A stretch of DNA of 64,000 bases from a virus (IMGVR_UViG_3300021426_000009:10121-74120); one strand, 5' to 3'. Positions 1 to 64,000 are shown, counted from the first letter of the stretch. Translations and numbers: made by a program. Notes: a model not told the origin generated them from the sequence alone.

Positions 1-165
1 GGGACGTACTACTGCGGAAACAACCATTTCACCCAGCACCTGATTGAGAAGTGGCAGTCGTTCGAGAGCAGAGGGGACGCACGTATGCTGTTCTTCTATT
101 GCGAGCTTGACAGCAATCTCAGGAAGCAGTTGATCGATTGGGTAATGGAGAACTATAGAGGATAG
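1..165 (+). CDS. Partial hypothetical protein (5' end outside window)
   Basis: Frame 1 is open from base 1 (GTYYCGNNHFTQHLIEKW...) to TAG at 163-165, followed by the next ATG at 169; codon usage is phage-like. Confidence 0.6.
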   Translation, partial: GTYYCGNNHFTQHLIEKWQSFESRGDARMLFFYCELDSNLRKQLIDWVMENYRG

Positions 166-168
166 GTT

Positions 169-375
169 ATGACGGTAGGAAAATATATCGAGTATCTGAA
201 GACACTCGACCCAGGAAAGGGGATATGGGTGCGGTATGATGGCTCAAATGATTTTGCAGCCGGAATGAGAAAGCCAGTGGTAGAGGGCACTGTCAGTAAA
301 GCCCTTTCCGAATACTCAAAGAAATGGCTTGATGAAGATGTTGAAGAAGGTGACTACTTCATCGATGTAAGTTAG
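169..375 (+). CDS. Hypothetical protein, 68 aa
   Basis: ORF track; its stop overlaps the convergent integrase stop. Confidence 0.65.
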   Translation: MTVGKYIEYLKTLDPGKGIWVRYDGSNDFAAGMRKPVVEGTVSKALSEYSKKWLDEDVEEGDYFIDVS

Positions 376-1583
376 AGTCCGAGAACGTAGTCAATGACCT
401 TGCGGTTTGCCTCGTCGACCTTCCGATAGTCGGAATTGATATAGATGGCTGTCGTCTTGTTGCCATAGGAATGGCCCAAGGCGGCAGTTATTGTCTCCCG
501 AGGTATGCCGATGCTGTCGGCTATCGTCGCCCATGTGTGTCTGGCCACATAGACGGACAGGCCGGGAAAGGCGGGATGATACACGAGTGTCTTCCTGCCG
601 TTGACGATGACGTGCTCACGGGTGCCGATCTGCTTCAGAGCCCTGTTCACGGAACTGGTGAAGGTATGGGCATCCTTGTATCTCTCGGAGAGGGACAGCA
701 GCTGCCTGGTGCCTCGGTAGCGGTCTATGATTTCCTGAGCCTCGGGCTCGACCTTGATGTTATACATGCGGTAGGTCTTGGAACGCTGATACACAACTCT
801 CCCATCAACGACTTCGAGGCCGTCACAGAGGTCTACAAGGTTGATTCCGATGAGATAAAAGACCAGCTTAAACAAATCCACATACTTCCGCTGATGAGGC
901 AACACGGGGTAGTTGAACAGCTCCCTCAGCCTCTCCACGCTGTAGGCACGCTTGGCGGTTGGCACGGGACGTACCATGAACTTGCGGAAGGGATAGTAGG
1001 AGGTCACGTCATTGTCGATGGCATCGTTGAACACGGCACGTATGTTCCTGAAATGGATGGAACGTGTGTTCTGCGATGGCTCGAAGTCCGTCAGGAACAG
1101 GTCGAACCTCGTCAGCCAGTCCTTGGTGATCTGCTCGAAGGAGAGTGTGCCAACCTTGGAGTCGAACTGCTGCAGGCGCTTCATGGTCGCCTCGTAGATT
1201 TCACGGGTACGTTTCTTCTTGCGTGTCTGGGTGTACTGCCTGAAGCGCACCATGAAGAGGCTGCCGTCCTCGCTGGGGTTGAGCATGCCTACGATGGTGT
1301 TCTTGATTTGGACGGCCGTCATCTTGGTCAGCTTCCCCTCGGTGGTCAGCCGGAACAGGAGGTTGTCGACTCTCTGCTTCTGACTCTGCAGGTAGGCATT
1401 GATGGCCGTCTTGTTGGGATTGTCCTTGACCCTGCCGTGTTCCTTGTCCCACTGGCTGGGCAGTACCCTCACGTCGAGGGATATGTATGCGCCCTGCCTG
1501 TTCTTGGTAATCTTGAGCTTTAGGGGAGCGGCCTCCCCATACTTCACAGCCCTTGTGTCGAGATAGAATTTCGTCGTTGCCAT
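372..1583 (-). CDS. int: Tyrosine recombinase / phage integrase (Bacteroidetes type with N-terminal arm-binding domain)
   Basis: Likely start MATTKFYLDTR at 1583. Catalytic motifs YVARHTWAT (HxxR), LGH and downstream Tyr (TAIY). Adjacent to att core. Confidence 0.95.
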   Translation of the reverse strand: MATTKFYLDTRAVKYGEAAPLKLKITKNRQGAYISLDVRVLPSQWDKEHGRVKDNPNKTAINAYLQSQKQRVDNLLFRLTTEGKLTKMTAVQIKNTIVGMLNPSEDGSLFMVRFRQYTQTRKKKRTREIYEATMKRLQQFDSKVGTLSFEQITKDWLTRFDLFLTDFEPSQNTRSIHFRNIRAVFNDAIDNDVTSYYPFRKFMVRPVPTAKRAYSVERLRELFNYPVLPHQRKYVDLFKLVFYLIGINLVDLCDGLEVVDGRVVYQRSKTYRMYNIKVEPEAQEIIDRYRGTRQLLSLSERYKDAHTFTSSVNRALKQIGTREHVIVNGRKTLVYHPAFPGLSVYVARHTWATIADSIGIPRETITAALGHSYGNKTTAIYINSDYRKVDEANRKVIDYVLGL

Positions 1584-1588
1584 ATCGG

Positions 1589-1927
1589 TTTGCACGTTAT
1601 TTGCACGCAAAGTGTTAAAAGACTCTCTCAGAACCCCCTGTTTACGGACATTTCGCAAAAAAGTGCTTTGCACGCTATTTGCACGCATTCAGGTGCAGAA
1701 GAGGTCAAAATGGTGCAAAATGGTTCAAAAGCAAGAATGCCCACCGACGTGGGTGAGCATCCTGAAAGCCCTTTGTTTACTGGGGTTTTAGCGGAGAGAA
1801 CAGGATTCGAACCTGCGAAACGATTTTGTCGTTTACACGCTTTCCAGGCGTGCATCCTCGCTATGTATGTTGTTAATTTACAGAGAGTTGCGAACACCGA
1901 GTTTTTGATTTGCACGCTATTTGCACG
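1589..1927. repeat. Three tandem pairs of TTTGCACG(T/C)TA-TTTGCACG, putative integrase arm-type sites
   Basis: TTTGCACG at 1589, 1600, 1667, 1678, 1909 and 1920; 11-bp spacing within each pair; pairs lie on both sides of the tRNA-derived core. Confidence 0.8.
1792..1853 (-). mobile_element. attP core: 3' portion of tRNA-Ser(GGA)
   Basis: Minus strand reads CACGC-CTGGAAA-GCGTG (anticodon GGA), a long variable arm, GCAGG-TTCGAAT-CCTGT and TCTCTCC-G. The 5' acceptor strand and D-arm are absent. Confidence 0.88.
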
Positions 1928-2046
1928 TTTTTCGGTTTCTTGACCCTAATCTAACGTATCAGTAGTGCCCTGCTCGAGACACCATCACCATGAGAGAGAA
2001 CACATCGGGCATAATGCCCTCAAATGTTAAACATTGTTAGCAAATA

Positions 2047-2097
2047 GAATATTCTAAGGATATTCTTCGTTTTTTCAGAAACTTTTTGCTACCTTTG
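2047..2097 (+). promoter_or_regulatory. Bacteroidetes-type promoter (-7 TACCTTTG at 2090-2097) with near-palindromic operator GAATATTCTAAGGATATTC at 2047-2065
   Basis: Matches the TAnnTTTG consensus; operator and -7 context are shared with the 4241-4280 promoter. Confidence 0.7.
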
Positions 2098-2167
2098 CAC
2101 TATCATTTATAAACAATGGTGCAAAAGTACTAAAAATGTACGTGCACACAAAGAAAAGTCCGAAGAA

Positions 2168-2536
2168 ATGTCAGAAACGACTGCAATTTTATCAGAAATT
2201 AAGGTTTCGGGAGCCAAAAAGCCGTCCGAACGGGATTTCATCAGGGACATCGTCAAGAAGATCGAGGAGCGCATCCTCATGGAATGCCTGACAAGTAACG
2301 ACGTGTTCCTGCGGGTCGACTACAGGTCTGGCAGCGTCGAGGTGAGGATGACGAGCAGTGGAGAGAACGAGGTCGTGGTGTACCACTCAGGCAACGACCA
2401 TGAGTCACCAGTGCTCGAGGCCACCATCACGGGCATGCTGCCGGACTGGTGGGCAATCCATGATATGGCGGTCGAGGAGGACAGGAAGGAACAGGAATTT
2501 CAGAGATACCTGTGGGACAACTGCAGGTACTGGTAA
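2168..2536 (+). CDS. Hypothetical protein
   Basis: ORF track; first gene after the 2090 promoter. Confidence 0.7.
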   Translation: MSETTAILSEIKVSGAKKPSERDFIRDIVKKIEERILMECLTSNDVFLRVDYRSGSVEVRMTSSGENEVVVYHSGNDHESPVLEATITGMLPDWWAIHDMAVEEDRKEQEFQRYLWDNCRYW

Positions 2537-2559
2537 TATTCATCTAAAAGGCAAGAGCA

Positions 2560-2775
2560 ATGAAAGAAACAAGAGAAATGTTGTCCCTTTGGAAGCATTC
2601 AGTACAATGGGAGAAGATGACAAGTAGGCAGAAGGCATTATCGGTATGGTTCTCCCTGTCGTTCGTGATGGTCGGAGCATGTGGCGGCGATATGCTGCCC
2701 TTGGCCCTGGCCTTGGTGAATTTCGGTGCAGCGACGTACTTCTGCGTGAAAAACGTCCCAATGGAGGAGGAATGA
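2560..2775 (+). CDS. Small membrane protein (two hydrophobic segments)
   Basis: Hydrophobic stretch ALSVWFSLSFVMVGAC...LALALVNFGAATYFCV; AAGAGCAATG start. Confidence 0.7.
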   Translation: MKETREMLSLWKHSVQWEKMTSRQKALSVWFSLSFVMVGACGGDMLPLALALVNFGAATYFCVKNVPMEEE

Positions 2776-2978
2776 CCATGGAGAGAATGACAAGAACTGC
2801 CCCCACCACCCAGCAGAAGACGCTGTTCGTGGACGTGATGCTGCACGAGAGGTTCGTGTTCACTCTGAAGTACAAGTTCTGTCCCCTGTTCAAGCTGAAG
2901 CTGGAGGACATCGTGGAGAAGGTATTCGAGGCAAGGCCATCCCTGAAGGGCAAGCCGATAGAACTTTACATCGACTGA
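2772..2978 (+). CDS. Hypothetical protein
   Basis: ATGA overlap with the previous gene; in frame with ORF 2646..2978. Confidence 0.65.
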   Translation: MTMERMTRTAPTTQQKTLFVDVMLHERFVFTLKYKFCPLFKLKLEDIVEKVFEARPSLKGKPIELYID

Positions 2979-2979
2979 T

Positions 2980-3183
2980 ATGGTAAACGAGGAACCTCAG
3001 GTATCTCCGACTGCAAGGTACAGCATAGGAGAGGCGGCACAGATACTGGGCATCCACAGGAACACGCTCAGGAGACACACGAACATCGGTCCGTTAGGGA
3101 TCGACTGTAAGCACAGGAAGTCCAACGGACGTAAGTACTATACGGGGCTGGACATAGTCAGGTTCTGGAGAGCAAGCGTTTAG
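2980..3183 (+). CDS. Excisionase-like / MerR-type HTH DNA-binding protein
   Basis: YSIGEAAQILGIHRNTLRRH is a classic Xis/MerR-type HTH; near attP. Confidence 0.8.
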   Translation: MVNEEPQVSPTARYSIGEAAQILGIHRNTLRRHTNIGPLGIDCKHRKSNGRKYYTGLDIVRFWRASV

Positions 3184-3186
3184 GAT

Positions 3187-3459
3187 ATGGCACAGACTAT
3201 CTTTGATTTCGAGACGAACAGGAATGCGGTGATAATCCACTATCCGCACCTGTACCCGTATGGGCCTGCATACGAAGGCGAGAGACCGACTGGATGCGTG
3301 GTACGCTTCCATGGCTACTCCATCAGCGCCTCAGTCTATCAGAAGGGCTTCAGGGTGTTCAAGAACAGCGAGAACCTGTCGAAGCCGTTCCCTACTCTCA
3401 GGGAGGCAAGGAACTTCATCATCGACAGGGTGAACAAAAGACGAAGGCTTTTCAGCTGA
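3187..3459 (+). CDS. Hypothetical protein
   Basis: ORF track; operonic spacing. Confidence 0.6.
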   Translation: MAQTIFDFETNRNAVIIHYPHLYPYGPAYEGERPTGCVVRFHGYSISASVYQKGFRVFKNSENLSKPFPTLREARNFIIDRVNKRRRLFS

Positions 3460-3464
3460 AAGCC

Positions 3465-3803
3465 TCACACATCACTTGAGCCGTCAGCCTTTGGTTGGCG
3501 GCTTCTGTTTTTCCACTTGACAGGTACGGGCACGTCGGTGCCGTCACGGAAGACAGGCCCATCCCCAGTGAGCAGCCATGTGCCGGAGACACCGAAGTCC
3601 CTGACGAGCGGTGTAAGCACCTCGGGCTTCAGGACGGTGTTGTCTGGACTCTCCTTGACATGCTGGAGGTTGCGTCTGTTGATTCCGTACTTGGACGTGT
3701 AGGTCTGGAGACCCCTGAGGTGCCTCGCATCGGTCAGCATGTCAATCACCCTGAAGAAGCGCTCGGTGACGGCCAGCCCGTCCGTGTTGATACTCATTGC
3801 CAT
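3465..3803 (-). CDS. Putative HTH DNA-binding protein co-transcribed with the repressor
   Basis: Ends in SGTWLLTGDGPVF, resembling the C-terminal end of phage repressor HTH domains; 2 bp from the upstream gene. Confidence 0.6.
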   Translation of the reverse strand: MAMSINTDGLAVTERFFRVIDMLTDARHLRGLQTYTSKYGINRRNLQHVKESPDNTVLKPEVLTPLVRDFGVSGTWLLTGDGPVFRDGTDVPVPVKWKNRSRQPKADGSSDV

Positions 3804-3805
3804 GA

Positions 3806-4204
3806 CTATTCGAATTTGCGTTCAAGGATGGAGATCAGCCTCTCGAGGTTCTGAGCGTTTAGCTTGTTGGCCTCGGCATTCATCAGGTTGGCATCAGCGT
3901 TCTTCTTGCCAAGTGCTATGAACTCCTGCATCATCCTCACCATCGCCACCATGCTCGAGCCCTGGTCATCAGTCTTAGGATATTCTAAGTCCGTGTCGTG
4001 GTTCAGCATCTCACCGAAGCCGGTCTTCAGCCAGTTGACGTTCAGCTCGGGAAAGCCTTTCTCTATGAGCAGCAGGGATCCGTCCGTGATGTTGTCGTTC
4101 ACCTTGCTGCAGAATCCGTTCGATAGCCCGCACTTGCGTTCAAATGCGGACGGCTTGAGGTTCTTTGCCTCCAAAAAGGAGTACAGCCTGTCTTTTATGC
4201 CCAT
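3806..4204 (-). CDS. CI-like phage repressor (HTH, no S24 peptidase domain seen)
   Basis: IKDRL..FL..K......FE.KCGLSNG and FPELNVNWLKTGFGEML motifs typical of Bacteroidetes phage repressors; divergent from a Cro-like gene. Confidence 0.8.
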   Translation of the reverse strand: MGIKDRLYSFLEAKNLKPSAFERKCGLSNGFCSKVNDNITDGSLLLIEKGFPELNVNWLKTGFGEMLNHDTDLEYPKTDDQGSSMVAMVRMMQEFIALGKKNADANLMNAEANKLNAQNLERLISILERKFE

Positions 4205-4240
4205 ATAAGTTAAAAATAATTAAGCAATAGCATTTTCTAC

Positions 4241-4280
4241 GGATATTCTTAGGATATTCCGAATAAATTTGCTACCTTTG
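4241..4280 (+). promoter_or_regulatory. Rightward (lytic) promoter, -7 TACCTTTG at 4273-4280, with operator GGATATTCTTAGGATATTCC at 4241-4260
   Basis: Lies in the cI/cro intergenic region; repeats the 2047-2097 motif. Confidence 0.72.
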
Positions 4281-4318
4281 CACTACCTATTTAATATAAT
4301 AATGCAAAATTAGCAAAA

Positions 4319-4567
4319 ATGAGCGAAAGAAACAAGGAAAATCAGGAAAAAGTTCGAAAAATGACCCTCAAGGGCTATTATTCGCAACTACCAGATGCGA
4401 CTCATCCGAAGACGGACTTCGTGAATGAGGTGGCCATCGAGGCGGGAGTCTCCGCTGCCACCGTCAGGAACTGGGTCATCTACGGCATGCGTCCGCAGAA
4501 CAAGAGTCATGTGGAGATCCTGTCCCGAAAGACGGGTATCTCGGTTGAAGACCTTTGGGAAGATTGA
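4319..4567 (+). CDS. Cro-like HTH regulator
   Basis: VAIEAGVSAATVRNW HTH; divergent from the repressor. Confidence 0.75.
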   Translation: MSERNKENQEKVRKMTLKGYYSQLPDATHPKTDFVNEVAIEAGVSAATVRNWVIYGMRPQNKSHVEILSRKTGISVEDLWED

Positions 4568-4568
4568 T

Positions 4569-5117
4569 ATGGAAGGCTACGAGTTCTATACGATTGACGG
4601 AGAGGTCTGGTACATCACTTCAGACGGAAGGAACGAGAGGCTGGATGAGTCCAAGACGGAAATTATAGCCCAGCTGATCGACAGGATGATGGAGTGCTAC
4701 CCCGAGGCATACAAGGCTTTGTCCGAGTACTACTCGAAGGTGGCATTGAACGTCAGCCGCTACAGGTTCATGATTGCACGTCGCTTCTGCAAGTGCAACT
4801 TCGGCAACCTCGATACGGCTGAAATGGACTGCAGGCAGTCTCAGGTGTTCAGCTTCGAGAAGGTTCAATGCCCTCTCCGAGGCGAATGTCCATATGAGAG
4901 TATCGTCTGCATGCCGAAGTTCAACTCATCCCTTTCGAAGAAGGAGCTGGAGGTAATGAGGCTTGTCTATGAGGGATGCAGCAACGAGCAGGTGGCCGAA
5001 AGGCTGTACCTCTCGCCATTCACGGTGAAGAACCACATCAAGTCGGTTTACGCTAAGCTGGGCATCCACGAGAAGTCTGAGTTCATCCAGTACGCTAATA
5101 AGAATAGTTTGTTTTAG
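4569..5117 (+). CDS. LuxR/NarL-type HTH transcription regulator with Cys-rich N-terminal part
   Basis: LSKKELEVMRLVYEGCSNEQVAERLYLSPFTVKNHIKSVYAKLG is a LuxR HTH; CPLRGEC motif upstream. Confidence 0.9.
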   Translation: MEGYEFYTIDGEVWYITSDGRNERLDESKTEIIAQLIDRMMECYPEAYKALSEYYSKVALNVSRYRFMIARRFCKCNFGNLDTAEMDCRQSQVFSFEKVQCPLRGECPYESIVCMPKFNSSLSKKELEVMRLVYEGCSNEQVAERLYLSPFTVKNHIKSVYAKLGIHEKSEFIQYANKNSLF

Positions 5118-5151
5118 TTAACATTATGTGTAATTCAAAATTTCAAGAGCA

Positions 5152-6099
5152 ATGAGTTTATTTAAGAAACCAAGCGAGTTAGAGTTTGTGACCACCATCA
5201 AGATGCTGGTCTATGGTCAGCCGGGTATCGGCAAGTCAACAATGGCACTGAGTGCACCCAATCCCGTCCTGTTCGACTTCGACGGAGGTGTACAACGAGT
5301 AAACGTAGCGTTCCAGTGTCCGACGCTGCAAGTGAAGAGCTGGGAGGAAGCACTCCAGGCCCTCGATGAGTTAAAGGCTGGCGAGGTCGATTGCAAGACA
5401 ATCGTGATTGACACGGCAGGAAAGATGCTGGACTTCATGTCCGACTACATCATGCGTAACGACTCGAAGATGAAGCAGCGTGACGGCTCTCTCAGCCTGA
5501 AGGGCTATGGCGCCCGTAAGGTGATGTTCCAGAATTTCCTCCTTCAGGTGGCCCAGATGGGCAAGAACATTGTCTTCGTAGCACATGAGCGTGAGGAGAA
5601 GGACGGTGATACAAAGATCGTCCGTCCGGAGATTGGCGGTTCTTCAGCAGGCGACCTGATGAAGGAGCTTGACCTCGTCGGCTACGTTCAGGCCGTCGGT
5701 TCTGACCGTACCGTGTACTGGACACCTCAGGAGAAGTTCTATGCCAAGAACACCTGCAATCTCCCTGCATGGCAGAAGATACCTGTCATCGTTGACGAGA
5801 AGGGCAACGTGACACAGCAGAACGACACGCTGCAGAAGGTGTTCGCCTACTACGAGGCCAACGTGAAGAAGATCGAGGAGACACGCAAGCGCTACAACGA
5901 GCTCCTTGACGAGATTGAGGTGGCCATCGAGAACATCACGGATGCCAAGTCTGCCAATGAGTTTGCCAAGGCCATCGGCACGACGGAGATTATCTGGGAC
6001 AGCAAGGTTCGTGCCCGTGAGCTGTTCAAGGCCAAGGTAGAGCAGCTGAAGCTGAAGTGGAACTCTAAGTCGAAGACCTATGAAGACGCTGCAGCCTGA
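5152..6099 (+). CDS. AAA ATPase (Sak4-like recombinase)
   Basis: Walker A GQPGIGKS, Walker B TIVIDT, AHE motif. Confidence 0.85.
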   Translation: MSLFKKPSELEFVTTIKMLVYGQPGIGKSTMALSAPNPVLFDFDGGVQRVNVAFQCPTLQVKSWEEALQALDELKAGEVDCKTIVIDTAGKMLDFMSDYIMRNDSKMKQRDGSLSLKGYGARKVMFQNFLLQVAQMGKNIVFVAHEREEKDGDTKIVRPEIGGSSAGDLMKELDLVGYVQAVGSDRTVYWTPQEKFYAKNTCNLPAWQKIPVIVDEKGNVTQQNDTLQKVFAYYEANVKKIEETRKRYNELLDEIEVAIENITDAKSANEFAKAIGTTEIIWDSKVRARELFKAKVEQLKLKWNSKSKTYEDAAA

Positions 6100-7030
6100 C
6101 TACGCATTCTCTCCATCCCTGTTGGATGCCTTCCAGCGCATGGTCGACACCAAGGCAGAAGATTTCTTCTACAAGGACGAGGCCGGTGCATGGCACCTCA
6201 ACTGGAATGAGACGGAAGAGACGCTCCACTTCTCCGAGGAGGAGGTGGACGCTCTTCTGAAGCAGGAGTTCATCGACAAGGTGAACAAGGTTCCAGAACC
6301 TCCTTCCGAGGCTGCAAGCAAGGGAACTGCGTTCAACGAGATCGTGGACTGCCTGGTGAAGAAGTGCAAGCCATCGAACCCTGCCATCGTCATCAAGACG
6401 GTGCGCAGCGGTGAGGACCTGTATGATGCTCGGGTCAGGAAGCTCTCATACGAGGCCGACTGCCTCGGCAAGGACGTCATGCCAGAGACCCTTCAGAAGG
6501 AGGACAGCATGGCTCAGTTCGCAAAGATAGGCTCTCCCTTCATCTACGCTGCCATCGACGGCTTCGAGTTCATGTACGACAAGGACTTCTGCCTCGGGGC
6601 TGCCGAGTATTTCAAGGACTGCATCTGCCAGTACTACACGAAGAGCCTGATAGAGACCTCCAAGGGTGTCGTGGAGCTTCACGGCTACATCGACTACCTG
6701 CGGTACGACAGGCTGTTCGATGCCAAGACCACCAAGCAGTATGCCTTCGGCAACTATCAGAAGAAATGGCAGAGGTACACCTATCCGTTCACGCTGATAG
6801 AGTCGGGCATGATGAAGGACGTCACGTCGTTCGAGTTCACCATCTATGTCCTGAAGGGAGGGTCGAGCCGTACACCGCTCATCACGGGCACCCAGTACAA
6901 GGAGGCCTACACTTACGACCATGAGCAGGCACGCATGATGCTCACGCAGCAGTGCGAGAGGGTTATCGAGTTCCTTGAGGAGAACAGAAGTCTAATCACG
7001 AACATGAAGGTGTTCGGTCAAACAGAATAA
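6080..7030 (+). CDS. PD-(D/E)XK-type exonuclease (recombination)
   Basis: FSPSLLD at N-terminus and HGYIDYL...FDAKTT motif; coupled to the Sak4-like gene. Confidence 0.65.
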   Translation: MKTLQPDYAFSPSLLDAFQRMVDTKAEDFFYKDEAGAWHLNWNETEETLHFSEEEVDALLKQEFIDKVNKVPEPPSEAASKGTAFNEIVDCLVKKCKPSNPAIVIKTVRSGEDLYDARVRKLSYEADCLGKDVMPETLQKEDSMAQFAKIGSPFIYAAIDGFEFMYDKDFCLGAAEYFKDCICQYYTKSLIETSKGVVELHGYIDYLRYDRLFDAKTTKQYAFGNYQKKWQRYTYPFTLIESGMMKDVTSFEFTIYVLKGGSSRTPLITGTQYKEAYTYDHEQARMMLTQQCERVIEFLEENRSLITNMKVFGQTE

Positions 7031-7033
7031 GCA

Positions 7034-7513
7034 ATGGCATTTCAGATTACAGGAAAGATCGAGCTGATTGGTGAGATTACCACCAAGGCTTCGAAGAACG
7101 GTGGACAGCCGTTCCAGAGTAGGGAGTTCGTCCTTGATGCCACACGTTTCAACCCTGACACGGGCGAGCCTTGGGAGAACCATCCAAAGTTCGAGCTCAG
7201 CAGCCGGAACGTGAACATCATAGACGGCTTCCAGATCGGACAGAGGGTGACTGTCGAGTTCGCCCTGAGAGGCGCTAAGTATGCTGACAAGGAGACTGGA
7301 GAGATAAAGTACTTCACCTCTATCAGTGCGTTCAGAATCACACCTGCCGAGCAACAGCAGGGTCAGGCACAGCAGGGTCAGGCTCAACAGCCTGCCCAGG
7401 CACCAGCAGCTGCACCGCAGCCTGCCGTCCAGCCTGCAGCCCAGCCGTTTCCACCGCAGGTTGACGAGAACGGGAACCCAGTTAGCGGAAACGCAGACGA
7501 CTTGCCCTTCTGA
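7034..7513 (+). CDS. DUF3127-like single-stranded DNA-binding protein
   Basis: FQITGKI, REFVLD and GQRVTVEFALRG motifs; Q/P-rich tail ending DDLPF. Confidence 0.85.
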   Translation: MAFQITGKIELIGEITTKASKNGGQPFQSREFVLDATRFNPDTGEPWENHPKFELSSRNVNIIDGFQIGQRVTVEFALRGAKYADKETGEIKYFTSISAFRITPAEQQQGQAQQGQAQQPAQAPAAAPQPAVQPAAQPFPPQVDENGNPVSGNADDLPF

Positions 7514-7515
7514 CC

Positions 7516-7971
7516 ATGGCGCTGTTCAATCTACACAACCCCTACGAGGCCCAGCAGTTCAAGGCCTACTGCAACAAGGTCTATGAGGAGTGCATCAAGG
7601 CACCCCTCGGCCTTGTGGAGGTCAAGAAGAAGCACAGGCAGAGGTCCGACTCTCAGAACAGATACCTGCATGTGTGCCTCGGCTACTATGCCTCGGAGTT
7701 CGGCTATTCGCTTGACGAGGTCAAGCAGGACATCTTCAAGCGGAAGCTGAACAGGGACATCTTCGAGGTTGAGAGGACGAACAGACGTGGGGAGAAGGTC
7801 AGGAGACTCAGGAGCACAAGAGACCTCGACACGGCGGAAATGACAACGGCCATAGAGCGGTTCCGCAACTGGTCGAGCGCAGTGGCGGGTCTCTATATCC
7901 CCTCCCCCAACGAGACAGAGGCTCTCTTCGCTGCACAGAAGCAGATGGAGGAGTACGAGCAGTATTTATGA
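7516..7971 (+). CDS. NinB/YbcN-like recombination protein
   Basis: RSDSQNRYLH and STRDLDTAEMTTAIE motifs. Confidence 0.65.
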   Translation: MALFNLHNPYEAQQFKAYCNKVYEECIKAPLGLVEVKKKHRQRSDSQNRYLHVCLGYYASEFGYSLDEVKQDIFKRKLNRDIFEVERTNRRGEKVRRLRSTRDLDTAEMTTAIERFRNWSSAVAGLYIPSPNETEALFAAQKQMEEYEQYL

Positions 7972-7987
7972 ACTAAAGTTTAATGAT

Positions 7988-8254
7988 ATGAAGAAGTTAA
8001 GCAGAAAAGAGATTGAAGAGAAGGTCAACGAGATTCTTGTTGACAAGTTATGTGTCACGGAAGAGGAGGTCAAGCCGGAGGCAAGCCTCGAGGACGACCT
8101 TGGAGCGGACAGCCTCGATGCCGTGGAAATCATCATGGAGATAGAGAGGGAGGTGGGCATCACCATTCCTGACGAAGAGGTGTCCGCCATGAAGTCATGT
8201 AATGTCAGCGACGTCTATGACATCGTTGAGAAGATTCAGAACCAGCAACGTTAG
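7988..8254 (+). CDS. acpP: Acyl carrier protein
   Basis: LEDDLGADSLDAVEIIMEIERE: intact phosphopantetheinylation Ser motif; acidic, 88 aa. Confidence 0.92.
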   Translation: MKKLSRKEIEEKVNEILVDKLCVTEEEVKPEASLEDDLGADSLDAVEIIMEIEREVGITIPDEEVSAMKSCNVSDVYDIVEKIQNQQR

Positions 8255-8258
8255 GACT

Positions 8259-8672
8259 ATGGAACAGGAAGTAAGATTGTATCTCTCGACCTACGACGCC
8301 CTGCAGAGGCAGTTGGAGACCAAGAAGGAGCGCATCGACGCACTGGAGAAGGAGAATGCACGTCTGAAGCAGGAGCATGAGGACGAGATCAGACAGTTAA
8401 CGGAAGAGGGCAAGGTACGCTGCATCGGTATCAAGAGACACCCATTCATTCCGTTCTTAGTCTCTGAGGAGAAGGAGTATAAGGGTTTCGATGACGTGAA
8501 GGCCGAAGTTGAGGAGCATTTCAAGGGAGAAATCCTCGACGATGAGGTGGCCAGGCGCTACGAGAAACTTCTCAAACAGGCCAAGGAACGTGAAGACCTC
8601 ATCGACAGGCTCAAGGCCGACAACAAGAGACTAAGGACACGTTCCCTGTGGGAGCGCATCAGAAACAAGTAG
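8259..8672 (+). CDS. Coiled-coil hypothetical protein
   Basis: ORF track; likely start MEQEVR at 8259. Confidence 0.65.
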   Translation: MEQEVRLYLSTYDALQRQLETKKERIDALEKENARLKQEHEDEIRQLTEEGKVRCIGIKRHPFIPFLVSEEKEYKGFDDVKAEVEEHFKGEILDDEVARRYEKLLKQAKEREDLIDRLKADNKRLRTRSLWERIRNK

Positions 8673-8695
8673 AACCATTTTAAAGTTAGAAGATT

Positions 8696-9415
8696 ATGTA
8701 TAGTGATTTGAAGGGTTACGTTCCCGAAAACGTAGAGTTTGTACTACCAGAGTACGTGAAGGAGATTTTCCCTGCCCAGCTGGATTTCTCAGCCATCGAG
8801 GGGCAGGACATCAAGAATGCCAACGATGCCATCAAGTTCATCGGCAAGGAGTTCGTGGCCACCTTCCCTGCAGGGGAGACTGTCATGAGAAAGCTGGATG
8901 ACTTCGAGATCAGCAATATCCGAGAGGAATACTGCGTGATGCAGGAGAACGAGGTGCCCAAGCGCAAGATGAACCTCGAGGAGACTTTGGAGGAAATCAA
9001 GGTCATGAAGAAGAAGGCCGAGCAGGCATACGACTCCATCCTCGAAGAGGTTGCCAAGTACGCAGCGGAGGTCAAGAGAGGGACAAGGGAGGTAGCCCTA
9101 TCGTCGAAGGAGACGTTCTGCATCGCACTGGCTGGCTACTATGCCATCTACACCTACGACAGGAACAAGAAGGTGTTCGTGCTGGCCAAGGCCTTCGAGG
9201 TGCACGACCATTCTGAGTTGTGGGCCAACGAGGAGAAGAACCGTGAGGCCATGCTGAAGCACTTCGGACTGGAGTTCCCAGAGGCACCGAAGCCCGAGGA
9301 GAACGAAGGCGATGACGATGACAAGGACAACAAGGGTGATGAAATTCCGTTCGCTGGAGAGGGTGACATCAACGACGATGAACCCGACGAGCAGGGAGAC
9401 GAATCCGAGGAGTAA
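8696..9415 (+). CDS. Hypothetical phage protein with acidic tail
   Basis: ORF track, 239 aa. Confidence 0.7.
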   Translation: MYSDLKGYVPENVEFVLPEYVKEIFPAQLDFSAIEGQDIKNANDAIKFIGKEFVATFPAGETVMRKLDDFEISNIREEYCVMQENEVPKRKMNLEETLEEIKVMKKKAEQAYDSILEEVAKYAAEVKRGTREVALSSKETFCIALAGYYAIYTYDRNKKVFVLAKAFEVHDHSELWANEEKNREAMLKHFGLEFPEAPKPEENEGDDDDKDNKGDEIPFAGEGDINDDEPDEQGDESEE

Positions 9416-9418
9416 CAC

Positions 9419-9444
9419 GGAGGGAGTAAAATCCCTCCTTTATT
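9419..9444 (+). terminator. Putative intrinsic terminator or processing hairpin
   Basis: GGAGGGA-GTAAAA-TCCCTCC followed by TTTATT. Confidence 0.5.
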
Positions 9445-9458
9445 CACTTTAGGAGAGT

Positions 9459-10634
9459 ATGCAATATCAGTTAAGAAACTATCAGAAGGCGGCAAGCGAT
9501 GCGGCAGTCGGTGCATTCACCTCGAAGAGGGAGAGCAACGGTCTGCTCATCCTGCCCACTGGTGCTGGAAAGAGCCTGGTCATTGCAGACATAGCGCACA
9601 GGCTGGATGGGCCTCTGCTCATCCTTCAGCCGTCGAAGGAGATACTGGAACAGAACTTTGCCAAGCTGCAGAGCTACGGCTGCTGGGACGCAGGCATCTA
9701 CTCGGCCTCCGTCGGCAGGAAGGACATCAACAGGATTACGTTCGCCACGATAGGCAGCGTGATGAACCACATGGAGTACTTCGAGCATTTCAGGAACGTG
9801 ATGATAGACGAGTGTCATGGGGTGAACAGCAAAGAGGGCATGTACGAGGAGTTCCTTCATGCCGTACCGAGGAAGGTTGTCGGACTGACGGCCACCCCCT
9901 ATCGTCTCGGACGTGGCTCGGAAGGCATGTCCATGCTGAAATTCCTCACTCGTACACGACCGAGGATTTTCGACAGGGTGCTGTACTATTGCCAGATCGG
10001 TGAGCTGCTGGCCAAGGGCTACCTTGCAGACCTGCACTACTACGACCTGACGACCATCAGACTTGACAGGGTCAGGAGCAACTCTACTGGAGCGGACTAT
10101 GACGAGAAGAGCTTGAAGCAAGAGTATGAGAGGAGCGGCTTCTACGACAAGCTGACAACGACCGTGCTCAGGGTCATGAAGCCGAAAAGCGGCATCCCGA
10201 GGAACGGCATACTGGTGTTCACTCGGTTCATCGAGGAGGCGGACAACCTCGTCGACAAGCTGAGGATAAAAGGCATTCAGGCTGCCATCGTGACGGGAGA
10301 GACACCCAAGCGTGAGAGGGAGAGCATACTGGAGAGGTTCAAGGCCGGAGAGATAAGGGTCGTGGCCAATGTTGGAACACTCACAACAGGCTTCGACTAC
10401 CCAGAGCTCGACACCATCATACTGGCACGTCCTACGAAGAGCCTTGCGCTGTACTACCAGATGGTGGGCAGGGCCATCCGTCCGCACAAGGGAAAGGAAG
10501 GCTGGGTCATAGACCTCGGCGGTACGTTCAGGCGCTTCGGCAACGTGGCAGACCTTAGGATAGAATGCCCTCCAGGCACGAGCAAGTGGGCCGTGTACTC
10601 GAGGGGAAGACAGTTGACAAACGTGAATTTCTGA
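9459..10634 (+). CDS. SF2 DEAD/DEAH-box helicase (RadD/YejH-like)
   Basis: LPTGAGKS, DECH, GLTATP, TGFD and QMVGRAIR motifs. Confidence 0.95.
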   Translation: MQYQLRNYQKAASDAAVGAFTSKRESNGLLILPTGAGKSLVIADIAHRLDGPLLILQPSKEILEQNFAKLQSYGCWDAGIYSASVGRKDINRITFATIGSVMNHMEYFEHFRNVMIDECHGVNSKEGMYEEFLHAVPRKVVGLTATPYRLGRGSEGMSMLKFLTRTRPRIFDRVLYYCQIGELLAKGYLADLHYYDLTTIRLDRVRSNSTGADYDEKSLKQEYERSGFYDKLTTTVLRVMKPKSGIPRNGILVFTRFIEEADNLVDKLRIKGIQAAIVTGETPKRERESILERFKAGEIRVVANVGTLTTGFDYPELDTIILARPTKSLALYYQMVGRAIRPHKGKEGWVIDLGGTFRRFGNVADLRIECPPGTSKWAVYSRGRQLTNVNF

Positions 10635-10638
10635 AGAT

Positions 10639-10974
10639 ATGGATAAGAAGATATATTTGTCAGGCCCCATAAGCGGCCATGACTATGCAAAGACGAAGGC
10701 TTTCTTCTACAAGGTGCAGAAGATGCTGGAGGAGAAGGGATATGAGGTGTACAATCCGATGGCCAACGGACTGCCGGAGGATGCGCCCACCCATGACCAC
10801 ATGCGCATGGATTTCAAGATGCTGTGCGAGTGCGACGAGATACTGATGTTCCCAAGATGGAGCCACAGCGCAGGATGCGCGAGAGAGTTTGAAAATGCGG
10901 TGTCCATCGGCTGCAGGGTGAAGTTCCTTGTCAGCGCAGATCCGTTCACCGTGGTAGACACCCAGTTCGATTAG
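10639..10974 (+). CDS. DUF4406-family protein (nucleoside deoxyribosyltransferase-like fold)
   Basis: KIYLSGPISG, VYNP and WSHSAGCARE motifs. Confidence 0.85.
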   Translation: MDKKIYLSGPISGHDYAKTKAFFYKVQKMLEEKGYEVYNPMANGLPEDAPTHDHMRMDFKMLCECDEILMFPRWSHSAGCAREFENAVSIGCRVKFLVSADPFTVVDTQFD

Positions 10975-10977
10975 CCT

Positions 10978-11472
10978 ATGTTCCAGTGGTACGGAAGAAA
11001 GAAGAAGGCCAAGAAGGACGATGAGCCGTCCCTCTTTCCCAAGACGAAGAAGACTACGGGACGCAGGGCTGCAGACCCAGTCAAGAAGCTCGACAAGGTG
11101 TTCAGCGCATACATACGTCTGCGTGACACCATGCCCAACGGATGCTTCCGCTGCATCAGCTGCGGACACATCTTCAGGTTCGAGGAGGGTGACTGCGGGC
11201 ACTTCCATTCGAGGGTTCACATGGCGACGAGGTGGGAGCCGGACAATGCGCACATGGAATGCCGTGGATGCAACAGGGTGAAGGCTGACCATCTGATAAA
11301 GTACAGGCGCAACCTCATCGAGAAGATAGGACTCGACAGGGTGGCCAGGCTCGAGACGATGGCTGACTCCACGAAGCACTGGATGGACTTCGAGCTGCAG
11401 GAGAAGATCGACTACTTCACCAGAGAGGTGAAAAGGCTCAGTCAGGAGAAAGGTATAAACGTGAAAATCTGA
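10978..11472 (+). CDS. ninG: NinG/Rap-like Holliday junction endonuclease
   Basis: LDKVFSAYIRLRD, CISCG, DCGHFHSR, TRW...N..MECRGCN motifs. Confidence 0.88.
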   Translation: MFQWYGRKKKAKKDDEPSLFPKTKKTTGRRAADPVKKLDKVFSAYIRLRDTMPNGCFRCISCGHIFRFEEGDCGHFHSRVHMATRWEPDNAHMECRGCNRVKADHLIKYRRNLIEKIGLDRVARLETMADSTKHWMDFELQEKIDYFTREVKRLSQEKGINVKI

Positions 11473-11511
11473 AAAAATGTTAGCAACAATGCGATTTCTC
11501 GGAAAAATGTG

Positions 11512-11541
11512 CTTGATTTTCAATCATTTTTTGTACCTTTG
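11512..11541 (+). promoter_or_regulatory. Promoter of the replication operon (-7 TACCTTTG at 11534) with CTTGA-TTT-TCAAT palindrome
   Basis: Near-identical architecture to promoters at 23314-23343 and 33391-33420. Confidence 0.7.
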
Positions 11542-11555
11542 CAAAAGAAATCAAA

Positions 11556-11670
11556 CATTCTGCTTAGTGACATTCGCAGAAGTAAGTGGAAAGATATTTA
11601 GGGTTCTAAGCAGTCTGGCTTCTAATGTCACCTTCGAAAGAAGAGAGGTCAGCTGTTTGGGACCTTTTAC
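11556..11670 (+). ncRNA. Structured 5' leader of the replication initiator gene
   Basis: Complementary boxes 11560-67/11606-13 and 11567-74/11624-31; CTTC-GAAA-GAAG hairpin; AGGTC/GACCT stem followed by T's. Confidence 0.5.
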
Positions 11671-11678
11671 ATACTGAT

Positions 11679-12566
11679 ATGGCGACAGGAGACATAAAGT
11701 TGAACCGCTTGATAACGGAAGACCCTCTATACAGGAAGGAGCCGTTCACGAAATGGCAGGCATGGCTTGACCTCATCCTGTCGGCCTGCTATGAGCCCGG
11801 AGACATGTTCGTCAGGGGCATCAAGGTCAAGATGAAGAGGGGGAGCGTGTACAAGAGTGCCATGGAACTGGCGGAACGCTGGAAATGGAGCCGTGGCAAG
11901 GTCGAGCGCTTCATAGCCTACCTCGCAGAGGAGAAGAGGATCGTCCTGCAGAAGAGCAAGGTCATCAGCAGTATGGCCATCGTAGGATATGACGCATATG
12001 CGATTGATGATGACGGCTCTCAGGATGCGGTGCTTCAGAAGCTCATGGCGCAGATGTCGGAACTCAAGGAGAGGGTGGATGCGAGCGAACAGCCCATCCT
12101 CACTCCCGAGGAGCCGAAGGCTGAGACGAAGAAGACCCCGAGGAAGAAGAACGTGAATCCCCTCATCACGAAGGGCAGGGAGGTCTTCGAGTCGAAGTAC
12201 TCAGACTTGTTCGACGGAGCGGCATACTACTGGCAGGCCAAGGATGCGGCAGCCATGGACTCCCTGACTAAGAAGATAATATACGCACGCAAGCAGAAGA
12301 ACATGCCCACAGAGGATGACGATGTCATCAAGGCCCTCGTGGTACTTCTTGACTCGATAGTCGACCCGTGGGTGACGAAGAACTTCAGCGTGACGAACAT
12401 AAACAGCAAGTATAACGAGATCGTTGCTCAGGCAAGGGCTGCGGTCACAAGTGGAAAAGGCAATGGAACTAATCAATCTACAAAGGAGGCTCGAGCCAAC
12501 GATGCAGCCAGCATTATCGCCCGACTTGCAGCGCAAGAAGGAAACGATGATAGCCCGGTACGGTGA
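11679..12566 (+). CDS. Phage replication initiator protein
   Basis: GDIKLNR...LY...F...QAWLDL and ELAERWKWSRGKVERFI wHTH typical of Bacteroidetes phage initiators. Confidence 0.75.
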   Translation: MATGDIKLNRLITEDPLYRKEPFTKWQAWLDLILSACYEPGDMFVRGIKVKMKRGSVYKSAMELAERWKWSRGKVERFIAYLAEEKRIVLQKSKVISSMAIVGYDAYAIDDDGSQDAVLQKLMAQMSELKERVDASEQPILTPEEPKAETKKTPRKKNVNPLITKGREVFESKYSDLFDGAAYYWQAKDAAAMDSLTKKIIYARKQKNMPTEDDDVIKALVVLLDSIVDPWVTKNFSVTNINSKYNEIVAQARAAVTSGKGNGTNQSTKEARANDAASIIARLAAQEGNDDSPVR

Positions 12567-13293
12567 CAGGCAGACGTTCCTGTCGAAGTTCAACCCTGAC
12601 CTGCAGATGAGGATCTGCAAGGACAAGCAGCTTTGCTTCTTCGGTGATGCGCCAGTGCTCTCGGAACTGAATATGACCTACGGGGAAATGACGGCAACGA
12701 TGTGGCTGATACCACAGCTGTACGACCTCTCGGAATACTGTGGATGCAAAGAGAAGCTGCAGGGACGTCCCCTCGAGCAGTGTGCCAGCGTGATAGCGGC
12801 AGAGTTCTTCTACCTGAAGGTGTCGGAGCTGATGCTGTTCTTCCATAGGTTCAAGTCGGGAAGGTACGGCAGGTTCTACGGCTCGGTTGACCCGATGGTC
12901 ATCACGACGTCACTGAGGACATTCCTCACGGAGCGTGTCACGGAAATCGAGGAGAGGGACAAGAGGGAGAAGGAGATTGCCGACAGGGAGGCACGTAAGG
13001 GAGCGATAACCTATGAGGAGTATGTGGCAAGGAACGGCAGGATGGAGAACGTCACCGCAGACCCTCTCAGGAACCCGATAGCAGCCGTTGCACGTCCGCA
13101 AAGGACGGAGAGGAAGGCGATGACAGAGGATGAGCTCTTGAAGATGGCTCATGACATCGTGGACAACATCTACAATGCCGACGAGAGTACGATGGACAGC
13201 TTCAGGAAGGCATTCAGGAGATATGCCAATGCCGACCCCGAGGACTATCTGAAGACTCACTCAGGAAACCCTCAAAGGGATTCAAGACCGTGA
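12463..13293 (+). CDS. Putative helicase loader / replication partner (DUF6633-like)
   Basis: Overlaps the initiator; LKVSELMLFFHRFKSGRYGRFYGSVDP motif. Confidence 0.6.
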   Translation: MELINLQRRLEPTMQPALSPDLQRKKETMIARYGDRQTFLSKFNPDLQMRICKDKQLCFFGDAPVLSELNMTYGEMTATMWLIPQLYDLSEYCGCKEKLQGRPLEQCASVIAAEFFYLKVSELMLFFHRFKSGRYGRFYGSVDPMVITTSLRTFLTERVTEIEERDKREKEIADREARKGAITYEEYVARNGRMENVTADPLRNPIAAVARPQRTERKAMTEDELLKMAHDIVDNIYNADESTMDSFRKAFRRYANADPEDYLKTHSGNPQRDSRP

Positions 13294-13392
13294 TTAAGAC
13301 CGAAAACGTTTGACTAAGAGCTGAAAGATGAATAACTTTAAACAATATACAGGAAACAAGATTCTAACGGAAACTGAAAGAGCAATGAAGAT

Positions 13393-14868
13393 ATGACTTA
13401 CAACGAGATAACATTATGGAGACACTTCATGCAGGGAAAGGGAGTCCTGAGTAACTTCGAGTACCTGTACAAAGCCCACAGGTTCGACAAGAGGGACCTC
13501 GACAAGTACTTGGAGGACACTCTCGCAGAGGACGTCATCCTGTCGGCATTCGACTTCACGGGAGCAGGCAACACCATCTTCGGATTCAAGTACTGGAAGG
13601 AAATGGATCAGAAGTGGCAGCTGAAGCTCCGTGAGTTCAGGATGTCTGGCAACATGATAGGAGAAATGAAGGTCGTCTGTCCGCACTGCAACCGCTCTCT
13701 CCCGAAATCGAACTTCGCCTACAACCCGAAGGGACAGCTCCACAAGCATTGCAGGGAGTGCGAGTCGGGCGAATGGGACAGGAAGAAGAAGGAGGCCGAG
13801 AAGAAGGCCCTGGAGCAGGAACGTCTTGCCAAGGAGGCACGTCAGCTGGAGAAGGAGATAGCAGAGAAGCAGGCCAAGCTCGAGAGGATGACTGCCACCA
13901 TGTCGGACACCCCAGCGGAGCCGGTCCTGAACGGAAGGGAGGAGACGGCACGTCAGCAGATAGCCGAGAGCCAGGCCAACCTCGGGAAGACCACGAAGGT
14001 ATGCAGCCATTGCGGAAAGCGCAAGCTGAAGTCGGAGTTCGACAAGTCGGACACGACGGAGGACGGCCTCCAGTCGTGGTGCAGGACATGCCAGAGTGCT
14101 GCATCCAATGTCAGCAATGAGACGGACTGGCAGTATGAACGTGAGGAGAAGAAGAAGGCCATCATCGCACAGGCGAAGCCGGTGAGCATAGAGAAGCTGA
14201 CCGCACCGAGGCTTGGCGAGTATGACGCAACCCTCCACTACAAGTCCAATCAGAAGAGCATCACGTTCAATGCAGTCCTTTCGGAACAGCTGCAGAAGGG
14301 GCAGTTCACGAAATGCTACCTGAACAGCGACAGGTCGCACCGCCAGTTCCTCATCTTCAATCGTGTGGACGGTGCCAATGTCGTGGGTGTCAGCAGCCGT
14401 GCATCCATGCTGCTGGGCATCAACTCGGCAGACATAGTCCGCAGCCTCGGAGCAAGGTTCAACCTGAATATTGGAGAGAACTACTACCTGCACATCACTC
14501 GCAACCTGTCGAGGACAAGCGACATAGTGACTGTCGAGATACTGGCCGCCCGCACAAGGGAGGAATATGTGAAGATCGCCCAGCGACGTGAGGAGAAGTC
14601 GGGCAGTGAGGAGTCGGAGGTCCAGGAACCTGAGGTGACGGAGGAGAAGCCCGTGGTGGAGACACCGAAGGAGGAAGAGAGTCAGGCATCCTCCCAGCCC
14701 CTGCTGGACTTCGACACCGAGCCGTCTCAGGGTATAAATGCAGAGAAGATACTGGAAAATCTGACAGACCGCAATCTCCTGTCGGAGCGGGACCTCGCAA
14801 AGTTCCTTCACAAGAGAGGATGGAAGCTGCAGGAGCCGGTAAGGTCATATAAGAAGTTCACGCTATGA
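13393..14868 (+). CDS. Large hypothetical protein with two Cys4 zinc-ribbon modules and a coiled coil
   Basis: CPHC...CREC and CSHC...CRTC. Confidence 0.75.
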   Translation: MTYNEITLWRHFMQGKGVLSNFEYLYKAHRFDKRDLDKYLEDTLAEDVILSAFDFTGAGNTIFGFKYWKEMDQKWQLKLREFRMSGNMIGEMKVVCPHCNRSLPKSNFAYNPKGQLHKHCRECESGEWDRKKKEAEKKALEQERLAKEARQLEKEIAEKQAKLERMTATMSDTPAEPVLNGREETARQQIAESQANLGKTTKVCSHCGKRKLKSEFDKSDTTEDGLQSWCRTCQSAASNVSNETDWQYEREEKKKAIIAQAKPVSIEKLTAPRLGEYDATLHYKSNQKSITFNAVLSEQLQKGQFTKCYLNSDRSHRQFLIFNRVDGANVVGVSSRASMLLGINSADIVRSLGARFNLNIGENYYLHITRNLSRTSDIVTVEILAARTREEYVKIAQRREEKSGSEESEVQEPEVTEEKPVVETPKEEESQASSQPLLDFDTEPSQGINAEKILENLTDRNLLSERDLAKFLHKRGWKLQEPVRSYKKFTL

Positions 14869-15062
14869 GGAAGTCGGAACAGATACTGGAGGGCATATTC
14901 GAGAGGTTCTTGGAGAGGGCACTCGAATACGGACACAGCAGGGAATCGGCAGAGCTGGTCATACAGGAGACGAAGAATACGATACATAGTCAGGACAGCC
15001 GCTATGCCAACGTGATAAGTGTTTTGAAACAAAAGTCTAACGAAATATTCAAAAGCGCATGA
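14865..15062 (+). CDS. Hypothetical protein
   Basis: ATGA-coupled ORF. Confidence 0.55.
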   Translation: MRKSEQILEGIFERFLERALEYGHSRESAELVIQETKNTIHSQDSRYANVISVLKQKSNEIFKSA

Positions 15063-16213
15063 AGAAGAAAGAGATTGAGAGGTGCACTCACATCAACCTA
15101 CGCACCAACCCGAAGGACATTCTCGAGACGATGCTGTTGGAGCTTCCGACGGTGAAGTATTTCTTTCAGAAGGACTTCGGAGGAAAGAACAAGTTCCTGA
15201 AGAAGGAGGACCAGATGCTTGACAAGGCACTGGAGGAGGAGAAGTCGCAGATAACGGACATCAGCGAGTACATATCGCCCAAGGGAAACCGATGGATGTC
15301 CTATAACTTCGTGGAGTTCTTCCCGAGAGCCAAGTATGCACAGGCATGGCCTACGTCGTTCATCTACTATGAGACCTACGGCTCATGCGGAGCCTTCTTC
15401 CCCCTGTACCGCAAGTCGAGGAAGAAGAAGAGCAACGGCAGGATAAGCGAGATTTACGGAGTGCTCGTGTTCACCTCCCATTTCTTCCAACGCATGTCTG
15501 AGCGTACTGGCAAGGCCTACAGGTCGAGGGAGCTGATTCAGGAGTTCATCACCACCAAGGAGACGCATGCCGGACAGGCCGACGAGGATGGAGAGGTCAT
15601 CATGAAGTTCAAGGGCGGTTACGGATTCGGTGTCAAGAGAAGTGACGAGCCGTATGTCCTGGAGGTGAGGACGTACCTCACGGACGAGCAACTGTCCCCA
15701 TCACAGAAGCGCAAGTGCGAGAGAATCGATGCCTTTGCGGAGCTGATAGAGGACGGCACATTCATCAAGGAGGTGTCGAACCATACTGCATACCACTCTA
15801 CGAACACCCCAGAGCAGGACATGGATAAGGCAATGCACAACCTCGAGCTGGCCAAGAAGATCGGTGCAGACCGCTTCATCATGCTCGCAGGCATGGTGCA
15901 TGTGGCCTTCCTGAAGATGATGACAGACATTCTCGGGATGAGCCTCGGTGACATCAGCGCGGCACAGAACGTGTTCATTGGCAACGAGACCCAGGAGTGC
16001 TTTTCGGACTTCGTGAACAAGTACGAGAAATTCGACGGACGGACGGCCACCAAGGAGGAGAACGACAAGTTCATGAAGGACCTCGTCGACTCCATGGAAG
16101 CTGCCGGAAAGAAGCTGAAGATTAGGAGCATGACACGGGATGCCATAGAGAAGCGCATCAGGGAGGTCGTGGAAAACAGTAAAGAGACCTGTAGGAAATT
16201 CGAAAATGGATGA
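15059..16213 (+). CDS. Hypothetical protein, 384 aa
   Basis: Long ORF with phage codon usage; ATGA-coupled. Confidence 0.75.
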   Translation: MKKKEIERCTHINLRTNPKDILETMLLELPTVKYFFQKDFGGKNKFLKKEDQMLDKALEEEKSQITDISEYISPKGNRWMSYNFVEFFPRAKYAQAWPTSFIYYETYGSCGAFFPLYRKSRKKKSNGRISEIYGVLVFTSHFFQRMSERTGKAYRSRELIQEFITTKETHAGQADEDGEVIMKFKGGYGFGVKRSDEPYVLEVRTYLTDEQLSPSQKRKCERIDAFAELIEDGTFIKEVSNHTAYHSTNTPEQDMDKAMHNLELAKKIGADRFIMLAGMVHVAFLKMMTDILGMSLGDISAAQNVFIGNETQECFSDFVNKYEKFDGRTATKEENDKFMKDLVDSMEAAGKKLKIRSMTRDAIEKRIREVVENSKETCRKFENG

Positions 16214-16538
16214 GAAGATGAAGATTCTTGAACTGCCCCTGAAGTCAACATGGTATCTGATGATAGAACTGGGTATCAAGATTGAGGAGTACCGTGAGAT
16301 AAAGCAGTACTGGTGTAAGCGGCTCCTCGGACTTGACACGACTCTCTTCTCATACAGGAACGGCTATCAGTCGTGCAACGTGAAGGGCTATACGCACGTC
16401 CGTTTCCGCTACGGATATACGAAGAGGACAATGCTCTTCAGGATAGAGGACATCGTCATCGGCAGGGGCAATCCAGAGTGGGGAGCACCTGCGGAGAATG
16501 TATTCATCATCAAGATTGGAGAAAGGACTGGAGTATGA
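16206..16538 (+). CDS. ASCH/PUA-like domain protein
   Basis: LPLKSTWYLMIELGIKIEEYRE and V.FRYGY motifs. Confidence 0.75.
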   Translation: MDEKMKILELPLKSTWYLMIELGIKIEEYREIKQYWCKRLLGLDTTLFSYRNGYQSCNVKGYTHVRFRYGYTKRTMLFRIEDIVIGRGNPEWGAPAENVFIIKIGERTGV

Positions 16539-16693
16539 TAATCGTGGAACATGACAGAGGCTATAACCTCAGCTATATGGAGAGGGAGGATCTGCTCTCC
16601 CTACGAGAACTGATAAGGAACGGAGGACTCACGGAGTCACGAAGGTGGCACGGTGTCCTTGTCGAGATAAACGCAATCTTAAAGGACAAGTGA
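16535..16693 (+). CDS. Small hypothetical protein
   Basis: ATG at 16535 overlaps the previous stop. Confidence 0.55.
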   Translation: MIIVEHDRGYNLSYMEREDLLSLRELIRNGGLTESRRWHGVLVEINAILKDK

Positions 16694-16694
16694 T

Positions 16695-16922
16695 ATGGAG
16701 AATATGTTTGCCAACGACCCTGCAATGAGACACAGGGACAAGAAAGGCCGCTACGCAACAGCAGAGCGTGCCTATGCCGATAAGGCCATTGAGGAGAACA
16801 AGATGCTCAGGCATCAGGTCGAGAAATTCAAGCGTGCATGGATGGCTGCCGTCGACAACTCGTCGATGTGGCAGAGGAAGTACACGGAGCTGCTTACCAA
16901 GGTGAGGGAGGTGGCTCTATAA
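16695..16922 (+). CDS. Hypothetical protein
   Basis: ORF track. Confidence 0.6.
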   Translation: MENMFANDPAMRHRDKKGRYATAERAYADKAIEENKMLRHQVEKFKRAWMAAVDNSSMWQRKYTELLTKVREVAL

Positions 16923-16937
16923 AACGAAGTTTCGATT

Positions 16938-17036
16938 ATGACAACGTTTTGTTTGATATTCGCAGCCGGAATGGTCGTGGGCTTTATGCTCGGAATAACT
17001 GCCGTAGCACTTTTGGGAATGAATAAGGACAAGTGA
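16938..17036 (+). CDS. 32-aa single-TM peptide (not in ORF track)
   Basis: MTTFCLIFAAGMVVGFMLGITAVALLGMNKDK; translated by hand. Confidence 0.55.
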   Translation: MTTFCLIFAAGMVVGFMLGITAVALLGMNKDK

Positions 17037-17278
17037 GCTTTATGGTATTGAGAAACATCATCCAAGACAGGTTCAGACAATATGCAAAGATAGCGTTTGA
17101 ACATGTATTTACGAGGAACGAGATTGAGTACGTGCTGAGTCAGACCATGAGGGATCTGACTGCTTCGCAGAAAAGTCGTCGTCCCTTCAGGCTGATGGAT
17201 TCTCTCAGGTCAAGGACAGACCAGGTCATGAAGGCAAGGAAAGATGTTGAGGAACTTTTAAACGAACTGAACCTATGA
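17033..17278 (+). CDS. Hypothetical protein
   Basis: ORF track; true start may be ATG 17042. Confidence 0.5.
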   Translation: MSFMVLRNIIQDRFRQYAKIAFEHVFTRNEIEYVLSQTMRDLTASQKSRRPFRLMDSLRSRTDQVMKARKDVEELLNELNL

Positions 17279-17433
17279 ATAGAGATTTCTGCTACTGCAA
17301 AGGAAGGAACTGCAGGCTCCGTGATCTGTGCAAGCGATACCTCGAAGGGACGAGAATCAACGAGGACGCTGGCAACTACTGGTGGATAGATAATTGTGAC
17401 GAGGAGACAAGAGAGTGTTATATCAGGGAATAG
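17275..17433 (+). CDS. 52-aa Cys-rich protein (not in ORF track)
   Basis: MNRDFCYCKGRNCRLRDLCKRYLEGTRINEDAGNYWWIDNCDEETRECYIRE; ATGA-coupled to the upstream gene. Confidence 0.65.
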   Translation: MNRDFCYCKGRNCRLRDLCKRYLEGTRINEDAGNYWWIDNCDEETRECYIRE

Positions 17434-17436
17434 GAC

Positions 17437-17724
17437 ATGGCAAAGAAGTACAAGTACAAGCGTGAGCATTTCGACTCCAACGAGGAGTATGCCAGTTTCA
17501 GGAAGCGTGCTACGGCTGGCTACAGGAAATGGCTCGAAAAGCATGAGAAGGAGCATCCTGAATACAAGGAACGCAGGATTCTCCGTCAGAGGCTTTACTC
17601 GAGGTACTACTGGCATGGGGACGGCAGGCAGACGTTCGCACAATGGCTGGAGGAGAACCTCGGGATAAAGGACATCAAGGTGGTTCCATTGGAGGATCTG
17701 AGGGTCATCGCAAGCAAAAGTTAA
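17437..17724 (+). CDS. Basic hypothetical protein
   Basis: ORF track. Confidence 0.6.
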   Translation: MAKKYKYKREHFDSNEEYASFRKRATAGYRKWLEKHEKEHPEYKERRILRQRLYSRYYWHGDGRQTFAQWLEENLGIKDIKVVPLEDLRVIASKS

Positions 17725-17843
17725 ACATTCTGAATATCAGGACGTTAGCCCGAAAATACTTGCGTTTTTCCTTGGTCATTTGCAAAAAAATGACTACCTT
17801 TACACTATAAAAAAAGAAACTCATCTAAAAGTTAAGAGCAATG
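17713..17843 (+). repeat. Promoter cassette repeat copy R1 (TTG-N20-TACCTTTA ... AAGAGCAATG)
   Basis: Shares AAAAGTTAAACATTCTGAA and an identical TTGCAAAAAAATGACTACCTTTACACTATAAA core with 31132-31257 and 38213-38342. Confidence 0.9.
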
Positions 17844-18221
17844 GATAAGAAACAAGAAATCGAGATTTTGCAGTCCCTAAAAGGTGACACCTACTTCGCA
17901 GACTTTTTCGGAAGTCATGACATCGACCAGATGTGCGAGAACATCAAGAACGACTTCGGGCTGGAATACTGCTGCACGTTCTATCAGAAGGCTTCCATCT
18001 TCGAGCAGCAGGTCAAGGAAGCCAAGAAAAAAGCCCAGGAGGACAAGCAGAACTTTGTTCGAGGTCTGATTGAGGACTTCGAGGGTAGCATTCCGATGCA
18101 GATTTATGACCGACTGGTTGATGCCGTCGGACAGTTGTTCATCATCAACTTCAAGAGAGAACAGAACTATCCGCTGACGGAAGCCGAGATCGACTGGCTC
18201 GTAAAGGAAGCGAACAAGTAA
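17841..18221 (+). CDS. Hypothetical protein (island 1)
   Basis: First gene behind R1. Confidence 0.75.
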   Translation: MDKKQEIEILQSLKGDTYFADFFGSHDIDQMCENIKNDFGLEYCCTFYQKASIFEQQVKEAKKKAQEDKQNFVRGLIEDFEGSIPMQIYDRLVDAVGQLFIINFKREQNYPLTEAEIDWLVKEANK

Positions 18222-18278
18222 GAAGTTATAGGTAACGGGAGGGGTAACCGCCCTCCCACTAAGAGCAATATAAGAAAC

Positions 18279-19196
18279 ATGGAAGTAAAGATTTTAGGAT
18301 GGTCGCCATCCAAGACATTCAGAGAGGATGGAAGCAACATGAAGATTAACGTTCATGTACGTCTGCATGACGAGTGTAAGAACGGGCATTACGACTTCAG
18401 CATCACAGGCGAGGTGTACAGACAGGCCGCTAACGGACGATGGGTCGATGACAGATGCGGTTGCATCCATGAGGACATCGAGAGACTGTTCCCTCAGCTG
18501 AAGAAGTTCATCCCCCTGCATTGCTGCAACTACCTCGGACACCCGATGTACCCTGAGGCCAACGGCCAGTACTTCATCAGGGAGAAGGGCAAGGAGGTTG
18601 CGATGGAGCAGCTTCGTATCACGGAGAAGGAGTACGACATTCTCAGCCTCGCAGCAGATGACGAGGAGCGTCCGTATTTCAAGTACCTGCTGTTCACTCT
18701 CGGAATCGTTGATCGCTGGAAGCAGGAAGCCGACGAGTTCATCAAGTTCCTCGAGGAGAAGACAGGCAATACGTGGGTCAACCCATACAAACCCGAGGAA
18801 GAGCGCAACATCATGCGCCTGACAGAGGATGAGCGCAATGAGATTAAGAAGAAGATCGATGAGGGCTACTATTCGGTGGAAGCCCAGAAGGCACGTAGGG
18901 AGGCACGCTACAAGGCTGCCCAGGATGCCATCAGGAACAGAATCATCGAGAGATACGAAGAGACGGAGAGGAAAGCCCGTGAGGAGCGTGACATCAAGCT
19001 GTACATCTTCGACAGCGGGATGCCCATCGACAACGTGATTTACTACGACCACACGAAGCAGGTGGTGTTCAACTGGCAGGACTGGGAAAAGAAGGTCACT
19101 CAGGAGCAGTTCGTGGATTTCGTCAACAAGGTCGACTACTCAAAGCTGCCGGAGGGTGTGACGTTCCACTTCGGCAAGGATGACAGGAAGAAGTAA
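18279..19196 (+). CDS. Hypothetical protein with Cys/His motifs (island 1)
   Basis: DECKNGHYDFSITG, GCIHEDI and LHCCNYLGHPMY motifs. Confidence 0.75.
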   Translation: MEVKILGWSPSKTFREDGSNMKINVHVRLHDECKNGHYDFSITGEVYRQAANGRWVDDRCGCIHEDIERLFPQLKKFIPLHCCNYLGHPMYPEANGQYFIREKGKEVAMEQLRITEKEYDILSLAADDEERPYFKYLLFTLGIVDRWKQEADEFIKFLEEKTGNTWVNPYKPEEERNIMRLTEDERNEIKKKIDEGYYSVEAQKARREARYKAAQDAIRNRIIERYEETERKAREERDIKLYIFDSGMPIDNVIYYDHTKQVVFNWQDWEKKVTQEQFVDFVNKVDYSKLPEGVTFHFGKDDRKK

Positions 19197-19226
19197 CATG
19201 AGTATTAACGAATAAAGATTAAGAGT

Positions 19227-19877
19227 ATGGAATTTTTCAAGACGATTGCAGATTTCCTGCAGGACGGCCAACAGGTTACGATGGCCATCAGAAAGAGCGG
19301 TGGCAACATCGCAGTGAGTATCATGCCCGACAACCGAGGTGTCAAGGATAAGGCAGTGGAGAACATCACTCCGCTGGTCATGAGCGGCACACCCGAAGAC
19401 TTCGAGGAAGGCTTCAAGGATGCCCTCAAGCCGCTGGCACAGGCTCAGGGACTGGTGTCCAACATCAAGGAGTTCGAGGAGGGAACGGAGAAGGCAAAGC
19501 GTGAGTCCGAAATGGCTAAGAAGCTCAAGGACGAGGCGGCCAAGCAGAAGAAGGAGTTCAACGACCTCATCACTCTCGCACGTAAGAACAAGGACGAGCA
19601 CAAGTTCAAGGATGCACGTTCCATCCTCGCCAAGGCATCGGCACTGCCGTCTGCCGACAAGGCTCTCATCGGTAAGGTGATGAAGGAGATCGACGATACA
19701 GCCGGTGTGGGCAACATGTTCATACAGGAGGAGGACAAGAGTGACGGCAAGGACTTGGGAGCCAAGGCTCCTGAGAAACCTTCAGAGGCAAAGCCCGAAG
19801 ATGCAGCAGCTGCTGACGCTTTTGCTCAGGCAATGGAGTTAGATGACAATGATAACGAAAACGAAGAGGAGGAATAG
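19227..19877 (+). CDS. PRTRC system protein E
   Basis: MEFF..IA, I.VS..P and PLVMSGTPEDFEEGF..AL..P motifs; first gene of the cassette. Confidence 0.85.
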   Translation: MEFFKTIADFLQDGQQVTMAIRKSGGNIAVSIMPDNRGVKDKAVENITPLVMSGTPEDFEEGFKDALKPLAQAQGLVSNIKEFEEGTEKAKRESEMAKKLKDEAAKQKKEFNDLITLARKNKDEHKFKDARSILAKASALPSADKALIGKVMKEIDDTAGVGNMFIQEEDKSDGKDLGAKAPEKPSEAKPEDAAAADAFAQAMELDDNDNENEEEE

Positions 19878-19880
19878 TAT

Positions 19881-20093
19881 ATGGCACTGAATGTAACAGG
19901 AATGAAGCGTGTGTTCAAGCATGGAACACGAGAGTTGGAAGACCCCGACAAGAACATGTCCCCTGAAGAGGTGATGCAGTTCTACTCGGCTACCTATCCA
20001 GAGTTGACGACGAGTAACGTACACGGCCCGAAGGTCGATGACCGTAACAGGGCTGTGTATGAGTTCAAGACGACAGTTGGTACTAAGGGATGA
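19881..20093 (+). CDS. PRTRC system protein C (ubiquitin-like, C-terminal Gly)
   Basis: LEDPDKNMSPEEVMQFYSATYPELTT ... TTVGTKG-stop. Confidence 0.9.
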   Translation: MALNVTGMKRVFKHGTRELEDPDKNMSPEEVMQFYSATYPELTTSNVHGPKVDDRNRAVYEFKTTVGTKG

Positions 20094-20097
20094 AGAA

Positions 20098-21285
20098 ATG
20101 CAACAAGGAGCTACCAGAGTTTCACAAGGCTTTGTATTCGGTACTGGAGTCAGAACGAAGGCAAGAGTTCAGGGCAAGGGACGAGGAGCGGCAACCGCTG
20201 CTCCCTCCCTCTGCGCCCCTGCTTTTCTGACCTCCCCGATACGACCGATACGTCCGACGAGCGAAGATACCGCTGCAAGGCTGGAGATAGACATAGACAA
20301 GAGCTATGCCAACGTCTCCGCAAGCCTTAGGCGGTTCTTCAAGGTCGTTGGTATCGAGTACGACTACGAGCCGAAGAAGGACCTCACAAGGGCTCAGCAG
20401 CTTGGAGAGCTGATAGACTACGGAGAGAAGAAGATGGATTCTCTCGGACTTTCCCTTGCGGTCAGTAAGAAGGATTGTCAAGGAGGCGATGTCGATACCC
20501 TTGAATGTGTGGTGTATCGGTGGGGTAAGGAGTTAGAGGACACGATCGTCATCCTCTATTGTGCCCCTGCTGTATATATGTCCCCTGAAGGTTGTCAGAT
20601 GTACAAGCGGTTCATGAAGTTCGTCACGGTGAGCACGGGAATACCTCTCGGCATCCCTGAGCATACGGAGAACTTCTACCTTGACTGCATCGTCAACATG
20701 GATGATGACTACATGTACGAGGATGAAGAGGAAGAGGAAAAAGACCCTGTCATCCTGAAGTACAGGCAGGACGGTGAGTTCTGGAACCTCTTCGACGAGA
20801 TTGGAGGACTGCCTAAGGAGAAGCCTGGCGATCTGTATGCAGCACTCGATGACTACCGCCAGCGATGTCCGGATGATGAGACAGAGGTGGTGGAGGCCAT
20901 GATGGAGGGCATAGACATCATCAAGTATGCGAACTACTACTGGTTCGAGTTCAACCCAGACGATGACGGGCTTCCCAACGAGTGGGGCAACGACAGCGCA
21001 GACGGATATGCAAGCAGCGTGTTCGCCTCTGCCATCCTCTTCTCCGAGCAGGACGGAATCTCAGAGCAGCTGCTGGACACCGTGAACAACGAAGTGAATG
21101 CCGGTATCATGATGACTGGCTGGAATATTCATCAATGGCTGTCACCGAAGACGGCGAAGGCCGACATACTCGAGTTCATGCGATGCAAGGACCTGTGCGC
21201 ATCACTCGATGACTGGCTGAGGACGTTCTATCGGGCAACCGAGAAATTTGACTTATATGGGAAATCTGAGCAAGATACTGAATGA
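20098..21285 (+). CDS. PRTRC-associated protein (protein F position)
   Basis: Sits between C and B; acidic, about 395 aa; likely start MQQG at 20098. Confidence 0.6.
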   Translation: MQQGATRVSQGFVFGTGVRTKARVQGKGRGAATAAPSLCAPAFLTSPIRPIRPTSEDTAARLEIDIDKSYANVSASLRRFFKVVGIEYDYEPKKDLTRAQQLGELIDYGEKKMDSLGLSLAVSKKDCQGGDVDTLECVVYRWGKELEDTIVILYCAPAVYMSPEGCQMYKRFMKFVTVSTGIPLGIPEHTENFYLDCIVNMDDDYMYEDEEEEEKDPVILKYRQDGEFWNLFDEIGGLPKEKPGDLYAALDDYRQRCPDDETEVVEAMMEGIDIIKYANYYWFEFNPDDDGLPNEWGNDSADGYASSVFASAILFSEQDGISEQLLDTVNNEVNAGIMMTGWNIHQWLSPKTAKADILEFMRCKDLCASLDDWLRTFYRATEKFDLYGKSEQDTE

Positions 21286-21955
21286 GAAACTGGAGGCTAC
21301 CGATGCTTTGGTGTTCTACAAGAGCAACCTCAATGAGGGTGCGTATGTGGAGCATCGTCCAATCATAAACGGAGCGATGTGCGCAGGTAAGCCTCTCGAA
21401 GTCGATGTCATAGCAAAGCTGCTGAAGACGGTCGACAAGTATGCGCACGGAACAACGTCGATGGTGTCACTCCATGGAGAGATACCTGAGAACCTGCTGT
21501 ATGCCAGTACGAGCATCGACTCCTACCGACTGGTGTGGTACAGGAAGCCGGAGAAGAGAATGTTCTTTTTCTCCGAGAGCCTCGGCATACCGAACGGGGA
21601 GGTGATGGTTCCTGGTCTTGTCTATGTGACGGACGGCAAAGGCCTCTCGATGTATGCCTTCAAGGGAAGGAAGCCGAAGAAGCTGCTGTATCAGGCTCCG
21701 TTCTTCAATACGAGCACAAACGTATGCCTCGGAAACGGAAAGCTGCCAAAGCCGAAGGATCAGACCTATGCGAACTGGATGGCCTACTGGGAGGAGCTGT
21801 TTTGGAAGACGGAGTTCTCCCACCTGATGGGCGGCAACCCTGTCAAGGGTAACCTCTCCATCATCATGAAGGAGTGCATAAGCGGTCACAAACCGTTCCC
21901 TGTGAACTCACTGATAGCAACAAGAACAACCCTACAAGCATTATACAGGAAATGA
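21257..21955 (+). CDS. PRTRC system protein B (prokaryotic E2-like)
   Basis: LVWYRKPEKR..FF, VPGLVY and LYQAPFFN...NVCLGN (candidate catalytic Cys), WEELFWKTEFSH. Confidence 0.88.
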   Translation: MGNLSKILNEKLEATDALVFYKSNLNEGAYVEHRPIINGAMCAGKPLEVDVIAKLLKTVDKYAHGTTSMVSLHGEIPENLLYASTSIDSYRLVWYRKPEKRMFFFSESLGIPNGEVMVPGLVYVTDGKGLSMYAFKGRKPKKLLYQAPFFNTSTNVCLGNGKLPKPKDQTYANWMAYWEELFWKTEFSHLMGGNPVKGNLSIIMKECISGHKPFPVNSLIATRTTLQALYRK

Positions 21956-22728
21956 AGTACAAGCATTATGTTCATCCGTACATTTTAGACCCTGCGCATC
22001 CGCTGACGGTAGCCTTGATAGGTGCCGGAGGGACAGGCTCACAGGTGTTGACCTCCCTCGGTAGGATGAATTACGCATTGAGGGAGCTCGGCCATCAGGG
22101 CCTGCATGTGAAGGTGTATGACGCAGACATCGTGACAGCTGCCAACTGCGGACGTCAGCTTTTCTCCCCAGTGGAGGTAGGACGGAACAAGGCAGAGGTG
22201 TTGACAACGAAGCTGAACATGTTCTTCGGAACGTCATGGGAAAGCATCCCCGAAATGTATGACGAGAGGACTGGACACACGAACTTCGTGATTTCATGCG
22301 TCGATACGGTTGCATCGAGGCTGGCCATCAGGAAGAACATTATCAGGGAGGACTCAAGAGCCGCCCGTGGCTATGACATGGAGAGAAGCTACTACTGGCT
22401 GGACTTCGGCAACACGCAGTCCACAGGTCAGGTGATACTCGGAACGACGAGAGACCTCTCCTGCAACAAGCGGAAGGATAATGTCGGTCTGTTAAGGTGC
22501 GTGACGGACTTCTTCGACCTCAGCAAGGTCAACGAGAAGAAGAGCGGCCCAAGCTGCTCACTCGCTGAAGCACTGACGAAGCAAGACCTGTTCATCAACT
22601 CTACTCTCGCCCAGATAGGCATGGCGATTCTTTGGAAGATGTTCTCGAAGGGAGTACTGGAGACACAGGGTGCCTTCCTGAACCTCGATACGATGAAAGT
22701 GAATCCGATAAAGGTAGAGAAGATATGA
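21952..22728 (+). CDS. PRTRC ThiF-family E1-like enzyme
   Basis: LIGAGGTGSQV, D.D.V..ANCGRQ, ISCVD, WLDFGN and PSCSLAEAL..QDLFIN motifs. Confidence 0.92.
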   Translation: MKYKHYVHPYILDPAHPLTVALIGAGGTGSQVLTSLGRMNYALRELGHQGLHVKVYDADIVTAANCGRQLFSPVEVGRNKAEVLTTKLNMFFGTSWESIPEMYDERTGHTNFVISCVDTVASRLAIRKNIIREDSRAARGYDMERSYYWLDFGNTQSTGQVILGTTRDLSCNKRKDNVGLLRCVTDFFDLSKVNEKKSGPSCSLAEALTKQDLFINSTLAQIGMAILWKMFSKGVLETQGAFLNLDTMKVNPIKVEKI

Positions 22729-23003
22729 AGAAGTTCAAGTTCACTCAGGCCGTCAGGATAGGCAAGAACATCAGCGACATCTTTAAGCTGAGGTGTGTTA
22801 GCTTCATCAGCAAGAACCCTCCGATATGCGGTCCGCATTTTCACCTGTACCCAGGTCTGATGTGGGACTACAAGGAGGATCTGTCGCACAGGCACGTTGC
22901 CCATGAGGGTGACTGGCTTTGCGAGGACGAGGATGGTCTTTGGCATATCCTCAGTGACGACGAGTATCAGAAGGACTACGGAAATGATGTCAATCAGGAA
23001 TGA
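22725..23003 (+). CDS. Hypothetical protein
   Basis: ATGA-coupled; AHEGDWLCEDEDGLW motif. Confidence 0.6.
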   Translation: MKKFKFTQAVRIGKNISDIFKLRCVSFISKNPPICGPHFHLYPGLMWDYKEDLSHRHVAHEGDWLCEDEDGLWHILSDDEYQKDYGNDVNQE

Positions 23004-23266
23004 GTATGGGAAGGCCGGTAGGTAACGGACTGATTGAGTTGGTCGATGAGAAGTCTCATGACAGAGGCTTCTTCTGTATGGAATTGACGGCATTCATCAG
23101 GAAGGAGTCAAAGGAGTCTGGACGGACGATAGCCGATCTGTGGGACGAGCGTTTCGGGGAGGCAAGAAGCGGTGTATGCCGCTATCGCAACACCTGCCAC
23201 ATCTATGCGAGAACGATGGGCAAGGTAGAGAAAAGACCGATACAGCTCCAGTTGGAGTTTCTTTGA
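23000..23266 (+). CDS. Hypothetical protein
   Basis: ORF track. Confidence 0.55.
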   Translation: MSMGRPVGNGLIELVDEKSHDRGFFCMELTAFIRKESKESGRTIADLWDERFGEARSGVCRYRNTCHIYARTMGKVEKRPIQLQLEFL

Positions 23267-23313
23267 GAAATGTTAAATAACTCTTAAATTAGGCTATTTT
23301 AATGCACTTTGTG

Positions 23314-23343
23314 CGTTATTTTCAAGCATTTTTTGTAACTTTG
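23314..23343 (+). promoter_or_regulatory. Promoter (-7 TAACTTTG at 23336) upstream of the DUF488/tRNA/modification/terminase block
   Basis: TTTTCAAGCATTTTTTGTAACTTTGCA closely resembles the 11512 and 33391 promoters. Confidence 0.7.
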
Positions 23344-23363
23344 CATAATAAATCAAAACATAT

Positions 23364-23762
23364 ATGAAGATATATACAAGTTATTTCGGAAACCTCAGAG
23401 CGTTAGGAAACGCTGGCATAATGCCGATCAGCATAGCAAGATATTCGCCAAAATGGTATGACGGGGCACGTTTCCCTGGTGTCGCTCCGACGAGTTACAT
23501 GCTCAGCGGTGCTTGCAGCCATGAGGAATACCTGAAGAAGTATCAGGAGATACTGAACAGACTGGACCCTCATCAGGTGATTAAGAACATTCAGGCATTC
23601 AGCGGAGGCAGGGACGTGGCTCTCTGCTGCTACGAGAAGCCTGGCGATTTCTGTCACCGACACCTCCTTTCGGAATGGCTGAGGAACAACGGCTATGATG
23701 TGAATGAATGGAAGCCGGAGGAGAAGAAGGAGGAAGTCCAGCAGCTGTCGCTATTCGATTAG
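23364..23762 (+). CDS. DUF488-like protein
   Basis: MKIYTSYF, ISIAR..PKWY, LAP-like GVAPT and LCCYEKPGDFCHRHL motifs. Confidence 0.8.
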   Translation: MKIYTSYFGNLRALGNAGIMPISIARYSPKWYDGARFPGVAPTSYMLSGACSHEEYLKKYQEILNRLDPHQVIKNIQAFSGGRDVALCCYEKPGDFCHRHLLSEWLRNNGYDVNEWKPEEKKEEVQQLSLFD

Positions 23763-23837
23763 GTTGTGTTTTTCTTTAGAGCCATATAAGTAAAATGAAT
23801 ACTCAGAAGGTCTGCCATCCGTGAGGAACGCAGATTT

Positions 23838-23911
23838 GGACCGATAGCTCAGCAGGATAGAGCGGCTGCCTCCTAAGCAGCAGGTCGGGGGTTCGAATCC
23901 CTTTCGGTTCA
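23838..23911 (+). tRNA. tRNA-Arg(CCT)
   Basis: Full cloverleaf: GGACCGA/TCGGTTC, GCTC/GAGC, GCTGC-CTCCTAA-GCAGC, GGGGG-TTCGAAT-CCCTT. Confidence 0.92.
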
Positions 23912-23968
23912 CAGACTGGAGAAGATGTAGGGGTCAGGGTGAAATCCATAAGCCCTGATGAGTAAAGG

Positions 23969-24021
23969 GAAGCCAGATGTGGATGCTGGCAAACATGCAG
24001 GTTCGAATCCTGTCAGCTTCA
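23969..24021 (+). ncRNA. Truncated tRNA-like element (acceptor-like stem, one hairpin, perfect T-arm)
   Basis: GAAGC/GCTTC, GCCAG/CTGGC and GCAGG-TTCGAAT-CCTGT; no canonical D plus anticodon arms. Confidence 0.45.
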
Positions 24022-24027
24022 AAGGTT

Positions 24028-24097
24028 TAGCAGTTAGCTCAAGTAGAGCGCCCGATCGCTAATCGGGAGGTTAAGGGTTCGAGTCCCTTACTGCGCA
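24028..24097 (+). tRNA. Non-canonical tRNA-like RNA, anticodon GCT in a class-I body
   Basis: CCCGA-TCGCTAA-TCGGG arm with C33; short variable loop; only 5 acceptor pairs (GCAGT/ACTGC); 5-nt D loop. Confidence 0.6.
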
Positions 24098-24185
24098 TCT
24101 ATATCGGTGTTCCGTTACGGAGCGAGTAAGTCCAGGAAAAGAGGCACGCAGTCCAATCGACATGACCGAAACGGACACCGAAAAT

Positions 24186-24257
24186 CGCGGAGTAGAGCAG
24201 TGGTAGCTCGCTACGCTCATAACGTAGAGGTCGCAGGTTCGAGCCCTGTCTCCGCAA
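24186..24257 (+). tRNA. tRNA-Met(CAT), initiator-like body
   Basis: CGCGGAG/CTCCGCA with C1:A72 mismatch; CTACG-CTCATAA-CGTAG anticodon arm. Confidence 0.88.
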
Positions 24258-24332
24258 CAGAGAGAGTACTTAGCCGTAGAGGAAACTCCCCAATAAACAC
24301 GAAACGGCATGAACGTGCGAGTCGTCATGGTA

Positions 24333-24419
24333 GAACAAGTAGCTATAAGTCGGTAGTCCGACATTGGTGAGAGCCCCGTCGTGTACGGGAGGTTTTGGGT
24401 TCGAGTCCCGACTTGTTCA
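24333..24419 (+). tRNA. Non-canonical tRNA-like RNA (nominal anticodon GTG) with a hairpin inserted in the D loop
   Basis: GAACAAG/CTTGTTC 7-bp acceptor; GTCGG-TAGT-CCGAC insert; CCCG-TCGTGTA-CGGG; TTGGG-TTCGAGT-CCCGA. Confidence 0.55.
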
Positions 24420-24436
24420 CGAGAAATATCATTGTC

Positions 24437-25504
24437 ATGAAAGTAGCAATTATCGGAACTGGGAACGTCGGCATCGCCATAGCTGCCGACTTGTCTATCA
24501 GGGAGCATGAGGTGTCCCTGATAAAGACGTCAAATGTGAGATCGGAGGCCTATGACAGGCTTCTCAGGAACAACAACCGTGTGTACTTAAAGGAGGACGG
24601 AACCTATACGCAGACCACCATCAAGGAGGTAACACGGGACATCACTAAGATTTCGGATGCGGAGGTGGTCATCGTGACCATCCAGAGCACCTACCACGAA
24701 GAGCTGTACAAGAGGATAGCCCCGTATCTGAAAGGCAGTCAGGTGGTGCTCATCATCTGCAGCTATATGTCTTCTTTCTACCTGTCGAAGTATTGTCAGG
24801 TGCTGCCTGCCATCGCAGAGGCTACTGGCCCCTACCTCGAGGGTCGTGTGGAACTGAACGATATGAAGGAAGAGGTGGTATTTAGGGTAGGATGCAGGCT
24901 TACGAGAAGCCCGCTGTCGGTGTTCCATCCAAATCGTGCCAATGAGTGCATGGAGAAGCTGAAAGCCCTGTACAAGGGCCTGAGCAACGACTACTCTGTC
25001 ATAGAGTCAGCCCTGCTGAACCCGAACCTCGTGATTCACACCGTAGGAGCCGTCATGAGCATCCCTCGCATCGAGTACAGCGACGGGAACTTCTGCATGT
25101 ATCGTGAGGCTTACAGTCACAAGAACCAGGCCACGCTCAACGTCATGTTCAAGCTGGATGAGGAGAAGAAGAAAGTTCTGATAGCGCTCAACAGCAGGGG
25201 TATCGACATCTTGGAGGCCGGTGGCTTCCTGAAGGGCATGGAGAGCTTCTATGAGTATTCCGAGTCGGAAGACAGGGCCATCAGTCCGACCTCGATACAC
25301 TCGAGATACATCACGGAGGACGTTTCTCAGGGACTGGTACTGATGGAGAGCATAGCCAACTATCTCGGTATCATCGTGCCAGTTACGACTTCTCTCATAG
25401 ACCTCGCAAGCGCAGCCCTCGGCATTGATTTCAGGCTCGAGGGACGCAGTATATTCTCGCTGGATGCCGACAGATACATTGACCACCTGACGCATAGACT
25501 ATGA
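24437..25504 (+). CDS. NAD(P)-dependent opine (octopine/nopaline) dehydrogenase family protein
   Basis: MKVAIIGTGNVG Rossmann motif; LLNPNLVIHTVG and SRYITEDVSQGL match Octopine_DH domain motifs. Confidence 0.88.
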   Translation: MKVAIIGTGNVGIAIAADLSIREHEVSLIKTSNVRSEAYDRLLRNNNRVYLKEDGTYTQTTIKEVTRDITKISDAEVVIVTIQSTYHEELYKRIAPYLKGSQVVLIICSYMSSFYLSKYCQVLPAIAEATGPYLEGRVELNDMKEEVVFRVGCRLTRSPLSVFHPNRANECMEKLKALYKGLSNDYSVIESALLNPNLVIHTVGAVMSIPRIEYSDGNFCMYREAYSHKNQATLNVMFKLDEEKKKVLIALNSRGIDILEAGGFLKGMESFYEYSESEDRAISPTSIHSRYITEDVSQGLVLMESIANYLGIIVPVTTSLIDLASAALGIDFRLEGRSIFSLDADRYIDHLTHRL

Positions 25505-27576
25505 ATATCGGAGAAGACCTGAAGACCCGAACCTTCGGTGTGGAGATAGAAATGTGTAACCTCGACAGGCAACTGGTCAAGCTGCCGGATGGTTACTCAT
25601 GGAGCAAGGATGAGGAAATCGTGAATACGGACGGGTCGAGCAACAAGCGTTTCGGTGGAGAGGTGAACACCCCTCCACTCTGTGTTTACAGCATGAAGGA
25701 CCTCCACAGCCTGAAGGCCTGCTATGACTCCATGAGGGAGGCTGGAGGTGTGATAAAATGGACTACCTACACGCACGTCCATGTTTATGCAGGAGACCTG
25801 ACTGTCGAGCATATAAAGAAGGTATGGCTCTTCTTCTATATCTGCTACCCTTGGTGGAAGAGATACACGAAACTCTCCGACTGGGACGAGCTGACGTTCA
25901 ACTGCCAGCCGCTGCCGACAGAGAAGTACTACAAGGGACTGCTGGAGGCAGAGACCTTCGAGGACATCAACAAGCTGTTCACGAACCAGTCGAAGAAGGG
26001 ATTCATCAGGCATGCCTGCAATATCTCAGCATACTTCAAGACGAAGACCATAGAGTTCAGGACATATCACGGCACGAGCGATTTCAGGGAGGCCATGAAC
26101 TGCGTCCTCTCGACGTACCGTCTGTTCTACTATGCCGTCAACCATGATTTGGATGACTACAAATCCATTTCCTCATATGAGCAGTTTTTGCAGGCTACGG
26201 GACTCAAATACGAGGTCCCAAGAGAGCTTGTTCCTCTACTCTACCAAGGAAACCCCTATAGTGCCATCGAGACGTTCCAGACGAGATCCCTGCCGTATAA
26301 CTCGAAGCAGGCATCGGCATTGTGGGAGGCCGTCAAGAATCACGGGCACAAGGAGCTCTGCATCGTGAACGGCTTCATGTACTACTACGAGCTGTTCTTT
26401 ATGGACAAGGTGAAGCTCTCCATCTATGCCCAGGACCCGTACTGCCATCTGCTGTGGATGATAGCCAACGGCAAGATAACGCTGAAGTACAAGGAGAAGT
26501 TGTCATGGCTGGAGGACTATAATAACGAAACCCCGTCACGGCAGCTTGCGATTGCCTTGTATGCGGAGAAACTGCAGAAGTTCTCAATGAGCGATTCCAA
26601 GAGGAACGAGGCTGTCATCGAGTCGGTCAAGATACGTGCCAAGGAATCCATCGAGAAGACGGAGAAGGGCTGCGAACGTCTCATGAAGCTGCTGACCACC
26701 TGCGAGTACCATGTTGGAACGCTTCAGGATGCCATACCTCAGAAGAGCGTGATATTCTTCAACTACGGCAAGGACAAGACGCAGAAGCGAACGTTCAAGC
26801 TGATAGCGGAGAACAGCGACTTGGAAATGGAGTTCAACTGCAAGCGCAATGACTACTACGAGGTGATAGAGTCCCTGCCAAAGGAGTCATACTTCTATTA
26901 CTTCAGCAACAGCCCGTACCTGCGTAACATGCACAAGCTGGCCATGTGGGACTCGTCAAGCGGAGACAGGTGGTCTGCAGGCCGTTTCCTGTACTGCAAC
27001 AAGCCGAGCAACCAGAATCAGGTCAGCACGTCATACAAGTCGAACCATGTGGAGGTGAACGAGATCGTCCCGCCTGATGACCTGGTCATCGACAACCCGA
27101 ACAGCCTGAAGATAGTAAGGGTCAGCTCATCGTCACTCCATTGTCTTCAGAAGAAGTACATCAAGAAGGTCGACCAGTGCAGCATGTGCACCTATGCCTT
27201 CGTCGTGATGTACGAGAAGTACACCCTCGGAGGCTTCGGCTTCACGCTTCCTCAGCACAAGGGCTACGACCTGTTCCAGCTGACGGATTTCTGCACGAAC
27301 AACAATATCCCACGACTGGCGAAGCTGATACTGCTCTGCATACAGACGGCCGGTGTGCAGAAGGAACTCTCACGAAGGATGCACAAGCTGTGCGAGAAGG
27401 TCATATCATGTGCCTATACGCACAAGCCTGTCAGTATGAAGTACAGGGGTGTCTATACGAAGGTGAAGGAGCATTGCACAACCTCATACCTCGCATACGA
27501 GGGACAGCTGGGCAAGTTCGCCACCAACAAGGAGGTAATAGAGAAATATCGTAAAATGTTGAATAATGGAAATTGA
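25501..27576 (+). CDS. Three-domain protein: amidoligase (COOH-NH2 ligase type 2), degenerate adenine-MTase-like domain, Mom/GNAT-like C-terminus
   Basis: N-term RTFGVEIEM, DGS, GEVNTPPL, HVHV, TIEFR. C-term LTDF...RLAKLILL...CAYT.KPVSMKYRG resembles ParB-linked phage DNA-modification proteins. No NPPY/DPPY-type motif is visible in the middle domain. Confidence 0.72.
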   Translation: MNIGEDLKTRTFGVEIEMCNLDRQLVKLPDGYSWSKDEEIVNTDGSSNKRFGGEVNTPPLCVYSMKDLHSLKACYDSMREAGGVIKWTTYTHVHVYAGDLTVEHIKKVWLFFYICYPWWKRYTKLSDWDELTFNCQPLPTEKYYKGLLEAETFEDINKLFTNQSKKGFIRHACNISAYFKTKTIEFRTYHGTSDFREAMNCVLSTYRLFYYAVNHDLDDYKSISSYEQFLQATGLKYEVPRELVPLLYQGNPYSAIETFQTRSLPYNSKQASALWEAVKNHGHKELCIVNGFMYYYELFFMDKVKLSIYAQDPYCHLLWMIANGKITLKYKEKLSWLEDYNNETPSRQLAIALYAEKLQKFSMSDSKRNEAVIESVKIRAKESIEKTEKGCERLMKLLTTCEYHVGTLQDAIPQKSVIFFNYGKDKTQKRTFKLIAENSDLEMEFNCKRNDYYEVIESLPKESYFYYFSNSPYLRNMHKLAMWDSSSGDRWSAGRFLYCNKPSNQNQVSTSYKSNHVEVNEIVPPDDLVIDNPNSLKIVRVSSSSLHCLQKKYIKKVDQCSMCTYAFVVMYEKYTLGGFGFTLPQHKGYDLFQLTDFCTNNNIPRLAKLILLCIQTAGVQKELSRRMHKLCEKVISCAYTHKPVSMKYRGVYTKVKEHCTTSYLAYEGQLGKFATNKEVIEKYRKMLNNGN

Positions 27577-28267
27577 AGACAGATGGAAGTACGATGTGGT
27601 TGACATCAACCTCATCGACGAGGCGGAACTGAACGCCAATGAAATGACTGGAGAGGACTTCGCCACCTTGTGTGAGAACATCGGCAAGTCCGGACTGAGC
27701 AGTGTCCCGTGCTGCTACAAGAAGAAGAACGGAAGGTTCGGCATGATAAGCGGCCACCACAGGCTCAGGGCATGCAAGAAGAACCATTTCGCCAAGATCG
27801 GCATCCTTTGGTGTGACGAGGATGAGCTGTCTCAGGATGAGATTATAGCCATCCAGCTGTCTCACAACTCGCTGCACGGAGAGGACAACAAGAGCATCCT
27901 GAAGAAGTTGTTCGAGCAGATTCAGAGCATAGACTTCAAGAAGTTCGCCCACATCAACATCGACGAGGTGGCTCCCGTCAGCACGGACGGCATCAGCATC
28001 TTCGCCTTGAAGGAGAACTTCGTGTTCACGATAATACTCTACCCCAACTCGTTCGAGAACCTTGACGAGCTGTACGGGGACATACGTGAGCAGGCAAAGA
28101 AGAGCGATGCCCTCATTCTCGCAGACCAGACCAACGAAATGCTTCTGCTGAAGCTGCAGCAGGACATCGGCAACCAGTATAACATCAAGTCGCCATCCAT
28201 CACGTTCGCCAAGCTGCTGGAGCTGGCCAAGGAGAGGCTTGAGGAAGTGAAGGAGGGCAAGGAATGA
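27566..28267 (+). CDS. ParB/Srx-like protein
   Basis: ELNANEM, ISGHHRLRA and QLSHNSLHGED motifs. Confidence 0.88.
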   Translation: MEIEDRWKYDVVDINLIDEAELNANEMTGEDFATLCENIGKSGLSSVPCCYKKKNGRFGMISGHHRLRACKKNHFAKIGILWCDEDELSQDEIIAIQLSHNSLHGEDNKSILKKLFEQIQSIDFKKFAHINIDEVAPVSTDGISIFALKENFVFTIILYPNSFENLDELYGDIREQAKKSDALILADQTNEMLLLKLQQDIGNQYNIKSPSITFAKLLELAKERLEEVKEGKE

Positions 28268-29130
28268 TCTGGACGATAGTAAGCAAGGCCGAAATGGAGG
28301 GGTATGCCATCCCTCCAGTCTTCCAGTATTACAGGGAGGTAATAGGCAGGGAGAACATCAGCCTGTCTGTAGTGGACGAGGATGACCCTCTCGACTTCAT
28401 CAGATATGGTGATTTGGTGCTGTTACGCACGGCAAGCAGGAAGCTCATCGAGACGATAGAGAGTAAGGGTGTGGCCACTACGGCAGAGCACTACTCGGTC
28501 TATCAGCAGGCAAGCGACAAGGCAGAGCTGGGACGCTTTCTCTTCGAGCATGGCATCAAGGTGCCGAGACAGTACAGCATCGACAACCTCCAGCCGGGAA
28601 GCACGTATTTCGTCAAGCCTCGTTACGGAAGCGAGAGCTTCGGCATTACGGAACACAATATATGCCACAGCAAGGAAGATGTCAGGTTTCAGGTCATGCG
28701 GCTGCAGGAACTGGGCTATGAGAGTATCATCGAGGAGTTCATCGATGGAAATGATGCGACTGTAGCCTGCTATTACAATCCTGAGAACAGCGTAGTGTAT
28801 GCCCATGCCATTGCCGTCGATTGTGAGACGAAGGGCTCCATTCAGACGCACAAGGGCAAGTTCGACTACAATGAGTACTGCTATGCACTGAGAGGATCTG
28901 TAGGCAAGAAGGCTTGCGCCATGAGCAGGGAGGTGTTCAGATTACTCGGCATCAGGCATCATGCGAGGATAGACTTCCGCTTCACGGAGAGAGGTGATGT
29001 GTACCTCATCGACGTGAACCTGCTGCCCGGCCTCGGTCCGTCGGCTCATTTCTCGAAATGCCTGCTTCTGACGGAGAACATTTCGTATGCGGACACCATC
29101 ATGAACATTTTGAAATCAGCAAGAGGATAG
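28264..29130 (+). CDS. ATP-grasp ligase (Ddl/RimK-like)
   Basis: SDK, FVKPRYGSESFG, EEFIDG, RIDFR and IDVNLLPG motifs. Confidence 0.9.
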   Translation: MIWTIVSKAEMEGYAIPPVFQYYREVIGRENISLSVVDEDDPLDFIRYGDLVLLRTASRKLIETIESKGVATTAEHYSVYQQASDKAELGRFLFEHGIKVPRQYSIDNLQPGSTYFVKPRYGSESFGITEHNICHSKEDVRFQVMRLQELGYESIIEEFIDGNDATVACYYNPENSVVYAHAIAVDCETKGSIQTHKGKFDYNEYCYALRGSVGKKACAMSREVFRLLGIRHHARIDFRFTERGDVYLIDVNLLPGLGPSAHFSKCLLLTENISYADTIMNILKSARG

Positions 29131-29132
29131 AT

Positions 29133-29486
29133 ATGGCAAAGAACATTTCGATTGAGGACATCGTAAAGATGTACGAGAAGAAGGGTTGCAACATCACGGC
29201 AACCTGTGCTGCCCTGAATATCTCCCGTAAGACTTTCTACGAATGGAAGGAGAAGAAGAAGAAGCTCGCAGAGGGTCTGGAGGAGGCAGAGGAGGCTGTC
29301 CTCGACTGGGCAGAGAGCAAGCTGAAGGAGCATATCCAGAACGATGATCTGCAGGCCCTGATATTCTTCCTGAAGACGAAGGGTAAGAAGAGGGGCTATG
29401 TAGAGAAGACGGAGACCGACGTGAACATCAACCAATTCGAAAAGCTCATGCAGGAAACGGAGGATGATGACGATGACGATGAGTAA
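29133..29486 (+). CDS. terS: Terminase small subunit
   Basis: N-terminal HTH (CNITATCAALNISRKTFYEW), ALIFFLKTKGKKRGY; directly precedes terL. Confidence 0.82.
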   Translation: MAKNISIEDIVKMYEKKGCNITATCAALNISRKTFYEWKEKKKKLAEGLEEAEEAVLDWAESKLKEHIQNDDLQALIFFLKTKGKKRGYVEKTETDVNINQFEKLMQETEDDDDDDE

Positions 29487-30997
29487 TGGGTAGTTCCGAC
29501 AAGCGACATAACAAGATGCGAGCGTGGCGCAAGGACTGGTGTTTATTCGCCAAGCAAGTGCTCCACGCTCGTCTCGACAAAGAGCAGAAGGAAATCCTGC
29601 GAGCCATACAGAATGAACGCATGGTTGCCGTAGCTTCGGGTACAGCCCGAGGCAAGGACTATATTGCCGCTGTCGCATGCCTGTGCTTCATGTACCTCAC
29701 TCCCCGATGGAAGGACGGCCGTCTGGTGAAGAATACCAAGATTGCGATGACGGCTCCTACCGACCGACAGGTGAGGAACATCATGGTTCCTGAGGTCAGA
29801 CGTCTCTACAAGGCCGCTCAGGTGCTGCCTGGCCGTCTTGTCGGCTATGACATACGAACGGAGTATGAGGAATGGTTCCTGACAGGCTTCAAGTCGAGTG
29901 CGGACAATACGGAGGCATGGTCTGGATTCCATGCCGTGAACACGATGTTCGTGGTGACGGAGGCATCGGGTATCTCGGAGACTATTTACAATGCCATCGA
30001 GGGTAACCTGCAGGGCAACTCACGACTGCTGCTTGTGTTCAACCCGAACGTAACTACTGGCTATGCGGCCAATGCCATGAAGTCGGCACGTTTCAAGAAA
30101 TTCAGGCTCAACTCCCTGAATGCCGAGAACGTTGTCAGGAAGAAGAACGTCATCCCAGGTCAGGTGGACTATGAATGGGTGAAGGATAAGGTCGAGAACT
30201 GGTGCATCCCCATCAGGGAGGAAGATGTCAACGAGGGAGAGGGAGACTTCTTCTGGGAAGGACGCTGGTACAGACCGAACGACCTCTTCCGTGTCAAGGT
30301 TCTCGGAATGTTCCCGAAGGTGGCGGAGGACGTGCTCATACCATACGAATGGGTGGAGATTGCCAACAGACGATGGCTGGAGCTTCAGGAGGAGGGCTTC
30401 ACCACGAAGAAGAAATGCAGACTCGGTGTCGACGTGGCCGGTATGGGTCGAGACTCGTCCGTCCTGTCCCCGAGATACGGTAACTACCTCGGAGAGTTCG
30501 AAGTCCACAACTCCGCTGGTGTGGCAGACCACATGCACGTCGCAGGCATGGTGTCCAACTACCTCGTCAAGAAAGGCACGAAGGCCTTCATCGATACCAT
30601 CGGTGAGGGTGCAGGTGTCTATTCGAGGCTGAAAGAACTCGGCTACGACTATGCCTATTCGTGCAAGTTCTCGGAGAATGCCAACGGCCTCCATGACATC
30701 ACGGAGGTCTATACGTTCGCCAATATGCGTGCCTACCTGTACTGGGCTGTCAGGGACTGGCTGAACCCGAAGAACGGCTTCGAGCCTGCCGTACCGCCAA
30801 ACGATCTGTTTATGCAGGAGTGTACGGAGGTGCACTGGAAGTTCCAGAGCAGCGGAAGCATCATCATAGAGAGCAAGGATGACATCAAGAAGCGCCTCGG
30901 AAGGTCTCCTGACTACCTCGATTCGGTGGCCAACACGTTCTACCCGAGGGACTACGAGACACTGCAGGAAAGCGAGATTTTCGGAGATTTCCTCTAA
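29486..30997 (+). CDS. terL: Terminase large subunit
   Basis: SGTARGKDY, Walker B VVTEASG, coupling motif FNPN, nuclease motifs GVDVAGMG.D and SPDYLDS. Confidence 0.93.
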   Translation: MGSSDKRHNKMRAWRKDWCLFAKQVLHARLDKEQKEILRAIQNERMVAVASGTARGKDYIAAVACLCFMYLTPRWKDGRLVKNTKIAMTAPTDRQVRNIMVPEVRRLYKAAQVLPGRLVGYDIRTEYEEWFLTGFKSSADNTEAWSGFHAVNTMFVVTEASGISETIYNAIEGNLQGNSRLLLVFNPNVTTGYAANAMKSARFKKFRLNSLNAENVVRKKNVIPGQVDYEWVKDKVENWCIPIREEDVNEGEGDFFWEGRWYRPNDLFRVKVLGMFPKVAEDVLIPYEWVEIANRRWLELQEEGFTTKKKCRLGVDVAGMGRDSSVLSPRYGNYLGEFEVHNSAGVADHMHVAGMVSNYLVKKGTKAFIDTIGEGAGVYSRLKELGYDYAYSCKFSENANGLHDITEVYTFANMRAYLYWAVRDWLNPKNGFEPAVPPNDLFMQECTEVHWKFQSSGSIIIESKDDIKKRLGRSPDYLDSVANTFYPRDYETLQESEIFGDFL

Positions 30998-31002
30998 AAA
31001 AC

Positions 31003-31033
31003 TTGTTTGTTTCGGGAAAATTGCCTATCTTTG
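31003..31033 (+). promoter_or_regulatory. Promoter TTG-N20-TATCTTTG
   Basis: TATCTTTGCAGCGTT (31026-31040) is identical to the portal promoter at 33413-33427; no plus-strand ORF before the terminator at 31082-31120. Confidence 0.72.
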
Positions 31034-31039
31034 CAGCGT

Positions 31040-31120
31040 TTCTTATAATGAAGCTGCGTTTCAGCAGATTCATTGCTCTTGCCAGTCCAAGTCGTGAGAC
31101 TATGGGCTGGTTATTTTTTT
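31040..31120 (+). ncRNA. Candidate ~80-nt small RNA containing TTCATTGCTCTTG, antisense to AAGAGCAATG start motifs
   Basis: Promoter upstream; hairpin AATGAA/TTCATT plus CTGC/GCAG; intrinsic terminator CCAGTCCA-AGTC-GTGA-GACT-A-TGGGCTGG-TTATTTTTTT. Confidence 0.6.
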
Positions 31121-31131
31121 GTGTGCTTTTG

Positions 31132-31257
31132 AAAAAGTTAAACATTCTGAATATCAAGTTGTTAGCTTGAAAAAAGGCACGAAAAAATTTGGAAAATTGC
31201 AAAAAAATGACTACCTTTACACTATAAATAAGAAACATAAAAAACAGAAGAGCAATG
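31132..31257 (+). repeat. Promoter cassette repeat copy R2
   Basis: Aligns with R1 and R3; TTTG-N20-TACCTTTA; TATCAAGTTGTTA matches the IHF consensus WATCAANNNNTTR. Confidence 0.9.
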
Positions 31258-31422
31258 AAGAAAGAAGAATTGAAAAAGCAGCTCAGAAATCGTTCAAACG
31301 AAGAACTGAGGGAGGCAATGAGAATCCTCTACACCGCAAAGGTCCCGAACCACGAGGAACTGGTTGAGACGGCAAACGTCTATTCGGAAGTGCTGAAGGA
31401 AAGAGGAGTAGCAGAAGCATAA
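31255..31422 (+). CDS. 55-aa protein (not in ORF track), island 2
   Basis: MKKEELKKQLRNRSNEELREAMRILYTAKVPNHEELVETANVYSEVLKERGVAEA. Confidence 0.7.
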   Translation: MKKEELKKQLRNRSNEELREAMRILYTAKVPNHEELVETANVYSEVLKERGVAEA

Positions 31423-31464
31423 GAGTTATAAGAAACATAGTATTCATCTAAAAAGACAAGAGCA

Positions 31465-31857
31465 ATGAAGGAAGTTAAGAAGTTTTTGGTTTACTACAAC
31501 GAAAGTAGAGAGTTGATCGGAATGAGGGAACACCACTTCGATTGGGAAGAGGGTGACACCATCACGACCGATGGAGTAAGCACCGTGATTTTCGGCATCT
31601 TCGAGGGAACGAAGAAGAACCTGAGTCTGGCACACAGGATGTTCGACACCCTCCGCAAGTACCTGCCGAAGAAGAAGGAGGTGAGAGTCCTCGATGAGGG
31701 CTTCGTGAAGACCGGTGATGCGTTCGAGGATATGATGAACGCAATGCTCCACAGCCACTATGAGTTGGTGGACGTTCACAAGAAGGTATGGAGAGACTTC
31801 GATGCACAGCTGGACTTCGTAGACAGCGTGTTCGCAGAAATGGAAGAAATGAAGTAA
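31465..31857 (+). CDS. Hypothetical protein, island 2
   Basis: AAGAGCAATG start. Confidence 0.7.
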   Translation: MKEVKKFLVYYNESRELIGMREHHFDWEEGDTITTDGVSTVIFGIFEGTKKNLSLAHRMFDTLRKYLPKKKEVRVLDEGFVKTGDAFEDMMNAMLHSHYELVDVHKKVWRDFDAQLDFVDSVFAEMEEMK

Positions 31858-31871
31858 GAAAGGAGGACGAT

Positions 31872-32033
31872 ATGAGACAGGTTATCATCGACATCATCAA
31901 GGAAGGTTGGAAGAAGAACCAAGATGTACTTGACGTTATAGGGAACATAGTGAAGGCGACAGGACTGCATGAGCGTTTTGCAAGGGAGCAGTTCTGCAAG
32001 CTTGTATTCGTAGCGAAGGAGGAAGAGTCATGA
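31872..32033 (+). CDS. Small hypothetical protein, island 2
   Basis: AAGGAGGACGAT-ATG start. Confidence 0.6.
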   Translation: MRQVIIDIIKEGWKKNQDVLDVIGNIVKATGLHERFAREQFCKLVFVAKEEES

Positions 32034-32272
32034 AGCATTTGGGAAAGTTCAAGATACCTGAGTATGCTATATGTGCCATCGAGTATGGGGATTTCAGTGG
32101 CCTCTCTGACGAGGATGAACAGAACGTCAATGAGTTCCTGGAGCGTGAATGTCCGAACGGCTGCGTCGTTGACTGGCATTCGGACGATGAGGATAATGAG
32201 CCATACTTCTGCAGCTACCCAGAGTTCGGGCTGGCTGCAACGGTGGTGGATGCTGATTTTTACGAACCATAA
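32030..32272 (+). CDS. Acidic hypothetical protein, island 2
   Basis: ORF track; ATGA-coupled. Confidence 0.7.
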   Translation: MKHLGKFKIPEYAICAIEYGDFSGLSDEDEQNVNEFLERECPNGCVVDWHSDDEDNEPYFCSYPEFGLAATVVDADFYEP

Positions 32273-32284
32273 AAGATAAGAGCA

Positions 32285-32683
32285 ATGAAGACTGTAGTAG
32301 AATGGAAGAATAAGAAAATTGAGGTCAGCAGCCGATATGTCGGCTACGACACCCCTCCCTTCGGTGGTAACAAGCGTAGTCATTTCAAGGTGTCAATAGC
32401 CGTGTCAGGCAAGGGAGGTGACAGGATTTTCAGGTCGGACTTTTGGCAGAGGGACAAGAAGATGAGAGCCCAGGATCTGCGTGAAGCCCTTGAGTGCTTC
32501 TGCAGCGATGCCATCGGAGGAGACATGAGCGTAGAGGATTTCAGGGACGAGTTCGGCTATGATGACATCGACAGGCTGTTCAAGGTGCACAATGCCTGCA
32601 AGGACTGTTTCGAGAACTTCAGGCACCTCGGCCTTGACCCCTATGAGCTGAGCAACTGGCTCAGGGAGAAGTACGATATATAA
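32285..32683 (+). CDS. Hypothetical protein, island 2
   Basis: AAGAGCAATG start. Confidence 0.7.
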   Translation: MKTVVEWKNKKIEVSSRYVGYDTPPFGGNKRSHFKVSIAVSGKGGDRIFRSDFWQRDKKMRAQDLREALECFCSDAIGGDMSVEDFRDEFGYDDIDRLFKVHNACKDCFENFRHLGLDPYELSNWLREKYDI

Positions 32684-32726
32684 TCGCGATTAGAGCAAAT
32701 TGATTGCTCTTCAATAGATGAAGACC

Positions 32727-32762
32727 CCTATGCTGGTCTGTGAAGATAGGCATAGGTTTTTC
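32727..32762 (+). terminator. Intrinsic terminator with GTGA tetraloop
   Basis: CCTATGC ... GTCT-GTGA-AGAT ... GCATAGG-TTTTTT. Confidence 0.7.
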
Positions 32763-32775
32763 GGAAACCCTTTAA

Positions 32776-33036
32776 ATGAATGAAGATATGAGACTACAAG
32801 TTGAAATCCATGTAATGGCAGAGCAGGAAGCTCTCGCAAGTTATCACCTCAACTGGGACGCTGCACTCAGGGAGCAGTTCGACTATCAGGGTGGTGGTGT
32901 ATGGTATTCGTCTGGCAGATATGAGGTCGGCTATGACGATGAGGCAGCCAAATCTCTCAAGGAGTTCGCAGACGAGCGATTGAAGGAGCATGGTGTGACG
33001 GAGTTCTACACCGAGATAAACGAGATAGACGATTAG
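32776..33036 (+). CDS. Hypothetical protein, island 2
   Basis: ORF track. Confidence 0.6.
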   Translation: MNEDMRLQVEIHVMAEQEALASYHLNWDAALREQFDYQGGGVWYSSGRYEVGYDDEAAKSLKEFADERLKEHGVTEFYTEINEIDD

Positions 33037-33038
33037 CT

Positions 33039-33326
33039 ATGGGCAAGGTATTCGAGAACACGGGAAAGAAACTCTGCATCTACAGCGACAGCGGAGAGTT
33101 CAGGCTGACCGCAACGAGAAGGGCTCTGATGGACGAGTGGAACGGGGCAATGCACTTCGTCGGCTCACGATGGTATATCGAGACGCACAGGAGAGATGGG
33201 TACAACTACGTGCCGTACCGATTCGCAGGTCTGGAGTACATCGTCAAGAAGAAGCAGGACATCATGAACCAGCTCAGACGGTCTGTCCAGTTCAAGCAGG
33301 CATATGCCGAATTGAGCAGCGGTTGA
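33039..33326 (+). CDS. Hypothetical protein, island 2
   Basis: ORF track. Confidence 0.6.
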   Translation: MGKVFENTGKKLCIYSDSGEFRLTATRRALMDEWNGAMHFVGSRWYIETHRRDGYNYVPYRFAGLEYIVKKKQDIMNQLRRSVQFKQAYAELSSG

Positions 33327-33390
33327 AGGCCGCAGACATACAAAAAGAAGTGAAAACGCTTGGAATTTAGCAAATTTTTCAGAAAAAATG

Positions 33391-33420
33391 CTTGATTTTC
33401 AAGCGTTTTTTATATCTTTG
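33391..33420 (+). promoter_or_regulatory. Portal-operon promoter with perfect CTTGA-TTT-TCAAG palindrome and -7 TATCTTTG
   Basis: Read directly from sequence. Confidence 0.72.
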
Positions 33421-33444
33421 CAGCGTTATAACACTTTTTTGAGC

Positions 33445-34887
33445 ATGCCTTTAGATGAAATTTTCAATGGTGATTCGGCTGGAACCATCATATCCAAGCT
33501 GAAGAAGAAGTCAGTGGAGGTCCCCAGTTGGGATGTTCTGCTGAAGGATTACGAGCCTACCATGCACAAGATCGTCGGCGACATCTTGGGACGCAAGGAC
33601 AGGCAGCGTTCTGACGGTGTCATGGAGTACGCAAGCCGTATCTATGTCGGTATGGAGAAGCTCCTGTGCCGTAGATACAACGAGTACACGTTCTCTCTCC
33701 CCGTGAAGCGCAACTATTCGAACATTGACGATAACGAGACAAGACAGGAGATTGCCAATGCCATTGAAGCCATCTACAAGCATGCACGTATCGATGCCGT
33801 GAACCTCAAGCGAGGCCTTGCATACTATGCCTGCTGCGAGATATTCACGATATGGTACACGGTGGACAAGCCGAACACTCTCTACGGCTTCAACAGCCCG
33901 TACAAGCTGAAATGCAAGACGTACTCTCCGATGGAGGGCTATTCACTCTATCCCCTGCTCGACGAAATGGATGACATGATAGCCATGTCCATCGAGTACA
34001 AGAAGAAGATCGACAACACAGACGTGACGTTCTTCGAGACCTTCACGGCAGACAAGCACTACAAGTGGAGACAGGACGGCAACAGCGTTGACGGATGGTC
34101 TCCAGTAGCCATTGAAGGCTCCAAGGAAGGTGAGTCGGTGGGCAGCGTTTCCATCGAGATCGAGAAGATTCCAGGAGCATACCTTTGGAGGCCCGCCCCT
34201 GTGTATCACGGGCTGACATACCTGCGTGAGGAGATTGAGTACACCCTCTCCCGCAACAGCGATGTCATTGCGTACAACTCCGCACCTGTCCTGAAGATTT
34301 CAGGAGAGATAAAGGGTGAGGAGGCCAAGGGAGAGTCACGTCGTGCCTTCCGCATGGAGAATGGCGGTGATGTGTCCTACGTGTCATGGAACCAATCGGT
34401 GGAAGCCCTGAAGTACCATATCGACATGCTGATAAAGCTGTTCTTCATGCAGGCACAGATGCCGGACGTTTCCTTCGACAACCTGAAGGGACTCGGTAGC
34501 ATCGGCTATGATGCAAGGCAGACCCTGTTCACGGATGCGCACCTGAAGATCGGTGACGAGGCAGGACCTTGGGTGGAGTTCCTTGAGCGTGAGTGCAATG
34601 TTATCAAGGCCTTCCTGAAGAAGATGAATGTCAAATGGGCAAATGAGATTGACAATGTGGACATCGAGCACATCATCACTCCGTTCGTACAGAACGACGA
34701 GAAGTACGAGATTGAGAAGTGGATGAAAGCCAATGGCGACAAGCCTCTTGTCGGACATCTTGAATCCATCCGCAAGGCAGGTGTCTCGGAAGACCCTGAT
34801 GCAGCATACGAGGAGTATAACAGGGAGCAGAACGAATCGCTCGAGAGCCGTGTCCAGAACATCTTCGGAGGAGCGTCCGCTGAATAG
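33445..34887 (+). CDS. Portal protein (SPP1 gp6-like)
   Basis: About 480 aa after terL; SRNSDVIAYNSAPVL, G.V.YVSW.Q..E and SG-like GSIG.DARQ motifs. Confidence 0.9.
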   Translation: MPLDEIFNGDSAGTIISKLKKKSVEVPSWDVLLKDYEPTMHKIVGDILGRKDRQRSDGVMEYASRIYVGMEKLLCRRYNEYTFSLPVKRNYSNIDDNETRQEIANAIEAIYKHARIDAVNLKRGLAYYACCEIFTIWYTVDKPNTLYGFNSPYKLKCKTYSPMEGYSLYPLLDEMDDMIAMSIEYKKKIDNTDVTFFETFTADKHYKWRQDGNSVDGWSPVAIEGSKEGESVGSVSIEIEKIPGAYLWRPAPVYHGLTYLREEIEYTLSRNSDVIAYNSAPVLKISGEIKGEEAKGESRRAFRMENGGDVSYVSWNQSVEALKYHIDMLIKLFFMQAQMPDVSFDNLKGLGSIGYDARQTLFTDAHLKIGDEAGPWVEFLERECNVIKAFLKKMNVKWANEIDNVDIEHIITPFVQNDEKYEIEKWMKANGDKPLVGHLESIRKAGVSEDPDAAYEEYNREQNESLESRVQNIFGGASAE

Positions 34888-34910
34888 TCAACCGATAGAA
34901 TGAGTGTGTC

Positions 34911-35162
34911 ATGGCAGGAAGGGGTGCAAACAAAAATCCTGAGCCGAAGCAGCCGGCCGTCGTGCATTTCTGCAGGGAGTGTGCCAACTGCACGGAGGTG
35001 TGGGAACCATCAAACCTCCTATCTCTCAAAGGAGAGCCGACACTCGGCACATGTCCGTACTGGACTCAGTCAAGATGCGTACTGCTCAGCCAGAAGGCAT
35101 GCAAGGAACATTTCAAACCAAGGAAGCAAGATGCCACCAGTAATAGCGTTCAGCAAGTTTAA
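34911..35162 (+). CDS. Small Cys-rich protein
   Basis: CRECANC ... CPY ... C ... C. Confidence 0.6.
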   Translation: MAGRGANKNPEPKQPAVVHFCRECANCTEVWEPSNLLSLKGEPTLGTCPYWTQSRCVLLSQKACKEHFKPRKQDATSNSVQQV

Positions 35163-35499
35163 GTTCGAGGAGAGCCGTTACCATCGTGGGAAGAAGTATT
35201 GGATGGCCACCACTCTCCTGAAGGCGGTTCAGGACCAGGAGCTTGAGCCGTTCGACTATCCAGTAGCCGCATATGACATGAGCAACAGGTATTTCGACCT
35301 GAATAACATGGATGATTTCTGCTGGCAGATGAAGAGGACTCTCGAGGCAGACTATAAGAACAACCCGATAATACTTGATGACTTCGGACAGGTAGCAGAC
35401 GGCAACCACCGCCTGTGCCATGCCATCCTTGACGGTGAGAGTACCGTGAAGGCCTATCGTCTGATAAGTATGCCGGAGCCTGATTTTACAGAGGAATGA
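35131..35499 (+). CDS. ParB/Srx-like small protein
   Basis: PIILDDFGQVADGNHRLCHA motif. Confidence 0.7.
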   Translation: MPPVIAFSKFKFEESRYHRGKKYWMATTLLKAVQDQELEPFDYPVAAYDMSNRYFDLNNMDDFCWQMKRTLEADYKNNPIILDDFGQVADGNHRLCHAILDGESTVKAYRLISMPEPDFTEE

Positions 35500-35500
35500 A

Positions 35501-38014
35501 ATGGCAAGACCAAAAGGTATCAATCAGAAAGCCAAGTGGCGAGCACACTCCATCCGTCTGGCACGTTATGCGGACAGGGTGCAGTTGGTGTATGATACCT
35601 TGAATAGGGAGATTGCCAATTCCGTAGTAAGGGCGGGATATGACGGCACGGAGCCGTTCAGCTTCTCTGACTACCCCCTGACGAAGAAGAAGTTCGAAGA
35701 GGTGCAGGCTGCTTTCGTTAGCGACCTGCGCTCTGTCATTTTCTCGGGTACGTCACAGGAATGGAAGGAGAGCAACCTCATGCAGGATCTGCTTGCGGAC
35801 AAGGTTCTGAAGTTCTATGGTGTGAAGAAGGACGGCAAGAAGCACCGTGTCTATTACCAGTCGAACAACGATGCGCTGAAGGCATTCCAGCAGAGGAAGG
35901 AGAACGGCCTCGGTCTCTCGGAAAGACTTTGGAACCAGTCGAAGAACTACAAGGAGGAAATGGAGTATGCCATTTCGTCTGCCATCGAGAAGGGTACGTC
36001 TGCCGTCAAGTTGTCTAAGCGCCTGAGTAAGTATCTGCAGGATTTTCCATCACTCAAGCACGACTACAAGGAGAAGTTCGGAAAGGCCGTCAAGTGTCAG
36101 GACTGCGAGTACCGCTCCATCCGTCTGGCGAGGTCGGAGATAAACATGGCTTACAGGACTGCTGAGCAGGAACGCTGGAAGCAGTTTGATTTTGTATTGG
36201 GCTATGAGGTGAAGCTGACTCAGAATGGCCGTCATGTGCCGGACATCTGCGACGACCTTGCAGGCAAGTACCCGAAGGACTTCAAGTTCATGGGCTGGCA
36301 CCCGAACTGCATGTGCTATGTCATCCCAATCCTCAAGACTGAGGAGCAGTTCTGGAACGATGAGGATGCACCTGAGATTGCCGAGCCTCCTAAGAACTTC
36401 ACCGACTGGCTGAAGGATAATGCAGAGCGCATTGACAAGGCTGCGGAGAATGGTTCCCTCCCCTACTGGTACACGGACAATGAAAAGTATGTGAACTTTA
36501 GAGGTAAAAGTTCTTACGACCTTCTTGCTATGCCGGAAGGACTTCCATCGAAATACAGGGAGAAATTTGACGAGTTGGTTTCAAAAGCTGAAAGCCAAAT
36601 TGAGAACAAGGAGCAGTTCAGGTCATTCCAAGTGAACATCAAGCGTCTTGCTGAAATGCTTGCTGATGATAACGCAAGAGGAATGGTCGAGGAGCAGATG
36701 GGAGAATATTTCCTTGCATACATGGAAGATTATGCCAAGGGTAAGTCTATATATGTGTTTGAGGACCAAGTAAGAAAGTTCCAGGAGCGTTCGGGATTTG
36801 TCCGCAAACCGATAGAGCTGCGAATGCCAAAAATGGGAACTCTGCCATGTAATGCCGATGAAATTGTACGTTATCTCAATTCCGTAGAGTCGTTGGAGGA
36901 GTTTTATATAAGATATGGCTATCGGTCATACGATGAGTTCTTTGACGCTATTGGAGGCATAGATAAGATTGAGGATAAGCTTCAGTCCATAGCCGATGAA
37001 AGCCGTGTCTATATGTGCCTTGATTCAAGCACGTTCGAAAAGCAGATTCTCAAAGGTGATGGCAAGTTCAAAAACTCTCTTGAAACAGGAAAGGGTACGT
37101 TTAAGACTGTAGGAGAAGAACGTGCAACAAAGGAGCGTATCATGTTTGGTCTTTCGGATGCAGACTATGATGTTATGCCAAAGTATGGGTTCGTGGCAGG
37201 AAGAGAGACTATGGACTATGAGCAGATCGTCAGCTTTGGATATGGAGATACCTATGTGAGGTTTAGGGACGCTTCTGTTCGTGGAAGAACATCGATAACG
37301 TGCGGTGACTCATATGATGGCAATAGGCTTCTGAAGGGAAGGATGGGATATAGCATGTCCTCTCCAGCTGTACCGTTGGATCAGCCGGACGCTAATTTCT
37401 CTCTCGGCATTCTGTCTCATTCGAGGGATGGAGAGGTGGCTATCGAGAAACTGACGTCAGCAACGAAGCTATCGGAAATTCAAACATCTACCTATGTGGA
37501 GGCGCAGATATATGGTGTCCTTCGTATAGAAGATGTTGATGCAGTGTTCGTACAATCGAAAAAGCAGATGACTTCTCTGACCAAGCTCTTAAAGAAACAG
37601 GGTCTGGATATTGAGGTATTGCCGTGTGAATATGACACACGACTAAAGTATCTTGCCGATGGATTTACAAATTATGAAGGAAAGGCTTCGAAATATGCCC
37701 ATTCGCTGACGGACGGAGATTTGGACTTGCTTGGGGATTTCTACATCGATGGCCTCACGAAGAGGTTGGCCGACCCGAAGAACAGGTGGTGGGAAAAGAT
37801 TTCCATGCCTGACGAGTTTATGGAAACCATGAAGAAGATCGCTGATGGGGCAGCCACTTCATCGGAGAAGAGGGCATGGCTCAAATCCTACTACGCTGAG
37901 CTGAGGAAGAAAGGAAATGGTGTGTTCCCGAAGGTTTGGTGGCAGGACTATTCGCCAAGCTACGGTGGATGGGTATCGGATGTTTTGAACGAGAAATTAC
38001 TGAAAGGATTGTAA
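35501..38014 (+). CDS. MuF/SPP1 gp7-like head morphogenesis protein with long C-terminal extension (putative ADP-ribosyltransferase-like, DUF3626-like domain)
   Basis: RLARSEINMAY, CDDLAGKYPKDF.F.GWHPNCMC (MuF). C-terminal FKNSLETG, PKYG, YGD, TCGDS and YVEAQIYG motifs. Confidence 0.8.
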   Translation: MARPKGINQKAKWRAHSIRLARYADRVQLVYDTLNREIANSVVRAGYDGTEPFSFSDYPLTKKKFEEVQAAFVSDLRSVIFSGTSQEWKESNLMQDLLADKVLKFYGVKKDGKKHRVYYQSNNDALKAFQQRKENGLGLSERLWNQSKNYKEEMEYAISSAIEKGTSAVKLSKRLSKYLQDFPSLKHDYKEKFGKAVKCQDCEYRSIRLARSEINMAYRTAEQERWKQFDFVLGYEVKLTQNGRHVPDICDDLAGKYPKDFKFMGWHPNCMCYVIPILKTEEQFWNDEDAPEIAEPPKNFTDWLKDNAERIDKAAENGSLPYWYTDNEKYVNFRGKSSYDLLAMPEGLPSKYREKFDELVSKAESQIENKEQFRSFQVNIKRLAEMLADDNARGMVEEQMGEYFLAYMEDYAKGKSIYVFEDQVRKFQERSGFVRKPIELRMPKMGTLPCNADEIVRYLNSVESLEEFYIRYGYRSYDEFFDAIGGIDKIEDKLQSIADESRVYMCLDSSTFEKQILKGDGKFKNSLETGKGTFKTVGEERATKERIMFGLSDADYDVMPKYGFVAGRETMDYEQIVSFGYGDTYVRFRDASVRGRTSITCGDSYDGNRLLKGRMGYSMSSPAVPLDQPDANFSLGILSHSRDGEVAIEKLTSATKLSEIQTSTYVEAQIYGVLRIEDVDAVFVQSKKQMTSLTKLLKKQGLDIEVLPCEYDTRLKYLADGFTNYEGKASKYAHSLTDGDLDLLGDFYIDGLTKRLADPKNRWWEKISMPDEFMETMKKIADGAATSSEKRAWLKSYYAELRKKGNGVFPKVWWQDYSPSYGGWVSDVLNEKLLKGL

Positions 38015-38016
38015 GT

Positions 38017-38202
38017 ATGAAGGTAAGGTTCCAAGAATATGACAAGAAATGGTTGTACGACACCAAGAAGAAGATGTTGTACGACATTGTAGATAACGAC
38101 TGCTACAAGTCGAAGATTGATATGATACAGCTGACGAAGTTCAATCCCTTCGCCAAGCTGACGCACACATACGTCATCAATCCGTATAGAGTCCGAAAAT
38201 GA
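38017..38202 (+). CDS. 61-aa protein, candidate immunity protein of the MuF toxin
   Basis: ATG 2 bp after the MuF stop; MKVRFQEYDKKWLYD... Confidence 0.5.
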   Translation: MKVRFQEYDKKWLYDTKKKMLYDIVDNDCYKSKIDMIQLTKFNPFAKLTHTYVINPYRVRK

Positions 38203-38212
38203 CGGCCATACG

Positions 38213-38342
38213 GCAAAAGTTAAACATTCTGAAAACCAGATTGTTAGCCGAAAAATACTTTGAAAAACGTTTGGTCATTTGCAAAAAAATGACTACCTTT
38301 ACACTATAAAATAAGAAACATTATTAAACAAGAAGAGCAATG
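38213..38342 (+). repeat. Promoter cassette repeat copy R3
   Basis: Aligns with R1 and R2; GTCATTT-GCAAAA-AAATGAC inverted repeat between the -33 and -7 boxes. Confidence 0.9.
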
Positions 38343-38639
38343 AAAAATCAGTTGGAAAAAGAAGTAAAGAGCATGATCGAAGGGTTAATCTCGGATGCCA
38401 AGGTCTATGAAGGCCTGAATCAGACGCACGATGATTTCAGGGTGTTTGTCGATGAGGGCAACCAGCAGTTGGCCATCATGTTCAAGGATGTCACTAACCA
38501 GTTCGGTCATGAGTGGAACGGACACCTGTATGAGATACAGGATGATAAACTCGAAATCGTAGAGTATGGAGCCTTCGACTGCATGGCCATCGAGGACTGG
38601 ACAAACTGCGATTTCGTTGAAGTTGAATTGAAGTGGTGA
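38340..38639 (+). CDS. Acidic hypothetical protein, island 3
   Basis: AAGAGCAATG start. Confidence 0.7.
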   Translation: MKNQLEKEVKSMIEGLISDAKVYEGLNQTHDDFRVFVDEGNQQLAIMFKDVTNQFGHEWNGHLYEIQDDKLEIVEYGAFDCMAIEDWTNCDFVEVELKW

Positions 38640-38699
38640 CCTTTAAGAAGATAAGAGTTATAAGAAACATAGTATTCACCTATTTAAAAATTAAGAGCA

Positions 38700-39368
38700 A
38701 TGAAGAAAGAAGAGTTGAAAGCAGCAATCACGAAGAATTTTGCTGAAAATGAGTTTGACAAGGCAATGGAGCTGAACAAGGATCTGTTCCAGGAGTATGA
38801 GAACGTGGCAGGCAAGCGCAGCCTTACCGCCCTTGTGACCTACTGGAAGAAGAGGTCAGAGGATGAGGGTATCAAGGAAGAAGGTACTCTCGAGCCTGTC
38901 GAGGAAACCATCACATCGGAGGAGTCAGGAGAGCTGGAGGAAGCCCTCGGCATCCCTGCACCCGAAGAGGTGAAGGTCGAGGAGCCTGAGCACCAGTTCA
39001 TACTGGGAGAGACACTTGACACGGCACAGATAGAGACCCTGCTGGAGAGAGGCAACAAGGCTCTCACACGCTACTGCATCGTCAAGGAGGAGTTCAAGCA
39101 GATTAGCGACACGGAGCGTTTCATCAAGACCTCAATGATGGTCAAGGAGGACGGCTTCGGATGGAAGAGCTTCGAGTCGGCTATGGGAGTCCTCGGAGGC
39201 AAGAAAGGTATCACTGAGCGCAGGCTCGGCAGCTTCTGGAGATCGGAGTGCGGACTACCTGTCGGAGAGGAAATCACGAAGAAGACCATCTACAAGGTCG
39301 GAGAGGCATTGCGAAAGTTCGCCTTCCGTCTGAACGAGTCTGCCATCACATGTGTAACCAGCATCTAA
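38700..39368 (+). CDS. Hypothetical protein, island 3
   Basis: AAGAGCAATG start; begins MKKEELK like 31255..31422. Confidence 0.7.
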   Translation: MKKEELKAAITKNFAENEFDKAMELNKDLFQEYENVAGKRSLTALVTYWKKRSEDEGIKEEGTLEPVEETITSEESGELEEALGIPAPEEVKVEEPEHQFILGETLDTAQIETLLERGNKALTRYCIVKEEFKQISDTERFIKTSMMVKEDGFGWKSFESAMGVLGGKKGITERRLGSFWRSECGLPVGEEITKKTIYKVGEALRKFAFRLNESAITCVTSI

Positions 39369-39382
39369 GGAAGGAGGACGAT

Positions 39383-39583
39383 ATGTTAGGACTGACTGAG
39401 AGTGTAAGCCGTAGTCTCGAGATTTCCGAAGAGGAGGCTGACAAGATAATAGATGAGCAGGCACAGCTCGGACTGGACATGATGTCCGATGAGGGACTGG
39501 ACATAGAGGACGTAGAGGATCTGATGGCGGACATGGGAATAGAGCCGGACTTAATGGAGGAGTTCCTACTGCGAATGTGCTGA
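39383..39583 (+). CDS. Small acidic protein, island 3
   Basis: AAGGAGGACGAT-ATG start. Confidence 0.65.
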   Translation: MLGLTESVSRSLEISEEEADKIIDEQAQLGLDMMSDEGLDIEDVEDLMADMGIEPDLMEEFLLRMC

Positions 39584-39612
39584 CTACCCTCACAACTATC
39601 CACCTGTAAAGA

Positions 39613-39646
39613 ATTAGGGGCCTAAGCAAGTTCTTAGACCCCTAAT
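39613..39646. terminator. Hairpin between convergent genes (likely bidirectional terminator)
   Basis: ATTAGGGG-C-CTAAG-CAAGTT-CTTAG-A-CCCCTAAT. Confidence 0.6.
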
Positions 39647-39653
39647 TTAGTGT

Positions 39654-39968
39654 TTAATCGACCTCTTTCAAATGCCTATCGAGAACCCATACTTCCCTGC
39701 CTGAAGAAAGCCGAACTTGGACTTTCCAGTCCTTTACCTGAAGGATTGTGCCAAGCTGTCCGTTGAACAGAAGGATTGTGCTGTCGGATTCCACCATGCT
39801 GTCGAACTCCGCAGCATTCTTGTTGGTTGCATGATATGTCAGCTGCTCCAGACAGCTCTCACTATAGCAGCCGACGCAGTTGGTCTTGACTTTCACCTTC
39901 GAGCCTGTCTTGATTCCTCCACAGGCCGTCAGGATGACGAGAATGGATATAAATATGATTTTCTTCAT
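39654..39968 (-). CDS. Lipoprotein moron on the opposite strand
   Basis: Signal peptide II MKKIIFISILVILTA-C. Confidence 0.75.
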   Translation of the reverse strand: MKKIIFISILVILTACGGIKTGSKVKVKTNCVGCYSESCLEQLTYHATNKNAAEFDSMVESDSTILLFNGQLGTILQVKDWKVQVRLSSGREVWVLDRHLKEVD

Positions 39969-40042
39969 GCCGCAAAGTTAGGAAAAGTTTTCGAGAATGT
40001 GCAAAGGTAGATACAAAAACAGGCGAGTTTAGAAAAATTATG

Positions 40043-40083
40043 CTTGAAAATCAAGCAGATTTGAATAAGAATTGATAATTTTG
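40043..40083 (+). promoter_or_regulatory. Head-operon promoter: CTTGA-AAA-TCAAG palindrome, -7 TAATTTTG
   Basis: Read directly from sequence. Confidence 0.6.
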
Positions 40084-40193
40084 TGGCAGAAAGCGTATGC
40101 AGATGCGCAAAATGAAGGCCCTGCTCTTTTGGAAGGTACCTGCAATGCGTTCATCGCAACGCAAGAGTAGTAACCATCTAAATTTGTAGTTCA

Positions 40194-40973
40194 ATGAACA
40201 AGAGACAGAGAAGGGTTTTCACCCTGTTGAGAACGAAGACTAAGGCAATCGGTCTCAATCGTAAGGAGTTAGAGAGTCTTGCTATCAAGATTGACAAGAA
40301 TCTGGAACTCGAAGAAGATGCCTCGGACGAGGACGTTGACGCTGCAGCAGAAGCTGCGATTGATGCGGCACTCCCGTTCTTAGAAGTGAGCCAGTCCGTG
40401 GCTCAACGCTCTATCCAAACAGCTTTGCAGCGTCGCCAGACCCAGCAGGACGATGACGATGATGATGTGATCGACGATGATGATGTCAATGATGATGACG
40501 ACCCCGATGACGTCAACCGACAGAACCAGCGTCAGCCGAAAGGAAAGGGCAAGAAAAACCGCAGCACTAAGTCGGAGGACAGTGAACTCTTGAAGATTCT
40601 GAAGAAGCAGAACGAATCCATCGAAGCGTTGCAGAAGACGATTGCCGGCATGCAGGGCGACCGTGTCAACGAGACGAGACGTGCAAGGCTGAAGAAGCTG
40701 GTGGAGAACACAGGCACGTTCGGCAAGGCCGCACTCAGGCAGTTCGACCTGATGACCTTCAAGGATGACGAAGCTTTCGATGATTATCTCGACGAGGTGC
40801 AGAAGGATTTGGACGACCTCAATCAGGAGCGTGCTAACGAGGGCCTCGGCAAGCTCGGAGACGTGCCTGGCGGTGGAGGTAAGAAGAACCCAGAGACTCA
40901 AAACAAGCCGGAGGTGATGTCTGACGAAGCTATCATTGCTATGGCAGGCGGAACTCCACAAACAACAAAGTAA
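40194..40973 (+). CDS. Capsid scaffolding protein
   Basis: Position before the capsid genes; acidic, coiled-coil, poly-Asp linker. Confidence 0.7.
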   Translation: MNKRQRRVFTLLRTKTKAIGLNRKELESLAIKIDKNLELEEDASDEDVDAAAEAAIDAALPFLEVSQSVAQRSIQTALQRRQTQQDDDDDDVIDDDDVNDDDDPDDVNRQNQRQPKGKGKKNRSTKSEDSELLKILKKQNESIEALQKTIAGMQGDRVNETRRARLKKLVENTGTFGKAALRQFDLMTFKDDEAFDDYLDEVQKDLDDLNQERANEGLGKLGDVPGGGGKKNPETQNKPEVMSDEAIIAMAGGTPQTTK

Positions 40974-40985
40974 AAGTAAAAGATT

Positions 40986-41396
40986 ATGGGCGCACAAGCT
41001 AATTTGAACCAAGAAGGCATGAAGATCCTGTCAGCCAATGACAGCATCATCATCCGCAAGTATGGTGCAGGTATCAATGGCGGTCGTACCCTTGACATGA
41101 GCGATTTCCCCGCTTCGGAGAAGTGCATCAAGGCCGGTCACGTTGTTATCCGCAGCATTGAGGACGAGACGCTTTACAAGCCTATGCCTGTCTCTGAGGA
41201 CGGCAAGAGCTATGCCTCTCTCCCTGAAGGGTACGAGTATGTTGGTGTAGTCGTAGCCACCAAGCCTGTTGACTATCCTCTCGTAGGTATTATGTACGCA
41301 GGCGAGGTGAACGATGTGGCCAGCCCCTACCCAGTGAGTGATATAAAGTCCGACCTGAAGACTGCACTTCCCGGACTCGTGTTCATGCACGACTAA
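40986..41396 (+). CDS. Head decoration / capsid-associated protein
   Basis: Position between scaffold and MCP; GGRTLD...KAGHV motif. Confidence 0.65.
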   Translation: MGAQANLNQEGMKILSANDSIIIRKYGAGINGGRTLDMSDFPASEKCIKAGHVVIRSIEDETLYKPMPVSEDGKSYASLPEGYEYVGVVVATKPVDYPLVGIMYAGEVNDVASPYPVSDIKSDLKTALPGLVFMHD

Positions 41397-41431
41397 GTTG
41401 CAGAAACGACGTATAAACAGAAGATAAGGAT

Positions 41432-43024
41432 ATGCAAGAATCATTGTTTATTCAGTTTGTCATGGCTCTCTTCCCGAAGCTGTCGCTTTACGTGAAGACG
41501 AAGGTCAACAACGGCCAGGCCATGACCTACCTCCACAAGACGATGCTGAACCCTGTGTACAGTGCCGATCAGAAGTGGGAGGGTACCTCTGCCAATACGG
41601 TGTATGTAGCTGCTGACATGGTGGCCATGGATTCTCCCCTGCCCATTAAGAGACGTGACTCTATCGCTACGTCGAACGGCAAGCTGCCAAAGATTGGTAT
41701 GGAGAAGAAGAAGGGTGAGACCGACATCAACACCCTGAACATCATGAATGCGCAGTATCAGGCAATGGTGGCCGTCGGCAACCAGGCTGCTGCTGCCTCT
41801 CAGCGTCAGCGCATCATCCAGCAGTTCGCAAACGACTCTGTCTATTGCTCTGTTGGTATCGACGAGAAGAACGAGGCCAACTTCCTGACCGCACTCTCTG
41901 ACGGTGTCATGGCTGTTCCCGATGAGGAGAACACTGGTACCGCACTGCGTGTCAGCTTCGGCTACGAGAAGTTCCCTGGCAACCACTTCGGTGTAGAGGT
42001 GAAGGGCCACGTCAGCCGTGAGGACATCGAGCGTGTGTTCACAAAGGCTGAGCAGTTGGGTATCACCATCACCACTATCGCCATCGCCCTGTCGACCTAT
42101 CGTAACATGAAGAAGGAGCGCTGGGCACGCGAGCTCGTCGCCAACGCTAAGGATATGTCGTACACGGACGACACGAAGCTCCCCATTCCTCCTGCAGAGG
42201 CATTCGACGATGCCTTCGCTACGGAGTTCGGTGGTGCTCAGTTCCTGAAGATCGACCGTACCGTGTACTTCGAGAAGAACGGCAGGCGCACACCTGTTAA
42301 GCCGTTCAACCCGAACAAGCTGGTGTTCCTGACCTCTACGATGGTCGGTTCGCTTGTATGGGGTACACTTGCTGAGGCAAGCCATCCCGTTGCCGGTGTC
42401 CAGTACGCTACCATCGACGAGTACAAGCTGATTTCGGAGTTCTCTACCACTAAGCCCCTCATCGAGCATACTACTGGTGAGGCACTTGTCATCCCTGTCA
42501 TCGAGAACGTTGACAACATTCTCACTATCGACATCACTGATGCCGAGGAGATCGACCCGAAGGCCGAGGAGGAGGACGTTGAGGACAGCTTCGTGACCAT
42601 CGGAGGCTTCACATACAGCAAGCTCGAGGCCATCGCCAAGCTGAAGGCCCTCGGCCAGAACGTTCCTGCCAAGGCAAGTGACAATGATGTCATCAAGGCA
42701 TTCAACGGCCTGAGCGACGAGGAAGAGACTGCATTCCGCAAGGATGTCATCTATGTTCCGAAGCTGAGCCCGAAGAGCCTGTCATTCGCAGCTGCCGCTG
42801 ACGAGACTGGCAAGACCGTGAAGGTGTCGAGCAACGACAAGGACAACCTCGCAGCCGCTTCAGTAGCTGCCGACAAGGAATGGATTACCGCCTCTATCGC
42901 CAATGGCGTGGTGACCGTCAAGGTTGCAGCCAACAGCGGTGAGGGTGCTGCAGAGCGCTCAGGTAACGTGACCGTTACCGTAGGCAGCCGCAGCGCAGTG
43001 ATCGCAGTGACTCAAACCGCCTAA
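41432..43024 (+). CDS. Major capsid protein with C-terminal BACON/Ig-like domain
   Basis: About 370-aa capsid part (VAADMVAMDSPLP, GKLPKIG), then a linker and KEWITAS...VTVKVAAN...ERSGNVTVT...VTQ. Confidence 0.82.
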   Translation: MQESLFIQFVMALFPKLSLYVKTKVNNGQAMTYLHKTMLNPVYSADQKWEGTSANTVYVAADMVAMDSPLPIKRRDSIATSNGKLPKIGMEKKKGETDINTLNIMNAQYQAMVAVGNQAAAASQRQRIIQQFANDSVYCSVGIDEKNEANFLTALSDGVMAVPDEENTGTALRVSFGYEKFPGNHFGVEVKGHVSREDIERVFTKAEQLGITITTIAIALSTYRNMKKERWARELVANAKDMSYTDDTKLPIPPAEAFDDAFATEFGGAQFLKIDRTVYFEKNGRRTPVKPFNPNKLVFLTSTMVGSLVWGTLAEASHPVAGVQYATIDEYKLISEFSTTKPLIEHTTGEALVIPVIENVDNILTIDITDAEEIDPKAEEEDVEDSFVTIGGFTYSKLEAIAKLKALGQNVPAKASDNDVIKAFNGLSDEEETAFRKDVIYVPKLSPKSLSFAAAADETGKTVKVSSNDKDNLAAASVAADKEWITASIANGVVTVKVAANSGEGAAERSGNVTVTVGSRSAVIAVTQTA

Positions 43025-43037
43025 CCATTAACAAGCG

Positions 43038-43367
43038 ATGAAGACAGTCAGGCAGGCGCTCCTCGATGAGATTATCTACCCGATGCCCGAAGGGCTTGTG
43101 GAGAACAAGATGATAGCCCGTGGTCTCACTGGAGACAGCGAGTACGACCACGAAACGGCCATGTCGAAATCCTTCAAGGGATGCTATGCCGACTGCCTCG
43201 TTGCATTGGTTCAGACCGTGAATTTCTCGGAAGCCGACAAGAGCGTGGGCTCTCTCTCCGACGAGTCGAAGAAGAGGCTTCTGAAGATAGCCAACAATAT
43301 CTATGATGAGATCGGTGAGGAGGAGGTAGAAGCCGAGGCCAAGCCGACCGTTTATATCAACTGCTGA
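43038..43367 (+). CDS. Head-tail connector (adaptor)
   Basis: Synteny and size. Confidence 0.7.
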   Translation: MKTVRQALLDEIIYPMPEGLVENKMIARGLTGDSEYDHETAMSKSFKGCYADCLVALVQTVNFSEADKSVGSLSDESKKRLLKIANNIYDEIGEEEVEAEAKPTVYINC

Positions 43368-43368
43368 C

Positions 43369-43707
43369 ATGCCCGTACTGAAGATGATGCCCCACAAGCT
43401 CTCCGTGCTTTCCGTCAGGGAGGCATACGAGGACGAGAACGGTGACTTCCACAAGGGTACTGAGGAATGGGAAGAGCTGTGCAGATGTGATGCCGTACCA
43501 GCCGGAGAGGCAAGGGAGATAGCACTTCCTGACGGCACGAAGACAGCATACAGCTATACCATCTACCTTCCAAAGAAGACGAGGGAGTTCAGGACTGGCG
43601 AGAAGGTACGCATCAGCTTCTTCGGGAAAGGCATGTTGGAGGAGAAGAAGGAGTTCACGGTGAAAGGGTTCCACGCTTATCAGCACCAGTGCAAGATGTG
43701 GGTATGA
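43369..43707 (+). CDS. Head closure protein
   Basis: Synteny; YEDENGD ... W.... C.C motif. Confidence 0.65.
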   Translation: MPVLKMMPHKLSVLSVREAYEDENGDFHKGTEEWEELCRCDAVPAGEAREIALPDGTKTAYSYTIYLPKKTREFRTGEKVRISFFGKGMLEEKKEFTVKGFHAYQHQCKMWV

Positions 43708-44195
43708 AGGATATCAGGCTTGCCACGTCAACAAAGGCCATCGACGAGCTGTTCCGAAAAGCTGCGGAAATTCTCGTAGAGCGCATCAAGTACAACCTCA
43801 ACTATCTCGGCCTTACCTGTGTCAGGAGAATAAAGGACAGAACGGGAAGTGAGAGCTGGTACGACCAGACGGGAAACCTCAGGAGTTCAATCGGCTATGC
43901 CATCTATTCATACGGAAGGAAGCAGATAGAGTCCAAGTTCCAGTCGGTGCTCAACGGAAGCGAAGGTGCCCAGAAGGGACGCAAGATGGTGGATGAGTTG
44001 GCAGGCAGCTACTCGGAGACCTACGCACTGGTAGTCGTGGCGGCAATGGAATATGCGGAGTACGTGGAGGCGATGGAGTCGAAGGACGTCCTCGCATCGA
44101 CTGAAATCTATGCCAAGCAGGAGGTTGAGCGATACCTCCAGAAGGCTGTACGTGAAGCAGAGAAGAAAATCCAGCAAATCGAAATCACCCTATGA
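43704..44195 (+). CDS. HK97 gp10-like neck protein
   Basis: DQTGNLRSSIGY and AMEYAEYVE motifs. Confidence 0.85.
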   Translation: MKDIRLATSTKAIDELFRKAAEILVERIKYNLNYLGLTCVRRIKDRTGSESWYDQTGNLRSSIGYAIYSYGRKQIESKFQSVLNGSEGAQKGRKMVDELAGSYSETYALVVVAAMEYAEYVEAMESKDVLASTEIYAKQEVERYLQKAVREAEKKIQQIEITL

Positions 44196-44587
44196 GGTCA
44201 GACGAAGACATAAAGACGGACATCTTCAAGTTCATCAAGGGATCTGAGCTGCATCGCTCGGTCAGCGGTAAGCTGAGCAAGAGGAAGAGGCCGAAGGGCT
44301 CCGACAAGGAGGACATCTTAATCTCCATCCTCGCCAACGAGAACGGACAGGTCCAGACGGCATACGTCAACGTGAACATCTATGTCAGGGACGTCAACGT
44401 CGACGGACAGGATGAGGAGGACACGCTCAGGATAGCCTCTCTCTCCACACTCGCAGACAACCTGCTTGGAGAGTTCTACGGACAGGAGTACACCCTCAAG
44501 ATGCTCTCGCAGAGGGTACTGGAGGTTCCTGGAGCCGCAGAGCATGTGATAAACAACAAGGTAGAATACAAAACTTTAAACGAATAG
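44192..44587 (+). CDS. Tail terminator / completion protein
   Basis: Synteny; VNVNIYV motif. Confidence 0.65.
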   Translation: MRSDEDIKTDIFKFIKGSELHRSVSGKLSKRKRPKGSDKEDILISILANENGQVQTAYVNVNIYVRDVNVDGQDEEDTLRIASLSTLADNLLGEFYGQEYTLKMLSQRVLEVPGAAEHVINNKVEYKTLNE

Positions 44588-44591
44588 AACT

Positions 44592-45047
44592 ATGGCAGTA
44601 AAGAAGCTTATCGGTTGGGGCAAGTGCTCGGTCAAGGACGGTACCAAGACCTATGATGACATCAAGGAGGGAACCGCCAGTCTGTCAGTAGAAGAAGGCA
44701 GCATCGAGGAAGCCCTCATTGAAGGTGGTGAGGCAGAGGCAACTCGCTCAATGCCCGACAAGTATATCCTTGAGTTCGACCGTCGTATCGGTGCTGAGGC
44801 AGAGGTGACCCCAGGCTATACTGAGGATGCCGGTGACGTTATCATCACTCCTCCGACAGTCGGTGCCATCGGTGTCAAGCTGATGAACGTATGCCGTAAG
44901 ATTACCCTGAAGGGTGACTCTACGGACGGTCTGATGGCTCACTACTGGTACAAGACCAAGGGTGCCCATGACGATAACGGCAACATCACGGATGTCGTTG
45001 CAGTCAAGAAGACCGCCACACAGAGCGGTTCGGGCACTGGAAACTAA
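44592..45047 (+). CDS. Major tail protein
   Basis: Synteny; IGWGKC ... IKEGTASL motifs. Confidence 0.7.
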   Translation: MAVKKLIGWGKCSVKDGTKTYDDIKEGTASLSVEEGSIEEALIEGGEAEATRSMPDKYILEFDRRIGAEAEVTPGYTEDAGDVIITPPTVGAIGVKLMNVCRKITLKGDSTDGLMAHYWYKTKGAHDDNGNITDVVAVKKTATQSGSGTGN

Positions 45048-45120
45048 AGATTCCTCCTTTCATTAGAGAGACGTGTGGAGAGACACCCCTTGGAAGTTCG
45101 GCAGGATAGAATTTCCGCAT

Positions 45121-45194
45121 GCGGAGATAGCTCAGCTGGTCAGAGCGTGGCAATTCCATTGTCAAGGTCGGTGGTCCGACTCCACCTCTCCGCT
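45121..45194 (+). tRNA. tRNA-Gly(TCC) inside the tail operon
   Basis: GCGGAGA/TCTCCGC plus U73; GCTC-AGCTGGTCA-GAGC; TGGCA-ATTCCAT-TGTCA; GGTGG-TCCGACT-CCACC (atypical T loop). Confidence 0.78.
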
Positions 45195-45196
45195 CT

Positions 45197-45937
45197 ATGG
45201 ATGAGAAGAAGACTAACATTGAATATGACATCGCAGACGTAGTGATCGGTCGCCCCTATGGATTCTCCGTAGGGAAAAAGCATTTCAATCTCTACCCAGT
45301 GACGCTTGCGAAGATGTACCTGCTGAAGAGGCAGATAGACAACCTCGCAATCGACCAGGCCATCCTGAAGGTGAACCCGTACATGGAAGCCATCCGTCTG
45401 GTGAAGAAGGACAGGGAGACATGCTGCAGGATTCTCTCATACCATACAGCCCCGAACACATATAAGGATCTGTACGACCAGAAAGCCATCACCATCCGAA
45501 AGAACCTCTTCGAGAAGGAACTGACGGAAGAGGAGCTGGCAACCATGCTTATCATGTGTCTCACGTCGGACAAGTCAGACCAGATAATGAGCCACCTCGG
45601 CATCGACAAGGAGAGGGAAAGGCTCTCCAGTGTCATGGAGGTCAAGCGCAGGAGCGACAAGAACAACGTGTCGTTCGGAGGACTCTCAGTGTTCGGGACA
45701 TTCATCGGACAGCTCAAGGAGATGGGATTCACCACCGACGAGATACTGTACGAGAGGAGCTATGCGTTCCTGCGCCTGATGCTCGCAGACAAGGTGACGT
45801 CGATATACCTCACCGACGAGGAGAGGGATCAGGTGTCTGCCCTGCAGATGGGAGGCGTGGACGCAAGCAACCCAGAGAACGCAGACATGGTGCTCGCAGC
45901 CTTCAAGAACAAGGAGATACCCATCGAGGAGGAATGA
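45197..45937 (+). CDS. Tail assembly chaperone
   Basis: Lies between the MTP and the tape measure gene. Confidence 0.7.
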   Translation: MDEKKTNIEYDIADVVIGRPYGFSVGKKHFNLYPVTLAKMYLLKRQIDNLAIDQAILKVNPYMEAIRLVKKDRETCCRILSYHTAPNTYKDLYDQKAITIRKNLFEKELTEEELATMLIMCLTSDKSDQIMSHLGIDKERERLSSVMEVKRRSDKNNVSFGGLSVFGTFIGQLKEMGFTTDEILYERSYAFLRLMLADKVTSIYLTDEERDQVSALQMGGVDASNPENADMVLAAFKNKEIPIEEE

Positions 45938-46003
45938 GCCCGAGTTAACGAAAGTAACAGCCCACACGCACGTGCGAGGCCATCACGATAAAAGAGAAGA
46001 ACA

Positions 46004-49000
46004 ATGGCATTGAAGTTTGACATCGTAGGAGACAACCGCAATTTCCTTCAGGCGCTCGACCAGAGCGTTGACGGAGTCCACAGGGCTTCGAGGGAGATTC
46101 AGCAGAGTGGCATGGGCATAGAGGATATGTTCAAGCGCATAGCTGCTGCAGCCGGTATTGCCTTCACGCTCGACCAGGCCAAGGGCTTCGTGAATCAGGT
46201 GATGACCGTCAGGGGTCAGTTCCAGCAGCTGGAGATAGCATTCTCAACCATGCTCCAGTCTGAGGAGAAGGCCAAGGAGCTGATGGATCAGTTGGTGGAG
46301 ACGGCAGCCAAGACTCCGTTCGACCTGAAGGGAGTGTCAGAGGGTGCCAAGCAGCTGCTTGCATACGGCATTCAGGCAGAGGAAGTCAACGAGACGATAA
46401 CGAGGCTGGGTGACATTGCGGCTGGACTCTCCATCCCTCTCGGAGACCTTGTATATCTTTATGGTACTACGATGACTCAGGGCAGGATGTTCACGATGGA
46501 CCTCCGTCAGTTCATGGGTCGAGGTATTCCGATGGCCGAGGAGCTTGCCAAGCAGTTCGGGGTGGCCAAGGAAGAGGTGGCCGGACTCGTCACCGCAGGC
46601 AGGGTCAGCGCAGAGGCTGTCAAGAATGCCATCTGGGGCATGACTGAGGAAGGAACCAAGTTCGGTGGACTCATGGCGAAGCAGTCAGCAAGTATCACGG
46701 GTCAGATTTCGAATATTCAGGATGCCATCGACAATATGTTCAACGACATAGGACAGCAGAATGAAGGTCTCATCAACTCAGGCCTGAAGGGTGTGTCCTA
46801 CCTCGTCGAGCATTATGAGGCTATCGGAAAGGTTCTCCTGCAGCTCGTTGCCATCTACGGAAGCTACAAGGCTGCCGTGATAGCATATGTCGCCATACAG
46901 AAAGTCCATGCCACATGGATAGCCCTGGAGCAGACGGCACACCTTCAGAACGCTCTGGCCACGGAGGCTGAGATTGCAGCCAAGGGTAAGGCTACTGTCG
47001 CAACGGTAGTCCTCGACAAGGCTACCAAGGCTCTGAATGCCACGATGCTTGCCAACCCCTATGTGTTGGTGGCAGCCGGTATCATGACGCTCGTAAGTGC
47101 CATCTACCTGTTCGGCAACCGAACGGACGAGGCAGCTGAGGCTCAGAAGAAACTTGACGAGGCCACAAGGGACCTGAAGTCGGAGATAGCCTCTGAGCGT
47201 GCCAATATAGACACCCTCTTCAACAAGCTGAGGAATGCCAAGGAAGGCACGGAGGAATACAAGAAGGTGAAGGATCAGATTCTCGGCCAGTACGGAAAGT
47301 ACCTGCAGGGTCTGAGTGATGAAATATCCACCCTGAAAGATGTGGAGGGTGCCTACAAGGCCGTCACAAAGGCTGCAAGGGAGGCATCCATCGCAAGGGG
47401 CAGGGAAGCAGCCCTGAAGGACGTTCAGGACACCTACGGCAAGAACTACGCATATAGCATAGAGAAGCTTCAGAACGCTCTCAACAGCCGTGTCGGAGGC
47501 AAGCAGGCTACCGATGCGCTCACCAAGATACAGACTGAGCTTCAGAAGACAGGAACCATCAGCGCCAAGACGGAGCAGCAGATTAAGGAAATGTTCCGTG
47601 GCACTGCCGACTACGGCAACTCGGGAGCATGGCTTACAGGCCTGAAGAACAACGAGAAGTACCTGAATGACTACACCAGGCTTGTCGAGCAGAGATTCCA
47701 GTTCGAGGATGAGACAGGCAAGAAGGCCAATGAGTCCAAGAAGAAGAGGAACAAACAGGCCATCGAGGAGGAACGCAAGAACCTTCAGGGTCAGCTTGAA
47801 GCCCTCGAGCAGTCGGAGGCCATCGGCAAGAAGGGTGCTGAACTGAAGAGGAAGATCGCTAACCTCGACAAGGAATTGAAAGCCTACAACACGTCGGGCA
47901 AGTCAGGCTCCAGTGCAGCCACAGATGCAGCAAACCGCAGGCAGAAGGAGTTCGAGCTCGACCTCAAGCAGACGGAATACCAGGCTGCACAATCACGGGC
48001 AACCCGTGATGCCATTGAGCAGGCACGTATCGCTGCCATCAAGAATGACGGTGAGCGTGAAAGGGAGGCACAGGAAGAGCAGCATCGTCTGAACCTTCAG
48101 GCCATCAGTGACAAGGAGGAGGAAATGAAGAAGGCTCTCTATGCGTACAACAAGAGCGTATGGGAGAACCAGAACAAGAACAAGAATCAGAAGTACTCGG
48201 ACACAGAGGAAGGAAAGGCCGGCTGGGAGGCCGTCTCTCTCTCCGAGGACCAGATAAAGGAGCTGAAGGCACTCCGAGACAAGGAGAATGCCGACTATGA
48301 ACGCTCCATCCGTGACCGCTATAAGGAAGAGGCACGTCAGATGCGTGAGTTCCTGAAGCAGTACGGCTCGTTTGAGCAGAGGAAACTCGCTCTTGCAGAG
48401 GAATACAGCCAGAGGATAGCCGATGCACGCACAGAGGGTGAACGTCGCTCACTCAGGAAGGAGCAGGCACAGGAAGAGGCCAAGCTGCAGTTCGAGACCA
48501 TTTCTATGGGCATCGACTGGAAGTCGCTCTTCAGTGGTGTCAGCAACCTGAACAAGCAGATGATGAAACCCATCATGGACCAGCTGAAGGCCTACACCCA
48601 GACCGATGAGTACGCACGTGCCAATGCTGATACGCAGCAGAGGATAGCAGACCTCATCGTGGAACTGCGTACATTCCTCGGCAGCGACCATGATGCCACA
48701 TGGCAGAACCTCGAGACGGCAATGAACGACTTCATGGCTTCCGTTGACAAGTACAACCAGGCCGTGGAGAATGAGAAGGAGGCCGTGGCAAGGCTCACCT
48801 CTGCGAAGACCCAGCTCGACAATGGCGAGATCAGTCAGGAGGAATATGACAAGCTGAAGAAGGAGACGGAACAGCTCGGAGAGGAGACGGCCAATGCCAA
48901 GGACTCTATGGGCAACTTCGCCAGAGCGTTGAACAACACTACGGATGAGGTGGAGCATTATACGTCAAGCCTCTCGACATTCCTTAACAACCTGAAAGGC

Positions 49001-50704
49001 CTGAACGGAATAGAGGGCGGCAATGAGCTGAAGGTGGCCATATCCAACTTCGATGCCTTGAAGGGAGACTTCGATGCCACCCTTGCAGGAATGCAGGATG
49101 GCACGACGAAGGAGATTGGCTCAGCCATTTCCAACGCTATCGGTGAGGGCATGAACTTCATCGGCAACGGACTGACAAGCATCCTTGGCGAGGGTATCGG
49201 AAGCATCGTGCTCATAGTGGCACAGATACCGAAGCTGATTCTTCAGATTGTCGGAGCCATCAAGAACATCATCACAGGCATCCTCGATGCCATCACGGAG
49301 CTTATCTCTCTCCGATGGATAGACGACCTGATTAACAGCATCCTCGATGCCATAGGCAATCTGATAGACACCATCCTTGACCTGCCGGAGAATATCGCCA
49401 AGGTCATCGGTTCGGTGCTCGAGGGTGTCGGCGGTCTCGTCGAGGGAGTCCTCGGACGTGTAGGCAACATCGTCACTCTCGGCCTTCTCGACAGCAACTG
49501 GCTTTCGAACTGGCTGTTCGGTGACAACTCGGCATACGAGGCTGCCATAGACAAGTGGGGATGGCTGCTCGACACTTGGGAGGATAACCTCGAGTACGAG
49601 AAGAGCCTTATGGAGAAGGCCTACGGTGAGAATGCCATCGACATTCAGCAGTACACGGAAGGTATGCTGAAGAACACCATGCAGGCAGCGCGTGAGGTCT
49701 ATGAGGGATGGGCTGGCTCAGGTGCCGGTCTGTTCTCGCACTCCAACGGCTACGATGCTAACAATGATGCACGTTGGGACTACCTCATAAAGTCGAATCC
49801 CGAGATTGCAAAGAAGCTCGGAGTCTACAATGTGCATACCAACTGGTTTGACTTCGTTGCTGGTGGAGACATTTCGAAGCTGTTCGACCTTGACTGGAAG
49901 GAACTCGATAAGCTGAAGCATGAAAACACCCAGTTCTGGCAGTCGCTGTATGAAGAGGCCAGGAACTACCTCGACCAGTACATAGAGGCTGGCAAGGCCA
50001 TCGAGGAAATTCAGAACACCCTCAATGAGCGTCTTACGACCACCACGAAGGAAAATGTGTTCGATGATTTCCTGAAATCCCTCTACGACCTCGCAGACGG
50101 TTCGGAGGATGTGTTCGACAACATTGCCGACGCATGGCAGAAGATGGTCAACAAGATGGTCATCAACAACCTTGTCGGCAAGCAGTTCCAGCAGAGCCTC
50201 GAGGAATGGTACCAGAAGCTCGCAGACATGCAGAGACAGCGTACAGAGGGCAACATGGATGACGAGTGGTATAAGGATCAGCTGGAGTCATTGAAGAATG
50301 AGTACAAGGGCTATGTGGAGGATGCACAGAAGCAGATAGAGGATCTGCGCAGCATGGGAATCATCAATGCATCGGGCGCAAGCAGCAGCAGCGAGTACTC
50401 TCAGGAAGCCTCCAAGAGAGGTTTCGCCTCGATGTCTCAGGACACGGGCGAGGAGCTGAACGGAAGGTTCACGGCCCTCCAGATAGCGGGCGAGAGCATC
50501 AACAATCAGGTGATACTCATCACCTCGCAGCTCGTGGCGATGGCAGAGCTCCAGACGGGATGCAACAGCTACCTTAGCGAGATACGCAACATGATGATAC
50601 AGGGCAACTCGTTCCTCGAGGACATTGCCAAGTATTCGAAGAGGATATACCTTGACTTCCAGGAGAAGATCGAGGACATTGTAAAGAACACGAAAAATAT
50701 GTAA
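46004..50704 (+). CDS. Tape measure protein
   Basis: 1566 aa, helical; tape-measure motif AAKTPFDL..V..GAKQLLAYG; ELNGRFTALQ near the C-terminus. Confidence 0.95.
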   Translation: MALKFDIVGDNRNFLQALDQSVDGVHRASREIQQSGMGIEDMFKRIAAAAGIAFTLDQAKGFVNQVMTVRGQFQQLEIAFSTMLQSEEKAKELMDQLVETAAKTPFDLKGVSEGAKQLLAYGIQAEEVNETITRLGDIAAGLSIPLGDLVYLYGTTMTQGRMFTMDLRQFMGRGIPMAEELAKQFGVAKEEVAGLVTAGRVSAEAVKNAIWGMTEEGTKFGGLMAKQSASITGQISNIQDAIDNMFNDIGQQNEGLINSGLKGVSYLVEHYEAIGKVLLQLVAIYGSYKAAVIAYVAIQKVHATWIALEQTAHLQNALATEAEIAAKGKATVATVVLDKATKALNATMLANPYVLVAAGIMTLVSAIYLFGNRTDEAAEAQKKLDEATRDLKSEIASERANIDTLFNKLRNAKEGTEEYKKVKDQILGQYGKYLQGLSDEISTLKDVEGAYKAVTKAAREASIARGREAALKDVQDTYGKNYAYSIEKLQNALNSRVGGKQATDALTKIQTELQKTGTISAKTEQQIKEMFRGTADYGNSGAWLTGLKNNEKYLNDYTRLVEQRFQFEDETGKKANESKKKRNKQAIEEERKNLQGQLEALEQSEAIGKKGAELKRKIANLDKELKAYNTSGKSGSSAATDAANRRQKEFELDLKQTEYQAAQSRATRDAIEQARIAAIKNDGEREREAQEEQHRLNLQAISDKEEEMKKALYAYNKSVWENQNKNKNQKYSDTEEGKAGWEAVSLSEDQIKELKALRDKENADYERSIRDRYKEEARQMREFLKQYGSFEQRKLALAEEYSQRIADARTEGERRSLRKEQAQEEAKLQFETISMGIDWKSLFSGVSNLNKQMMKPIMDQLKAYTQTDEYARANADTQQRIADLIVELRTFLGSDHDATWQNLETAMNDFMASVDKYNQAVENEKEAVARLTSAKTQLDNGEISQEEYDKLKKETEQLGEETANAKDSMGNFARALNNTTDEVEHYTSSLSTFLNNLKGLNGIEGGNELKVAISNFDALKGDFDATLAGMQDGTTKEIGSAISNAIGEGMNFIGNGLTSILGEGIGSIVLIVAQIPKLILQIVGAIKNIITGILDAITELISLRWIDDLINSILDAIGNLIDTILDLPENIAKVIGSVLEGVGGLVEGVLGRVGNIVTLGLLDSNWLSNWLFGDNSAYEAAIDKWGWLLDTWEDNLEYEKSLMEKAYGENAIDIQQYTEGMLKNTMQAAREVYEGWAGSGAGLFSHSNGYDANNDARWDYLIKSNPEIAKKLGVYNVHTNWFDFVAGGDISKLFDLDWKELDKLKHENTQFWQSLYEEARNYLDQYIEAGKAIEEIQNTLNERLTTTTKENVFDDFLKSLYDLADGSEDVFDNIADAWQKMVNKMVINNLVGKQFQQSLEEWYQKLADMQRQRTEGNMDDEWYKDQLESLKNEYKGYVEDAQKQIEDLRSMGIINASGASSSSEYSQEASKRGFASMSQDTGEELNGRFTALQIAGESINNQVILITSQLVAMAELQTGCNSYLSEIRNMMIQGNSFLEDIAKYSKRIYLDFQEKIEDIVKNTKNM

Positions 50705-50707
50705 GAT

Positions 50708-51169
50708 ATGCCAGCAGGACAGTTGTACATAAAGAATGCAAGCGGAAGCTATGTGGATGCCTACACGACATGGGGCATCAGCCTCACGGACAGCTCACTG
50801 GCCGCACTGATGACACCTCCTCCCATCAAGGAGCTGATAGAGAGCACCTACCGCAAGAAGGCAGGCAGGATAGTCATCATGAAAGATGCGGTGTATGCAG
50901 ACAGGGACGTAAGCCTACAGATGCACCTCACGGCTGCGTCGAAGTCGGAGTTCCTGAGCCGCTACCAGTCGTTCTGCAACGTGCTGGCCAAGGGAAAGGT
51001 GGAACTGCAGACCACGCTCATGCCTGGTGTGTATTTCCGCTTCATCTATGTTTCATGCGTGCAGTTCTCGGAGTTCATGGGCAGGATGGCCAAGTTCTCC
51101 CTGAAGCTGAACGAGCCGGACCCGACGAACAGGGCGGCAACTGACAAGAATACGAGTTTTGTAGACTGA
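50708..51169 (+). CDS. Distal tail protein (Dit-like)
   Basis: Follows the TMP; DAYTTWG and LNEPDP motifs. Confidence 0.75.
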   Translation: MPAGQLYIKNASGSYVDAYTTWGISLTDSSLAALMTPPPIKELIESTYRKKAGRIVIMKDAVYADRDVSLQMHLTAASKSEFLSRYQSFCNVLAKGKVELQTTLMPGVYFRFIYVSCVQFSEFMGRMAKFSLKLNEPDPTNRAATDKNTSFVD

Positions 51170-51173
51170 GGAT

Positions 51174-54100
51174 ATGGGAGTGCTTGAACTAAGGAGATTG
51201 GACGGAACGCTGCTCAGGAGCTTCAACGAGGTTCCCGAGGGTACTGTTGTTCACCGTGAGATAATGGGTGAGCACTACCTGAAGCTGCCCTTCACGACGA
51301 AGAGCCCGTTCTACCTGCGTATCGGTGACTATGTGAACACCGACTACGGCAAGTTCGAGCTGACGAAGCCATACAAGCCGAGATACAATACCCGTACCAG
51401 CGGCTATGACTATGACCTCCAGTTGGATGCGTACTACATGAAGTGGAAGAACAAGAAGGTACGCTACATGCCGGAGTACGGAGCCAAGGAGGTCACCTTC
51501 AAGCTGACGGCTAACATCGACACCCACCTGAACGTGGTGCTGAGGACGGTCAATGCCCTTGCCACGAAGGATGCGAACTTCAGGTACAACGGACGCAACT
51601 ATGACGTGCAGCTGCTGAACTTCCCTGCCGACAAGCGCACGACCGCCAAGTACTACCTGTACGACAGGACGGACATCATATCGGCCCTCGACGGACTGGC
51701 ACAGCTCTATGACTGCGAGTGGTGGGTAGAGGACAACATCATATTCTTCGGCAAGTGCGAGATAGGATCTGACAGCATTGAGTTCAACATCGACGTGAAT
51801 GTGGACGAAATGTCACGCTCGGAGTCCGACACGCAGTATGCCACGAGGCTCTATGCCTTCGGCTCGACACGAAACCTCCCACATAACTACGAGGACGTTG
51901 GTGCAGACGTGACGGTGGACGGAGTGGTTCAGAAGCGCCTCCCCCTGCCTGCCAGCCTGTGTCCCAACGGCTATCTGCAGGACGTGCAGGTGAGGAACGA
52001 GACGGAGGCCATCGAGGGTGTGCTGGTCAACGAGGACATCTATCCGAAGGTGGAATGCGTGGTCGGAGAGGTCACAACCTATGACTCTGAGGTCGAGGAG
52101 GATGACGGCACGACCACCAAGCAGACGTTCTACCGCCTGAAGGACTCGTCGGGCTTCCAGTTCAGCGAGGACATGATTCTCGAGGGCGAGAGCCTTCATA
52201 TACTCTTCCAGTCGGGAAGCATGAACGGCATGGACTTCGAGTGCCACTACGATAATGAGGGCAAGTACTACGAGGTCATCGTCAACGAGGACTACGGACG
52301 TATGCTGCCGGATGCCACCCTGCATCCAGAGGTGGGCATGAAGTTCGTGCTGTACAACTGGGATGCGACGAAGATCGAGAGCACGGGTATCATCGAGACT
52401 GCCAAGAGAAAGCTCTTCGACTACACGTTCGAGTACCTGAAGGAGTCGAAGATAGACCCGTCGACATACGACTGCACCATGAAGAGCGTATGGGTGTATA
52501 ACGACGGCCTTCACTTCAGGACGTTCGACATCGGCTCGAGGGTCAGGCTCGTCAACGATGCCTTCTTCGAGGAGTCACGCACGTCAAGGATAATAGGCTT
52601 CGAGATAAAGCTTGACAAGCCCTATGACACCCCGAAGTACACGGTCGGTGAGAAGGCTGCCTACTCACGTCGCAAGGACATGGAGAGGCAGATAGAGTCC
52701 GTGACGGTCAACGGCAATGCCTATGCGCCATACAGCGGCTCTGGCATCGGTGGCGGTGGCGGCACTGGAGGCGGAACCTCCATATACGTCATCAAGCGCT
52801 ACGACGGTGCCATCCCGTCCGACTACAACGTGTTCTCTGCCAAGCGTGCCCAGGATGAGTTCCTGAGCCGCAAGGACAATGACACGGCACTGGGACACAT
52901 CAACTTCAAGAAGGGCCTGACGGCAGAAATGCTCTCCAAGTTCATCGGAGGCGCATACTTCGGCACGTTCATAGAAGGCCTGAAGGGAGGAAAGATAGAC
53001 GAGAACGGTGACGCTGAGCTGAACAACCTCATCGTGCGCCTGAAGGCCGTCATCAACGAGCTGAAGGTGCAGGGCAGGTCGGAGTTCGGTGACTCGCTGA
53101 TGTCCGACGATTTCACGTCAGGCTTCATCGGAGGCAAGGGCTGGGCCATCATGAAGGAGAGGGTGCAGAACGCTCTGGGTGTCTATGAGAACAAGTACAC
53201 GGGCGAGTTCGACAACCTCGTGATACGTGGCGCACTGAGGATATTCACTCTTGTGGTGAGCCAGCTGCTGGGCGAGAACGACAACCGCATCTTCACGGCC
53301 ATGCTCGAGGTGCACCACTACGACCCGACAACGGGAAGGGTGTGGTTCGACACCCGCAACGGCAAGCTGTACAACCCCTTCCGTGTGGGTGACTACATCA
53401 TGGTGCAGCAGTACAACGGCATGCCGGACAGCTCCAATGAGTACTATGTGACGAAGCACTACGAGTGTGTGGTCACTGGAGCCGGACTCGGCAATATGTC
53501 GGACGGAGAGAACCGCCTTGACTGGGTGACCATCAAGAACTTCCTCTCTGCCGACGGCAAGCTGCCAAACGACGTCATCAAGAAGGGTGACACCTTCTGC
53601 CGTGTGGACAACGAGACGGACGCTGACCGCAAGGGTATCATCCAGATTATCACGGTTGGTGCGCAGACACCTTATATGGATATTCACTACGGACTGAAGA
53701 CAAGTCCGCAGGACGCTCATAAGGGACGTATCGGAAATCTGAAGGGCATCAACCACTATCTGTTCGGACAGCTGCAGGACTTCGGTGCCTATCTCATCAA
53801 CCTGTATGCGGTTGGTGACTTCCGTGTCAAGCGCACTGGCGAGAGCGTGGATGCTCAGATCGAGATGCTGAAGAACCAGTTCGCCACCCAGTTCCAGCAG
53901 ACGACATACGAAATGACGGAGGATGACAACTACCTGACGAACGCAAGCTTCACTCAGAATATGGAGGGGTGGACTACGCAGACGGACAAGACGACAATGC
54001 TGACGATTGACGGAACACCTCTCGTCATCAACGGAGCAACGTCCATCTACGGCATGAGCTTCGCAAGGATAGAGAACTACGAGGGCAGGAGGATGCTCCG

Positions 54101-57077
54101 TCTGAGGAAGACCCAGATAGAGCAGATAAACGGCCTTATCAGGAAGCCCTCGACACACAAGGAGTACGACACCCCGTCGGGTGAGACCACCGACACATAC
54201 AAGGAGGTACGTGACAAGCTGTACCTCTCCATCAGGTACTATGTGGTTGGTGACGGCAAGATGACCCTCGGCTTCAAGCAGAGCGCAGCGGACATCGCAG
54301 ACGAGCCGGCAGATGAGAGGGCCAAGTTCATGCCGTTCATGAACCAGCAGACCAAGCAGGTCACTGGCAAGTGGGTCACGGAGCAGTTCGAGGGCACATG
54401 GAACGGCAAGGGCACATTCGTCCTGTCGTTCACTGGCGAGCTGTTCGTCTCCATGCTCAGCGTGACAGACCATCCCCTCGACGAGTTCAAGAGGACTGTC
54501 AGCACGCAGATTATGCAGGACTCGGAGAACGTGAAGATTCTCGGCCAGAACATTTCGTTGAACGGAGCGGCCATCACGAACCTCGGCATAGAGCTGCGTG
54601 CGAAGGACCAGGAGATAGAGCTGTACATCAACAAGGAGATAGGCAACGTGACGAGCCTTATCAACACCGCCAACAAGGCCATCAGCGACCTCGAGGACGC
54701 TACGAACAAGCTCCGCAACCTCACGGACGAGGTCTTCAAGGACGGCATCGTGGACAATGCGGAGAGGATCGCCATCGAGAAATACCTGAACGACCTCGCT
54801 ACGGCCTACAGGCAGATGGAGGGCGCATACATCGACATGAAGGACAACGTGTACCTGAACAAGACGGAGAACGCTGGCAAGAAGACCAACCTCGTCAACG
54901 CATGGAAGAGCCTTGACACATACTATCAGACATTGGTGAACACCATCACGGCAGTCATTGCCGACGGGCTGGCCACCGATACGGAGATAGCGCAGGTCAA
55001 CACGGCCTTCACGAACTACAACTCTGCCGTGAAGACGTTCAACGTCCGGCTGAAGGAGGCTGAGGAGGCTATCGAGGACTGGATAAAGAACTATGTCGAT
55101 GCGGAGTCTGTCCGCCTCGGCTTGCTGATTGACGGTGTCAACGAACAGGTGACGATATATGCCAACAAGCTGACAACGGAATACTACACGGCAGCACAGA
55201 TTGACGTGAAGATAGGTGCCATCAACCTTGCGGTCACGCAGATGGATGCCGACTACCAGAAGAAGATCAGCGACATCAACGGTGACATTTCCGCAGCCCA
55301 GACGGCCATCACGAACCTGCAGGAGGCTACTGGAGACCTCAGCACGTATATCGACGGAGCCTTCTATGACGGCATCATTGAGAACGCAGAGAAGGTGGGC
55401 ATAGAGAAGTACCTCAATGACCTTGCGACAGCCTACAACCTGATGAATGCGACGTACTCTAAGATATACGACAATGAGTACCTGAAGAAGAACACTACGG
55501 GTACGAACACGGCAAGGAGCAACCTCGCAACGGCCAAGACGAACCTCGACACGTACTACAATGCGCTGAGGAACAAAATCAACTCGGTCATCGCTGACGG
55601 CAAGGTCACCACCTCGGAGAAGAACGAGGTGAACACGGCTTTCTCCAATTATAACTCTGCCGTGACCACGCTCAACCAGCGCTTCGAGGAGGCACAGAAA
55701 GCCATCGAGGACTGGATGAAGGACTATGTGGACTCGGAGAACGCTTCCCTGCAGGCCAAGGCGGAGCAGCTTGCAGCCGCTGCAGCCCTCGGAGAGTACT
55801 ACGAGCAGGGCAATAACCCATGGAACAGCTGGCCGTCAGGCTCGGAGATAAAGCATATCGGTGCCAAGTGGAAGGTGACCTCAGGCACGGCAAGCAGGAC
55901 GTACTACGAGTATGACGAGAGCGGCAACCTCACGAGGAAGACCGTGGAGACGGGCAAGCTGTACCGCTTCATCGGCAGTTCTTCGGGACAGAACGTGTGG
56001 GAGTCCATCGACGACATGCAGAAGTCCATCGCCTACCTCGCCATCAGGAAGGACTACATAGCAGCCGTGGCCGCCAACTTCGACACCAACGGCAACGTCC
56101 GCAGCAGCTCGAGCATCGTGACGAATGCCTGGAGCAATATCCTCGCAGTGAACGAGGGAGATCTGACGAGTAAGATTCAGCAGGTGGCAGGAGCCATCAC
56201 AATCTCTGCCGACAGGATTCACCTCGAGGGCTACGTGACGGCCAACTACGGCTTCTCGATAGACCGTTACGGCACGATGTCGTGCACCAATGCTAACGTC
56301 AGCGGAAAGGTCACGGCCACCAGCGGTTCGATAGGAGGCTTCACCATCAGCGGCAACGGCCTGACGAACACATCGGCCAACTCGAGCTTCGACAACGATG
56401 CGTACATCATCCTCAGGAACGACCAGAGGAAATGCTTCGTCGGCATAGGCCCTAACGTCACCCCTGCCTACAGCTCGCTGAGGGCACTGGGACGCTTTGA
56501 GATAGAGGACAGCTCGTCATGGTGGGGCGGCTACAACGCTGCACTGGTGCTCCATGCCAAGAACGGGGCTCAGAACAACTTCGCCTTCGTGGGAAGCGGC
56601 AACGGTGTGCTCAACGGATGGATAGCAGGATATATGTACAGCAGATATGTGTGCACGTCGAACAACACGATATACGACGGCTACATCACGCTGAAGGACA
56701 ACAACCAGTGGATCGTCCGCTCCAGCGCCTCGAACTCAGGAGTGGCACTCCCGAAGCTGACGGCAGTGAGGAACGCTCTGGGCATAGGTACGTCAACGAA
56801 GTTCTGTCTCAGGCTCCTCATCACGGCAGACCTCGGCACCAACGACTACTCGGTCTACGGCAGGAACGGCAAGCAGAGCTCCAGCGGCACGTACCCATGG
56901 AAGACCGACGAGCTTCCCCTGATAACGCACTGGGACGGAGGAAGGTGGGAGGATGTCGGAATGGCTGCCGGAGACACCATAGAGTTCCTGCTCGTCTACG
57001 ACCCTTCGAGGTCACAGAAGATAGACGACTTCACGACGTACTACACAGCGAGAATCATCAATTTACAGAATAGCTAA
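51174..57077 (+). CDS. Baseplate hub / large tail protein with internal duplication
   Basis: 1967 aa; ATRLYAFGSTRNLP hub motif; SDYNVFSAKR ... FLSRK.ND.A.G.I.F motif; two ~150-aa repeats. Confidence 0.88.
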   Translation: MGVLELRRLDGTLLRSFNEVPEGTVVHREIMGEHYLKLPFTTKSPFYLRIGDYVNTDYGKFELTKPYKPRYNTRTSGYDYDLQLDAYYMKWKNKKVRYMPEYGAKEVTFKLTANIDTHLNVVLRTVNALATKDANFRYNGRNYDVQLLNFPADKRTTAKYYLYDRTDIISALDGLAQLYDCEWWVEDNIIFFGKCEIGSDSIEFNIDVNVDEMSRSESDTQYATRLYAFGSTRNLPHNYEDVGADVTVDGVVQKRLPLPASLCPNGYLQDVQVRNETEAIEGVLVNEDIYPKVECVVGEVTTYDSEVEEDDGTTTKQTFYRLKDSSGFQFSEDMILEGESLHILFQSGSMNGMDFECHYDNEGKYYEVIVNEDYGRMLPDATLHPEVGMKFVLYNWDATKIESTGIIETAKRKLFDYTFEYLKESKIDPSTYDCTMKSVWVYNDGLHFRTFDIGSRVRLVNDAFFEESRTSRIIGFEIKLDKPYDTPKYTVGEKAAYSRRKDMERQIESVTVNGNAYAPYSGSGIGGGGGTGGGTSIYVIKRYDGAIPSDYNVFSAKRAQDEFLSRKDNDTALGHINFKKGLTAEMLSKFIGGAYFGTFIEGLKGGKIDENGDAELNNLIVRLKAVINELKVQGRSEFGDSLMSDDFTSGFIGGKGWAIMKERVQNALGVYENKYTGEFDNLVIRGALRIFTLVVSQLLGENDNRIFTAMLEVHHYDPTTGRVWFDTRNGKLYNPFRVGDYIMVQQYNGMPDSSNEYYVTKHYECVVTGAGLGNMSDGENRLDWVTIKNFLSADGKLPNDVIKKGDTFCRVDNETDADRKGIIQIITVGAQTPYMDIHYGLKTSPQDAHKGRIGNLKGINHYLFGQLQDFGAYLINLYAVGDFRVKRTGESVDAQIEMLKNQFATQFQQTTYEMTEDDNYLTNASFTQNMEGWTTQTDKTTMLTIDGTPLVINGATSIYGMSFARIENYEGRRMLRLRKTQIEQINGLIRKPSTHKEYDTPSGETTDTYKEVRDKLYLSIRYYVVGDGKMTLGFKQSAADIADEPADERAKFMPFMNQQTKQVTGKWVTEQFEGTWNGKGTFVLSFTGELFVSMLSVTDHPLDEFKRTVSTQIMQDSENVKILGQNISLNGAAITNLGIELRAKDQEIELYINKEIGNVTSLINTANKAISDLEDATNKLRNLTDEVFKDGIVDNAERIAIEKYLNDLATAYRQMEGAYIDMKDNVYLNKTENAGKKTNLVNAWKSLDTYYQTLVNTITAVIADGLATDTEIAQVNTAFTNYNSAVKTFNVRLKEAEEAIEDWIKNYVDAESVRLGLLIDGVNEQVTIYANKLTTEYYTAAQIDVKIGAINLAVTQMDADYQKKISDINGDISAAQTAITNLQEATGDLSTYIDGAFYDGIIENAEKVGIEKYLNDLATAYNLMNATYSKIYDNEYLKKNTTGTNTARSNLATAKTNLDTYYNALRNKINSVIADGKVTTSEKNEVNTAFSNYNSAVTTLNQRFEEAQKAIEDWMKDYVDSENASLQAKAEQLAAAAALGEYYEQGNNPWNSWPSGSEIKHIGAKWKVTSGTASRTYYEYDESGNLTRKTVETGKLYRFIGSSSGQNVWESIDDMQKSIAYLAIRKDYIAAVAANFDTNGNVRSSSSIVTNAWSNILAVNEGDLTSKIQQVAGAITISADRIHLEGYVTANYGFSIDRYGTMSCTNANVSGKVTATSGSIGGFTISGNGLTNTSANSSFDNDAYIILRNDQRKCFVGIGPNVTPAYSSLRALGRFEIEDSSSWWGGYNAALVLHAKNGAQNNFAFVGSGNGVLNGWIAGYMYSRYVCTSNNTIYDGYITLKDNNQWIVRSSASNSGVALPKLTAVRNALGIGTSTKFCLRLLITADLGTNDYSVYGRNGKQSSSGTYPWKTDELPLITHWDGGRWEDVGMAAGDTIEFLLVYDPSRSQKIDDFTTYYTARIINLQNS

Positions 57078-57089
57078 GATAAAAGAGTT

Positions 57090-57395
57090 ATGGAAACAAG
57101 AAAGTACAATTTCGACAGGCCGTTCGTAGGACTCGACGGCAAACCTCTCCTCATGAATGGAGAGGCAGTCATCATGAGTGAGCGTCTGGGATTCATCCTG
57201 TTCAACCTGTCATCGATGAACAACCAGCTGATTTCACAAGAGAAGAAGTATCAGGCCTACAAGCTGATGCGTAAGATACAGGCCGGCGGAGAGATCGAGC
57301 TGTCTCAGGACGAGAAGGAAATCATCAAGGACGCTGCATCGGATGCGTTCTCCGTTGGCGCCTATGGTCAGATAATTGATATTCTCGGTGAGTAA
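57090..57395 (+). CDS. Hypothetical tail-region protein
   Basis: ORF track. Confidence 0.65.
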   Translation: METRKYNFDRPFVGLDGKPLLMNGEAVIMSERLGFILFNLSSMNNQLISQEKKYQAYKLMRKIQAGGEIELSQDEKEIIKDAASDAFSVGAYGQIIDILGE

Positions 57396-57432
57396 TCACC
57401 ATAGTTATTAACAATTTAAAGCGTTTTAGATT

Positions 57433-57711
57433 ATGCGAGAAATTACGAACAATTCGACACAGACCTTTGAGCCTGAGGTTATCAGCGACTCCTGCAAGGT
57501 CGAGTTCACTAAGGTGACTAATGCCGCTGGTGTTACCATCAACGGAAAGATTCTGAAGGACGGAGTCCAGTCGGGCAATATCTCGATGGATGCCGACTCT
57601 TTCTTGGTAGTGTCCCTGAAGCCACGCAATGCCTTCACCGCTGACGAGGTGGCCGCAATCTTCACCAACACGCCTGGCTATATTGCCGAGCTTACTGGAG
57701 AGTCTGAATAA
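57433..57711 (+). CDS. Hypothetical tail-region protein
   Basis: ORF track. Confidence 0.65.
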   Translation: MREITNNSTQTFEPEVISDSCKVEFTKVTNAAGVTINGKILKDGVQSGNISMDADSFLVVSLKPRNAFTADEVAAIFTNTPGYIAELTGESE

Positions 57712-57723
57712 TACTGAAAGGCT

Positions 57724-58902
57724 ATGGGAGCAATACAGACTAACCAGAGGGAGAACGAGGCTCTGTTCGCAGGCATCCTGCCGGAGTTCTTCGACTACGT
57801 GAAGCGGAACAGCGACGAGGTGAACACCATCGAGATCGCCCGTTCCCTTGACGGCATCTACTCCCTGCCTGCATACTACCAGTCTGGTGGTGTGGAGAAG
57901 ATTGTACTTGCCCCTCTCTCCCTACTCACGAAGAACATTGACGCACTCATTGCGGACTGCAGGGCAGCGACCACCAGTGCCAACACGGCTGCTGCCGCTG
58001 CGGATGCCGCTGCTGCGAGAATCACCACCGCCATTCAGGAGCTGACGGCCCTCCATGACGATGTCGTGGCGCAGACACAGCTCTGCAGCGACGTCACGGA
58101 TGCGGCCAACGAGGCCAAGGAGAGGTGTGATGCAGCCTACACCCAGAGCGTCAATGCGACAGCCGCCTGTCAGGCAGCCACGGCAGACTGCTCGGCCATG
58201 ACAACGGCCTGCACCGTCGTCTACCAGCAGTGCAATGCTTCCAAGGAGGCCTGTGACAAGGCCGCTGCGGACACTCAGGCAGCCATCGAGGAGGCCTATG
58301 CAGCCGCACAGTCCGTCACGGATGCCATCCTTGACATCGCAACGGAGAAGGAACTGGCCATCGCTGCAGCCGCCAATGCGAATACCGCTGCCGACAATGC
58401 CAACGCATCACGTCAGAGGTTGGAGGCCAACGAGCAGACGAGGCAGAACAACGAGCTGGAACGTATCTCCAAGGAGAACGAGAGGCTGGCCTCGGAGGTC
58501 GCACGTATATCCAAGGAGAATGAGCGTCAGGCTGCTGAGCTTGTGCGTATCTCCTCGGAGAACACACGTCTGTCGAACGAGCGGACAAGGCAGTCGAACG
58601 AGTCCACAAGGCAGGCCAACGAGTCGCAGCGCCAGGCCGGAGAGCTTGAGCGTCAGGCCAACGAGGAGGTCCGCAAGAACGGCACGTTCCGCCAGAACGT
58701 CGACACGGGTATGTGGGAGAGGCTTGACCAGCACACTGGCCAATGGGAGAGCACGGGCAACTACTGGCTTGGTGGCCTGATAGCCTACCGCTTCTATACC
58801 AACCCGAAGACAGGCCGAATCCATGTGGTGAAGAACAATACCGACAGGGTGAACTTCTCTCTCGTGAACGGCAGGCTGAAGGGTTCTTATGTAGGTTCAT
58901 AA
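57724..58902 (+). CDS. Tail fibre-like coiled-coil protein with Ala-rich and 14-residue repeats
   Basis: ERISKENERLASE/VARISKENERQAAE/... repeats; AANA motifs. Confidence 0.7.
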   Translation: MGAIQTNQRENEALFAGILPEFFDYVKRNSDEVNTIEIARSLDGIYSLPAYYQSGGVEKIVLAPLSLLTKNIDALIADCRAATTSANTAAAAADAAAARITTAIQELTALHDDVVAQTQLCSDVTDAANEAKERCDAAYTQSVNATAACQAATADCSAMTTACTVVYQQCNASKEACDKAAADTQAAIEEAYAAAQSVTDAILDIATEKELAIAAAANANTAADNANASRQRLEANEQTRQNNELERISKENERLASEVARISKENERQAAELVRISSENTRLSNERTRQSNESTRQANESQRQAGELERQANEEVRKNGTFRQNVDTGMWERLDQHTGQWESTGNYWLGGLIAYRFYTNPKTGRIHVVKNNTDRVNFSLVNGRLKGSYVGS

Positions 58903-58914
58903 AAGTAACAGACT

Positions 58915-59796
58915 ATGGATATTGATTTCGGACAGATATTGCCAAACCCGACCGATGCCACCTATAGCGCATCGATGACGTACTCGGCCATGCAGACCTG
59001 CATCGACCAGTACAAGTCCGAGTGGCTGTCGCTGGTTGACAATAACAGGAACCATCCCCTGCCGGGCTATAACGTGGACGGCTCTGCGAAGGTCTCCGAC
59101 TACTGGAGGTGCATCGTCAACGTGTACCGCACTGGGGCAGCTGCCAACAATGCGGACGCTAAGGCTGCACTGGCACAGGAGAAGGCAGACCTTGCCAACC
59201 AGAGGGCTCAGGAGGCACAGGAGGCCGCAAGCCTTGCCGAGCAGAAGGCCGCAAAGGCCGAGCAGGCTGCCAACGACAGCACTCAGAAGACCACCGAGGC
59301 AGGCAGGGTGAACGCTACGCTCGAAGGCAACACCCTCACCATCACCGACCGCCTCGGCTCGTCCAAGACCATCAACGTCAAGGGTGAGAAGGGTGAGAAG
59401 GGCGACGGCCTGAACTACTCGTCGATGACTCCTTCGGAGAAGGATGAGCTGGAACAGGGTATCGCAGAGCAGATATCGCAGCAGGGCGGCTATGCCATCA
59501 TCCCTGTAGACGAGTCATCTATCTCTCCGACGGCCACGTACCCGATGAACTCGGTGCTCGTCCTCGACGGTGTCATCTACAAGGCGAAAAAGGACACTCA
59601 GAACCTCCCCTTCCCGATGGTCGTGGAGGACGGCAGGATTCTGACGGTGACTCTCTATGGAAAGACCGTGCTGGTCAGGGCTTCCAACGTGAAGTCCGCA
59701 GACTGGGACGTCTGGCTCGACGCATCGAACGACTTGCGCTTCAGACAGCTGGAGGACAGGGTCGCAAGACTTGAAACCATCATAAGCAGACTGTAG
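58915..59796 (+). CDS. Tail fibre-like protein
   Basis: Ala-rich coiled coil and collagen-like KGEKGEKGDG; C-terminal domain paralogous to 62236..62796. Confidence 0.7.
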   Translation: MDIDFGQILPNPTDATYSASMTYSAMQTCIDQYKSEWLSLVDNNRNHPLPGYNVDGSAKVSDYWRCIVNVYRTGAAANNADAKAALAQEKADLANQRAQEAQEAASLAEQKAAKAEQAANDSTQKTTEAGRVNATLEGNTLTITDRLGSSKTINVKGEKGEKGDGLNYSSMTPSEKDELEQGIAEQISQQGGYAIIPVDESSISPTATYPMNSVLVLDGVIYKAKKDTQNLPFPMVVEDGRILTVTLYGKTVLVRASNVKSADWDVWLDASNDLRFRQLEDRVARLETIISRL

Positions 59797-59798
59797 AC

Positions 59799-60020
59799 AT
59801 GAAAAAGAAAGACGTGTTCATCAGGGTCAGGAAGGTAGCCCCCAAGCGCTATCAGATAGAGCAGAAGCGGAAGTTCCTGTTCTTCTGGGAGTTCTGGCAG
59901 AAGGGCTGTCCCTCTCTCGGGCTGAAGAAGTTCTACTCGAGCAAGCTGACCGCCAAGACGGCTGTCTATACACATGCCGAGAAGCATAACAGGAGGCCGG
60001 TGCTGATATTTGTAAATTAG
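59799..60020 (+). CDS. Small basic hypothetical protein
   Basis: ORF track. Confidence 0.55.
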   Translation: MKKKDVFIRVRKVAPKRYQIEQKRKFLFFWEFWQKGCPSLGLKKFYSSKLTAKTAVYTHAEKHNRRPVLIFVN

Positions 60021-60033
60021 AAGGAGAACGATT

Positions 60034-60510
60034 ATGGAAATCTACAACGGAATGCTCGAGAACGTCCGCAGGCGCTACGACTCACTGGCTCACTTCGTGG
60101 GCGAGAACAAGGTTCACCTGCCAGGAGACGTGCTCTGTGTGTCCACAAAGAACAACAACGTCTATGACATGTTCATCGTCGCTGACGGCATACATACGTT
60201 CCTGCAGCTCTACAAGATGAAGAAGGAAGGCAAGGAGCCATCTGGCGATGGCGGCGGCAATATCCCGTCGGAAGGCAACCATGACGGAGCCGTGAACACC
60301 TTCTCGGAGATTGTGGATCTGCTGCAGGGACTGCCCGAGGGCTCGAATCTGAAGGCCATCCTCGACAACATCAACACCGAGGCTCTGACACAGGAGGAGA
60401 AGCAGGCGCTCGAAGACCTCATCAACGGCCCGGAGATTACCGAGGAGGAGCTTCAGGACGACTGGGAGGATGCCATGCGCAATGCCATGGACGAAAAAGA
60501 AGGAGAGTGA
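60034..60510 (+). CDS. Hypothetical tail-region protein
   Basis: AVNTFSEIVDLL motif. Confidence 0.65.
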   Translation: MEIYNGMLENVRRRYDSLAHFVGENKVHLPGDVLCVSTKNNNVYDMFIVADGIHTFLQLYKMKKEGKEPSGDGGGNIPSEGNHDGAVNTFSEIVDLLQGLPEGSNLKAILDNINTEALTQEEKQALEDLINGPEITEEELQDDWEDAMRNAMDEKEGE

Positions 60511-60546
60511 CAACTCACCATAGTATTAACGAAAAAGAGAAAAGTT

Positions 60547-61266
60547 ATGAAAAGACTGATTTTTGAAAGCCTGGCGATTATCGCCCTCATAGGCTTCAGC
60601 AGCTGCAACGGCTGCAAGGGGGAAACCCCGAAGATTGATGACCCCGTGGTGGCTTACCACGATTACGACGGGGTGGTGCAGGACTTCACGGCTGGAGTAT
60701 CGCACATTCAGGCTTTGCACAGGCAGACGATGTACGGTCTGATTCAGCATCTGCAGGACGAGGGGCACACGATTGCCCTGAACGGCAAGTACCAGTGGCG
60801 CAACAGCCGTGTGATACTGAACGACACGGTGACCGCTGAGAATATCGACGACCTGCATGTGGTGGCTGTGAACGATGTGTTTTTCTATTGGGACAGCCAG
60901 AAGGGACCGATGGTGCAGTACATCAACTCGCATGTGAAGTACGGTGTGCAGATTCCATACCCCATTAACGACGTATGGATTGAGGATGCCGACATGAGCG
61001 AACAGCCTATTAAGATTTCTGCCGAGCAGGCGCTGATGAGACTGAAGGAATGGAACGGCATACTGCCCAAGGACTGCAACTTCATCACGCTACGCTATCC
61101 CGTAGGCCCAAAGGACTGCAACGTGCAGTGGGTGTTCGGCGATGTGTACGACGTGCTTTTTATAGACGCTGTGACGGGCGAGATCAGAGATTACGACCCT
61201 GCCTTCAGCGCGAACGACAAGCCAAAGGGAGGCGATATAGAAAAGCCCCTCGGAGAATGGCCCTGA
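60547..61266 (+). CDS. Lipoprotein with PepSY-like C-terminal motif
   Basis: Lipobox IGFSS-C; ISAEQAL ... LFIDAVTGEI. Confidence 0.72.
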   Translation: MKRLIFESLAIIALIGFSSCNGCKGETPKIDDPVVAYHDYDGVVQDFTAGVSHIQALHRQTMYGLIQHLQDEGHTIALNGKYQWRNSRVILNDTVTAENIDDLHVVAVNDVFFYWDSQKGPMVQYINSHVKYGVQIPYPINDVWIEDADMSEQPIKISAEQALMRLKEWNGILPKDCNFITLRYPVGPKDCNVQWVFGDVYDVLFIDAVTGEIRDYDPAFSANDKPKGGDIEKPLGEWP

Positions 61267-61340
61267 TTGAATGAGCAAGGCAGCAATGCCTCTCAGATAT
61301 AGTTCACTTTATTTATTAACATTTTTAAAATTCAAGTATT

Positions 61341-62147
61341 ATGGATTTCAAAAAAATCGTAACCAAGGTTCGCCTCCAGTTTGTGCTGAACCTCATCGCA
61401 GCTACTATCGTAGCAAGTCTTAACTCTGCAAAGGCCTAAGCTGACGGCTTGAAGGAAGCCCTCACGGCTGGCGACATTGCGTTCACTCACGCTTCGTTCG
61501 CCCAGACAACAGCCAACGTTGAGGATGCCCTCATCGAGCTGGCCGGCAAGGCAGCCAACGACGCTGTCTCCTTCGAGGTTCTGCAGAGCCCGAACACTGG
61601 CAAGCTGAAGACCTACCGCTTCACAAAGGGTACAGGTGCAACAGCCACTACCATGGACATCGACATCGAGAAGGACCTGCTGAACGGTACGTTTAGCCTT
61701 GTAACCATCACCGAGAACGACGGCCACTACTATGACGGCCAGACCGAGGTGACTGCCGCTCAGGGTGTCACTGGTGCCGGTGTGTACATGAAGTACAACT
61801 CGAATGCCGCAGGTGAGGCCGAGACCTTCAGTTATGCCGACATGAGCCGCTGTATCGAGTACCTGACCGTTGGCGATCAGACTGGCAAGGTCGTTACCCT
61901 GTCCATCGACCCACAGACCCACACCATCACAGCCGACATCGCTGACAAGGCTGTTACAAAGGCAAAGCTGGAGCAGAGCGTACAGGATTCACTCGACCAC
62001 GCTGATACTGCTTTCGGTTGGGGTGACCACTCTAAGGCCGGCTACAGCGTACCTGCTGACTTCGACGAGATTACCGAGGCTGAGTGCACCCAGGCATGGG
62101 AGGCTGCCGTAGCTGCTGCCGAGACTCCTGCCAACAGCGGAGAGTAA
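61341..62147 (+). pseudogene. Tail-region gene interrupted by a single in-frame TAA (61437-61439)
   Basis: MDFKKIVTKV...LNSAKA*ADGLKEALTAG continues in frame into ORF 61449..62147. Confidence 0.7.
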
Positions 62148-62155
62148 ACGTTAAA

Positions 62156-62209
62156 GGCTGGAGGGGCATGAACTGAATGTTATCCTGTCTCTTGACTGCC
62201 CCTCCAGTC
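62156..62209 (+). other. 13-bp-stem intergenic hairpin
   Basis: GGCTGGAGGGGCA ... TGCCCCTCCAGTC. Confidence 0.5.
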
Positions 62210-62235
62210 AGTTTCAAACCTCAAAACATCGCATT

Positions 62236-62796
62236 ATGAGTAACGTGGCACTTCATACTTCGATTCTGGCTTTTATGCAAAAGCTGTACAAGCCCATATA
62301 CGTGTGGGCAAAGGCAAACCTCGCCACAAAGACAGAACTGAGCCAGAACGAGGCTGAACACCTCCACCCCATAAGCATCAGCTCGCTCACACCGTCGAGC
62401 ACGTTTGGGAAAAACTCAGTCATCGGCATCAACGGTGTGCTGTACCGCTCAACACAGGAGACAAGCAATTTCCCCGTGACACTTGTGGTGCAGGACGGAG
62501 CGTTCGTAACGAACGTCGTGAACGGCAAGGTAGCCTTTGTCGTCGCTGACCCTACCATCAAAAGCGGATGGGAGATATTCACGGACGCATCCATCGAGTA
62601 TTGGGTGGAAGCCCTGAATGCAGCCCTCTCTTCAAAGCAGGGCACCATCAGCGACATCGAGGCCATCAGGAGCAATTCCTCTGCTGCCGTCAAGCCGTCT
62701 GACACCTATCAGGTAGGAAATGTCTCGTACACTGTCGACGAGCTTCTGCAGGCTGTTGCAAACCTCATGTCGAAGACGGTGGTTGTTCAGAATTAG
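62236..62796 (+). CDS. Tail fibre-associated protein, paralogue of the C-terminal domain of 58915..59796
   Basis: Alignment by eye. Confidence 0.7.
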   Translation: MSNVALHTSILAFMQKLYKPIYVWAKANLATKTELSQNEAEHLHPISISSLTPSSTFGKNSVIGINGVLYRSTQETSNFPVTLVVQDGAFVTNVVNGKVAFVVADPTIKSGWEIFTDASIEYWVEALNAALSSKQGTISDIEAIRSNSSAAVKPSDTYQVGNVSYTVDELLQAVANLMSKTVVVQN

Positions 62797-62827
62797 AAAC
62801 AAGTAAAACATTAAATTCGTAAAAGAA

Positions 62828-63901
62828 ATGGATAGTATTTCAACTTTGAATGCTTTGAAGGCGGTTCAGGCTGCACTCTCGCAGGCTGCCCCTGGAGCTA
62901 ACCAGTACGTCATGCTCTTCAACGCTGATGGTACTCCTGCAAACAAGTACCCTGCACGTCAGCTTATTCAGGACATGGCAACGGCTGGTAACGGTATCGC
63001 AGTCTGCTCAACGGCTGCAGGTACTCCCGCTAAGGTAGTCAGCGTGTCTGACTTCATACTCTTGAAGAACGGTATCGTGAGTGTCCGCTTCACCAACGGA
63101 ATCAGCGTGGCCAATGCCACATTGAACGTCAGCTCGACCGGAGCAAAGCCCATTCAGATTGACGGCATAGCACTCCCTGCGAAGGCCATCCCTGAGAACA
63201 CTACGGTTGCGATGCAGTATGACGGATCTGCGTGGCAGATTATCGCTGTGAACAACTCTGCTGTTTCGTCGGACGAGCTGCTTGTTGACCTCGGCCTGCC
63301 ATCGGGACTGCGCTGGGCAACACGCAACATAGATGTCACACAGCCTAACAAGTTCGCTGCAAGCCCGTTCCAATACGAGTGCTCTTTCGTCTCTTGGGGT
63401 AACACGGAAATGTACAACCCAATCAGCGCATCTGCATTCCAGCACGACTTTGGAACGAACAACGAAGGTCCGTATGCCTCGACTCCTGGTGCTGCCCTGA
63501 CGGCAGACGCAGGTCTCGGCTACGATGCAGCGAGAGCCAACCTCGGAGGACCTTGGAGACTGCCTACGACCACAGAGTTCGCTGAGCTGTTCGCAAACAT
63601 CGACTATCTTGATGCCGATGGCGCTGTCATAGACGCTGCAACCGCTGACAAGCGTTGCAACTATAATGGTGTCATGGGTCTTAGACTCCGTTCTAAGATT
63701 AACGGCAAAGAGATATTCTTTGCTTGCTCAGGCTACGGTATTGGTACTTCTTGGTACGGTCGTGGTTCGAACGGCTACTACTGGTCTGCATCGCTCTACT
63801 CCGCAACGAATGGTCGGTACTTGTACTTCAGCAGTGGTGGTGTCGGCCCACAGGGCAACAACAATCGGTTCTTCGGGTTCGCTGTTCGGCCGGTTCAGTA
63901 A
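62828..63901 (+). CDS. Tail adhesin / receptor-binding protein with C-type-lectin-fold C-terminus (DGR target type)
   Basis: CSTAAGTPAK ... TLNVSSTGAKPI tail motif; VDLGLPSGLRWA, WRLPT..E..EL, G.YWS.SL and R..G.AVRPV. Confidence 0.85.
   Translation: MDSISTLNALKAVQAALSQAAPGANQYVMLFNADGTPANKYPARQLIQDMATAGNGIAVCSTAAGTPAKVVSVSDFILLKNGIVSVRFTNGISVANATLNVSSTGAKPIQIDGIALPAKAIPENTTVAMQYDGSAWQIIAVNNSAVSSDELLVDLGLPSGLRWATRNIDVTQPNKFAASPFQYECSFVSWGNTEMYNPISASAFQHDFGTNNEGPYASTPGAALTADAGLGYDAARANLGGPWRLPTTTEFAELFANIDYLDADGAVIDAATADKRCNYNGVMGLRLRSKINGKEIFFACSGYGIGTSWYGRGSNGYYWSASLYSATNGRYLYFSSGGVGPQGNNNRFFGFAVRPVQ
63720..63901 (+). repeat. Putative DGR variable region (VR)
   Basis: Variable positions use NNC/NNT codons (TAC, GGT, ATT, AGC, GGC, TTC) next to residual AAC AAC AAT; ends cggccggttcagtaa. 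No matching TR in the window. Confidence 0.7.
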
Positions 63902-63942
63902 TATCGTTCTGCCCAGCAGGACAAAACCAACCCTCTTTCATT

Positions 63943-63993
63943 CGGAAGCGTGCCACCAGGCCGCTCCCCAAGCGGCCACAAGGCACACTTCCG
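63943..63993 (+). other. GC-rich hairpin/cruciform downstream of the VR
   Basis: GGCCGCT-CCCCA-AGCGGCC extended by GTGCC/GGCAC and CGGAAG/CTTCCG. Confidence 0.7.
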
Positions 63994-64000
63994 CAATGGG

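Follow-up and report, generated by a model that had tools for sequence, protein, structure and literature searches.

What is a single backward copy of a gene-start motif doing directly behind terL, in a phage that carries the same motif in the forward direction at a series of dispersed genes? The preliminary description of this locus proposed that one trans-acting RNA made here pairs with dispersed early and accessory gene starts, and the proposal is supported: every comparative test that was run agrees with it. A trans-acting base-pairing sRNA that represses a tagged regulon is, in our assessment, the probable explanation of the locus. The window, i.e., the whole stretch of DNA analysed (64,000 nucleotides), comes from an IMG/VR virus record of 74,120 bp that has direct terminal repeats; it covers bases 10121-74120 of this record, and almost all of its genes lie on the plus strand. 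Relatives of its TerL are integrated in the genomes of Prevotella, Parabacteroides, Paraprevotella, Paludibacter and other Bacteroidota, which marks the virus as a temperate phage of that phylum. Cultured hosts with a related prophage include Prevotella vespertina A2879 (L129), Prevotella sp. KH2C16 (L131) and Parabacteroides faecalis AGMB00274 (L150). Among the cultured phages in GenBank there is no TerL above 30% identity, so the phage family is without a name, and a blastn search of GenBank phages with the sRNA region returned nothing. A 438-aa ORF on the minus strand (372-1688) has a weak tyrosine-recombinase match (21.7 bits, below the cut-off) and, to judge from this resemblance, is likely the integrase.

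The motif, AAGAGCAATG, is found nine times on the plus strand of the window and once on the minus strand (31071-31080), against an expectation of 0.25 copies; none of 100 shuffles reached ten. The complete 74,120-bp genome has 13 forward copies and one reverse copy, the latter within the sRNA, and a backwards control gave zero. The ATG of every forward copy opens an ORF. The tagged products are a Sak4-like annealing protein, a YodL-like protein, an endonuclease VII/HNH-like protein and small proteins without known function, and no virion gene is among the tagged genes. The lengths of complementarity between these start regions and TTCATTGCTCTTGCC (31069-31083) that the preliminary description listed are all correct: the antisense match extends over 15 nt at 2560, 13 nt at 31465, 12 nt at 5152, 13385, 31255, 32285, 38340 and 38700, and 10 nt plus one G.U pair at 17841. 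The pairing always spans the AUG plus codons 2-3 of the tagged genes. Predicted duplex energies, calculated with a 25-nt seed region, average -20.7 kcal/mol for the 13 tagged starts vs. -11.3 kcal/mol for 72 others. The tagged starts are the best predicted targets, and only two untagged starts fall in their range: 28264 and 13393, which overlaps a tagged mini-ORF. The stop codon of this mini-ORF (MKI-stop) overlaps the 13393 ATG, so control of the endonuclease gene would need translational coupling.

The tag is a family trait. All 50 related records examined contain AGAGCAATG, usually in 5-24 copies on the gene strand vs. about zero for the control; the opposite strand usually has one to three copies, and five records have the reverse copy only as a CUCA variant of the seed. 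The tag belongs to the phage, not to the host: in Prevotella sp. KH2C16 a 52.8-kb prophage contig holds 16 of the 43 copies, and the remainder equal the control count. In another Prevotella, none of 20 sampled chromosomal copies resembles a gene start; most of them precede short open frames, and the phage leader accompanies none. Host-wide use of the tag was rejected on these two grounds. Read by eye, one host copy of AGAGCAATG (L167, G051:C18:15446-16054) appears to belong to a tRNA gene, where the D arm meets the anticodon stem; the seed would thus be complementary to that host RNA as well, which is probably a coincidence.

The sole reverse copy in the window is embedded in a compact element with the layout of a small RNA gene (Table 1). 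Its -7 box is of the TAnnTTTG type, the Bacteroides promoter consensus. The preliminary description held that the promoter matches the portal promoter over 15 bp, that the element ends in a GNRA-capped intrinsic terminator, that about 80 nt lack a plus-strand ORF and that GCUCUU is exposed as a single-stranded seed. The promoter identity is confirmed: the 15 bp TATCTTTGCAGCGTT at 31026-31040 recur at 33413-33427, shortly 5' of the likely portal start. So is the terminator, which has a GUGA loop and a U-run. The absence of ORFs has to be withdrawn: a 40-aa ATG ORF (from 31048) and a 55-aa TTG ORF (31003-31170) cross the element on the plus strand. Neither is conserved; indels break the frame in the closest relatives, and distant ones are without the ATG. 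The exposed seed stands in part, since CUCUU is free while CAUUG is held in hairpin 1 here. The predicted fold consists, in order, of hairpin 1, the free CUCUU (31076-31080), the GUGA-loop hairpin (31081-31111) and the U-run; the minimum free energy of 31038-31122 is -31.7 kcal/mol (z = -5.1), and none of 200 shuffles is equally stable. In the window sRNA only CUCUU is thus unpaired, as opposed to all of CAUUGCUCUUA in most relatives.

Table 1. Positions of the putative sRNA, its parts, the tagged gene starts of the window and the type-2 elements.
Feature	Position	Strand	Remarks
Whole putative sRNA element, directly 3' of terL	31026-31120	+	Promoter box, 5' hairpin, seed UUCAUUGCUCUUGCC, GUGA-capped terminator
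Putative sRNA promoter	31004-31033	+	T-rich -33 region and -7 box TATCTTTG (31026-31033), Bacteroidetes TAnnTTTG type; read from sequence
5' tail of sRNA, GUUUCUUAUA	31038-31047	+	Antisense to leader box (U)AUAAGAAAC
Hairpin 1	31046-31075	+	UUCAUUG in 3' arm; predicted fold
Seed UUCAUUGCUCUUGCC	31069-31083	+	Core 31071-31080; antisense to start tag AAGAGCAAUG(AA)
Intrinsic terminator	31081-31120	+	13-bp stem, GUGA loop, then U-run; predicted fold
Tagged start, 71-aa gene	2553-2562	+	15-nt seed match
Tagged start, Sak4-like/AAA_24 ssDNA-annealing protein gene (315 aa)	5145-5154	+	
Tagged start, 3-codon mini-ORF (MKI-stop)	13378-13396	+	Overlaps ATG 13393 of 491-aa endonuclease VII/HNH-like gene
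Tagged start, 126-aa gene	17834-17843	+	Behind repeated promoter cassette 1
Tagged start, 55-aa gene	31248-31257	+	First after sRNA, behind promoter cassette 2
Tagged start, 130-aa gene	31458-31467	+	
Tagged start, 132-aa gene	32278-32287	+	phrog_4273, function unknown
Tagged start, 99-aa gene	38333-38342	+	Behind promoter cassette 3
Tagged start, 222-aa gene	38693-38702	+	
Type-2 elements	L109-L120, L271, L273, L188:6560-6699(-)		Homologous window position about 40084-40193

The only promoter found by a consensus scanner is a sigma-70-like TTGCCT-17-TATAAT; the scanner is uninformative for Bacteroidetes promoters, and it overlooked the sRNA terminator owing to a bulge. No Rfam family reaches its gathering threshold; the sole match, the Aar sRNA with E = 0.7, scores 25.2 bits against a gathering score of 60. 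Two neighbouring features can be noted. The promoter-like TATCTTTGCAGCGTT at 33413-33427 lies inside the longest portal ORF, which makes ATG 33445 (MPLDEIF...) a more likely portal start than 33388. A box, AAAAGTTAAA, at 31134-31143 follows the sRNA terminator, stands just past the terminator in most relatives as well and marks where the repeated promoter cassette begins; a regulator of the promoter in this cassette may bind there.

How widely is the element conserved? Of the 357 loci that a TerL search of IMG/VR yielded, 80 were taken; with the window they make 81. In 64 of these 81, CATTGCTC[T/A] occurs within 800 nt after terL, usually 55-70 nt after it. The sRNA region was recovered by blastn only from the six closest relatives, because all but the seed and the GTGA loop has diverged; these two elements, i.e., TCATTGCTC and the loop, are invariant across 25 aligned variants. 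There are 34 distinct sRNA variants, and a TAnnTT[TA][GA] box stands at the matching distance in every one of them. Folded individually, all variants give a 5' hairpin, the seed and a terminator, with the seed unpaired in nearly all. A putative short non-coding transcript is thereby framed by a -7-type box of its own (34 of 34 variants) and by a terminator with a covarying stem and a U-run, and it presents a conserved, accessible seed: TCATTGCTC does not vary and is unpaired in most folds, partly so in the window.

The structure is conserved where the sequence is not: UCAUUGCUC stays invariant while both stems change by compensatory substitutions. MAFFT followed by RNAalifold over all variants misaligned hairpin 1; a covariance model was therefore built from one clade and the other clades were realigned to it. 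The model retrieves the other clades, and it finds the window at 28 bits (E = 0.002). The resulting 39-sequence alignment has 96.3% of its cells paired and shows changes on both sides in 17 of 18 pairs; its covariation score, 0.727, is reached by none of 500 shuffles. The alignment is fitted to the model, which favours pairing, so that the slid controls, which score 0.05-0.11, are the fairer yardstick. In helix 1 all eight pairs have changed on both sides (96.6% of cells paired), and the stem sequence is wholly different between clades; in helix 2, the terminator, nine of ten pairs have done so. The terminator has frequent G.U pairs, which would turn into A.C mismatches in an RNA from the opposite strand; this speaks for the plus strand as the one that is transcribed.

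Several individual loci depart from this pattern. Two matches of the covariance model (L129:4319-4391 and L131:4224-4286) were discarded as look-alike terminators without the seed. One close relative has a second type-1-like copy about 1.5 kb past the first (L013:7099-7181), with the hairpin, CAUUGCUCUU and a GUGA-loop terminator; a clear promoter box was not seen there. At L226:6518-6587 the inner terminator hairpin is flipped with respect to the siblings (gccgactttcacaagccagc vs. gctggcttgtgaaagtcggc) and the stem is kept. At L072:5512-6085, about 570 bp of inserted DNA lie between terL and the sRNA; the insert holds an ORF beginning IWKDIEGYENEYQVSNFGNVRSL, which we take to resemble a homing-endonuclease-type gene. 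In the L128 lineage the seed is followed by GCC, and there are only two tagged genes, too few for a comparison of seed and tag.

The same seed recurs on a second, unrelated scaffold. In relatives without the RNA after terL the genes are still tagged, and one reverse copy is found about 10 kb downstream of terL. It lies in an element of about 130 nt, referred to as type 2, which differs from the element after terL (type 1). Type 2 has a separate -7 box, a 5' hairpin whose stem varies by compensatory changes, a large loop that holds UCAUUGCUC[U/A] and is closed by a long-range stem, and, after it, a terminator. It always stands in front of a homologue of the window gene at 40194 (phrog_5824), and many phages, including human-gut relatives, have both scaffolds. 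The same nine bases in two unrelated frames would be hard to explain unless these bases are the functional part. Upstream of 40194, the window itself has a similar first hairpin (GCGUAUGCAGAUGCGC), followed by CCCUGCUCUUUUGG and without CAUUG; this region may be a decayed or altered copy of type 2.

Seed and tag have also undergone a joint change. In a Prevotella RUG753 prophage (L134) and two near-identical IMG/VR records, the seed reads CAUUGCUUUU, with a C-to-U change that gives CUUUU. The five leader-bearing starts of this lineage read AAAAGCAATG (three starts), TAAAGCAATG and AGAAGCAATG: G has become A in five of five, and the gene strand of the lineage contains no AGAGCAATG. A G-C pair has thus turned into an A-U pair at one seed position and at every target, in a single lineage and as one evolutionary event, and this bears out, at five starts, the covariation of seed and start motif that the preliminary description had named as a check. 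It is plausible that the seed changed first and the targets later, because U still wobble-pairs with G. The lineage also retains a type-2 element (L188:6560-6699(-), identical to G051:C95) with the standard seed CAUUGCUCUUGC, to which no start within the lineage's own genome corresponds; this RNA may be a weapon against relatives or a relic, the only explanations offered for it.

The bases that flank the core tell a similar story. On average they form 6.7 extra pairs with the phage's own targets vs. 5.6 with those of other clades, and the own value is higher in 19 of 24 variants (Wilcoxon p = 0.0006, indicative only, as the variants are phylogenetically related). An example is CGAUUU/AAAUCG in the L069 type vs. 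UGAUUU/AAAUCA in P. vespertina. The window's own flanks show no excess (4.6 extra pairs with own and 4.5 with foreign targets). Target sites that covary with the seed, as those of an sRNA do, are thus represented by the 13 tagged starts, the RUG753 switch and the co-evolving flanks. A further case was tried at the last base of the seed, where CUCU and CUCA variants differ; the accompanying shift toward TGAGCAATG starts is weak, and covariation at this base is unconvincing.

In the clade of the window, the RNA mirrors the mRNA leader at a second point. Its first nine bases, GTTTCTTAT (31038-31046), are the window's sole reverse copy of the leader box ATAAGAAAC, which occurs six times forward and once in reverse vs. 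0.29 copies expected; four of the six forward boxes stand 11-24 nt upstream of a tagged start. Box and tail are present together in this clade and missing together from the other sampled clades except L055/L058, which retain the 5' tail. The sRNA therefore carries the antisense of the box as well as of the tag, so that both ends of the shared leader are mirrored. Tail and seed follow each other in the same 5'-to-3' order as box and tag, which would permit two separate helices and no continuous duplex.

Taken together, the sequence comparisons make this a real, conserved feature, a base-pairing sRNA of a variant type, whose regulon tag is unusually explicit; production of the RNA and translational repression by pairing are what we infer from them. 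According to the proposed mechanism, 31038-31120 on the plus strand would encode a base-pairing RNA, about 80 nt long, that acts in trans; a host-type promoter and a terminator of its own probably delimit the transcript. The seed UUCAUUGCUCUU would pair with the tag AAGAGCAAUGAA over the start codons of 13 early/accessory genes; by spanning the AUG, the pairing would keep the 30S subunit off, and the whole tagged set would be silenced together. A second contact, between the 5' tail GUUUCUUAU and the leader box AUAAGAAAC, is possible in the window's clade. The RNA could serve in the lysogen, keeping tagged genes silent, possibly including those of incoming relatives, or it could shut off early genes late in infection. 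The late role is suggested by the position of the element after terL and by the identity of its -7 box and start region with the corresponding stretch ahead of the portal gene. Pointing to a lysogenic or immunity role are the temperate nature of the phages, many of which have two or three anti-tag RNAs, the family-wide tag and the joint switch of seed and tag in one lineage. What weighs against the mechanism is the shortness of the perfect core, only 10-15 nt, and the fact that CUCUU alone is free as a toehold in the window. The parallel order of the two boxes, the missing flank excess in the window, the restriction of the joint switch to one event in a lineage with an unmatched type-2 RNA, and the weak echo of the CUCA variant count against it as well.

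Could the RNA pair with the tag and yet act otherwise than by simple occlusion of the start? The outcome might be mRNA cleavage, premature termination, or activation or stabilisation of the mRNA, or the targets might be RNAs of competing phages or of the host. Type 2 lends itself to such a view: it is a leader with a terminator directly before a phrog_5824-type gene, with segments capable of alternative pairing, and in the RUG753 lineage the standard-seed type-2 RNA lacks a cognate start in its own genome. There is also a precedent in the P4 CI RNA, a phage antisense RNA that works by causing termination. We nevertheless consider this unlikely, given that the pairing always covers the AUG and codons 2-3, the geometry of occlusion, and that no sampled host copy of the tag stands at a gene start. 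An explanation that dispenses with the RNA takes AAGAGCAATG as the DNA site of a phage protein, like the oriented stoperators of mycobacteriophage L5, and the reverse copy as merely another site. This is improbable, even though the sites are many, share one orientation and mark the 5' ends of non-structural genes, and the G-to-A switch fits such a protein too, since a changed protein specificity would shift all sites. Every forward copy has its ATG as a start codon, which points to translation, and the reverse copy, on two unrelated scaffolds, is always an unpaired stretch with a promoter box and a covarying hairpin before it and a terminator after it. Moreover, the type-2 copy of the RUG753 lineage stayed unchanged while the other sites changed, and the core flanks co-evolve as complements.

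Two further explanations concern the inverted orientation itself. An invertible promoter segment might have as its inverted repeats the reverse copy and the forward copy that comes first after it, about 170 bp downstream, and in the window and many relatives such a pair, 165-210 bp apart, does flank a promoter cassette. The flanking is not general, though: many relatives (the L026 type) have no forward copy nearby, and the type-2 copies lie 557-816 bp downstream of a forward copy, with the pair facing the other way. The repeat is just 12 bp long, a recombinase acting on such sites would give deletions between the 13 direct copies, and an inverton has no need of a conserved RNA structure; we give this explanation very little credence. 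It is scarcely credible, finally, that translation of a minus-strand ORF (MNLLKRSF...) begins here, the alternative that the preliminary description had named as refuting an RNA, or that the site is an inverted relic of a gene start. The motif ATG does open a 62-codon minus-strand frame in the window; in 14 relatives the frame ranges from 5 to 62 aa and is unrelated in sequence after MK, so that this alternative fails. The stems change by compensatory substitutions, and a relic would not remain invariant amid diverging surroundings. With the frame not conserved and the seed invariant, the ORF and the relic were both rejected.

A repressor sRNA of a tagged regulon would be unusual in its reach. 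To our knowledge, the phage antisense RNAs described mostly control one locus. Regulon-wide translational shut-off in phages is known from a protein, T4 RegA; here one RNA would address at least a dozen genes, in a system conserved in a large uncultured prophage family of gut and rumen Bacteroidota, including Prevotella, Parabacteroides and Paraprevotella. Both translation initiation and sRNA biology are poorly understood in Bacteroidota, and a literature search for the motif or for such a Bacteroidota phage sRNA found no paper on either. If true, the mechanism would offer a simple rule for predicting co-regulated phage genes, a possible portable tag-and-RNA switch for Bacteroides engineering and a possible RNA basis for immunity among related prophages.

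A more far-reaching reading, tentative and as a whole rather doubtful, combines an address-tag system with cross-immunity, an arms race in RUG753 and a logic shared with the start-associated sequences (SAS) of mycobacteriophages. If it is true, early and accessory starts, including those of new cargo, are marked by one fixed tag, and between one and three master RNAs per phage, built on two unrelated scaffolds, serve as anti-tags. Since the family shares both tag and seed, the RNA of a resident prophage would then silence the tagged genes of an incoming relative, an RNA-based cross-immunity. RUG753 would represent a step in the arms race, with A in its own tag and U in its type-1 seed, which wobbles with the standard tag, and this switch would have come with a type-2 RNA of the standard seed being kept.

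Among known systems, P1 c4 appears akin in mechanism and nearest to the sRNA proposed here, with T4 RegA as the protein counterpart. The P1/P7 c4 immunity antisense RNA, reportedly the subject of work by Citron and Schuster in 1990, is said to be, like the RNA proposed here, a small RNA of a phage that uses two short stretches of complementarity to act in trans on phage mRNA; c4 reportedly blocks translation. Differences in its seed are said to set the immunity specificity between related phages, which resembles the switch of seed and tag in RUG753. c4 reportedly acts on one locus (icd-ant), lies in the same operon as that locus and is released by cleavage of a longer transcript. The RNA here differs in lying after terL, with a promoter box and a terminator to itself, and in matching 13 dispersed genes. 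It is not part of an immunity operon upstream of a single target; it is placed between terL and the accessory island. No sequence similarity between c4 and the sRNA was found, nor any Rfam match.

In T4, RegA and the ribosome compete for the initiation regions of about 30 early mRNAs; the RegA sites overlap the AUG or adjoin its 5' side (PMC3014915). RegA is a 122-aa protein with loose A/U-rich sites, whereas the factor proposed here is an RNA and the tag is an exact 10-nt sequence. In the same phylum as the phage hosts, direct base pairing of an sRNA with its target mRNA has been shown for MasB of Bacteroides thetaiotaomicron, which pairs with the 5' region of an mRNA, as established by gel shift and compensatory mutants (PMC10994844); a base-pairing sRNA is thus plausible in this phylum. 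The B. thetaiotaomicron sRNAs are chromosomal and have one or few targets, and MasB pairs about 40 nt inside the coding region, as opposed to over a shared start tag. LPR1/PreS of phage lambda is a trans-acting sRNA of a temperate phage with host targets, which enhances dnaN translation (bioRxiv 10.1101/2024.10.31.621285); the sRNA here, by contrast, is complementary to genes of the phage itself and would act as their repressor.

The published pattern that comes closest to the tag is found in mycobacteriophages. In Cluster K, SAS are exact short motifs present in one orientation at 13-19 non-structural gene starts and absent from the host, and a single copy in the opposite orientation in K1 phages was noted in the original paper (PMC3203893); their role is still called unknown (PMC11373665; PMC12699233). 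The likeness is one of pattern only: SAS, with the consensus GGGATAGGAGCCC, lie 3-9 bp upstream of the start codon and include the Shine-Dalgarno core, whereas AAGAGCAATG includes the ATG itself; the sequences are unrelated, the host phylum is another one, and no antisense RNA was proposed for SAS. In phage Anaya (JF704106) there are 16 forward SAS and one reverse copy, in a 385-bp gap between gp96 and gp97. On the plus strand, the complement of the reverse SAS, CCUCCUAUCC, forms the 10-nt apical loop of a hairpin (Anaya 59789-59959, L280:34790-34960). The gap region is conserved in 138 Cluster K records, mostly unannotated, and a six-phage consensus fold keeps its hairpins, with eight pairs changed on both sides. 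The predicted structure suggests an anti-SAS RNA in Cluster K, as a lead and not a finding. By analogy, the logic of a tag and a single anti-tag may explain the Cluster K SAS motifs, and the question of their role, raised in 2011, gains a concrete testable hypothesis.
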